Part shown: positions 1 to 39,631 of the stretch, in pieces
Layout: the number at the start of each line of letters is the position of its first letter
Numbering within the stretch: the stretch's first letter is position 1
Virus record (IMG/VR): IMGVR_UViG_3300020045_005713
Coordinates: 1-39,631 of that record
Reading direction: 5' to 3' (one strand)
From: a virus
Taxonomy: Duplodnaviria; Caudoviricetes
Length of the DNA: 39,631 nucleotides
Translations under genes and position numbers: made by a program
Notes under the pieces: model-generated
The model's input: the letters and a program-made list of their open reading frames with translations, nothing else
The model's database searches: none
Told to the model about the DNA's origin: nothing

Positions 1-132
1 TTATGAAATTTATTTTTCATTTGGAGCCGTGAGGAAATTAATTTCTTCATAGGGGAATCTCATAGGGAAAACTTTTCTGTTGCGTGCGTGAGGGTGAGGT
101 GTGACAATGCGGGCGGGATCATAGGTGGAATC

Positions 133-330
133 ATGACGCTGAAAGAATACGTGAATGCCGAGGCGAGCGCGCCGCGTGGTGTTACGCTGAGATATTTCGA
201 CGATGATGGCGCACATGTGTGCGACGATTGCGCTGGTGCTATTGAGCGCGGGTATGCGTGCGACCACTGCTATGCGGTGGTTTGTGGTGAGTGCGTTGGC
301 AATCACGGGGAACACTGCGATAGGGTGTAG
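133..330 (+). CDS. small Cys/His-rich zinc-binding protein
   Basis: ATG at 133 after AGGTGG; three CxxC motifs plus HxxHC (CDDC, CDHC, CGEC, HGEHC). Confidence 0.55.
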   Translation: MTLKEYVNAEASAPRGVTLRYFDDDGAHVCDDCAGAIERGYACDHCYAVVCGECVGNHGEHCDRV

Positions 331-339
331 GGGAAGCGA

Positions 340-669
340 ATGAGCGAACTACTGACGTACTGCGAGCATGGGGTTTTGTCCGATGGGGAATGTTTGCGGT
401 GTGAGTTGCGTGCGGCGCGTGCGTGGGGTGAGGAGTCGGAGGCTCGGAATCGGCGGCTGATGCTGGAGATTTCGGACTTAAAGGACGCATTGCTGCACTG
501 GAAGGAGCCGGAGCGTGCGTGCGCGCTTGAAAAAGCAGTGGCGAAGCTCCTCGATATGCCATCGTGCTGTAGCACGGATGCGGAGATACTGGCGAACAAT
601 CGAGTGCGTGCGGCTGCGCGGGCGGTGCTTTTGAGGGGTGTATCCGTTGAGCGGGTGGAAAATACATGA
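340..669 (+). CDS. hypothetical phage protein
   Basis: 109 aa ORF after GGGG RBS; N-terminal CEH..CLRC followed by a helical segment. Confidence 0.55.
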   Translation: MSELLTYCEHGVLSDGECLRCELRAARAWGEESEARNRRLMLEISDLKDALLHWKEPERACALEKAVAKLLDMPSCCSTDAEILANNRVRAAARAVLLRGVSVERVENT

Positions 670-749
670 GCGAGCGGGCGGCGGTGGCTGTGGCGCAGGT
701 GGCCTGGGTGGTGTTGTGTGTTTGCGCGAATCGAATCGTGGAGGATTGC

Positions 750-1190
750 ATGAGCGGGCCATCGAAGACGCCGGTTGAGCAGCTTACGGCGCGCGGGTCG
801 TGGCGCGCGAAGGCGGCGGTTGTGCCTGCGGGCGGCGGAATGCCTGCGTGTCCAGCGTGGCTATCGGCTGAATCGCGCGTGGCGTGGGGTGAACTTGCGC
901 CGGAGCTTGAGCGGTTGGGGACGGTGACGGCGGCGGACGCGCTGGCGTTGGCGATGCTGGCGGATTCGCTGGCTCAATACCGGGCGGCGTGCAAAGAGAT
1001 CGAAGCGGATGGCCTGGTGCTGACGGCTGAGCGTGGGCCGGTGCGGAATCCGTGCGTGGCGATACGGGACGCGGCTTGGATGCGGGTGATGAAGGGCTGC
1101 CGGGAGTTCGGGCTGACGCCGGTGTCGCGGTCGAGTGCTCCGCAGGCTCCGGTATCGGACTCGACAGAGCGGTTTTTCGAGGGCGATTAG
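750..1190 (+). CDS. terS: terminase small subunit, P27 family
   Basis: ATG at 750 after GAGG; MSGP.KTP N-terminus, CPAWLS..W..L, NP.V.I and EFGLTPVSR are typical of P27-family TerS. Confidence 0.9.
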   Translation: MSGPSKTPVEQLTARGSWRAKAAVVPAGGGMPACPAWLSAESRVAWGELAPELERLGTVTAADALALAMLADSLAQYRAACKEIEADGLVLTAERGPVRNPCVAIRDAAWMRVMKGCREFGLTPVSRSSAPQAPVSDSTERFFEGD

Positions 1191-1253
1191 CGGCGATAAT
1201 CGAATGACTGATTTGTGTATTGCATGTTTCAAAACGTGCGGTTTAATTCTGAT

Positions 1254-1472
1254 ATGAGCGGACGTGAGCGGGATGAGGCTGAGCATCGGGCGGCGCTTGA
1301 ACGCTTTGGCGGGAAGATGCCCGATGGTTCGGCGTGCAAGCCGATTTCGATTTACCAGCGGCAACTGAGTTCGCTATTGTCTGCGAGAAACGTCTTTCGG
1401 CGCGGGCGGCATAAGCGCGCCTCTGACGCTTGGGGCCGGGATAGAGCAACCGAGAATGATGATTTGAAATGA
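1254..1472 (+). CDS. hypothetical protein
   Basis: ORF from ATG 1254, just downstream of a TTGCAT/TTTAAT promoter-like sequence; stop overlaps the next start (ATGA). Confidence 0.4.
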   Translation: MSGRERDEAEHRAALERFGGKMPDGSACKPISIYQRQLSSLLSARNVFRRGRHKRASDAWGRDRATENDDLK

Positions 1473-1630
1473 AAAAGAAAAAGCGCGCGCTGCGTTCGCG
1501 GTTGGCATCCTACAGCTACGAGCATCGCGCGTTGAGCGGCCAGGGGCGTCTCGACATTATTTTGCGAGAAGCATTTGTCCGAGCGGGGCGGTTCGATCTT
1601 GCGGCGGCGGCGCGTGATGCGCGGGGATAA
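1469..1630 (+). CDS. small basic hypothetical protein
   Basis: MKKKKRALRSRL...ARDARG, translated by hand; ATGA coupling to the upstream ORF. Confidence 0.4.
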   Translation: MKKKKRALRSRLASYSYEHRALSGQGRLDIILREAFVRAGRFDLAAAARDARG

Positions 1631-1638
1631 CATCTTGA

Positions 1639-1866
1639 ATGAAAAAGAAAAAGCGAGACGGGCGTGGCGGGAAGCGGGCGGGGGCTGGCAGGCCGAAAAT
1701 CGCGCCGGTATTACGTCGTATTACGACGGGCTACCGGCTCACCCCGGCGCTGGCTGCGTTCGTGGAGGATGTCGCGCGGGTCGAGGGAATCTCGCAGGGG
1801 CAGGCTCTTGAGAAACTTTTGAGCGAAAATATTCGTCCTATAAAGCTAGGAGTCGTATTCAGTTAG
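1639..1866 (+). CDS. small DNA-binding protein (possible ribbon-helix-helix)
   Basis: RGGKRAGAGRP motif followed by a strand-helix-helix pattern (TTGYRLTPALAAFVEDVARVEGISQGQALEKLL). Confidence 0.6.
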   Translation: MKKKKRDGRGGKRAGAGRPKIAPVLRRITTGYRLTPALAAFVEDVARVEGISQGQALEKLLSENIRPIKLGVVFS

Positions 1867-1896
1867 AAGATTCTCGTATTTTCTTTTGAATTATGT

Positions 1897-1924
1897 TTGC
1901 ATTAATCAAAAACCGTTGTATTCT
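1897..1924 (+). promoter_or_regulatory. putative sigma70-type promoter for the early cassette array
   Basis: TTGCAT (1897-1902), 16 bp spacer, TATTCT (1919-1924) in an AT-rich intergenic island. Confidence 0.5.
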
Positions 1925-1969
1925 TTATTCATCAACCGGCCAGAAGCCGGGGGAAAAAGGAGAACGCAG

Positions 1970-2161
1970 ATGAAAACTTACGCAGAGCCAAAAACAATCG
2001 TGTGCAACGCGCCTGAGGGCCGGATCACCGTTGCAACTGTCGCGCGGATCGTGACGGGCGGCAATCCCGGAACGGGCCTTCGCCGCTCGTACCGCGTGGA
2101 CGCTTCAGGGCGGGCGTTCTGGCGCAGCGCGTCAGGCAGTTGGGTTACCGCCCCCATCTAA
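1970..2161 (+). CDS. small early hypothetical protein (cassette 1)
   Basis: AGGAG RBS then ATG 1970 (MKTYAEPK...). Confidence 0.65.
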   Translation: MKTYAEPKTIVCNAPEGRITVATVARIVTGGNPGTGLRRSYRVDASGRAFWRSASGSWVTAPI

Positions 2162-2245
2162 TCGCCCCACCCCCCACCCGCCCCGATTCGTTCGGGGCTT
2201 TCCCGTTACCAGACGGCCAGAAGCCGACTGAGGAGGAAAACCAAG

Positions 2246-2587
2246 ATGAACATGGGATACTGCAAGTTTGAGAACACGTTGGCGGATTTTGAGGAGTGCG
2301 AAAGCGCGCTCCGAAACAACGAATCGCTTTCGCAAAACGAGCGCGAGGCGGCAAAGCAAATGCTGCTAGTAGCCGCTAGTCTGGCTCTGGACTTTGGGCT
2401 GCTATCTCTCAAGCGAGACGCCATTGATATGGCCGCGATTGAGGCCGCGCTACCACGCAAAGACCTGTTCGCTCGCGAGCTGTCCGACAACGAACTTGCC
2501 GGACTAGACGAGATACACGCTGACGAGGAACGTGAGAAACTGGAAGCAGAAATCAAGTCCCGCGAAAATGAGGAAGAATATCTATAG
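2246..2587 (+). CDS. acidic early hypothetical protein (cassette 2)
   Basis: GAGGAGG RBS; begins NMGYCKFENTLADF. Confidence 0.75.
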   Translation: MNMGYCKFENTLADFEECESALRNNESLSQNEREAAKQMLLVAASLALDFGLLSLKRDAIDMAAIEAALPRKDLFARELSDNELAGLDEIHADEEREKLEAEIKSRENEEEYL

Positions 2588-2679
2588 CCCGCCCTTCCAT
2601 CATTCCCGCCCCGCCCGGTGTCGATCACACCGGGCTTACTGCATTGAACGGGCCGGAAGCCCGATAGGAGAAAACGAAA

Positions 2680-2847
2680 ATGCAGGTCAGCAAAAAAAGT
2701 TTCCGCAAATTCATCGAGCATTGCGCCGCGTACCGCCGCGAAGAGGAAAAGCGTGGCGTAAAGTTCGGCTTGATTTATGCGATCAAGCCAACGCAAAACG
2801 AGGCCGATTACCAGGGCAAGCCGGTCAAGGTCACGATTCCTGAATAG
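2680..2847 (+). CDS. small early hypothetical protein (cassette 3)
   Basis: AGGAG RBS, ATG 2680, MQVSKKSFRKF...KVTIPE, TAG at 2845-2847; translated by hand. Confidence 0.65.
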   Translation: MQVSKKSFRKFIEHCAAYRREEEKRGVKFGLIYAIKPTQNEADYQGKPVKVTIPE

Positions 2848-2951
2848 CCGCCGTGCCACGCCGTTCTCCGTGTGGAGCACGGCTTCTGCCGCTGGCCGGG
2901 GGCGGGGCGATCCCCGGCAAAAATTCGCGCCGGAAGCGCAAAGGAGAAAAG

Positions 2952-3176
2952 ATGAAACTTTACGCCGTGTTCGTGAAGCGCGACGCCGACGAGTATTTGC
3001 AGTTGCTCGATTCCCGCCTGTTTCCGAAATTCGACGACGCCGTGGCGCACATGCGCGAGAACATTTTCCCGCACGCGATCTTCCATGTCGGGACGTGCGG
3101 CGACCTCTTCATGTCGGAGACCACCACGTTCAGATACGAAGACGTTTACAACGAACAAAACAACGTTCCTTTTTAG
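2952..3176 (+). CDS. small early hypothetical protein (cassette 4)
   Basis: AAGGAG RBS, ATG 2952 (MKLYAVFVKR...). Confidence 0.65.
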   Translation: MKLYAVFVKRDADEYLQLLDSRLFPKFDDAVAHMRENIFPHAIFHVGTCGDLFMSETTTFRYEDVYNEQNNVPF

Positions 3177-3185
3177 GAGATTGCA

Positions 3186-3512
3186 ATGCCGAAGCAGAAA
3201 GAGAGTGACTGCGAGCGGGAGGCGTGGCTCTATATCGCGAGGCGGTGGGACCGCGCGCGGCGTTGTTCGTGCGATCCACACTGTACGTCTTTTATTGCGC
3301 ATATTGAGTCATTCGCATGTGAAGGAATTTGTGTTTGTATTGATCTGATGCCTGACGTGGACAAAGACGTGCGTGAGCGTATGGCGCAGAAAATATACGC
3401 GGTTCAACACGGGAGCCTGTTTCTCTACCCGCGCACTCTTGCGGGCGCGAAGAAACGCGCGGCGTTCTGCCGGAAACAGGCGAAACTTTTGACGAAAGGT
3501 AAGCGGAAATGA
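3186..3512 (+). CDS. hypothetical Cys-containing phage protein
   Basis: AGGAG RBS; ATGA overlap with the erf-like gene. Confidence 0.6.
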   Translation: MPKQKESDCEREAWLYIARRWDRARRCSCDPHCTSFIAHIESFACEGICVCIDLMPDVDKDVRERMAQKIYAVQHGSLFLYPRTLAGAKKRAAFCRKQAKLLTKGKRK

Positions 3513-4291
3513 AGAAACCAAACGATGACGGGGGAGAAGTCGCGGGCGCTGGCGGGGGCGGATCGCAGATAATCCCCGCCAGCGCGGGGCAACTCGCGAA
3601 GCCTGAACCGCGGACGGGCGATCTAATCGCGATGGTCTTATCGAAGGCGATCACCCCTGACGCCGTTGGAGTGATTGAAAGGCTGGTTGCCTTGAAGCGC
3701 GACGAGGAAGACAGGAACGCCAAGCGGGAATTTGCGCAGGCGTTCAACGCGCTTCAATCCGAAATCCCGGTTATTAAGGCCGAGCGGGTCGTGCCGAACA
3801 AGGACGGCTCTACGCGCTACCTCTACGCGCCTTACGAGGACATCATGCGGCAAGCCACGCCGATTCTGAGGCGGCACGGTTTCTCGCTGGCGTTCTCCAC
3901 GAAGGTCGAGGGCGCGCGCGTGACGGCTATCTGCACACTGCTCCACGCGGGCGGGCACGAACGCACGAACGAGTACGCGGTACGCATCGGCGGCGGGCCA
4001 CCGGGCGCAACGGAGTGCCAAGCGGACGGAGCAGCATACACCTACGCCCAGCGTGGCGCTTTGTGCGATTGCCTTGGAATCACGGTGAGCGGGCGCGACA
4101 ATGACGCGCGGGAAATCGGCGCGCCGATAACGCCAGACCAAGCCGAGCACTTGAAGCAGCGCGTCGCGGAAACGAAGAGCGACGCCACGAAGTTCCTGAG
4201 CGTTGCCGGTGCAACGTCATTCGAGACGATCCCAACGAGCAAATACGCGCTACTGGACGCGATGCTGAAAAAGAAAGAAGGTCTGGCATGA
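3509..4291 (+). CDS. erf: ERF-family single-strand annealing protein
   Basis: F..A...LQSEIP.I, Y.YA.YEDI, L.H..GH and GAAYTYAQR..L (ERF GS..TYA.RY motif); adjacent to a YqaJ exonuclease. Confidence 0.88.
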   Translation: MKKPNDDGGEVAGAGGGGSQIIPASAGQLAKPEPRTGDLIAMVLSKAITPDAVGVIERLVALKRDEEDRNAKREFAQAFNALQSEIPVIKAERVVPNKDGSTRYLYAPYEDIMRQATPILRRHGFSLAFSTKVEGARVTAICTLLHAGGHERTNEYAVRIGGGPPGATECQADGAAYTYAQRGALCDCLGITVSGRDNDAREIGAPITPDQAEHLKQRVAETKSDATKFLSVAGATSFETIPTSKYALLDAMLKKKEGLA

Positions 4292-4953
4292 AAATCCACA
4301 ACGTTGCGCAGCACTCGGTTGAATGGTTCAAGCTTCGTGCTGGCGTTGTCACCGCTTCGGAACTTCACAGGCTGATAACACCGCTTTGGAAAATCCGAAC
4401 AGGCGACGGGCCGCAAACGTATCTCTGCGAAAAACTGGCGGAGTGGAAACTGCAAGGGCCGCTGCCGGACTTCGGGCGCTCATTCGGTGCGCTTGAACAG
4501 GGTACAATCTTGGAAGAAGAGGCGATTCCGTTCTACGAGTTCACCACGGGAGAGACGATCAGCCGGGTTGGATTCATTACCACGGACGACGGGCGATTCG
4601 GCTGCTCACCGGACGGGCTGATACAAGTTCCAACGACAATCTCGAATCCAGGCATCGCAGTGCAGGACGGCTGGACGCGCACGGCGGGGATCGAAATCAA
4701 ATGCCCGCAACCGCACACGCATGTAGGCTACCTACTTGACGGCGTTGTGCCGCCGGAGTACCTTGCGCAAATTCACGGGAGTATGTACGTCACCGGATTT
4801 CAGCGGTGGAAGTTCATGAGTTTCAGCCGGAGTTTCGAGCCGCTGATTCTGACCGTGGAGCGCGACGAAAAGATTCTGCCGGTGATAAAACTGGCGTTGG
4901 AAATCTTCGCTGAAAAGTTTGAGTCTGGTAAAAAGAAGTTGGGCGGTGCATAA
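4288..4953 (+). CDS. YqaJ / lambda-exonuclease family nuclease
   Basis: Q.S.EW..LR.G.VTAS, G..LE..A, GCSPDGL, IEIKCP and Y.AQI motifs. Confidence 0.93.
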   Translation: MKIHNVAQHSVEWFKLRAGVVTASELHRLITPLWKIRTGDGPQTYLCEKLAEWKLQGPLPDFGRSFGALEQGTILEEEAIPFYEFTTGETISRVGFITTDDGRFGCSPDGLIQVPTTISNPGIAVQDGWTRTAGIEIKCPQPHTHVGYLLDGVVPPEYLAQIHGSMYVTGFQRWKFMSFSRSFEPLILTVERDEKILPVIKLALEIFAEKFESGKKKLGGA

Positions 4954-4971
4954 CCATCGGAGGGACTGGAA

Positions 4972-5880
4972 ATGAGCGTCAAGGCTTGCGCTTGCTCTTA
5001 CGTGCGGTGCGTCGATCCGGTTACCCCGCGTCTAGTCAAAGACGCGGTTTATCGTGTCGATGGTTTTGATGATCTTCTAAATGTAACTGATGGTAAAGTT
5101 CCGCTATTGTTCGCTCCGTTCCGTTTCGTCCCGTGGACGCCGAGGGAGGGTGATTGGATTACGTCGAGCGAAGCCACGGCAACCTGCGCGATTGTGTTGG
5201 GAAAACAGACCGGCGAGAATAGTTTTGAGTGCGCCACACTCGGGTATGTCGGAGTGAAATTTACGCCGGGAAATAAATGGGTTCCCGTGCTTGGACGCGC
5301 TCCGCTCCAGACGGGCGTCGATATGGCTAGAGGAGATTCGTGTTCGGTTGTTCAACCAACTCCACGAACTTTCCAAGTTGGGGACGTGGTGGAGTGCTTG
5401 CTAGATGCGGAATGGGGGCACAGTGAACAGAATGGAGCAATAAGTGAGATCATTGACATACTTCAAAGCGACAGAGGCGGAACGTGTGCTTGCCTTGAGT
5501 TTAAGTGGTGGATATGGCCGGTGCGCAGCCTCAAACTGATTAAGGCCGTGGAGGAAATCGTACAGGGGCGTGAAAGTGTTGAACCTGTCGTTCCGGCAAA
5601 AGCGCCAGATTGCCGGGAGTCGAGTCAGCCGACTGAAACCGTTACGGCGGGACGCATGGCTGATACCGCCAAACATTTCGACCCCGACGCCGCATTCTGG
5701 CGCGCACACAACGCGTCGGTCATGGCGCGGAACTTCCCGCCGCTGAACAGAGAGGGAAGGCCGCTGCAAAAGATTGAGCCTCTACCTAAGTCTCTGCTTT
5801 GGCAGGGACACGCAGAGGACTGGCGCGGAATGCAGGTTCGAGAAGAGGAACGCGAAGCCCGCAAGTACGCGGGAATGTAA
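4972..5880 (+). CDS. hypothetical protein with SH3/KOW-like modules
   Basis: 302 aa ORF with GGAGG RBS; FQVGDVVE and PREGDWI-type segments. Confidence 0.6.
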   Translation: MSVKACACSYVRCVDPVTPRLVKDAVYRVDGFDDLLNVTDGKVPLLFAPFRFVPWTPREGDWITSSEATATCAIVLGKQTGENSFECATLGYVGVKFTPGNKWVPVLGRAPLQTGVDMARGDSCSVVQPTPRTFQVGDVVECLLDAEWGHSEQNGAISEIIDILQSDRGGTCACLEFKWWIWPVRSLKLIKAVEEIVQGRESVEPVVPAKAPDCRESSQPTETVTAGRMADTAKHFDPDAAFWRAHNASVMARNFPPLNREGRPLQKIEPLPKSLLWQGHAEDWRGMQVREEEREARKYAGM

Positions 5881-5881
5881 A

Positions 5882-6067
5882 TTGGAGCCGAAGCCGAAAG
5901 GCTTGGGAAGTGACTAACCGGGCAGGTGCGGACTACGAATGGCCGAACGACTCAAAGGCATGGCGACACGCATCGGAACAAGGCGCATGGTCATATTCGC
6001 AGTTGAGCACTGCGAAACATCGACGCCCCGGCTTCAAACAATACGTAGCCTTAACCATTTGGTTAAG
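5882..6067 (+). ncRNA. putative structured non-coding RNA
   Basis: outer stem TTGGAGCCG 5882-5890 / CGGCTTCAA 6029-6037; AAGCC-GAAA-GGCTT; TTCGCAGT-TGAGC-ACTGCGAA; following hairpin CTTAACC-ATTT-GGTTAAG; 250 bp gap in otherwise tightly packed genes. Confidence 0.5.
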
Positions 6068-6128
6068 CGTAACGAAATGCTTCGCGCGGCTGCCGAGGGA
6101 GATTAGCGGCGAATGTGAGGGAGTAGTA

Positions 6129-6347
6129 ATGGCTTCATGTGAAAAGTGTTGGCGGGATTCGCACGGCGACCCGCATAAATACGCGCGCCTGTTGATAAAT
6201 CGCCAGTGCACGCCAGAAGAACAGGCTGGGCCTGCCTCCGGGTGGTGCCCGTCCTGTAAGCGCAAGACTATCCACCAGAATTCGTGCGTCTGCATGGTGC
6301 CGTCTTGTGAACCGATGCCCGATTACTCAGAGGAATGCACCACATGA
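6129..6347 (+). CDS. small zinc-finger protein
   Basis: GAGGGAG RBS; CEKC, CPSC and CVC..C motifs. Confidence 0.6.
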   Translation: MASCEKCWRDSHGDPHKYARLLINRQCTPEEQAGPASGWCPSCKRKTIHQNSCVCMVPSCEPMPDYSEECTT

Positions 6348-6493
6348 AAAAGAAACTCGACGAGCGGCTGGCGAGGGCCGTGGCGGTATACCTACGAGAT
6401 CATGGTATCTCGTCACCGGGAATTAGATCGCTAATTTTGGCTTTATGGATTCTCCCGACGATCCGGCGCGTGCTGAGGAAAAAACGGAAATGA
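6344..6493 (+). CDS. small hypothetical protein
   Basis: ATGA-coupled at both ends; MKKKLDERLARAV... Confidence 0.45.
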   Translation: MKKKLDERLARAVAVYLRDHGISSPGIRSLILALWILPTIRRVLRKKRK

Positions 6494-7041
6494 AAATTCT
6501 CGTTGCGTGCGAATTTTCCGGCGTGGTTCGTGAGGCGTTCAAGAGGCGCGTCCATGATGCGTGGTCATGCGATTTACTGCCCACGGAGATTCCAGGCCAG
6601 CATATCCAAGGCGATGTTTTGGACGTGATTGAACGGGGCTGGGACATGATGATTGCGCATCCGCCATGCACTCATTTGGCCGTAAGCGGGGCGCGTTGGT
6701 TTGCCGGAAAACAGGTAGAGCAACGAGAAGCCATAGCCTTTTTCATGGCTCTTGTAAACGCGCCGATCCAGCGCATTGCGATTGAAAATCCAGTGTGCAT
6801 CATGTCTCGGCTGTACCGCAAGCCAGATCAGATAATCCAGCCGTGGCAACACGGGCACGGAGAAACCAAGGCAACGTGTCTGTGGCTAAAGAGCTTGCCA
6901 ACACTTGTGCCTACTAACATCGTAGATGGCCGAGAGGCGCGGGTTCACAGAATGCCGCCGTCACCGACTCGCTGGAAGCTACGGTCAAAAACATTTCAAG
7001 GCGTTGCCGACGCGATGGCGGAACAGTGGGGCAACACATGA
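6490..7041 (+). CDS. short phage C5 DNA-cytosine methyltransferase-like protein
   Basis: MKILVACEFSG (motif I-like), IAHPPCT (catalytic PC), IAIENP (motif VI), K.TCLW; no full TRD. Confidence 0.8.
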   Translation: MKILVACEFSGVVREAFKRRVHDAWSCDLLPTEIPGQHIQGDVLDVIERGWDMMIAHPPCTHLAVSGARWFAGKQVEQREAIAFFMALVNAPIQRIAIENPVCIMSRLYRKPDQIIQPWQHGHGETKATCLWLKSLPTLVPTNIVDGREARVHRMPPSPTRWKLRSKTFQGVADAMAEQWGNT

Positions 7042-7232
7042 AAATCGGTCACCACCAAGCCCACCCGTCGCGCGGCGTTCTATTGCGTTACGTTACGCTC
7101 GAAACCGCGCGCGACGCGGTAAAGAAATGCACGGATTGTAAGGCGCGGCTCAATTCGTACAACATGGGGCCGTTGTGCTGGCGTTGTTTTCGGCGTAGAT
7201 TCGAGGACGGAAAACGATTGGAGGCTGAATAG
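7038..7232 (+). CDS. small zinc-finger protein
   Basis: CTDC...CWRC; ATGA-coupled to the upstream gene. Confidence 0.55.
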   Translation: MKIGHHQAHPSRGVLLRYVTLETARDAVKKCTDCKARLNSYNMGPLCWRCFRRRFEDGKRLEAE

Positions 7233-7520
7233 ATGACTGAGAAACAATTCTTGAAGGCGCTGGCGAAACACAAGGGCGAGTTCTATTTGGCGGGGAAGCG
7301 CGTGCGTGGGATAAAAACTGCGTGCTGCCCGATGGAGCATGTCGCGGGAACAGGCCCGCTGAATTACGCATACGCGGCGCGCACCTTGAAAATCAAAACA
7401 GAGTTGTCCCGGCAGATCACATGCGCGGCGGATGGCGTGGATTATCTATTCGGTCGATACTCTCGCCCTTTGCGCAAGAAGATTTTGAAGGCCGTGGGCT
7501 TGAAGGAGGCAAAATGCTGA
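7233..7520 (+). CDS. hypothetical basic protein
   Basis: GGAGG RBS; 95 aa ORF in the operon. Confidence 0.6.
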   Translation: MTEKQFLKALAKHKGEFYLAGKRVRGIKTACCPMEHVAGTGPLNYAYAARTLKIKTELSRQITCAADGVDYLFGRYSRPLRKKILKAVGLKEAKC

Positions 7521-7813
7521 CAATTGAAGAAATCGCGGCGGCGAAAACCGCTACGAATTTTACGAGCGTCGCGTTCGGGACTTCGCTCGAAGACCTTTGA
7601 CCGGCGGCGAAAGTCGCGCAGTTGCGCGGCGCTCGTTTTGAAGTTGTGGAAGGGCTGAAAGACCAGACAGAGGTTGTCGGATACACGACGGACGACGAGC
7701 GAATCGGTAGGCAGGCAATCGTGGATTGCATCGAGCATACGAAGATGAAAAACACGTATCAATACTGCGAAGTGATGCGCTCCGAGCGCGAAGATTTTGT
7801 GAAGCGTTTTTGA
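7514..7813 (+). pseudogene. small gene interrupted by an in-frame TGA, or two mini-ORFs
   Basis: ATG 7514 with AGGAGG RBS; TGA at 7598-7600; the same frame stays open to 7813. Confidence 0.35.
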
Positions 7814-7831
7814 AATAATTTCAGAAAGTTC

Positions 7832-7860
7832 TTGACCGTTTGTGACGATAGGTGTAGTAA
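7832..7860 (+). promoter_or_regulatory. putative promoter upstream of the replication operon
   Basis: TTGACC, 17 bp, TAGTAA, preceded by an AT-rich tract; same layout as 19230-19258. Confidence 0.55.
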
Positions 7861-7913
7861 TGAATGCAGTAACCGCTGGAGAAGTGTAACAACCAGCCGT
7901 GACAATTAAAGAT

Positions 7914-7980
7914 TCTCCTGCCGCGCGTCGCGAGGATTTTCTCGCAAGGTCGTTACACACCTTCCAACGCGCGCAGGAGG
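7914..7980 (+). ncRNA. putative C4/CI-like antisense regulatory RNA
   Basis: outer stem CTCCTG..CGCGCGT / ACGCGCG.CAGGAG enclosing two hairpins; loop GTTACAC (7952-7958) complementary to upstream GTGTAAC (7884-7890). Confidence 0.6.
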
Positions 7981-8062
7981 ATTTATTAACTCAGGTAGAA
8001 GCTCGGTCGCGCGTTTCCGGAGCGGTCAGCGGCCCGCCTGAGTAGATTTGCTTGAGGCGCGC

Positions 8063-8887
8063 ATGGACGATATTCGATTGAAGGTAGGGTTTCGCGACAA
8101 CGCGAAAATTATGGGACTGGAAGAAGAGCTTGGAGAGGGAGCCGTTTTGAGCCTTTTAACTTTTTGGTGCTGGGTGTCGATCAATAGGCCGGATGGCGTG
8201 CTTTCTGGTCTTAAAAAAGAGCACATCGAGCTACACGCGCGATGGCGCGGAAATGCTATGTCGTTCTTTTGTGCGATGCTAAGTCGTAATTTCGTGACTG
8301 AAAAAGAGGGTGTTTTTATCGTCCACGATTGGAAGGAACATCAGCCATATTGCTTCCATAAAGAGATTCGCGTCGCTCGCGCAAAGCGTGCCGCATCCGA
8401 ACGTTGGAATAAACGCGATGCTAGTAGCAATGCGGGTAGCAATGCTACTAGCATAAAAAGATGCGATGCTAAGAGCAATGCCCCTGCCCCTGCTCCTGTT
8501 CCTGTTCCTGATCCTGTTCCTGCTCCTTTAGCAACAACAATCGTGTCCGCAAAAGAGGACGATAGTGAGTTTGAACGCTTTTATGCAGCCTACCCGCGTA
8601 AGGTCAAGCGGCTGCTTGCAAAAAAAGCGTTTAAGGCAGCACTCAAAATCACGACTACAGAAAACATCATGGCCGGGCTGGAGGTGTACCGACGCACTGC
8701 GGCCAACATGGAAACGCGGTACATACTACACCCGGCATCGTGGCTCAACGCAGGGGCTTGGGATGACGGCAAAGACCCTGCGCGCGACGCGGCGATTGAG
8801 CGCCAGCGCGCTGAGGAAATCGAGCGCCAAGCGCGGGAAGCGCGGGCCGAGCTAAAGCGCATGGGAATCACGGAGATCCCGACGTGA
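8063..8887 (+). CDS. phage replication initiator (lambda O-like architecture)
   Basis: N-terminal wHTH-like domain ending HDW.EHQP, low-complexity linker with DNA repeats, C-terminal FERFYAAYPRK...A.KAF...YILHPASWLN..W.D. Confidence 0.85.
   Translation: MDDIRLKVGFRDNAKIMGLEEELGEGAVLSLLTFWCWVSINRPDGVLSGLKKEHIELHARWRGNAMSFFCAMLSRNFVTEKEGVFIVHDWKEHQPYCFHKEIRVARAKRAASERWNKRDASSNAGSNATSIKRCDAKSNAPAPAPVPVPDPVPAPLATTIVSAKEDDSEFERFYAAYPRKVKRLLAKKAFKAALKITTTENIMAGLEVYRRTAANMETRYILHPASWLNAGAWDDGKDPARDAAIERQRAEEIERQAREARAELKRMGITEIPT
8418..8477 (+). repeat. 12-bp iteron-like repeats, putative replication origin
   Basis: ATGCTAGTAGCA, ATGCGGGTAGCA, ATGCTACTAGCA, one degenerate unit, ATGCTAAGAGCA in 12-bp register; quasi-palindromic TGCT-N3-AGCA. 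Confidence 0.7.
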
Positions 8888-9303
8888 AAATCTTCAAAGA
8901 GCGTATCCACGAAGACGACTGCCCGCTGATTGACGGCGCGATTCTTGAACTGCCGGACGGCACGGCAGCGAATGGGAACACGCCGTATAGCGCACTGGAA
9001 TCGTTGGGCGCGCGGTACATCGGGCCGTTCTACGTGTGCCACGATTGCGGCCACGCCGTGGACGAATGGGAAGACCGGGATAAAAACACCGTGACGGCGG
9101 CGCACAAAAACGGCGGGCGGACGGTGCTGGCGCGGGAATACGAGGAATCGTTTTTTTCGGAAGGGCGGAGCGGCACCAGGACGGCGTCGAAGATTCTTGG
9201 ATACATTTGCCCGCGATGCAAGCAGACTCGCTGGATTGCGAAGATCAAAAAACGGGCTGTATCGGCGGCGCAACTGCACGCGCCGGGCTTGGGGAAACGA
9301 TGA
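8884..9303 (+). CDS. hypothetical zinc-ribbon protein
   Basis: CHDC and CPRC pairs; GTGA-coupled to the initiator gene. Confidence 0.6.
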   Translation: MKIFKERIHEDDCPLIDGAILELPDGTAANGNTPYSALESLGARYIGPFYVCHDCGHAVDEWEDRDKNTVTAAHKNGGRTVLAREYEESFFSEGRSGTRTASKILGYICPRCKQTRWIAKIKKRAVSAAQLHAPGLGKR

Positions 9304-9515
9304 CACACGAACCGATTAAGAGTGAATTTCAGCGCGGATGTTTTGTTAGGGCCACACATGCACTCGCGCGCACAATCTCCAGGAATGGCCCTATGCGTGT
9401 CGTTGGATATAGCAGGGATGGTACAGGCGTGCGCCTGCAAAACGGTATCACGTATCACAGGACGTTTGTCGCTAACATCGCGCGTGACACATGGGAATGC
9501 GGCGGCGGGATTTAA
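9300..9515 (+). CDS. small hypothetical protein
   Basis: ATGA-coupled; FQRGCFVR..MRVVG SH3-like pattern. Confidence 0.5.
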   Translation: MTHEPIKSEFQRGCFVRATHALARTISRNGPMRVVGYSRDGTGVRLQNGITYHRTFVANIARDTWECGGGI

Positions 9516-9523
9516 GATAGAAA

Positions 9524-9757
9524 ATGAAAGGTGAAAAGATGAAAACACGCAAGCCGCGGGTACTGCTCTTCGCACATCCGACAGACTGGGCTTACATCAA
9601 TGCCGAACGGCGCGGCGTGGAGCGTTCGGCTAAGGCGCTTGAAAAGTGGGAGCAAGGGCAGCTTCGGCATAACAACAAGCGGGCGAAATGGGTGACGGAA
9701 GCCTGCCGGATAATCAGGAACGAACTCGCGCAGATTGAACGGGAGGCTTTTGAATGA
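9524..9757 (+). CDS. hypothetical protein
   Basis: ORF coupled to rusA; start may be 9539. Confidence 0.55.
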   Translation: MKGEKMKTRKPRVLLFAHPTDWAYINAERRGVERSAKALEKWEQGQLRHNNKRAKWVTEACRIIRNELAQIEREAFE

Positions 9758-10107
9758 TGCTAACACTCCCATACCCGCCGAGCGTGAATCATTATTGGAA
9801 GCGCGGGCGGCGCGGCCAGATGTTTATCTCGCCCGCAGGTATGAGATTTCGCGACGCGGTGATTCTCGCGTCGCGCGCGGAAATAGGCGGGCCGCTATCC
9901 GGGCCGGTGATGCTGCGGCTGGCAATTTATCCGCCGGACAAAAGGCGGCGCGATATAGACAACGTGCTCAAGGCGATCCTTGACGCGCTGCAACACGCAG
10001 GCGTATACAAGGACGATTCGCAGGTTGTCGAATTGCATGTGGTGAAAAAACCGTTTTGCACAAACAACGGGCGCGGGATGGTTGACGCGGAAATCTTTGC
10101 GCGGTAG
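9754..10107 (+). CDS. rusA: RusA Holliday junction resolvase
   Basis: LPYPPSVNHYW, PPDKRRRDIDNVLKAILDAL, DDSQV. Confidence 0.95.
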   Translation: MMLTLPYPPSVNHYWKRGRRGQMFISPAGMRFRDAVILASRAEIGGPLSGPVMLRLAIYPPDKRRRDIDNVLKAILDALQHAGVYKDDSQVVELHVVKKPFCTNNGRGMVDAEIFAR

Positions 10108-10123
10108 TGAAAGGGGATTGCAA

Positions 10124-10450
10124 ATGAAAGAAGAATCATCGGCGGATAAAGTGAAGCGCGTGAAGACCATGGCGAGTGATAAGTCGGTGTTTTTTTTCAC
10201 GCAAGACGACCTCGACGCGCTGCAATACGTGCTCGACGCGCTGGACAACAAAAGCGCCGAGTTGCAATCGTCGTACGATAGCATCGACAGAGAATTCAAG
10301 CAGGCGCGTGAACAAGGCCGCAAGCAGGGGCTGGAAGAGGCCGCGCTTTTTATTGAACAACAACAGAATCCAATGGGCCATACCCAGAACCGGCGGATGT
10401 TCGTTGTGGACGCCGCGCGAGACATCCGCAGACTCAAGGAGCGCAAATGA
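10124..10450 (+). CDS. hypothetical coiled-coil protein
   Basis: GGGG RBS, ATG 10124; GLEEAA...IRRLK pattern common in small phage proteins. Confidence 0.6.
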   Translation: MKEESSADKVKRVKTMASDKSVFFFTQDDLDALQYVLDALDNKSAELQSSYDSIDREFKQAREQGRKQGLEEAALFIEQQQNPMGHTQNRRMFVVDAARDIRRLKERK

Positions 10451-10704
10451 AAATACCACCGATACCGCCGAACTGTCCAAACTTTACCGGCGATAAAGGG
10501 AATGTCGTGTTTGAGTTTGTAGACGAACGCATTATCATGACGCGCTCTTTTATTCCAGAGCGTTCCGTCATCGCGGCGGTTGCAATCGTGGCGTGGGAAG
10601 ACGCGCGCAAGGAATGTGCACACGTGTACGGGAGCATATGTATGGAGTGCACCGTGTGCGAGTTAAGCATCAAGGCTTGGCGCGAGTGGAGGGATGAGAA
10701 ATGA
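10447..10704 (+). CDS. hypothetical protein
   Basis: ATGA-coupled at both ends; Cys cluster. Confidence 0.55.
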   Translation: MKIPPIPPNCPNFTGDKGNVVFEFVDERIIMTRSFIPERSVIAAVAIVAWEDARKECAHVYGSICMECTVCELSIKAWREWRDEK

Positions 10705-10877
10705 AAGACGAGTGGAAGGGCGGTCAGGGACGCGACGCCGAGGACATTCGCGGCAGCGCGGTAACCTTCAGCGTGGCGTTGATCGGGGCGGCGGTCGTCT
10801 TGGCGCTGGCGCTGGTGTTGTCTGGCTGTTGCGCCGCCTGCAATCCCGGCGCGGCGAGAATCGAGGCGCGGAAATGA
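10701..10877 (+). CDS. small membrane or lipoprotein-like protein
   Basis: hydrophobic stretch VALIGAAVVLALALV then LSGC lipobox-like motif; ATGA-coupled. Confidence 0.5.
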   Translation: MKDEWKGGQGRDAEDIRGSAVTFSVALIGAAVVLALALVLSGCCAACNPGAARIEARK

Positions 10878-11152
10878 CCACCGTTAAAACAACCGTGACG
10901 CTTGAACTCGACACGGAAGACGGCGCTGGCACAACGCTGGAAATCGAAGTCGAGGGCGATTTCGACGGCGATGAATTGGACGACGTTCGCTACACGGACG
11001 ATCCGCGTATCGGCGAACCGGAGCGCGAGACGATAGACCGCTGGCTGCAAGAGGCATACGCGAAACAGCAAGGATTCAGAAACCGCGACGAGTGGCAATT
11101 CGCTTGCGCGGCGCGTGAAGAGCGCTGGCTGGATAGGAGCACGCCAAGATGA
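10874..11152 (+). CDS. acidic hypothetical protein
   Basis: GAGG RBS, ATG 10874; very D/E-rich (possible nucleic-acid mimic, inference). Confidence 0.6.
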   Translation: MTTVKTTVTLELDTEDGAGTTLEIEVEGDFDGDELDDVRYTDDPRIGEPERETIDRWLQEAYAKQQGFRNRDEWQFACAAREERWLDRSTPR

Positions 11153-11361
11153 AATACGAATCGCGAGAATTCCAGTGCTACGAGTGCGGGCTGTTAAAAA
11201 AGCATGGTGTGAATTTTGACGACACAAATTACCCGAATGGCGTGTGCATTCAGTGCATTGAACTCGCGCTGGCTGATGCAAAGAAACAGGCCGCGCAACA
11301 AGAGCGTGATGCACGGATAGCCGAGAAGAAAGAGCGAGTCAGGGGAGAACGGCTCAGGTGA
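11149..11361 (+). CDS. small zinc-finger protein (ClpX-C4-like spacing)
   Basis: CYEC...VCIQCIELA. Confidence 0.55.
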   Translation: MKYESREFQCYECGLLKKHGVNFDDTNYPNGVCIQCIELALADAKKQAAQQERDARIAEKKERVRGERLR

Positions 11362-11558
11362 AAGCCTATTGCGGGCATTGCAGACAAACCGTTACGCCGA
11401 TTGAGCGGACGACCCGCTGCGAAATCTGCAAGCGGCATATCTGGGAAATGCTGGCAACGGAGCCGGGCGAATACCGGCACAAGCTGCGAACCACGAACGA
11501 GACGTACCGGGAATGTTTTGAGCACGGGGCGAAAGACGACACGAAAGGCACAGAGTGA
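11358..11558 (+). CDS. small zinc-ribbon protein
   Basis: CGHC...CEIC; GTGA-coupled at both ends. Confidence 0.55.
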   Translation: MKAYCGHCRQTVTPIERTTRCEICKRHIWEMLATEPGEYRHKLRTTNETYRECFEHGAKDDTKGTE

Positions 11559-12496
11559 GCGAACGATTGAAGGCACCTTTTTGTTACTTTGGCGGAAAAG
11601 GTTCCGTCGCGCATTTAGTTTGGGAGGCGCTCGGAAATCCTTCGCACTATATCGAGCCTTTCTTTGGCAGCGGCGCGGTATTGCTTGCGCGTCCGAATGA
11701 TGACGGCTGCGAAACGGTGAACGACAAAGACGGCTTCATTGCAAACGTTTGGAGAAGTCTGCAAAAAGACCCTGACGAGGTTGCCAAGTGGTGTGATTGG
11801 CCGGTAAACCACGTCGATCTGAATTGCCGTCGAAAGAAACTCATCGCGAACGAAGCGCGGCTCGTTGAAAACCTGGTTGCCGATGATGATTTCTGCGATC
11901 CGAAACTTGCGGGCTACTGGATTTGGGCGGCAAGCTGTTGGATCGGTTCGGGCTTGACGCAGCCAGACGCGATACCGCACATCAGCCACGCCGGGAAGGG
12001 CGTGCACGCGCAGATACCGCACATCGGCGACTCCGGGATGGGCGTGCAGGAGCCGTACAATATCGGGCTGTACAAATGGTTTCGGAAATTGAGTGAACGC
12101 TTGCGCCGCGTCCGGGTGGTGTGCGGAGACTGGACGCGCGTATGCGGCGGAAACTGGCAGGATAAAATGGGAACTTGCGGCGTGTATTTTGACGCTCCAT
12201 ACACAAACGAGGGCCGCGATTCTGATATTTACCACCACGATTCTGGTTCACTCGCTCCGGCAATTATAGAATGGTCTGCAAAGCGCGGGGCGATGAAAGA
12301 CTACCGGATTGTAATTTCAGGGTATGAAGAGTACGCGCCGCTTTTGAAACACGGTTGGTGTAAATCGCATTGGAGCGCCGCCGGTGGATATGGAAACACC
12401 GGCGGCAAGCAGGAAACCAACCAAAACCAAAATAGACACAGAGAGACTTTATACTTTAGTCCGAACTGTAGCGGCGGAGAAATATTTGAGATTTAA
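11555..12496 (+). CDS. D12/Dam-class DNA adenine methyltransferase
   Basis: PF.YFGGK, YIEPFFGSGAV, ETVND, and motif IV read as YFDAPY. Confidence 0.88.
   Translation: MSERLKAPFCYFGGKGSVAHLVWEALGNPSHYIEPFFGSGAVLLARPNDDGCETVNDKDGFIANVWRSLQKDPDEVAKWCDWPVNHVDLNCRRKKLIANEARLVENLVADDDFCDPKLAGYWIWAASCWIGSGLTQPDAIPHISHAGKGVHAQIPHIGDSGMGVQEPYNIGLYKWFRKLSERLRRVRVVCGDWTRVCGGNWQDKMGTCGVYFDAPYTNEGRDSDIYHHDSGSLAPAIIEWSAKRGAMKDYRIVISGYEEYAPLLKHGWCKSHWSAAGGYGNTGGKQETNQNQNRHRETLYFSPNCSGGEIFEI
11971..12049 (+). repeat. 42-bp in-frame tandem duplication inside the methyltransferase
   Basis: GATACCGCACATC at 11971 and 12013; IPHISHAGKGVH / IPHIGDSGMGVQ. Confidence 0.75.
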
Positions 12497-12531
12497 TTTG
12501 CAAAGAGACCGAAGGCAAGGATACTATCCGT

Positions 12532-13059
12532 ATGAATACTACATACAAAGAAATTCAGAATGGCTACAGGGTTGGTTCAGACGGAACCGTGTGGTCGAGG
12601 TGGACATCAAAAGACGCTGCCGGTCGCGGTCATTGTCTCGGCACAAAATGGATTGAGTTGAAGGGCGGGCTTGACAAAGATGGTTACCGTAAAGTCATCC
12701 TTTGTAATGGCAACGGCGCGCGCAGATATGTAAGGGTTCAGACGCTTGTGCTCGAAGCCTTTGTCGGGCCGAAACCATCCGGCATGGTGTCGGCGCATCG
12801 TAACGGAATACGCGCAGACAACCGAATTGAGAATCTGCGCTGGGCAACACAAAAAGAGAATTGCGCGGATAAAATTACGTGCGGTACGGCACAAAGAGGC
12901 GAGACACATCCGCTATCAAAAGTAACCGAAGCACAGGTGCGAACAATCCGCACGAGGCGCGCTGCCGGAGAATCGTTATCTGTGCTGGCGGCGGAGTATG
13001 GCGTCCAGAAGGCCGCAATCTGCGCGATTGCAACACGGCGGACATGGAAGCATGTTTAG
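12532..13059 (+). CDS. free-standing HNH homing endonuclease (NUMOD4-like, HNH, C-terminal HTH)
   Basis: YRVGSDGTVWS, LVLEAFVGP, H.NG.R.DNRIENLRW.T..EN, GE.HP.SK.TE and HTH tail. Confidence 0.9.
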   Translation: MNTTYKEIQNGYRVGSDGTVWSRWTSKDAAGRGHCLGTKWIELKGGLDKDGYRKVILCNGNGARRYVRVQTLVLEAFVGPKPSGMVSAHRNGIRADNRIENLRWATQKENCADKITCGTAQRGETHPLSKVTEAQVRTIRTRRAAGESLSVLAAEYGVQKAAICAIATRRTWKHV

Positions 13060-13065
13060 TCCTCA

Positions 13066-13317
13066 TTGTTTGAACAAGGGGCTGTTCTAATGCTTGAACC
13101 GATTGCCTACTCGCTCGGAACCGTAGCGGATTACGAAGTGGAAATCCGCAAGGACAGCGATATATGGACGGCGCTGTTTTACAGTCGCGAGTTGACCGAC
13201 GAGGAAGGCAAGCCGAAGGAGTTTCTGATTGCCGAATGCGCCACGCTGGATGACGCGCGGGCGGCGGCGGGAAGGTGGATGAGTGCCAACGAAAGCGAAA
13301 CAGCACCGGGCGCGTGA
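13066..13317 (+). CDS. hypothetical protein
   Basis: 83 aa ORF filling the gap; start may be 13090. Confidence 0.45.
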   Translation: MFEQGAVLMLEPIAYSLGTVADYEVEIRKDSDIWTALFYSRELTDEEGKPKEFLIAECATLDDARAAAGRWMSANESETAPGA

Positions 13318-13555
13318 GGGTGACCCGGTGCGGAAATTCCGTTCAAGCACGCGGTGGAAAAAGTTCAGGGCGTGGTATCTTTCCGGCGATCCGCTGTGCG
13401 CCGACCCGTTCGGCAAGCACGATGCGGACGGGATTGTTGTCGCGGCTCAGGAGTTGCATCATAAGATACCGTTGTGCGAACGGCTGGACTTGGGGCTTGT
13501 GGAGAGTAACGTGCAACCGTTATGCAGTGAATGCCACTGGAGGAGTGAGCGATGA
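13283..13555 (+). CDS. packaging-associated HNH endonuclease (HK97 gp74-like)
   Basis: W.K.R..YL...PLC, ELHHKIPL, NVQPLC..CH. Confidence 0.85.
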   Translation: MPTKAKQHRAREGDPVRKFRSSTRWKKFRAWYLSGDPLCADPFGKHDADGIVVAAQELHHKIPLCERLDLGLVESNVQPLCSECHWRSER

Positions 13556-13851
13556 TAACTGAATACAAACGGAACGAAATTATACGCGCTGTCGAGTTGT
13601 TGCGCAAGTTGCATATTCTCGCCGAGGCCATTGAGACTACGCGCGTAACATTGCCACTCGTTACGCCTGAGATACTCGATGCAGTCGGTTGCGCAAACAA
13701 GCAACGCCTTGGCGAGTTGGTTATTGAGAAGGCGACGCGCGAGGTTAAATACTCTGTCACGGACTCGCGACTGGTTCTTCTCCGGCACACTCTCACGGTG
13801 TTGGATTGCAAGCGGCTAAGTGCCGTGTTGGAAGGAAAGGATGCAAAATGA
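13552..13851 (+). CDS. hypothetical protein
   Basis: GGAGGAG RBS; ATGA-coupled. Confidence 0.55.
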   Translation: MITEYKRNEIIRAVELLRKLHILAEAIETTRVTLPLVTPEILDAVGCANKQRLGELVIEKATREVKYSVTDSRLVLLRHTLTVLDCKRLSAVLEGKDAK

Positions 13852-14066
13852 AGGTGTATAGGCTTGTGGCAGACGGCACAGGCGTCCATCCGAGGATTGC
13901 GGCGTGGTCGCGATACTCGCCACTGTACGCGACGCGCGCATTAGCCACGGCCAAGCGCGCTGCGTTTCGTGCGCGCGTCATTAACATGGATGATTACCCG
14001 GTATGTTTCCGGGATGATAAGACCTTGAAGATTACAATCGAATCCATGGAGGTACTAACGCGATGA
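13848..14066 (+). CDS. hypothetical protein
   Basis: ATG 13848, ATGA-coupled at both ends. Confidence 0.5.
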   Translation: MKVYRLVADGTGVHPRIAAWSRYSPLYATRALATAKRAAFRARVINMDDYPVCFRDDKTLKITIESMEVLTR

Positions 14067-14251
14067 AATACCACCGACTTCATAAATACGACGCGGTGAC
14101 GTATTATGAATTGAAGTGCAGCGAATGCCGCAAGGTTGTTTCCGGTGTGATAGAATTCTGTGAAGATGATAGTTACGACACGCTTTATATTTGCGCCGAG
14201 TGTTTGGAGAAGGCGCTGGCGGAATGCAAAAGGGCACAAAGTGAATCTTAG
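14063..14251 (+). CDS. small zinc-finger protein
   Basis: CSEC...ICAECLEKAL; resembles 11149-11361. Confidence 0.6.
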   Translation: MKYHRLHKYDAVTYYELKCSECRKVVSGVIEFCEDDSYDTLYICAECLEKALAECKRAQSES

Positions 14252-15863
14252 CGAGACGATCAAACTAATCCCCGGCTACAATCCACACGACCAAGCGGGC
14301 GATTGCGTCTTCGATGAAAAGGCCGCGCAACACGCGCTGGACTTTTTCACGGAGTGCTTGACGCATATCGAAGGCGCGAAAGCTGGCACGCCGTTCCTGC
14401 TTGAACCGTGGCAAGTGGCAATCGTTGCGAATCTGTTTGGCTGGAAGAAACCGGACGGCACGCGGCGCTATCGGACTGCGTTTATTTACGTTCCTCGCAA
14501 AAGTGGTAAATCGCCCCTCGCGGCTGGCCTATGCCTCTACGCTCTCATGTGCGATAAAGAGCGCGGCGCTCAAATCTACAGCGCGGCGGCTGACAAAGAG
14601 CAAGCGGCAATCGTGTACCGGCACGCGCGCGGGATGGCTGAGGCGTCGAGTACGATTTCCAAGCGCGTGAAGATTTTCAAGTCGATAGGCCAGCGGGCAA
14701 TCGTGTTGAAGTCAGACCCGGCAAGCGCATACGTGGTCATATCGGCAGACGCGAAAACGAAACACGGCGGAAATTCCCACTTCGTTGTAATCGACGAACT
14801 CCACGCGCAACCAGACCGCGAGCTGGTGGACGTGCTTGATACGTCAATGGCAAGCGCAAACCGTAAGCAGCCGATGATGATTTACATTACCACGGCGGAT
14901 TACGACCGCGAAAGCATTTGCAACGAGAAGTATTTTCGCGCGTGCAACGTTCGCGACAACGGCGGAAACAAATTGAAGCCGGGATATGACCCGTCGTTCT
15001 TGCCGGTTATCTATGAGACCGCGAAAGACTCCGATTGGACAAACCCGGACGTTTGGGCCGCGTGCAATCCGAACTTAGGAATCTCTGTTTCGCGCGAGTA
15101 CCTTGAACAGGCGTGCAAGGAAGCTCAGGAAATCCCCGGCAAGCAAAACGCTTTCAAAAGATTGCACCTAAACCTGCGCACGCAGTCCGATATTCTCTGG
15201 CTTCCGATTGACGCATGGGATGAATGCGCGGGGAAGGTATCGAAGAAAAAGCTGCTTCAAACTCCTTGCCACGGCGGGCTTGATATGGCAACGACCACGG
15301 ACATAGCGGCATTCGTCCTGGTATTCCCTGAAAAAGACACGTGGAAAGTTCTTTCAATGTTTTGGATTCCCGAAGAGTCCATGCACGCGCGCGTGAGGCG
15401 CGACCGAGTACCGTATGACGAATGGGTGAAAGCCGGATACATCAAGACCACGCCGGGGAACGTTGTCGATTACGACCGGGTGAAGAAAGATATTTTGAAG
15501 GCACATGAAGACTATTGTATTATCGACATTGCCGTTGACCCGTGGAACTCCACGCAACTGCAAACGCAACTTGCAAGCGAAGGCTTGGAGATAATCAAAT
15601 ATCCGCAAGGCTTTTCCATGTTCACGGCACCCGCGAAAGAACTTGAAAAGCGGATTCTGTCGCGTACACTATCGCACGCCGGGAATCCGGTGTTGCGTTG
15701 GATGGCGCAAAATGTCTGCATTCTGGACGACGGCGAAGGAAACATAAGGCCGGACAAAAAGAAGTCACGCGAGAAAATCGACGGCATAGTTGCGTTGCTC
15801 ATGGCAATGGGGCGCGCGCTGGTGAGTGACGGCGAAGGCGATTACGAGATAGAAAAACGATGA
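14241..15863 (+). CDS. terL: terminase large subunit (Terminase_1 / HK97-like cos type)
   Basis: LEPWQ, Walker A PRKSGKS, Walker B VVIDELH, ITTA, GGLDMA, KIDGIVA; probable GTG start at 14241. Confidence 0.96.
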   Translation: MNLSETIKLIPGYNPHDQAGDCVFDEKAAQHALDFFTECLTHIEGAKAGTPFLLEPWQVAIVANLFGWKKPDGTRRYRTAFIYVPRKSGKSPLAAGLCLYALMCDKERGAQIYSAAADKEQAAIVYRHARGMAEASSTISKRVKIFKSIGQRAIVLKSDPASAYVVISADAKTKHGGNSHFVVIDELHAQPDRELVDVLDTSMASANRKQPMMIYITTADYDRESICNEKYFRACNVRDNGGNKLKPGYDPSFLPVIYETAKDSDWTNPDVWAACNPNLGISVSREYLEQACKEAQEIPGKQNAFKRLHLNLRTQSDILWLPIDAWDECAGKVSKKKLLQTPCHGGLDMATTTDIAAFVLVFPEKDTWKVLSMFWIPEESMHARVRRDRVPYDEWVKAGYIKTTPGNVVDYDRVKKDILKAHEDYCIIDIAVDPWNSTQLQTQLASEGLEIIKYPQGFSMFTAPAKELEKRILSRTLSHAGNPVLRWMAQNVCILDDGEGNIRPDKKKSREKIDGIVALLMAMGRALVSDGEGDYEIEKR

Positions 15864-16003
15864 ATCATCGGCTCTTGCTGGTATGCGCGGCGGTTTCCCT
15901 TTGCATGGTAGCAGTCGGATTTTATTTCGTATATCCACCCCTATCGCTTATCATTCCCGGCGCGATGTGCTGGATTTCGATTGAAAGGGCCGCAACGAAA
16001 TGA
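15860..16003 (+). CDS. small two-helix membrane protein between terminase and portal
   Basis: MNHRLLLVCAAVSLCMVAVGFYFVYPPLSLIIPGAMCW; typical position in HK97-like head operons. Confidence 0.6.
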   Translation: MNHRLLLVCAAVSLCMVAVGFYFVYPPLSLIIPGAMCWISIERAATK

Positions 16004-16163
16004 GCAACCAAAGACGACAATCATTAAACGAATACGGCAACGCCTATTTCGATCTTAAACAGAATTCGCCGATTAAAGCAACTCTGGTTATAGGCTATCA
16101 AAAAGGCTCGAAATTATATTATAGAATCGCAAAGGACGCAAAGCATTTGGGGGCTAAAACGAA

Positions 16164-17846
16164 ATGAGCATTTTCGGAATTCTCGCAGTGGACGGCGGCA
16201 TATTCGACTTGACCACGGAGCGCGCTTTCGCGCTGCAAAGCATGGGATACATCGGGCGCTCAACCGCGGGCGAAACGGTATCGCCGGAAAGCGCAACACA
16301 ACTGGCCGTCTACATGGCTTGTCTGCGAAACCTTTCCGAGGACATCGCCAAGCTGCCCTTGCCTGTTTACAAACGCCTTGAACCGCGCGGCAAGCAACGC
16401 GCATACGAACACCCGCTTTACCGCGTACTCCACGACGCGCCTAATTCCGAAATGACTTCGTTCTCTTTCCGTGAAACGATGCAAGCGAACGCGCTTTCAT
16501 GGGGAAACGCTTACGCGGAAATCGAACGGAATGCAATGGGGCAGGCCGTGGCGCTCTGGCCGATTCATCCGTCGCGCGTGACGTGCTGCCGGGAAAACGG
16601 CGCGGTGTACTATCGCGTGCATGGCGATAGAAATAATCCGACAGTGGACATTCCTGCGGCGGATATGTTCCACCTGCACGGACTTGGCGGCGATGCACTT
16701 CAAGGCTATTCCGTGTTGCGCGCGGCAAGCGAAGCAATCGGGCTTGGAATCGCGACGCAGAAATTCAGCGCGGCATTCTTTGGCAACGGCGCTCATCACG
16801 GAGTGGCGCTGATTCACCCGGCGAAACTCACGCCAGAGGCGCAAAAGAATCTTCGTGAATCATGGGAACGCGCGCATCGCGGGGCCGGGCAGTCACACGG
16901 CACGGCGGTTTTACACCAAGGAATCAAAGTCGAGAAGCTCACGCTTGCGCCCGAAGAAGCGCAGATGCTGGAATCGCGGCAATACTCCAATGAGGAAATC
17001 TGTCGCTATTTCCGAATGCCTCCGCACAAGGTACAGCACCTTGAACACGCGAACTTTTCCGCAATCGAGCACCAGTCAATCGAGTACGTGACAGATACTC
17101 TTATGCCGTGGTGCGTCCGTTGGGAAGCGGAAATCCGGCGCAAGCTGTTCGGTGAACAGGACGACCAGTATTTTGCAGAGCATCTACTGGCTGGATTGTT
17201 GCGCGGAGATAGTGCGGCGCGAGCGACGTTCTACCGCGAGCTGTACAATATCGCGAGTCTTTCGCCGAACGACATTCGGGAAATGGAAAATCTTAACCCG
17301 ATTCCGGGCGATGCAGGAAACAAGTATTACATCCAAGCGAATATGACCACGCTCGAAAAGCTGGCGGCGGCACCACCGCCCGCGACGGCTACCACGACCA
17401 TGACGGCAAACGAGAAAGCACCGACGGAAATCAAAGCCCCTCCACCGCCGGACGAAACGACAACGAATAACGCGCGCGCGGTCGAGGCTATTCGTTTTAC
17501 GATGCTTGACGCCTGCCAGCGGGTTATCCGCAAGGAAGTCATGGCTCTGGAGCGCGTGCGGGAATCGAAAACGAAACAAGCCGATACGAAATGGAGCGAC
17601 ACGTTTTTTCAAGAGCAAGCCGTTTACCTGCGGGAATCGGTTGAGCCTTCGGTCAAGGCGCTGTGCGTGTTGACGAGCCGTGCATTTGAACAGCACAAAT
17701 TACAGCGGCTGTGCAACGGGCTGTGCGAAATCCGGCGCGCGCAATCGTACAGCGTGAAGGATTTAGGTGCATACGCGCGCGACTATCCGCCCGCTATGTG
17801 CGAAGCGATTGTGTTGGAAGTCATGGAGACAAAGGCCGATGCTTGA
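16164..17846 (+). CDS. HK97-family portal protein with C-terminal extension
   Basis: AVYMACLRNLSEDIAKLPL, WGNAYAEI, LWPIHPSRV, EEIC.YF..PPH, SPNDIRE.ENL.P. Confidence 0.95.
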   Translation: MSIFGILAVDGGIFDLTTERAFALQSMGYIGRSTAGETVSPESATQLAVYMACLRNLSEDIAKLPLPVYKRLEPRGKQRAYEHPLYRVLHDAPNSEMTSFSFRETMQANALSWGNAYAEIERNAMGQAVALWPIHPSRVTCCRENGAVYYRVHGDRNNPTVDIPAADMFHLHGLGGDALQGYSVLRAASEAIGLGIATQKFSAAFFGNGAHHGVALIHPAKLTPEAQKNLRESWERAHRGAGQSHGTAVLHQGIKVEKLTLAPEEAQMLESRQYSNEEICRYFRMPPHKVQHLEHANFSAIEHQSIEYVTDTLMPWCVRWEAEIRRKLFGEQDDQYFAEHLLAGLLRGDSAARATFYRELYNIASLSPNDIREMENLNPIPGDAGNKYYIQANMTTLEKLAAAPPPATATTTMTANEKAPTEIKAPPPPDETTTNNARAVEAIRFTMLDACQRVIRKEVMALERVRESKTKQADTKWSDTFFQEQAVYLRESVEPSVKALCVLTSRAFEQHKLQRLCNGLCEIRRAQSYSVKDLGAYARDYPPAMCEAIVLEVMETKADA

Positions 17847-18162
17847 AAAGTCTGATATGCCAGACCATGCGCTTATAGAACTCCGGCACTTTGCGTGCTA
17901 TGGGGATTACAAAGACAGAGAAGACTTTGAAGTAAAATGGAGAGCTATAATGGCGAATGATACGACGCGAACAACCGTGACAATGCGACCGGCGGCGCTG
18001 CTAAATTTGCAGCGGATTGCGGAGCTTGCCGCTGAAATTGTTGCGGCGTGGGATTACGCATACGAAACGGAAAAGTACGACGAATGTATTTTCTCTGCGT
18101 TTAGCAGCAAGGCACCGATTGAAGAACTCCGTGAAGCACTCGCGAAACAGGAGACGCTCTAA
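17839..18162 (+). CDS. hypothetical protein inserted in the head operon
   Basis: GGAG RBS, ATG 17839. Confidence 0.5.
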   Translation: MLEKSDMPDHALIELRHFACYGDYKDREDFEVKWRAIMANDTTRTTVTMRPAALLNLQRIAELAAEIVAAWDYAYETEKYDECIFSAFSSKAPIEELREALAKQETL

Positions 18163-18163
18163 C

Positions 18164-18346
18164 ATGGGTTGGCTTCCGTTGCGCCCGCGTGTTGAACCAG
18201 AAAGCATAACGCTGATTGTGCGTTGCCATTGTTGCGGCGCGACGCGCGATGTGTACAGGCCATGCGTGTATTGCGGAAATACCACGTGTAAACCGTTGCC
18301 GTTGCAAGCGCAGATGATTCCACCAAGACCACCGAGGAAACGATAA
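18164..18346 (+). CDS. small zinc-ribbon protein
   Basis: AGGAG RBS; CHCCG...CVYCG. Confidence 0.55.
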   Translation: MGWLPLRPRVEPESITLIVRCHCCGATRDVYRPCVYCGNTTCKPLPLQAQMIPPRPPRKR

Positions 18347-19194
18347 TGAATAAGAAATGCTTTCAGAATCACATCGGGCCGTGGATGATTTATCCCGGCT
18401 GGTTAAGTGCGGCGGTTGCGGCGGTCAAGTCTGGCGCGTGGCAACCGCAAGCGCAGGCCGATACCGAAGCCGATACCGGCGCTGGCAAATACGTGGTGGT
18501 GGACGGGCTTGGGCTTTTGCGCATCGAAGGCGCGATGATGAAAGGCTATTCCAAGTTTGGCGGCGCGTCTACGGTTGCGGCGCGGCAGGCCGTGCGCGCG
18601 ATGGCGGCGGATGAATCTATCCGTTCAATCGTACTGTCGATTGACTCGCCCGGCGGCACGGTTGCGGGCACGCAGGAACTTGCGGATGACGTTTCGGCGG
18701 CGAACAAAAAGAAACCCGTGTACGCATACATCGAAGACCTGGGCGCAAGCGCGGCGTACTGGATTGCCGCATCATCGCGGCGCGTGTTTGCAAACTCACT
18801 GGCAATGGTCGGTAGCATCGGCACGCTTGCGGTTATCGAGGACACGAGCAAGGCGGCTGAACTAGCGGGCGTCAAGGTACACGTCATTTCAACGGGCGAG
18901 TTCAAGGGCGCGTTTACGGACGGCACGCCGGTGACCGAATCGCAGTTGGCAAACGTTCAAGGGATCGTTGACGACATTAACACGCACTTCCTTGCGGCGG
19001 TTGCCGAGGGGCGCGGCATGGCAATGTCAGACGTGAAGGCGGCTGCAACCGGGCAGCTTTTCATGGCGAAAGAAGCAAAGAAACTTGGATTGATTGACTC
19101 CGTGGAATCGTTCGATTCCGCGATGGAGTACGTTCGCGGGAAGATGCCAACGCCGAAACGGAATACGGCTGAGGCGCGGATAAGGCAGAGATAA
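18346..19194 (+). CDS. S49 (SppA-like) prohead protease
   Basis: IDSPGG.V.G, ASAAYWIAA, VGSIG, GEFK. Confidence 0.95.
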   Translation: MNKKCFQNHIGPWMIYPGWLSAAVAAVKSGAWQPQAQADTEADTGAGKYVVVDGLGLLRIEGAMMKGYSKFGGASTVAARQAVRAMAADESIRSIVLSIDSPGGTVAGTQELADDVSAANKKKPVYAYIEDLGASAAYWIAASSRRVFANSLAMVGSIGTLAVIEDTSKAAELAGVKVHVISTGEFKGAFTDGTPVTESQLANVQGIVDDINTHFLAAVAEGRGMAMSDVKAAATGQLFMAKEAKKLGLIDSVESFDSAMEYVRGKMPTPKRNTAEARIRQR

Positions 19195-19229
19195 AATGAA
19201 TTGTCCAAAAATAATTCTGAAAATAATTG

Positions 19230-19258
19230 TTGACTTCTTTCGGCCATTCTGTTAGTAG
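19230..19258 (+). promoter_or_regulatory. putative promoter upstream of the major capsid gene
   Basis: TTGACT, 17 bp, TAGTAG, preceded by two AAAATAATT copies. Confidence 0.55.
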
Positions 19259-19341
19259 TCTGCATTGTCAAATGCGCGCAGAGTCGCGCAAGCCGTAAGA
19301 AGGCGCAAGAAGTACAACCGAATACACGCTACGCAGAGTCG

Positions 19342-19373
19342 AGGCATGACCGGGAACGGTTATGCCTTTTTTT
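19342..19373 (+). terminator. intrinsic terminator / attenuator in the capsid leader
   Basis: AGGCATGACC-GGGAAC-GGTTATGCCT followed by a T-run. Confidence 0.7.
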
Positions 19374-19391
19374 GTTTTTGGAGATACGCAA

Positions 19392-20747
19392 ATGAAGCGA
19401 GCCGAAATCGAAGCCAAGATGAATCAGTTCTACGCGGATGCGGCACGCATCACGGACAAAGCGAAGGCGGAAAACCGCGACATCACCGACGCTGAATTGC
19501 TGGCCGTGGAATCGGCTTGCGATGAAGGCAAGAAGGCCAAGGACGAGCTTGCCGCTTTCGACGCGCGCGCGGCGCGCCTTGAACGCGCCATGGCGGGCAC
19601 TGGCCGCAAGACGCAGCCCGACGCAATTGAAACAGCGGCAACCTCCAATCTGAAAGAACGCGCTCAGGATAACCCGACGCGCGGCTATGACGGCTACGGC
19701 GGATTTGGGCGTTTCGCGCTGGACGTATATAAGCTCCACACCCAGCAAGGGCTGTCGGACGGATTGAAGATCGTCATGGCCGCTGGCGACGGCATGGAAG
19801 CCGGATTGAAAGCCGATGGCGGCGTACTGCTCCCCCCCGCTTTCTCCACCACGATTCAAGACAAGGTCGGCATGGAATCGGATTCGCTCATGGCGGAAAC
19901 CGATATGCTCCCGGCGCTGCCCTACGGCGTCGAGTCAATGGAGTTCCCTGTCGTGAACGAAACGTCGCGCGCGGACGGATCGCGCTCCGGCGGAATTCAA
20001 GGCCGCTGGAAAGCCGAACTCACGCAAATGAGCGAGTCCAAGCCGAAGCTTAAAGACGTGAAGCTGGAACCGCAGCAGCTTTACGCGCTCTGCTACGTGG
20101 CTGATAAGCTTCTGCAAAACGCGCCACAACTGGAAGCATTTTTGAGCGGGCGCGTGGCTGACGAGTTCAATTTCAAAATCGGCGATAGCATCATCAATGG
20201 AACCGGCAGCGGTCAACCGCGCGGTATTCTGACCGGCGCAACCGACGCTCCCCGCGTGCAGATCGCCAAAGAGTCCGGGCAGGCGGCGGCAACGATTGTC
20301 ACCGCGAATCTGGAAAAAATGTACGCGCGAATGCCTGGCAACCGGCTGGCGGGCGCGAAATGGTACGTCAATCAAGACGTGCTGCCTCAGTTGTTCAGCT
20401 TGACGAAAGCGGTTGGCACTGGCGGGGTGCCCGTATTCATGCCGGGGAATAACATTTCCGGCGCGCCGTTCGGCACGATCTACGGCAACCCGATTAAGAT
20501 TACGGAGTACAACGCCACGCTCGGAACCGAAGGCGACATCATCTTTGCGAACATGAAACAGTACGCGACGATCACGCGCGGCACCGTCCAGAGCGCCATG
20601 AGCATTCACTTGAAATTCGATTTTAACCAGACCGCATTTCGATTCATCACAGAGGTGGACGGACAACCTTGGATTTCGTCCAGCATCACGCCGTTCAAGG
20701 GCAGCAACAAACTTTCGCCGTTTGTTACACTACAGACAAGAAGCTGA
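19392..20747 (+). CDS. major capsid protein, HK97 fold with N-terminal delta domain
   Basis: coiled-coil N-terminus, DGGVLLP, IINGTGSGQPRGIL, TIYGNPI, GDIIFAN, TAFRF; GGAG RBS before ATG 19392. Confidence 0.96.
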   Translation: MKRAEIEAKMNQFYADAARITDKAKAENRDITDAELLAVESACDEGKKAKDELAAFDARAARLERAMAGTGRKTQPDAIETAATSNLKERAQDNPTRGYDGYGGFGRFALDVYKLHTQQGLSDGLKIVMAAGDGMEAGLKADGGVLLPPAFSTTIQDKVGMESDSLMAETDMLPALPYGVESMEFPVVNETSRADGSRSGGIQGRWKAELTQMSESKPKLKDVKLEPQQLYALCYVADKLLQNAPQLEAFLSGRVADEFNFKIGDSIINGTGSGQPRGILTGATDAPRVQIAKESGQAAATIVTANLEKMYARMPGNRLAGAKWYVNQDVLPQLFSLTKAVGTGGVPVFMPGNNISGAPFGTIYGNPIKITEYNATLGTEGDIIFANMKQYATITRGTVQSAMSIHLKFDFNQTAFRFITEVDGQPWISSSITPFKGSNKLSPFVTLQTRS

Positions 20748-20785
20748 GAGTAATCGGATTTTAGAAACGGTTTAAGGAGCAAAAC

Positions 20786-21283
20786 ATGCCTTCCAAAGAT
20801 TTTCTTTTCGATCATCACATCGTGGCTGGCACGTATCCGGTTGCTGACGCCTTCGCAACGTCGGTTACAACCGATTACATTTGCCTGCGAGATTACCGGC
20901 GCGCGACGATTCTGATTCGCACGGGCGATGCGACATCCGACACGGCAGACGGCGTTGTTACGCTCAAGGCCGCGACGGATGCGGCGGCGTCCGGCGCAAC
21001 GGACATTGCATTCAAGTACCGTTCGTGTGCATCCAGCACCACGGTGGACACTTGGGGCGCGCTAACCTCCGCCACGTCGACGGGCTTCACAATGACGGCT
21101 GGCGATAACTATATGTATGTTATCGAAGTCACTGCGGACGAAGTGTCAGCGGCGCTGGCTAACGCTGATTTCATCGCGCTTAAAGTCACCGAAGGAACTA
21201 ACGACCCGATTGTTGCCGACATCACTTTCATTCTGAGCGAACCGCGCTACCCGCAGGCCGTTCCCTTGACTGCAATCGCCTAA
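20786..21283 (+). CDS. putative capsid decoration/cement protein
   Basis: directly after the MCP, AAGGAG RBS, beta-rich, ends in PRY motif. Confidence 0.6.
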   Translation: MPSKDFLFDHHIVAGTYPVADAFATSVTTDYICLRDYRRATILIRTGDATSDTADGVVTLKAATDAAASGATDIAFKYRSCASSTTVDTWGALTSATSTGFTMTAGDNYMYVIEVTADEVSAALANADFIALKVTEGTNDPIVADITFILSEPRYPQAVPLTAIA

Positions 21284-21316
21284 GACGGCGCTGGAATTTT
21301 ACCGGGAGTTTGAACG

Positions 21317-22225
21317 ATGATTCTCAATACGCAATCCTCTGGCGGCGGCGGCGCAAACCTGATTAAGTCTGCGCTGCTTCCCCGCGTGTTTTTTGTGGAC
21401 TCGAACGGCGGCGGCTCTACAACGAGCGGCGGGCTTACGCCGGAAAGCGCGTTCACCACAATCGACTCCGCTATCGGCGCGTGTACTGCGAATCGCGGCG
21501 ATACGATTTACGTCATGGCGGGGCACGCAGAAACGATTTCGACGGCTGGCGGAATCACGGCAGACGTTGCCGGTATTTCGATCATCGGGCTTGGGCGCGG
21601 TACTTCCCGCCCGACGCTTTCGCTTTCGGCAACCGGCTCCACGATTGCAGTCTCGGCTGCGAACGTGCTTTTCCAAAATCTCGTCATCACGTCCACGGTG
21701 AACGAACTGGTCAAAGTGTTCAACATCACGGCGGCATACTGCACGATTGACGCGGTGGATTACAAAGACAACGGGGCCGCAAAGGAAACGATTCAGTTTG
21801 CGTTGACCACGGCGAACGCGGACTACCTCACGATTCAAAACTGCTACCACGTGATGCTCACGGCTCCGGCTACCACGGCGCGGTGGATTTACCTGGTTGG
21901 CACGGAAGGCGCTCGGATTCTGAACAACACATTCATTTTGAAACTTTCCGACAATGCCACGGACGCGGTTATCAGCGCGGATGGCGATTCGCGACTGACT
22001 GAGATTCGCGGCAACCGGATTCACCTGACCGGCTACACGGCATCGCTTGTGAGCGCGGTTATCGGTACGAGCGGCGCAACGGGGATTCATTGCGATGGGC
22101 GCTACTACGCGGACGTGGCAGCGGTGACCACGATCAATGATTGCCCGTCGATGCCGTCTTTTGAAGTGTACTGTTCAAACGACCTCGACAAAAACGGAAT
22201 TCTCGACCCGGTTGTGGGAAGCTAA
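21317..22225 (+). CDS. putative virion beta-helix protein
   Basis: VFFVDS..G...G.TPE.AF.TI..AI..C.A..GD.IYV..GH.E cap followed by IQNC/ILNN/IRGN beta-helix rungs. Confidence 0.7.
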   Translation: MILNTQSSGGGGANLIKSALLPRVFFVDSNGGGSTTSGGLTPESAFTTIDSAIGACTANRGDTIYVMAGHAETISTAGGITADVAGISIIGLGRGTSRPTLSLSATGSTIAVSAANVLFQNLVITSTVNELVKVFNITAAYCTIDAVDYKDNGAAKETIQFALTTANADYLTIQNCYHVMLTAPATTARWIYLVGTEGARILNNTFILKLSDNATDAVISADGDSRLTEIRGNRIHLTGYTASLVSAVIGTSGATGIHCDGRYYADVAAVTTINDCPSMPSFEVYCSNDLDKNGILDPVVGS

Positions 22226-22243
22226 CGAAAAGGAAATTGAGAC

Positions 22244-22882
22244 ATGGCCGAAATCATCACTCTTCAAGGTTCCGTTTCCAACGCGACGGGTTCAAGCGGG
22301 GAATCTCGCGGAGTCACACTCACTCCGAGTCTCGGCTTGCGGACGGCGGCGTCACAATCGGCATTTCAGAATGCCGTGGAGATTGGAAGCGTCTTTGGCG
22401 TGTGCAGTCAAGCGGGCGTGACTTCGCAAGCCGGACTTTCCGCGACAACGCCGGTGCTCACGCTGTACAATCCGGCTGGCAGCGGCAAGAACCTTGTCGT
22501 GTGGTACGCGGGCGCTACGTTTACGGTTGCCTTCGCGACGGCTGGCGCGGTGTGGGTTGCAGTCAATACGAATGTTTCGGCAGCGGCTGTGACCGGCACG
22601 CTGACTACGGCACACCGAAATCTGAAACTTGGCACGGCTGCAAACATGGCGGCGCAGCCCTTGCTTGCCGCGACGCTACCGGCTGCTCCGGTTGGCGTGG
22701 CGCTCCTTGGCGTTGGATTGACCGGCGCGATTACGACGGTGCCGATGGCGCAGACTCTTGAACGCTGGTTCAACGGCTCTTTGATTTTGAAACCCAACAC
22801 GGCGCTTTCGATTCAAACCGGCGTGGCGTCTGGCGCGAGCGGCACATTCTGTGAATACATCTGGCAGGAAGTGGCAGAGTAA
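22244..22882 (+). CDS. putative virion structural protein
   Basis: A/G/T-rich beta protein with LYNPAGSGKNLVV and L.PNT.L motifs. Confidence 0.6.
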   Translation: MAEIITLQGSVSNATGSSGESRGVTLTPSLGLRTAASQSAFQNAVEIGSVFGVCSQAGVTSQAGLSATTPVLTLYNPAGSGKNLVVWYAGATFTVAFATAGAVWVAVNTNVSAAAVTGTLTTAHRNLKLGTAANMAAQPLLAATLPAAPVGVALLGVGLTGAITTVPMAQTLERWFNGSLILKPNTALSIQTGVASGASGTFCEYIWQEVAE

Positions 22883-22913
22883 CCGAGTGGCCGATTGAAA
22901 CGGGAGAACTATC

Positions 22914-23399
22914 GTGGCTGCTCAAACTCTTAAACGCGCATTTTTAACGAATCAATCGGACGGTTCTTTTCCGTCGCGGATTCCAACGATAACCGAGCCT
23001 CAGACCGGCTCCGGGATTATCGCCGCAACGGGAACGACGCTTGAAGTACACCCATACGGAACCGGCGCGGACAATACGACTTTCTCCATGCGCGTGATAG
23101 GCTGGCGCAAGATTCTGCACACGCCAGCGGCTAGAGAGTTCCTGTGGACGCCTACGATCATTGCTGAGTTACTCTGCACGAATTCGGCTGCGGTCGGGAT
23201 TGCGCTTTCGCCGCTGTCTACGTCTGAGCGGTTTGCCGATACGATCACGCTTGGCGCTGGCGGAGTTGCGGTGTTGTTCTCGCCCGCAAACGACACGCCC
23301 GCGCGCGCGTTGGTTGACATTGACGGTTTTGATAAAATCGAATTCACTTTTGACATGACTGGCGCGACGGATGCGAACGTGCTTTACTGCCAGTATTAA
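22914..23399 (+). CDS. putative virion structural protein
   Basis: GGGAG RBS, GTG start; beta-sandwich-like composition. Confidence 0.55.
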   Translation: MAAQTLKRAFLTNQSDGSFPSRIPTITEPQTGSGIIAATGTTLEVHPYGTGADNTTFSMRVIGWRKILHTPAAREFLWTPTIIAELLCTNSAAVGIALSPLSTSERFADTITLGAGGVAVLFSPANDTPARALVDIDGFDKIEFTFDMTGATDANVLYCQY

Positions 23400-23414
23400 C
23401 GGGAGCAAAGGCAC

Positions 23415-24020
23415 ATGAGTTTTCTGTCCACGGCGATCAAGCGGATACTGTCTATCCTTCCTAGCGGCGACGCTACGGGGCTTGTCAGCACCAACACCAC
23501 GCAGACGATAACCGGCGCGAAAACGTTTTCAGCGGCTGTTACAGCCGATGTAACGGCCAGTTCAGAAAAAGGCTTTTCAACAGACGGTTGGTATAACTGC
23601 ACCGGCTTTATCGGATTCACCTTTTCCGATACGACAGCGATAAGTTTAAGCGGTGACGCCTTGCGCGTTGCGAACGCTGTTTTCTGGCAATCCATTGAAC
23701 TCTACGCAAACAACACGAAGCGCGTTGGAATTACGGCGAGCACAGGGCTTGAGCTTGAGCGCACGATTACGGCAGGCGGCACGACCGGCGTGCAGACGAT
23801 CAATAAAATGGCCGGGCGCATCAATATCGCGACGGCTGAGGCGTCGAAGGCCGTCACTAATTCGCTTGTCACTACGAGCAGCCTTATATTCTGCACGATT
23901 GCCACGAACGACGCGACGGCCACGATTAAAAACGTTGTCGCTGGCGCGGGTACATTCACGATTACGCTCACGGCTGCGGCCACGGCTGAGACCGCCGTCA
24001 ACTTTTGGGTAACCAACTAA
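23415..24020 (+). CDS. putative fibre/spike protein
   Basis: QTITGAKTF fibre motif; C-terminal VTNSLVT.SS.I...G.FTI...A.AET.VNFWV domain. Confidence 0.65.
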   Translation: MSFLSTAIKRILSILPSGDATGLVSTNTTQTITGAKTFSAAVTADVTASSEKGFSTDGWYNCTGFIGFTFSDTTAISLSGDALRVANAVFWQSIELYANNTKRVGITASTGLELERTITAGGTTGVQTINKMAGRINIATAEASKAVTNSLVTTSSLIFCTIATNDATATIKNVVAGAGTFTITLTAAATAETAVNFWVTN

Positions 24021-25667
24021 ATGGCTCTTACGAGCGGTCAAGTGCTCTATGCAACTGGCGCGGCAAGCGCGGCCAGTTCACCTAAATTACGTTTGGATTA
24101 CGGCGATTCCACATGCGTCTTTTTCGGTCAAGACGCGGGCGTTGCCGTGACAACTCCTACCGGCGATGATGCGTTGACCGGGCTGGGCTATTACGCGCTG
24201 CGAGCGAACACGCTCGGACGTGAGCAAACGGCGGTCGGATACCAGGCGCTCTTATCGTACACCACGAACGGCGGCGGCGAGCAGGACGGGCTGAATACTG
24301 CAATCGGTTCGCAAGCATTGCGCGCGGTTGTCTCTGGCAATTCAAATGTGAGCATAGGCCAGAAAAGCGGCACGAATCTAACGGGCAGCGCAAACGTGTT
24401 TTGTGGCACGAAGGCTGGCGCAAGCTGGACGACCGGCACTCGAAATATCATCATCGGCGAACAAGCTGGCTCCACGGGTTCAGCGGATATTTCGGGCGAT
24501 GATAATATCGCAATCGGTCAAGGCGCTCTTGGAACGCTCGGAGCAAAGAACAAAAATACCGTAGGCGGGCGCGCGGCATTTCGCGTGCTAGGAATCGCAG
24601 ACGAAAACACGGGCTGGGGATACGGTGTCGGGGAATTCTGTACGACCGGCACGCGCAACAGTTATTTCGGCGTGCTTGCCGGGAATACAGCAACGTCCGT
24701 AAACGACATTTCCGCGTTTGGATGGAAGGCGCTGCAAGTCAATACCACGGCGGAAAACAGCGCGTTTGGCAGCGCGGCGCTTACGGCAAATACGACCGCG
24801 ACGGGCAACAACGCCTTTGGCTATCTCTCGCTTACGACCGCGGCGGACGGCGGCCAGAATTGCGGGTTCGGAAATAAGGCGCTTCGGTTCAACGTTTCTG
24901 GAATCCAGAATTGCGCGTTTGGAAATTTCGCGCTTGAAGATTGCCTTGGTTCAAGCAACGCAGCCTTCGGATACGGCGCGGGCGCAAACGTGACGAGCGG
25001 CGAAGGCAATTGTTTCGCAGGCATGGGCAGCGGCAGAATCATAACGACCGGCTCCTATAATTGTTTCATCGGATTTGCGAGCGGCGATACTGACTCGCTG
25101 ATTCCAAACAACACTTCAAATACGTTTGTATGCGGTCATCCGAGTTACAATATCACGGACGTGTATTTCGGCGGCGGCATGTTCGACGCGACGCCTGCGG
25201 CATACACGATTAACGGCACGGGCGGCAGCGGCACGAATATCGCGGGCGCAAACCTTGCGCTTGCAGGCGGCAAGGGTACTGGCAGCGGCGCGGGCGGATC
25301 GGTCGTCATCCAAACGGCGGCGGCTGGCGGCAGCGGTTCGAGTTCAAATTCGCTCACGTCGCGCGTTACCGTAAACTCCGCAGGCATTACAAGCCTTTAC
25401 GCGGGCGCAACCGTGGCGAGCGCGGCAACGATTGCGGCAACCGGAAACGTGTTCCACGTCTCTGGCGTCACGAACATTGATAACATTTCAACGACCGGCA
25501 TAACTGCCGGGACAACCCTCACTCTGATTTTCGACGGCGTGCTAACGGCGAATGACGGCAGCGGAAACTTGAAGCTGGCGGGCAATTACACCACAAGCGC
25601 CGACGATACGCTCACGGTTGTGTACGACGGCACGTCATGGTTTGAGGTGTGCAGATCGGCAAATTGA
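24021..25667 (+). CDS. fibre protein with ~14-aa N.A.G..AL beta-roll repeats (YadA-head-like)
   Basis: repeats such as NTAIGSQAL, NSAFGSAAL, NCAFGNFAL; Gly-rich shaft; C-terminal DTLTVVYDGTSWFEV domain. Confidence 0.8.
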   Translation: MALTSGQVLYATGAASAASSPKLRLDYGDSTCVFFGQDAGVAVTTPTGDDALTGLGYYALRANTLGREQTAVGYQALLSYTTNGGGEQDGLNTAIGSQALRAVVSGNSNVSIGQKSGTNLTGSANVFCGTKAGASWTTGTRNIIIGEQAGSTGSADISGDDNIAIGQGALGTLGAKNKNTVGGRAAFRVLGIADENTGWGYGVGEFCTTGTRNSYFGVLAGNTATSVNDISAFGWKALQVNTTAENSAFGSAALTANTTATGNNAFGYLSLTTAADGGQNCGFGNKALRFNVSGIQNCAFGNFALEDCLGSSNAAFGYGAGANVTSGEGNCFAGMGSGRIITTGSYNCFIGFASGDTDSLIPNNTSNTFVCGHPSYNITDVYFGGGMFDATPAAYTINGTGGSGTNIAGANLALAGGKGTGSGAGGSVVIQTAAAGGSGSSSNSLTSRVTVNSAGITSLYAGATVASAATIAATGNVFHVSGVTNIDNISTTGITAGTTLTLIFDGVLTANDGSGNLKLAGNYTTSADDTLTVVYDGTSWFEVCRSAN

Positions 25668-25703
25668 ACTTGAACATAGGCGTAAATCTGGTAAAGGGAA
25701 AAC

Positions 25704-25859
25704 ATGACACTGCCGCAGGCATTACAGATTTTGGAAGAGGCAACCGCCGAACTGCAAATGAAGCGGAAAGACCACATGCTCGTATTGGAAGCCTTGCGCG
25801 TGTTGCGCGAAGCTATGCCGAAACCGGAAAACGTTGTGCCGATAGCGGAGCGGAAATAA
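25704..25859 (+). CDS. small helical protein, possible fibre chaperone
   Basis: AAGGG RBS; MTLPQALQILEEATAELQMKRKDH..., translated by hand. Confidence 0.55.
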   Translation: MTLPQALQILEEATAELQMKRKDHMLVLEALRVLREAMPKPENVVPIAERK

Positions 25860-25861
25860 TA

Positions 25862-26125
25862 ATGGGCGAAACGTCTGCGTATTACTCCGAGAAATCCAAG
25901 GTCTTAGCTTGGGGCTTGCAGACCGTTGGCGGCGTGCTCTTGGCCGCTATCGCGTGGTTTGTAAAGGACGCGCATTCGTCTATTGAGAAAATGGACAATC
26001 GCATTCAGCAATCGGAAGGGCGGCACATTCGCACGGAGACGCGGCTAGACGGGCAGGAAAATCTCTTGAAGGAAATTCGAGACGACGTTAAACGGATTTT
26101 GGAAACACGGGAGAAAAAGCCATGA
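25862..26125 (+). CDS. single-TM plus coiled-coil holin-like protein
   Basis: ATG 25862; TM segment VLAWGLQTVGGVLLAAIAWFV then heptads ending LKEIRDDVKRIL. Confidence 0.55.
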   Translation: MGETSAYYSEKSKVLAWGLQTVGGVLLAAIAWFVKDAHSSIEKMDNRIQQSEGRHIRTETRLDGQENLLKEIRDDVKRILETREKKP

Positions 26126-26346
26126 AAGACATTTTCAAGAGCAAGAAAGTCATCACCACGATCATCGGTTTGATCGTGATGATTGCGGCGGCGAAGGGCT
26201 TGAACGTTGACCCGAAGATTCAAGAGGTCGTCATCCAGATGATCGGCGTGGTCATCGGCGGATACAACATCGGGCAGGGCGTGGCGGACGGATTCAGCGG
26301 CGGGGCCACGTCAAGCGTTGCGGCTGAGAAACCGCCAGAGATTTAA
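26122..26346 (+). CDS. putative holin (two TM segments)
   Basis: KSKK.I..IIG N-terminus, two TMs, Y.IGQG.AD motif. Confidence 0.7.
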   Translation: MKDIFKSKKVITTIIGLIVMIAAAKGLNVDPKIQEVVIQMIGVVIGGYNIGQGVADGFSGGATSSVAAEKPPEI

Positions 26347-26501
26347 TGTGTCCGAATAGAAAGGGGAAATAACTGTGGATCATTCGGAACGAAAAAAGAA
26401 TTGGAAAGTCGGAACGCGAGTTTTCGCAGACAAACAGAAAGCGCGGCGGGCCGGGCGGCGCTGTGGCATGAAGCCCGTGCTCATAGAATCACGGTGGTAA
26501 C

Positions 26502-26666
26502 ATGTGGGGCGCACTGGCCGCGATTCTGAAAGTTCTCTTGCCGTGGTTCTTTTCCGGCGAGAAGAAAACGACCGTTGAACGGAGCGCGCCGGGATTGCCG
26601 GGGCTGGACGTGAAGCGCGATGATCACGATGGGCGCGGGGAAGACGATGAGCACGACGGGCTGTAA
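26502..26666 (+). CDS. small membrane-anchored protein
   Basis: MWGALAAILKVLLPWFFSG then an acidic tail; translated by hand. Confidence 0.5.
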   Translation: MWGALAAILKVLLPWFFSGEKKTTVERSAPGLPGLDVKRDDHDGRGEDDEHDGL

Positions 26667-26678
26667 ATGGGGTGATGA

Positions 26679-26963
26679 ATGAAAACGCCTGGGTATGTGT
26701 ATCTATGGTTTGCGTGCATCGGCTTTTTGTTTTCCGCTGCCTTGTCGTCTTGTCAATTCGGCGGCAAGGAAACCACGCACGAAGTCATCATCGTGGAGCC
26801 GGGGCAAGTGGTCGAGATTGCGGACGAAACGCAGATTCAAGTTGTGGTGAAAACGGAAGCCGGAAAGCAGATTGTCACAAAGCGAAAATTGGCGGGCATG
26901 GTTGCCATGCCGAAAAGCGTATACCGCGAAATGCGGGCGCGCGCTTACCCGGAGGAAAAGTAG
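26679..26963 (+). CDS. lipoprotein, possible o-spanin-like
   Basis: signal peptide ending in lipobox LSSC; lies next to holin-like genes. Confidence 0.6.
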   Translation: MKTPGYVYLWFACIGFLFSAALSSCQFGGKETTHEVIIVEPGQVVEIADETQIQVVVKTEAGKQIVTKRKLAGMVAMPKSVYREMRARAYPEEK

Positions 26964-26965
26964 GC

Positions 26966-27166
26966 ATGCACAACATGATTCTGCTTACCCAAAAAACATC
27001 GGACGGCACCACGTATTACGCGGACTTTGAAAGCGGCTCGTCAATACCCGTGCGTCAGTGGTGTGATCCGCCGCATACGCGCGTAACGATAACGACTACA
27101 ACGATTGTGCCAGCGGTAGTATTTTGTCCCGTCTTCATAGGAGGAACAGTAGGATGCGAACGTTGA
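26966..27166 (+). CDS. hypothetical protein
   Basis: GGAGG upstream; fills the gap between neighbours. Confidence 0.4.
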   Translation: MHNMILLTQKTSDGTTYYADFESGSSIPVRQWCDPPHTRVTITTTTIVPAVVFCPVFIGGTVGCER

Positions 27167-27537
27167 AGGACATTCTGGCGTTGGTTGCAATCGTGCTGTG
27201 GCTTTGCGTCGCGTCTCACGCGGCTGAAAAGCGCGCTGAGGTTGTGCCGCTCCCAGCGAAGGCCAAAGCCGAACCCGTCGAGGACGGCAACGCGCTTGTC
27301 GTGGTCGTCCACGAAGCTGAAAAGCGCGTGGAAATCGATCTCGTTATCGGCCTTGACTGCGATTGCGCCAAGATCGTTGCCAAGCACGGCGAGATCAAAC
27401 CCGGCACGAAGGCATGGGAAAAGCTGCACGAACTCATCGCCGAAAAACTTCAAGAGGCTGGCGAGCATCTCGTCAAGGAATCGGCGAAACGCAAACCGGC
27501 GGCGAAACCAGCGGAGGCGGTCAAGGTTTTGAAATGA
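27154..27537 (+). CDS. exported protein with signal peptide
   Basis: AGGAGG RBS; MRTLKDILALVAIVLWLCVASHA-A resembles an SPI signal. Confidence 0.65.
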   Translation: MRTLKDILALVAIVLWLCVASHAAEKRAEVVPLPAKAKAEPVEDGNALVVVVHEAEKRVEIDLVIGLDCDCAKIVAKHGEIKPGTKAWEKLHELIAEKLQEAGEHLVKESAKRKPAAKPAEAVKVLK

Positions 27538-27755
27538 CTGCCACGGGCGCAAGGCCAAGCCACTACTGCAGGTTCTGCCGGTGGCGCGATTTGTCCAAAA
27601 CCATAATCGGCGGACACGCCTATTATGAGTGCGGAAAATGTTTCGCTTTGTGGCGCGTGGTGGAGACTGAGCACCACGAAGAGCGGCTGCGAGTGGTGAC
27701 GGTAGAACGGGATTGCGTACCGCAAGGCGCGGCGCGCGTGGAGCGAATGGCATGA
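27534..27755 (+). CDS. small zinc-ribbon protein
   Basis: CRFC...CGKC; ATGA-coupled. Confidence 0.55.
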   Translation: MTATGARPSHYCRFCRWRDLSKTIIGGHAYYECGKCFALWRVVETEHHEERLRVVTVERDCVPQGAARVERMA

Positions 27756-27958
27756 AGATAAAAAAGATTTGGGAATTCACACTTTCGTACAAAAAAGCCA
27801 ATCAACCAATGTGGCGCTCGAATGATCATGTCTGGGTTATCGCCGATACGCTGGCCTTGGCGGTTGACAACGCGGAGCGCGCGATCAAACAGCGTCACGA
27901 AGGGGCGACCGATATTCATTTTTATTCAGGCCAATACCGTGGCGAGGCCGTGGAATGA
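27752..27958 (+). CDS. small hypothetical protein
   Basis: ATGA-coupled, ATG 27752. Confidence 0.5.
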   Translation: MKIKKIWEFTLSYKKANQPMWRSNDHVWVIADTLALAVDNAERAIKQRHEGATDIHFYSGQYRGEAVE

Positions 27959-27977
27959 GTTGCGAACAGGAGGAAAT

Positions 27978-28167
27978 CGAACGCGGGCGGGCGTCCGCTG
28001 GACATAGCTGGAATGTAGACTCAGCACAAGTTGCAGCGCAACGGTATACATACCGGTAAAACTCTCCCCGATGCTGGCGCTGTAGCGCGGGGGCTTGCGG
28101 TCGAATCCGGCAACCACTCGATCAAACGAGAGACGCCTGTACTCCTCAATCCGCCTGCCCGCGTTCG
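27978..28167 (+). ncRNA. putative ~190-nt structured RNA
   Basis: 16-bp closing stem CGAACGCGGGCGGGCG (27978-27993) / CGCCTGCCCGCGTTCG (28152-28167) with one G-U pair; several internal hairpins. Confidence 0.55.
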
Positions 28168-28187
28168 TTGAAAGGCAATCGTGAAAT

Positions 28188-28340
28188 GTGCGTGCTTATC
28201 GGCCAGAATTCCGGGTGCAGTATTGCGATTGGTGCAGGAAGACCGTGTGTTTTTGGTACGTGGATTTTGAAGGGCTGAGTTTTTACTTTTGCTCTGGGAA
28301 CCGATTCGATCCGCGCGGCGGATGCGGGCATAGGATTTAA
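28188..28340 (+). CDS. small zinc-ribbon protein
   Basis: GTG start; MRAYRPEFRVQYCDWC...FCSG...GCGHRI, translated by hand; stop 3 bp before the next gene. Confidence 0.5.
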   Translation: MRAYRPEFRVQYCDWCRKTVCFWYVDFEGLSFYFCSGNRFDPRGGCGHRI

Positions 28341-28343
28341 GCC

Positions 28344-28970
28344 ATGTACGATGCGCAATATCTACCTTACATGCAGGGTTATTACAACGGCCATGCCGCA
28401 TTAACGCGCGTGACGGCTCCTACCGTTGAACCCGTGACTCTGGCCGAAGCCTCCCTGTATGTGAAAATGGATCACACCACGGACGATGCTTTGATTACGT
28501 CCTTGATCGTGGCGGCACGCGAGTTGTGCGAAGTGAAGACGGAACGCAGCTTCGTAAATACGACATGGGACTTGACGCTGGACTATTTGCCGCGTTGCAT
28601 CTTTCTACCGCGTTCGAGATTGTCTTCGGTGACTTCGCTTTCGTATTACGCCACGGACGGCACGCTCACAGTTATGTCGTCTGCGGATTACGTTGTCGAT
28701 ACGGCAAGCGAACCGGGCCGGATAACGCAGGCCGTCAACGCCACATGGCCTGGAACGCAGGATAGAACCGGCGCGGTGATTGTCCGCTTCGTGGCGGGCT
28801 ACGGCGCGGCGGCGTCAAGCGTACCGGACTCGATTAAGGCCGCGATACAGCTGCTTGTCGGGCACTGGTACGAAAACAGGGAATCGGTGGTAGTAGGCAC
28901 GATTACGAGCGAACTGCCGATGGCCGTTGAAAGTCTTCTTGCCGCTAACGCCGTGGTCACAATGGTTTAA
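28344..28970 (+). CDS. head-tail connector (HK97 gp6 / phiE125 gp8-like)
   Basis: P.VEPVTLAEA, DDALI.SLI.AAR..CE, F.AGYG, VP.SIK.AI.LLVGHWYENRE. Confidence 0.93.
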   Translation: MYDAQYLPYMQGYYNGHAALTRVTAPTVEPVTLAEASLYVKMDHTTDDALITSLIVAARELCEVKTERSFVNTTWDLTLDYLPRCIFLPRSRLSSVTSLSYYATDGTLTVMSSADYVVDTASEPGRITQAVNATWPGTQDRTGAVIVRFVAGYGAAASSVPDSIKAAIQLLVGHWYENRESVVVGTITSELPMAVESLLAANAVVTMV

Positions 28971-28972
28971 CG

Positions 28973-29377
28973 ATGAATCGAATCGGGCGATACAGGCACA
29001 GGATACAGCTTTACAGCGCAACGGAAACGCGCACGGCGGGCGGCGGCGTCACGCGCACGTGGGCTTTGCAGGATGTCGTATGGGGCCGCGTCACGCCGAT
29101 AAGCGGCGATGAAAAGTACAACGGCGACCAGGTGCATTCAGACGTAACGCACATCATCCGTATCCGCTATCGGCATGGCGTCAAGGCGTCGTGGCGGATC
29201 GTGCAGGCAGACCACATTTTCCAGATACGCGCGGTGATTGAGGAAGACCATATCCACGATGAAATGATTCTGCACTGCACTGAGCAGGCAACGGGCAATC
29301 AGGAAGTTGTGCTTGTCAATGACGATAATATGCCGATTTACAATGATGACGGCGCGTCAATCCTGGTAGGAGCGTGA
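28973..29377 (+). CDS. head closure protein (SPP1 gp16-like) with C-terminal extension
   Basis: G.YRHRI.L, VWG.V.P.SG.E, TH.IRIRYR, F.I.AV, L.C.E. Confidence 0.9.
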   Translation: MNRIGRYRHRIQLYSATETRTAGGGVTRTWALQDVVWGRVTPISGDEKYNGDQVHSDVTHIIRIRYRHGVKASWRIVQADHIFQIRAVIEEDHIHDEMILHCTEQATGNQEVVLVNDDNMPIYNDDGASILVGA

Positions 29378-29381
29378 GGCG

Positions 29382-29759
29382 ATGGCGTTGACGGCGCGGA
29401 AATTACTTGTGGGGACTGGCGACGCGGCGGCATCATCGGCTGAGGTGGACACCGTCACGCAGTTGACGGCGGGGCAAAACGATTACGCTCCGGGCACAGA
29501 CCGCGTGCAGCGGTGGTCAAGCGACGCATCACGCACGGTTACCGGCATGGTTGCGGGCGCGAGTGCCGAGGAAAGAATCATCATAAACGGCGGTTCTTTC
29601 GACATTGTTTTTGCGCATCAAAGCGCAAGCTCCACGGCGGCGAATCGGTTTCTTTCAACGACCGGCGCAAACATCACGCTTGGCGCGGATGCAATGCTCT
29701 TTGCGCTGTACGATGCAACGACTTTGCGCTGGCGTATTTCAAAGTTACCGGTGGCATAA
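29382..29759 (+). CDS. putative neck/collar fibre protein
   Basis: N-terminus resembles that of 24021-25667; HQSASS.AANRF and YDATT.RWR C-terminal domain. Confidence 0.6.
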   Translation: MALTARKLLVGTGDAAASSAEVDTVTQLTAGQNDYAPGTDRVQRWSSDASRTVTGMVAGASAEERIIINGGSFDIVFAHQSASSTAANRFLSTTGANITLGADAMLFALYDATTLRWRISKLPVA

Positions 29760-29812
29760 ATTCGACGTTTGGAGTTTACAGTTGCTTTTTGCTGGCGATT
29801 CGGTTAGATAAC

Positions 29813-29866
29813 ATTCGGCTAGGGTAGCTCCTGAAAAGCGTGGAATTCCCGCCACGCCTGCCGAAT
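29813..29866 (+). ncRNA. putative C4-like antisense RNA
   Basis: ATTCGGC/GCCGAAT outer stem, two inner hairpins, GGCTAGGGTAGCTCC.GAAAAG sequence; loop TTCCC complementary to GGGAA at 29880 and 29895; TTGCTT-17-TAGATA just upstream. Confidence 0.6.
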
Positions 29867-29921
29867 TTGAGATTGCAACGGGAAGCACGGCTATGGGAAG
29901 GCCGCTTCACGTTAGAAGCGC

Positions 29922-30347
29922 ATGAGTATTAAATCTGAATTGTACACATATCTAACAAATAGCACGCCACTGGCGGCGCTTGTGTCAAACCGCATCTATC
30001 CGCAAACGGCACCAACGTCGGCGGCGCTGCCGTACATCGTATACTCTCGAATTGACGGCGCGCACCTGCATTGCTTTGGCGGCGCGGCTGGAATAGCCAC
30101 GGCGCGCTTTCAGTTTATGGCGTGGTCAAGCACATCTGACAATGCCGAGGAAATAGGCGAGGCGCTCCGCAACCGAATGGACGGGCTTGGAAATACGACA
30201 TGGGGCGCGTTCAGTATTCTGACCGTGTTTCTTGAAAACGAAGTCGATCAAATAACGACGCCGGAACACGGTGAGGAGCAGGGCGTGTTTGCGGGATTGC
30301 AAGACTACTTGATTTCGTACCGTGAAAGCGTGCCCTCGTTCGCATAA
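29922..30347 (+). CDS. tail terminator/completion protein (DUF3168-like)
   Basis: L..LV.NRIYP..AP....LPYIVY.RI, RFQ...W. Confidence 0.88.
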   Translation: MSIKSELYTYLTNSTPLAALVSNRIYPQTAPTSAALPYIVYSRIDGAHLHCFGGAAGIATARFQFMAWSSTSDNAEEIGEALRNRMDGLGNTTWGAFSILTVFLENEVDQITTPEHGEEQGVFAGLQDYLISYRESVPSFA

Positions 30348-30370
30348 GTTCTTTTGATAGGAGATAAATC

Positions 30371-30787
30371 ATGGCAGCGGTAAAAGCATTTGGAGCGACC
30401 ATTACATTTTCAAGCGGATGGTTTGGGTGTATTACCAGCATTGATTGGACTGGCGTGGAACGCGCTGCATTTGACGTATCGTGCTTCGACGCCGGTACAC
30501 CAGGCGCTAACATTATCGGAAATATGTCGTGGATACCATCCGGGTTGAGCAACTCAGGGCAGCTCGAAATTGCCGGACATTATTATTTGGGGACGCAGGC
30601 ACGTCCACCGATAGACTCTGTGGCCGAAGCGGTGACAGTTACATTTGTCACCGACGGCGCTGGCGGAACCTCGACGCTTACGGGGAGCGGGTTTCTAACG
30701 GCATTCAATATGACCGGGCCGATTGACGACGCGATTGGATACACGGCAACTCTTAAGTGGGCTGGTGGCGTGACAATTACAGTCTAA
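30371..30787 (+). CDS. tail tube (major tail) protein
   Basis: 138 aa; GSGFLTAF...GP.DD....ATLK..G..T; position between terminator and chaperone. Confidence 0.8.
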   Translation: MAAVKAFGATITFSSGWFGCITSIDWTGVERAAFDVSCFDAGTPGANIIGNMSWIPSGLSNSGQLEIAGHYYLGTQARPPIDSVAEAVTVTFVTDGAGGTSTLTGSGFLTAFNMTGPIDDAIGYTATLKWAGGVTITV

Positions 30788-30798
30788 CAGGGGGATGA

Positions 30799-31146
30799 AT
30801 GCTTTCTCGCGACGAGATTCTCAAGGCGGATGATTTGAAGCGGGTATCCATATCCGTTCCTGAGTGGGGCGGGGAGGTGTACCTTCGCATCATGGCCGGG
30901 CACGAACGCGACGCATTTGAAACTGAATTTGTTGCAAACGGGAAGACTGATAAGAACTTTACAAACGTGCGCGCGCGGCTTTGCGCGCGGTGCCTGTGCG
31001 ATGAAACCGGCGCGCGGTTGTTTTCGGATGCAGACATTACCGCGCTTGGGCAGAAAAGCGGCGCGGCGCTTGACCGGGTATTTGCAGCAGCCAAAAAGCT
31101 GAATGGCATAGGCGCTGCCGATATTGAGGAACTGGTAAAAAACTAA
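30799..31146 (+). CDS. tail assembly chaperone (gpG-like)
   Basis: LSRDEIL, VPEWGGEV, LCDE.G.RLF, ends in KN-stop at a slippery site. Confidence 0.88.
   Translation: MLSRDEILKADDLKRVSISVPEWGGEVYLRIMAGHERDAFETEFVANGKTDKNFTNVRARLCARCLCDETGARLFSDADITALGQKSGAALDRVFAAAKKLNGIGAADIEELVKN
31137..31143 (+). other. -1 programmed ribosomal frameshift heptamer A AAA AAC
   Basis: X XXY YYZ immediately before the TAA; the -1 frame is open (LRSRPERLAWLRLAREM) into ORF 31191-31574. Confidence 0.85.
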
Positions 31147-31574
31147 GAAGCCGTCCGGAGCGGCTTGCATGGCTCCGGCTGGCGCGGGAAATGGCGCTAT
31201 CGGTGCGCGAGTGTCAGGCGCGGATTGATAGCGCGGAGTTTGCGGAGCAACAGGCGGCATACCTGGTAGAACCGTGGGGCGAGGCGCGGGCTGATTTGAG
31301 GGCCGGAATAATCGCGGCAACAATGGCGAATGCGTTTAGGGGCAAGGATACGAAGGCGTTTACCGCCGATCAATTCATGCCGGACTTTTCAGGCGCGGCG
31401 CGGATAACGCAGACGCCGGAAGAAATGTTACTGATAGCGCGGGCGTTCGCGGAGGTGCATAACGGTGGCGTCGGCAAAGTTCAACTTCAAACTCCACGGA
31501 GTGCCAAAGACAGCGGCAAAGCTAAAAAGCCTACCGCCAAAGGCGCGGGCGGCGCTGTTCAACGCGCTAAGTGA
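31143..31574 (+). CDS. frameshifted C-terminal part of the tail chaperone (gpGT-like)
   Basis: S.EFAE..A.Y.VEPWG..RADLRAGIIAA..AN and FMP.F motifs. Confidence 0.8.
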   Translation, partial: LRSRPERLAWLRLAREMALSVRECQARIDSAEFAEQQAAYLVEPWGEARADLRAGIIAATMANAFRGKDTKAFTADQFMPDFSGAARITQTPEEMLLIARAFAEVHNGGVGKVQLQTPRSAKDSGKAKKPTAKGAGGAVQRAK

Positions 31575-31833
31575 CGGCGCGGCGAAGATCCGCGAGACGG
31601 CGCGCGAGCTTGTGCCGGTCGATACGGGCTTCCTGCAAAAATCAATCCGCGTGCATATACGGAAAACGCGCAATCCGGGGTTTTCGGTTGTGGCGCGGGC
31701 GTTCTACGGCGCGTTTATTGAATTCGGAACGCGGCGCAACCGGGCGCAACCGTTTCTAAGACCGGCGTTTTTCAAACACATTTCGGCAATTCGCAAGGAA
31801 GCGGAAAAGGCAGTAGCCGGGAGCATGAAATAA
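31465..31833 (+). CDS. HK97 gp10-like tail component
   Basis: A..LVPVDTG.L.KSI, FY..FIEFGT, AQPFLRPAF. Confidence 0.9.
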   Translation: MASAKFNFKLHGVPKTAAKLKSLPPKARAALFNALSDGAAKIRETARELVPVDTGFLQKSIRVHIRKTRNPGFSVVARAFYGAFIEFGTRRNRAQPFLRPAFFKHISAIRKEAEKAVAGSMK

Positions 31834-33026
31834 TGGCTACCATTGCTTCGCTTGCAGTATCGCTTGGATTCGAGCCTAAAGAATTCGATAAGGGGCTTTC
31901 AAAGGCGCTCACTTCGCTGAGTTCTTTCGACGCTGCCGCGCAGGGTGTGTTTGAAGGACTCGGAGCAAGCCCGGCGCTGGCCGGAAATCTTGCGAATCTG
32001 GCGGGGCGGTTTGTTGACCTTGCGGTTGACGCGGGGCGCTTCGTCGCGGCGCAATTCGAGGTTATCGAATCGACTGGTGAACTTGCGGAGCGTCTTGGCG
32101 CGTCAATCGAAAAGACATCCGAACTCGCATACGTCGCGCAGATCGCTGGCGTGAGCTTGCAAGAGTTTGGGAACTTCATGGAGAAGGGTGCGTCGAAACT
32201 TGGAGAGGCGCGAATCGAGGGCGGGAAGGCGGCTGAGGCTTTTACGCAAATAGGGCTGAGTATCGAGGAACTTGCGCGGCTTGACCCGACAGAGCAATTC
32301 ATTCGCATCTCCGAAGCGATACGCGGTTTCGACAAGGGACTGCAATCGCGTCTGGCGATGGATATTTACGGAAAAAAGATGGGGCAGATGCTTAATATCC
32401 TTAAAATGTCATCGGCAGAATTTGAGACCCTGCGTGCCGGGGCGCTTGGCACCGGAAACGTGCTAACTGAAACCGATGTTAAGGAAGTTTCGCAATCCAA
32501 TATGGCCCTGCGGCAACTTCAGGCTGCATTCGACGGGATGGCGAAACAAATCGCGATTGAAATATCACCGGCACTGACCGGGCTTGCCAACGCACTTACT
32601 GGCCTGTCGAAATCTGTCTTGGCTGAAAAGGGAGCGGGCGCTGCAAAGTTTTGGGCTGAAGGACTCGAGCAAATGTTTGACAGCAGGGAAAAGTTCTTAG
32701 AATCTGTTGCGGATATATCGCCTGTACTTGCGTCGCTTGGCAAGATGTTCGTTCCCGAAGATGCCTTTGCGCCAAAAAAACCCGGCGCGCGCACGGGAGG
32801 AGGATCGCCGGCATTAACTGACATAGCGAGGCCATTAACAGACATGGTGCGCCCGCTTGTCACGGCGCTTGGCGTTGACATTTCTCGAATGTCGATTGAA
32901 GGATTGAAGATGCAAAAAGATGCCCCAATGCTGGACGAATCCAAAAAACAAACGGGGTATCAGCAGCAGATTGCAGAGAATACCGCGCGGTTACTCGGAG
33001 GCGGGGTAGTCCCGGTTGCTCAATAA
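31833..33026 (+). CDS. tape measure protein (short)
   Basis: MATIASLAVSL...F.KGL N-terminus; AF..IG.S..EL..L.P.EQF..I..AI; follows the tail chaperones. Confidence 0.85.
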   Translation: MATIASLAVSLGFEPKEFDKGLSKALTSLSSFDAAAQGVFEGLGASPALAGNLANLAGRFVDLAVDAGRFVAAQFEVIESTGELAERLGASIEKTSELAYVAQIAGVSLQEFGNFMEKGASKLGEARIEGGKAAEAFTQIGLSIEELARLDPTEQFIRISEAIRGFDKGLQSRLAMDIYGKKMGQMLNILKMSSAEFETLRAGALGTGNVLTETDVKEVSQSNMALRQLQAAFDGMAKQIAIEISPALTGLANALTGLSKSVLAEKGAGAAKFWAEGLEQMFDSREKFLESVADISPVLASLGKMFVPEDAFAPKKPGARTGGGSPALTDIARPLTDMVRPLVTALGVDISRMSIEGLKMQKDAPMLDESKKQTGYQQQIAENTARLLGGGVVPVAQ

Positions 33027-33895
33027 TGCCTACGACAATCAAAGAAGATACCGTAGAGGGCGGGAGTATAACCTCGACTGCCGAAAGCGGCCTTTCATTA
33101 ACGCGCAGAATGGTTCTATCCGGCGTTGAAGGCACGGCGGCGCTACGGCTTTACAACGCGCTTGCTGATGACCTTGTTCCTGGGCGCGGTGACGAGCATC
33201 CTGAAATCTCCGATATTTATGCCGATGAAATTACCGCTACAGGGCTTAGTCAATCCGATATAGAAATAACAATCCGCTATCGTTTTATGACGGCTGCTGA
33301 ATTGCCTCCACCGGAGCTATACACAAATGTGCCGCCACAGAAAGGCTTGCTGTCCATTGGTTCTACGCTCGTAACAGTGATTACAAACAAAGACTCGCAA
33401 GGTAAAGTAATGTGGGTTGACAACTACGTCAAAAACTATACTACAGACCCGGGCGCGCAGCCGCAACCGCGTCAAGTTGCAAATGCGAACATACAGATAC
33501 CGATGCTTACGGCGCGGTTTGTGCGGAGAGAGGCGTGGAATCCTAATGGATTGCCATCCGCAGAGGATCAATTTGTTGGCACGGTCAACGGCGATCAATT
33601 TTTGGGACTTGGCGCGGGGCGCTGGCTGCTGAGTAAACTTCAACGCACTCCGCAACAAGAGGTTACGCCAGCCGCTTCTGGCGGAAAGCGTATTTATCTG
33701 TGCGAATACGAATTTCAGCTTGCGCCGCCAGATCGGTCATGGTTTGACTTTGTTGCCGTATATATAGACCCGAAAACGAATAAGCCACCGAGTGACATTG
33801 GTAACCTGCCTGCTACTGATACATATGGCACCAACGGAATCAAGCAGTTTACGATTGCGCGTTCCTCAACCTTCTCATACTTTGGATTGACATAA
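33026..33895 (+). CDS. putative tail tip/hub protein
   Basis: directly after the TMP; P.RG..HP and VGTVN...F.G...G.WL motifs. Confidence 0.6.
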   Translation: MPTTIKEDTVEGGSITSTAESGLSLTRRMVLSGVEGTAALRLYNALADDLVPGRGDEHPEISDIYADEITATGLSQSDIEITIRYRFMTAAELPPPELYTNVPPQKGLLSIGSTLVTVITNKDSQGKVMWVDNYVKNYTTDPGAQPQPRQVANANIQIPMLTARFVRREAWNPNGLPSAEDQFVGTVNGDQFLGLGAGRWLLSKLQRTPQQEVTPAASGGKRIYLCEYEFQLAPPDRSWFDFVAVYIDPKTNKPPSDIGNLPATDTYGTNGIKQFTIARSSTFSYFGLT

Positions 33896-33896
33896 C

Positions 33897-34427
33897 ATGG
33901 CTGATACGCTATCAGACAGCTCAAATATCCCATTATGGACTGTGGGGCAGGTTATTACGGCTGAAGCTCTAAATGCGCCCATAGGTAAATTAAACGAGAT
34001 TCTTTCCGGCGTCAAGCCTGCGGTTCAAGTTGAGTCTGCACCGGGCGTATCGGCGGTTGTGGCGCAAGTACAACTCACGACACTCGCGCGCGATTTGAAT
34101 ATGTGCAAGATGTTTGTGAACGGCGTGGCAAGCGGCGCTGAATTTCCGGTAGCGAAGCCGCGCGCGCTGAGGCACCTTGGCGATACGACCACGGTGAACG
34201 GCATAACCTATACGCGAGTCAGCGCGCAAAAGCGCACCGCAACGCGCGGCTCTGATAGTGAAACACAAGTAGTGACCCCAACGTATTTTGTCGGCGCTGT
34301 ATTTTACGCCGTTGGCAACATCGAAAACGGGCCGATAAAGGCGCTCGATAGTAATGGCGTGCTGATTGATTGCGAATGGGTGGACTTAAACACGGACGCG
34401 CGCGAGTGGGCTAAAGAGGCCGTATGA
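33897..34427 (+). CDS. putative minor tail protein
   Basis: position; W..GQ.ITA..LN, VAKP..LR and DLN.DAR.WA motifs. Confidence 0.55.
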   Translation: MADTLSDSSNIPLWTVGQVITAEALNAPIGKLNEILSGVKPAVQVESAPGVSAVVAQVQLTTLARDLNMCKMFVNGVASGAEFPVAKPRALRHLGDTTTVNGITYTRVSAQKRTATRGSDSETQVVTPTYFVGAVFYAVGNIENGPIKALDSNGVLIDCEWVDLNTDAREWAKEAV

Positions 34428-35092
34428 GCACGAAGCTGGATTCATTCGACGCGAGCAAACTGGGCGCGTTTATTCAATCGAAGCTGGACGCGCGCAACGG
34501 CGTATCGGCACCGCAGCCGTATACGCTTTTGATTTCGCCCGTGACAACCGAACCGCGTACCTATGCCATGACGGATCAGAATGGGATTTACGGGCAGCAC
34601 GTTTCGGAGGTTCTCAATTCATCGCTCGTTTACGGGCGCGAAGGATCGGGTTTGGCAGCGCAAGCAATGGTACGGCGGCGGCGCATGGTCGGGTTTGCGA
34701 TTCCGAACACGGCGCAAGTGCTGAATGCCACTGGCGCGGAAATACGGTTGACCGTTGACGTGGTCGATAGCCCGCTTGAACCGCTTTTTGTGTCGCTCTA
34801 TTTCCGCAACGCGACTACAACGCCTTTGATTACTCCGACGTATAACGGCGCGTGGTGGGATTTCTTCCAGCCGCGCGGGTTCAATATCGGCGTATCGCAG
34901 GCGCAATTAACCGGGGAAGGCCCGACGAATCACACTTTCACGATTGACGTGGCATTGGTCAAGGCGCGCGTGAATCAAACGTTGTACATCATCATGGGCA
35001 CGCGGGCGGAAATGTCTGGCGTCGGGCTTGGCGATCCATACGTAAGAAGCCGGTTTACGGTGTCGAGCATGGGGCTGTACCTAATCGGTTAA
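34424..35092 (+). CDS. putative tail/receptor-binding protein
   Basis: position; N-terminal repeated SKL.(S/A)F...SKL motif then a beta-rich domain. Confidence 0.5.
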   Translation: MSTKLDSFDASKLGAFIQSKLDARNGVSAPQPYTLLISPVTTEPRTYAMTDQNGIYGQHVSEVLNSSLVYGREGSGLAAQAMVRRRRMVGFAIPNTAQVLNATGAEIRLTVDVVDSPLEPLFVSLYFRNATTTPLITPTYNGAWWDFFQPRGFNIGVSQAQLTGEGPTNHTFTIDVALVKARVNQTLYIIMGTRAEMSGVGLGDPYVRSRFTVSSMGLYLIG

Positions 35093-35150
35093 GGTTTGCT
35101 TTTTCCATCGCGCGCGTTAAGGTGATAGCGCGGGAAGGTCAGGAGACTGA

Positions 35151-36416
35151 ATGGCAACGAGTTATTGGAAAGGGGCTGCACCTGCGGTCGCTCAGGTCGG
35201 CACGTTTCAAGTCACGGCTTACGACGCGGCAACCACTTACGCGCTGATAATCGGCAGCGTATCCGTGACGACCATCGCGGCGGGCAGCGCGAACGCGACG
35301 GCTACGGCGCTTGCGGCGGCATGGAACGCTTCGACGCATCCCTATTTCGCGGCGGTGACTGCATCGGCGTCAACCGACACGGTTACCGTCACGGCGGACA
35401 CTGCGGGCTTTCCGTTTACGGCGACTTCAAGCGAGACGGGCGGCGCTGGCACCATTGGCGATTACGTGGCGGTGACGGCCAGCTCCGGGCCTTACGATTG
35501 GTCAACGGCGGCGAACTGGTCGGCAGGAACGGTGCCCGTTGCAACGAATGACATTATCATTCAGGGCGTGTCGGCTCCGATTCTGTTCGGGCTTGACCAA
35601 AGTTCCGTAGCGCTGAATTCCTTGCGCATTCATCAGTCCTATACTGGTAGGATCGGCTTGCCGTGGGGCACGTTTATGCAATCGGCGTCCGATACGAGCG
35701 AAAGCAATTCATCGCTGGCGCGCGAGTACCGGACGGATTATCTGCGAATCGGCGCGGCGTATTTCGATATTGGATTGCATCCGAAAGAGGAAGACAACTT
35801 TGGCGCAACGCGCATCAAGATTGACGGCGGCACCACGGCTGCAACGGTGAACATTCACGCCACGGCGCGCGGCGGCTCGGAGACAGGGCTACCGGCAGTG
35901 CGGCTGAAATACGTGAATAGCGCCACGGATATTTTCGTCCGGCGCGCTCCTGGCGGCGTCGGGATTGCCTGCGATGTTCCGGCTGAGGTATCGACAGTGC
36001 GGAAAATCGCGGTGTGCGATCAAGCCGAAGACACATGGGTAACGACCGGGCTGGGCACCACGATCACGACATGGGAATCGGACGGCGGGCGCAATCAGTT
36101 GCGCGCGATTTCGGCGGCGATAACAACGGTGACGATCCGGGGCGGCAATACGGAAACGGTGGGCGATTTCAACGTCACCACCGGAAATGTGTACGGCGGC
36201 ACCTTGCGCGCGAATCATCGGTCAACGGCCAGCGGCAATCTGATCTTCACCACGGCAAACGTATACGGCGGCACGCTCGATTTAGGCGAGTCGAACGAGA
36301 CGCGGGTAATCACCACATTGAACCGGCACGGCGGCACGATCAAAGGCGCTGGCACGCCGGTTACATTCACCACGCCGAACCTTAACGGGCGCTGGCAGAT
36401 TGCAGAGAGGGTGTAA
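35151..36416 (+). CDS. putative tail spike/fibre with beta-helical C-terminus
   Basis: AGGAG RBS; DWSTAANWS.G.VP, repeated T..NVYGGTL rungs. Confidence 0.65.
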   Translation: MATSYWKGAAPAVAQVGTFQVTAYDAATTYALIIGSVSVTTIAAGSANATATALAAAWNASTHPYFAAVTASASTDTVTVTADTAGFPFTATSSETGGAGTIGDYVAVTASSGPYDWSTAANWSAGTVPVATNDIIIQGVSAPILFGLDQSSVALNSLRIHQSYTGRIGLPWGTFMQSASDTSESNSSLAREYRTDYLRIGAAYFDIGLHPKEEDNFGATRIKIDGGTTAATVNIHATARGGSETGLPAVRLKYVNSATDIFVRRAPGGVGIACDVPAEVSTVRKIAVCDQAEDTWVTTGLGTTITTWESDGGRNQLRAISAAITTVTIRGGNTETVGDFNVTTGNVYGGTLRANHRSTASGNLIFTTANVYGGTLDLGESNETRVITTLNRHGGTIKGAGTPVTFTTPNLNGRWQIAERV

Positions 36417-36787
36417 TGGCAACTCCGAACGTATCCTGCGTCACGATAAGCGCCGCCGCGCCTTTGCGCGACGGCACAGGCTCTTCACTGGGCTGGACTG
36501 CGGGCGCGTCTGGCGGATATATCGAGACCATTTGTATCAAAGCCACAGGCCGCACAGACCCCGGCATGGTCAGGATGTTCTACAATAACGGCGCGACATA
36601 TTTTTTACGGTTTGAGCAGCCCGTTTCTCATATCATTCCAGACCGCATCACACAGACGTGGGAAGCGTCCTTGTCATTCGTCACGGACAACTCCGTAGGT
36701 ATGCCAGTCGATAACACGCACACGCTGTATTTCTCCACTGATTTGGCGCAAGAGTTTGACATCACAATCCACGGATACGACAATTAA
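36416..36787 (+). CDS. putative tail-associated protein
   Basis: coupled to the upstream gene; RDGTG...TAGASG..I..I.IKATG.T..GMVR.F. Confidence 0.6.
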   Translation: MATPNVSCVTISAAAPLRDGTGSSLGWTAGASGGYIETICIKATGRTDPGMVRMFYNNGATYFLRFEQPVSHIIPDRITQTWEASLSFVTDNSVGMPVDNTHTLYFSTDLAQEFDITIHGYDN

Positions 36788-36789
36788 GC

Positions 36790-37506
36790 GTGAATATTGT
36801 AAATAAACTACGGCGGTTGCTTCCGAAAGTGACGGGCGTGCCTCCCGCCGCGACAGGGGCGAGTACGTTCCTACGATCTGACGGGACGTGGCAACCCACA
36901 GGCGAAAGCGCCGGAAGTCCGGCTGGCATCATTTGCATGTGGAGCGGCACGCTGGCGGCAATCCCAAGCGGATGGAATCTATGTGACGGCACGAACGGCA
37001 CACCCGATTTACGCGACAGGTTTATCAAGGGCGCAAGCGCCGCTGAGAATCCCGGCGCTACCGGCGGATCGGCTACGCACTCGCACGGGGTAGGAACATT
37101 CGCTACGTCCGCTCACGCTGGCGCTGCCGTTGACGATCATCCTAGCCATACTCATACATACTCGCAGATTGTCAACCATACCCATCCCGTCACCGACCCC
37201 GGCCACGTACACGCGCAGCGGAGAAACAACACCGCAACCGGAGCCAACACGGGCTGGACAACCGCGTTCGATACATCGTCATCCAATCCAGTCAACGATG
37301 CCAACACGGGCACCGCGTCCGCAACGACCGGGATTACGACAGCAAACCCGGCGGGCGGAGTCGCGCAGGGCACAACGGACGGGCCAAGCGCCACGCTATC
37401 TCACGCCGTGACGCAGCCGAACAACCATACGATGTCTGGCACAAGTGAAGCGGCGGCGAGCGATCCGGCTTTCTACAAACTGGCCTTCATCCAAAAGGCG
37501 GCGTAA
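36790..37506 (+). CDS. tail fibre with collar-like domain and His (HxH) motifs
   Basis: TFLRSDGTW, G.I.MWSG....IPSGW.LCDGTNGTPDLRDRFI, several HxH, FY.LAFI.K. Confidence 0.85.
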   Translation: MNIVNKLRRLLPKVTGVPPAATGASTFLRSDGTWQPTGESAGSPAGIICMWSGTLAAIPSGWNLCDGTNGTPDLRDRFIKGASAAENPGATGGSATHSHGVGTFATSAHAGAAVDDHPSHTHTYSQIVNHTHPVTDPGHVHAQRRNNTATGANTGWTTAFDTSSSNPVNDANTGTASATTGITTANPAGGVAQGTTDGPSATLSHAVTQPNNHTMSGTSEAAASDPAFYKLAFIQKAA

Positions 37507-38084
37507 TGAAAACCGGCACTTACATTCTCACAATCGGCGAACGCCCGGAGCGCAGGCGCGCGGCTGAGGCGCAAGTTGAATCAATCGGTATCCGCGACGC
37601 GATAACATACGTCGCGATGAAAGAGGAAAACGCGGCCTGGTCAAATTTCCAGTCACACCGGAATATCGTCATGGACGCCGTAAAACGGGATTTCGCGCGC
37701 GTGATGATATTCGAGGATGACGTTGTTTTCCGCGAGCCGTTCCATACGCCGTTTCAACAATCCGTTGACGACTTGCCACCGGACTGGGAAATGCTCTTGC
37801 TCGGTTGCCGATTGAACGAACCGCCGGAAGCATTTTCGCCGAACCTCTACCGCGTCAATAACCACACGATGATGCACGCGTATGTGCTATCGCGCGCTGG
37901 GATGACAGCCTTTCTTGACCACGCGGCGCGGCTGGACAAGATCGGCCATTGCCACTCATGGGACGCGTGGATGGGCGCGCAACCGATGAATCGGTTCTTG
38001 ACCCGGCCTATTCTGGCGATTCAAGCGGACGGGTTTTCGGATATTCAACAGCGCGCGGGGAAGTATCTGGGCGAGCCGTTTTGA
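37506..38084 (+). CDS. glycosyltransferase, family 25-like
   Basis: YIL...RPERR, SHR.I, VMIFEDDV, DWEML.LG, HAYVLS..G, P.LAIQ...SDI. Confidence 0.85.
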   Translation: MKTGTYILTIGERPERRRAAEAQVESIGIRDAITYVAMKEENAAWSNFQSHRNIVMDAVKRDFARVMIFEDDVVFREPFHTPFQQSVDDLPPDWEMLLLGCRLNEPPEAFSPNLYRVNNHTMMHAYVLSRAGMTAFLDHAARLDKIGHCHSWDAWMGAQPMNRFLTRPILAIQADGFSDIQQRAGKYLGEPF

Positions 38085-38097
38085 TTTCTCCAACTAT

Positions 38098-38535
38098 TTA
38101 ATCCTGCACGCGCCGCATGGTACGCGGATCGTACTGGTACGTCACGCCGTACACCCCGGCAGGCAGCGTGAAATGCGCGTGCTCAGGATGCGTCAGGCTC
38201 CACGTATCCCGCGCGACAACGACCGGGCCGCAGATTTCGGACGCCGAAACATCCATAGGCGCTTTCACGCCAGCAGGGAGCGTGGTGCTAGCGAACACCG
38301 CAATCTCACCTTCGGCCACGTGCCGCGCGCCCATGTTATCGCCAAGCGCCACTTGCGCCTTGCCCGCCGCGATCTGCTTTCCGCGCGCGTGCTTTTCCGG
38401 CAGGCGGTGTACGTATAAATCGCCCTGCTGGATGACAGAGCCGATTTCCATTCGCCGGATAATCCGCACATCAGGATCGTGTTTCGCGCGCGTAACTTTC
38501 TCGACAGCTGTCCCCGCGTCAATCGTTTGTGTCAT
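38098..38535 (-). CDS. conserved phage protein with QGD and HPEH motifs
   Basis: IQQGDLY, LG...GARH, LTHPEH...LPAGVY.V..Q, R.V.D at the C-terminus. Confidence 0.75.
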   Translation of the reverse strand: MTQTIDAGTAVEKVTRAKHDPDVRIIRRMEIGSVIQQGDLYVHRLPEKHARGKQIAAGKAQVALGDNMGARHVAEGEIAVFASTTLPAGVKAPMDVSASEICGPVVVARDTWSLTHPEHAHFTLPAGVYGVTYQYDPRTMRRVQD

Positions 38536-38547
38536 TGGTCTTCCCCT

Positions 38548-39631
38548 TTAGCTCTTCGCCAAAATCTTCGTTTCATCGAACCCGGCAATCTCGCAATGAG
38601 CTTGCGCGCAGGTTGCAACGTGGTGCGGCACCGGCATGTAATACGTGCGTTTCGTGCTGCCGTCTGTCCCGACGAGCCACTTATTTCCAGATTTATCCGC
38701 CAGCAATGCGCGCGGCGCGGCACCTTTGCGCGCGCGTTCGTTGTCCACGTCAACGACCTTAGCGCCAGACTCTAAAAGATACTTCCCCGCGCCCATCCGT
38801 TCAATCATTATTCGCCGGACTTCCGCATTCGGCTCGGCATCGACCTGAGCGACCGTGAGTGTTTCGGGTTGTTCCACAATTTGTCGCGTGAGTAATACCC
38901 CACGGATAAAATATAAATCCGCGACATCGCATATCACGGCTGGGCCTGTGTCGCAGTGCGGCTGGCGCTGTGAATCCACCAGGACGGTCGGTTTTGCCAC
39001 CCAATATAACACGTCGGGAGTCCAATACAGCAGCCACGCACCGGAGAGATACGCATCGTATACGTGTTGGCTCCAGCGCGTAACGCTGGCTATACTCAGT
39101 TGCACTGCTCCGATGTATGTACAGGCGAGCCATGAGACATCCAAGTACCATCGCCAGGACGACCGCAGAATACACCACAGAGCAAACCGTTGAAGAGCAG
39201 CGTCACTCGCGTCACGCGCGTCACGCGCGGAAATCGCGTCACTCGCGTCACTCGCGGCACGCGCGGCACGCGCGGCAATCGCGGCACTCGCGTCACTCGC
39301 GTCACTCGCGGCACGCGCGGCAATCGCGTCACTCGCGTCACTCGCGTCACTCGCGGCACGCGCGGCACGCGCGGCAATCGCGGCACTCGCGGCACTCGCG
39401 TCACTCGCGGCACGCGCGGCACGCGCGGAAATCGCGTCACTCGCGTCACTCGCGTCACTCGCGTCACTCGCGGCACGCGCGGCAATCGCGTCACTCGCGT
39501 CACTCGCGGCACGCGCGGCAATCGCGGCACTCGCGTCACTCGCGGCAATCGCGGCAATCGCGGCACGCGCGTCACGCGCGTCACGCGCGGAAATCGCGTC
39601 ACTCGCGTCACTCGCGGCACGCGCGGCACGC
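38548..39631 (-). CDS. DUF6745-like protein with Ala-x-x repeat region, 5' end beyond the window
   Basis: H...GPAV, Y..RGV, NAEVRRIMIERMG..YL, Y..PVP; the frame stays open upstream of 39144 (DAALQRFALWCILRSSWRWY) and through the repeat. Confidence 0.75.
   Translation of the reverse strand, partial: RAARAASDASDAISARDARDARAAIAAIAASDASAAIAARAASDASDAIAARAASDASDASDASDAISARAARAASDASAASAAIAARAARAASDASDASDAIAARAASDASDASAAIAARAARAASDASDAISARDARDASDAALQRFALWCILRSSWRWYLDVSWLACTYIGAVQLSIASVTRWSQHVYDAYLSGAWLLYWTPDVLYWVAKPTVLVDSQRQPHCDTGPAVICDVADLYFIRGVLLTRQIVEQPETLTVAQVDAEPNAEVRRIMIERMGAGKYLLESGAKVVDVDNERARKGAAPRALLADKSGNKWLVGTDGSTKRTYYMPVPHHVATCAQAHCEIAGFDETKILAKS
39202..39631 (-). repeat. coding 9-bp tandem repeat array (about 48 units, six variants)
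   Basis: minus-strand units GCG-(AGT/CGT/ATT)-(GAC/GCC/TCC) encoding ASD, ARD, ARA, AIA, ASA, AIS. Confidence 0.95.

Follow-up and report, generated by a model that had tools for sequence, protein, structure and literature searches.

How does a phage express a row of small, unrelated genes that share one candidate promoter, and what is the role of the hairpin repeated in front of each of them? The locus that raises these questions lies in a 39.6-kb tailed-phage contig, and the window analysed here is the entire record (39,631 bases). Host-takeover and counter-defence functions cluster among the small, first-expressed genes of phages, and the burst expression of such genes is poorly mapped outside model phages. 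An initial reading of the letters alone (hereafter the sequence-only reading) had described four small-gene cassettes separated by a structured spacer, and had suggested either RNA-level control, for example through boxB-like sites, or a platform for cassette exchange. The hairpin array is confirmed as real, non-random and uncatalogued; that it comes from one genome, in four copies and with an inferred mechanism, limits the value of the finding. Our preferred explanation, held tentatively and with somewhat less than even confidence, is that each gene would be framed by a leader hairpin on its 5' side and by a 3' hairpin that blocks exonucleases or terminates leakily, the linker between the two being cut.

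Genome setting and layout of the locus

The + strand carries all of the following: small terminase (750), ERF-like annealing protein (3509) and YqaJ exonuclease (4288), a replication initiator, RusA, two methylases, large terminase, portal, capsid and tail genes with a tape measure. Integrase, repressor and antiterminator families gave no match in 72 ORF queries to PHROGs and were absent from the NCBIfam results of the 17 window ORFs queried, these scans covering part of the short ORFs rather than every one. A host search returned weak ERF matches in 2 of 401 and 1 of 401 genomes, from two phyla. Three features of the wider contig may be mentioned in passing. About 13 kb, containing the entire early and replication block, separates the small terminase gene (750-1190) from those for HNH and the large terminase (13283-15863). 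An int-alpA RNA (RF02996) is found at 29812-29881 on the + strand (37.1 bits, above the gathering threshold), among the tail genes and upstream of the one for the tail terminator, with no integrase beside it. At the contig end, positions 39200-39631 hold a long run of a 9-nt tandem unit with an open minus-strand frame, possibly a collagen-like coding repeat or an assembly break.

The array is preceded by the 80-nt window with the highest AT content in the genome (27.5% GC) and followed by the recombination genes; because of this layout, with an AT-rich promoter window before and recombination genes after, its genes are probably first-expressed. Just upstream, a 75-aa product shows Atlas feature matches of 0.92-0.95, an RHH_1 cluster among them, and has no Pfam, PHROG or NCBIfam match. 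Its gene and the adjacent small gene at 1469-1630 both start with MKKKK(K)R, and the DNA around the two starts is near-identical, which suggests a duplicated start region. Gaps between genes measure 84-104 nt within the array versus 9, -4 and -4 nt after gene 4, where a coupled run of gene 5, the ERF-like annealing protein and the YqaJ exonuclease begins 9 nt further on. The features are listed below.

1639-1866, + strand: 75-aa gene upstream of the array; basic N-terminus, ribbon-helix-helix-like, candidate promoter regulator
1897-1924, + strand: putative sigma70-like promoter TTGCAT-16-TATTCT; 8/12 consensus matches, below the threshold of the promoter scan and uncalled
1936-1950, + strand: leader hairpin copy 1, CCGGC-CAGAA-GCCGG (5 bp, loop CAGAA); AGGAG at 1958, ATG at 1970
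1970-2161, + strand: gene 1, 63 aa, basic; SD AGGAG at 1958; no family
2162-2200, + strand: spacer 1, C-rich tract (18 nt) and 7-bp post-stop hairpin 2180-2198, TTT tail
2214-2226, + strand: leader hairpin copy 2, CGGC-CAGAA-GCCG (4 bp, loop CAGAA); AGGAG at 2231, ATG at 2246
2246-2587, + strand: gene 2, 113 aa, acidic; N-terminal half matches phrog_8760 (E 9e-12), function unassigned
2588-2637, + strand: spacer 2, C-rich tract (25 nt) and 9-bp post-stop hairpin 2613-2635, TT tail
2649-2663, + strand: leader hairpin copy 3, CGGGC-CGGAA-GCCCG (5 bp, loop CGGAA); AGGAG at 2666, ATG at 2680
2680-2847, + strand: gene 3, 55 aa; no family
2850-2885, + strand: post-stop hairpin of spacer 3 (2860-2883 or 2850-2883), TT tail; predicted fold
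2895-2918, + strand: additional GC-rich hairpin, in spacer 3 alone; predicted fold
2927-2939, + strand: leader hairpin copy 4, GCGC-CGGAA-GCGC (4 bp, loop CGGAA); AGGAG at 2942, ATG at 2952
2952-3176, + strand: gene 4, 74 aa; no family

The leader hairpins and what might read them

The sequence-only reading was right that a hairpin with the loop C(A/G)GAA precedes the AGGAG of every gene in the row, at a distance of 2-7 nt in all four copies. They are the only C(A/G)GAA hairpins with a stem of at least 4 pairs on the + strand of the 39,631 bases, whereas shuffled sequences gave a mean of 0.62 and a maximum of 3 genome-wide (100 shuffles) and a mean of 0.025 and a maximum of 2 within the region (2000 shuffles), for a motif that had been picked after being seen. 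A covariance model of the four copies detected no fifth in the window (next match E 0.61). Rfam models, including riboswitches, ribozymes, CRISPR repeats, Yfr1 and RsmY, gave nothing at gathering threshold in the array, the closest match being Yfr1 with 19.5 bits against a threshold of 38 (E 0.5). A narrow literature search yielded no description of the element, which does not establish that it is unpublished. Two candidate features were discarded: a terminator-like call on the minus strand (2942-2924), which is leader hairpin copy 4 in reverse, and a CRISPR-repeat-like CATTGAA after the hairpin, confined to spacer 2 and without Rfam support. The targets of CsrA/RsmA carry GGA in an ANGGA loop; here GGA is absent from two of the four loops and misplaced in the others.

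The covariation claimed for the stems is present. Two of five pairs are changed on both sides and 18 of 20 cells pair, a score reached in 17 of 500 shuffles; with four copies this signal is real but thin. The two-sided changes point to a single-stranded form. The earlier formula, that structure rather than sequence is conserved, holds for the outer stem but not for the 9-base core GCCRGAAGC (GCC-R-GAAGC), which is invariant: 8 of 15 hairpin positions do not vary, versus 0 of 12 upstream positions. When all pentaloops were compared on the same stem, 69% were predicted to be more stable than C(A/G)GAA, and together with the invariant core this indicates that folding energy is not what keeps the loop constant. 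The element can thus be described as 13-15 nt with a fixed loop and a swappable stem.

These observations bear on the plainest explanation, in which the spacers would be relics of a duplicated leader combined with ordinary weak terminators, with no common function left. The array does not recur among the loci searched, and the small-gene region of phage YuA also has a post-stop C-rich tract plus hairpin, as relics would predict. Against it, the core is invariant while the flanks have fully diverged, and pairing has been maintained through two-sided changes; we give this explanation hardly any credence.

The palindromes could also act as double-stranded DNA, as operators of the upstream RHH-like protein, one placed over the transcription start and the others serving as roadblocks. 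Copy 1 lies ~5 nt from the predicted transcription start and would cover about +5 to +20, a position that suits this reading for copy 1 only; the RHH-like gene adjoins the promoter; and GCCRGAAGC occurs six times in the genome, four of them inside the array, with inverted part-copies at the GGCTT ends. However, changes on both sides of the outer stem are what a hairpin, and not an operator, would be expected to show, three of the four sites have no adjacent promoter, and all four share one orientation and a fixed distance to the SD. Operators are in our view quite unlikely.

At the RNA level, the leader hairpin is predicted to form with a probability of 0.95-1.0 in three copies and of 0.03 for copy 4 in long context; in isolated spacers, it is predicted in spacer 3 and absent in spacer 2. 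The hairpins do not seem to act as insulators of the ribosome site: predicted SD accessibility is 0.71/0.49/0.52/0.48 versus 0.75/0.43/0.54/0.49 with shuffled letters, so that there is no gain over shuffles in three of four copies.

A boxB-like relay would explain the fixed loop best. A phage protein would bind the C(A/G)GAA hairpins and, by antitermination over a short range, promote read-through of the next post-stop hairpin, or would switch on translation of the gene behind. In the available parts of the boxB literature (PMC2724277, PMC12550061, PMC9074901, PMC3177189, PMC3526286), the lambda and P22 nut sites likewise contain a 15-nt hairpin with a purine-rich pentaloop (PMC2724277 for lambda), which occupies a promoter-proximal place in an early operon with terminators further on. 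In the array, every weak terminator has a leader copy one gene upstream; CTT ends 15-17 nt ahead of the loop in three of four copies (background 3.5%, a spacing picked after the fact); TATTCTTTA, 8 nt ahead of copy 1, matches rrn boxA at 7/9 positions; and GNRA-like folds are possible from other sequences (PMC12550061, in part).

The differences are of several kinds. The boxB pentaloop family is GNRNA (PMC9830547, in the part available), with G first and A last, whereas the loops here are CAGAA and CGGAA and begin with C. A single-stranded boxA 8-9 nt upstream is approached in copy 1 only, where the boxA-like 9-mer overlaps the predicted -10 box; in the remaining three copies the boxA-like words match at 3-6 positions (5/9, 6/8 and 4/8) and lie inside a stem. 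Among the ORFs scanned (72 PHROGs and 17 NCBIfam queries), no antiterminator family and no N-family arginine-rich-motif protein was found, such proteins being known to diverge fast, and no stretch of 15 residues in the nearby small proteins contains more than 5 R. The post-stop tails, moreover, are those of weak terminators. Finally, lambda nut sites lie near promoters and not ahead of each ribosome site, whereas here a copy precedes every SD.

The boxB comparison stands for the 15-nt hairpin and the sequence-kept loop, and fails for the loop type (not GNRNA) and for boxA (poor in three of four copies); an N-like partner gave no match among the ORFs scanned. A relay of this general kind seems to us doubtful, though worth keeping in view; its most specific version, in which an unrecognised small phage RNA-binding protein would work along the first operon, using a new loop code and a single site for every gene, without boxA, to license the read-through or translation of one gene after another, is unlikely. 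If a protein does read the loop, the array would represent a new RNA-protein pair of the boxB/N kind; if there is no loop reader, it would be one further independent design among stop-hairpin-RBS spacers.

In its placement the element recalls SAS/ESAS of cluster K mycobacteriophages, likewise a conserved inverted-repeat element directly before small-gene starts, whose function was left open with a host or phage factor suspected (PMC3203893, in the portion available). According to the same portion, the SD lies within SAS, a fixed 13-mer, and ESAS consists of a 17-bp inverted repeat whose spacer varies, both being found at many genes and in many genomes (PMC3203893), whereas the present element has a 4-5-bp stem and a fixed loop, in four copies and one genome. 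The consensus GGGATAGGAGCCC with 17-bp inverted repeats is not present in the array, the sole resembling word being GATAGGAG in spacer 2.

Spacers and a possible processing scheme

The three internal spacers each contain the longer hairpin running into GGC-TT that had been reported earlier (2180-2198, 2613-2635, and 2860-2883 or 2850-2883). These post-stop hairpins begin 18, 25 and 12 nt past the stop in spacers 1, 2 and 3, and end in GGC followed by TT. The C-rich tract described with them is clear in spacers 1 and 2 (15 C/2 G and 12 C/1 G per 20 nt) but weak in spacer 3 (10 C/5 G). At 12-25 nt, the tracts do not correspond to the site of a Rho-dependent terminator, 70-80 nt long, unstructured and C-rich in the available part of PMC3526286. 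The predicted probability of hairpin formation is 1.0 in spacers 1 and 2; the tails, with 3-4 T in 8, hold fewer T than a strong terminator would need and were not called by the terminator scan. Folding is better than that of shuffles in spacers 0-2 (z -2.15 to -2.64) and not in spacer 3 (z -0.54). The longest exact stretch common to two spacers is 13 nt, other pairs sharing 6-9, and likeness exceeds that of shuffles in five of six pairs (p<=0.006).

In the framing explanation that we prefer, the repeated spacer would convert a single early transcript into one message per gene, each protected and translated on its own. Host RNA polymerase would start at the promoter at 1897-1924, with copy 1 capping the primary 5' end. 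The post-stop hairpins would act both as leaky terminators and as blocks to 3' exonucleases, output falling along the row. Where RNA reads through, an RNase E-type endonuclease of the host would cut the unpaired linker between the two hairpins, and the downstream piece would then start like the primary transcript, its 5' end lying within a few bases of a leader hairpin. The conserved loop would probably be read by a host or phage RNA-binding factor favouring the cut, stability or ribosome loading, and the four leader copies probably descend from one leader by duplication. From the sequence, the positions, the covariation and the predicted folds we infer promoter use, termination, cutting, protection and the loop reader.

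Several features are consistent with this scheme. The first unit consists of the 5' half alone and the internal spacers of both halves, and coupling is tight after gene 4; framing is the simplest reading of this anatomy. In RNA pieces beginning in the linker, the leader hairpin is predicted to fold at the 5' end in all three cases, and 5'-terminal hairpins stabilise bacterial mRNA. The early genes of T7 are also separated by structured spacers that cut the early transcript into single-gene messages, at RNase III sites with long stems, whereas the stems here measure 7-9 bp in two of three spacers, so that a nuclease other than RNase III would be needed. RNWUU, the RNase E core in Salmonella (PMC5222698, in part), occurs in all three linkers versus 16% of random 15-nt windows, although the motif was chosen post hoc and one site overlaps a stem base; the motif is that of Salmonella and may not apply to the host of this phage.

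End protection alone needs no fixed loop, and a reader must therefore be assumed. Also against framing are the single genome, the absence of the array from the 428 loci compared, the lack of gain in SD accessibility and the unpredicted copy 4 in long context, as well as spacer 3, which folds no better than shuffles, and the promoter, which is below the scan threshold. As for the general proposal of RNA-level control, it is supported by the two-sided stem changes and by the fixed place before each ribosome site.

The two hairpins of a spacer could also be alternatives to each other. The GGCTT foot of the post-stop hairpin is complementary to the AAGC(C) of the leader hairpin, and in a two-state RNA switch, occupation of the 5' arm would free GGCUU to pair with AAGC and remove the leader hairpin; in spacer 3 the SD would be closed as well, and each gene would be coupled to translation of the preceding one. 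With the 5' arm blocked, the alternative helix has a predicted probability of ~0.23, 0.95 and 0.5 in spacers 1, 2 and 3. In the post-stop hairpin of spacer 3, TTCTCC (2864-2869) is the complement of the downstream SD, a nested anti-SD, and an inverted near-copy of the leader-hairpin unit lies at 2880-2891, its loop without the C. Unconstrained, however, the alternative helix carries an energy penalty of 7-10 kcal/mol in spacers 1 and 2, and closing the SD in spacer 3 one of 4.8 kcal/mol; SD accessibility is nearly equal between the states; in spacers 1 and 2 the stop lies 18-25 nt ahead of the hairpin; and an old inverted duplication accounts equally for the complementarity. A switch is very unlikely on these grounds. 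The GGCTT complementarity, the inverted copy and anti-SD of spacer 3, the CTT spacing and RNWUU were all picked post hoc and are to be taken as leads. A further hairpin, AAGCC-GAAA-GGCTT, at 5891-5904 on the + strand after a 302-aa gene, reuses the AAGCC/GGCTT words of the array, in an intergenic stretch that folds no better than shuffles (z -0.43).

The closest parallel in overall build is provided by the PeSLs (promoter-early stem-loops) of T4-type phages, which in the available parts of PMC2839356 and PMC4122927 are likewise a repeated module of stop, stem-loop, and SD and start, placed between small orphan genes of an early variable region, with a terminator- or attenuator-like stem-loop. 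In PeSLs a sigma70-like promoter is present in every copy, ~100 bp of sequence are shared, and swaps between relatives have been demonstrated (same parts of PMC2839356 and PMC4122927), whereas the window has one promoter candidate, at most 13 shared bases and a second hairpin with a fixed loop. No PeSL-type promoter in every copy was found, the best internal scores being 8, 7 and 6 of 12, none of them called; the score of 8 (2133) lies inside gene 1 and is without TTG and the -10 A. The array is PeSL-like in build without internal promoters, SAS/ESAS-like in placement and boxB-like in shape, and by the features tested is a member of none of these.

Recurrence, cargo and gene exchange

Recurrence in related phages had been set beforehand as a check on the array, and it was not found: apart from the window, the array is absent from all 428 loci compared (1.81 Mb). 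One of these loci has two C(A/G)GAA hairpins with SD-like words, the second apparently in coding sequence, and one, from Lysobacter, has three units with a common loop of different sequence. Pattern scans of IMG/VR retrieved 119 loci (14/64 parts), 11 loci and 116 loci (55/64 parts), all of them single sites without an array; two hairpins per locus were seen in 3 of 119 and 1 of 116 (L383, 33 nt apart), none being the array. The covariance model likewise recovered single sites: it matched 10 of 22 records at E<=1, the top six being the very sites by which those records had been selected, and 1 of 8 ERF-relative records (E 0.55). Blastn of 1600-4300 against 50,697 phage records gave no match.

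Relatives were sought through the ERF-like protein (1 and 9 loci at 27-51%) and the small terminase (3 + 3 distant loci). In the ERF relatives at 43-51% the layout differs and the motif is missing, the hairpin pattern is absent from 5/5 ERF-relative records, and one relative, L120, has a temperate layout with a repressor and without the array. Closer relatives are known as proteins, including ten ERF at 65-70%, and the window's own 90% clusters contain another small terminase and RHH-like protein; the search thus reached the DNA of distant relatives, closer ones being compared as proteins alone. The one sequencing run that was found gave no reads over the array. Separately, a 6-bp CGGAA-loop hairpin with an SD is common to the prophage-like records L344 (2495-2535) and L383 (near 2545-2500 on the minus strand), in each as a single site ahead of unrelated genes.

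As for the cargo, searches of Pfam, PHROG, NCBIfam and phage proteins gave neither a family nor a noteworthy phage match for genes 1, 3 and 4, and PADLOC returned 0 matches for 7/7 proteins. Gene 2 belongs, by its N-terminal half, to phrog_8760, the family of Pseudomonas phage YuA gp47, which is within its 65 weak phage matches; it has 179 clusters at E<=1e-3, and its profile gave no match below E 0.18 among solved structures. A 224-codon antisense ORF (2880-2206) was dismissed as a shadow frame, serine-rich opposite the acidic gene 2, such frames being common here. In the small-gene region of YuA the order is likewise stop, C-rich tract, hairpin and SD.

The cassette-exchange platform proposed from the sequence supposes that the spacers act, or once acted, as joints for recombination, with single genes being gained, lost or swapped there, as with PeSLs, the ERF-like and YqaJ proteins perhaps helping. 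The row is modular, with four unrelated genes, and the spacers resemble each other beyond shuffles in the five pairs noted above. The gene 2 family occurs in many unrelated contexts without the spacer, which indicates that gene 2 was brought in, and in Lysobacter loci the same family is found in other repeated-leader arrays with changed gene order. In the opposite direction, exact sharing of 13 nt at most and 6-9 nt otherwise falls short of the ~100 bp conserved in PeSLs (PMC2839356, in part), no internal promoter consensus has TTG, the ORFs scanned contain no integrase match, and no relative combining the spacer with different cargo is among the 428 loci. Nor does the spacer accompany the gene 2 cargo: 166 loci (759 kb), 157 of them with the gene 2 family, contain 20 C(A/G)GAA hairpins, and none of the 20 precedes the family gene. 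The platform hence lacks direct support, and we judge recombination joints improbable. Integron attC sites have the consensus ends RYYYAAC...GTTRRRY; such ends were not seen by eye, and no integrase was found in the ORFs scanned.

Evidence for cassette shuffling is stronger in the Lysobacter loci than in the window. Small-gene arrays are found in L263, L269 (e.g. 1640-3920), L270, L276, L289, L292 and L295, where every gene lies behind a repeated two-hairpin leader and a ribosome site (2-5 copies per locus) and is followed by a conserved 3' hairpin. The leaders have no Rfam match and differ from that of the window, and the cargo includes paralogues of the YuA-gp47 family. Gene order varies between these loci, an 84-aa gene being second of three in L263 and last in L276, L289 and L295.
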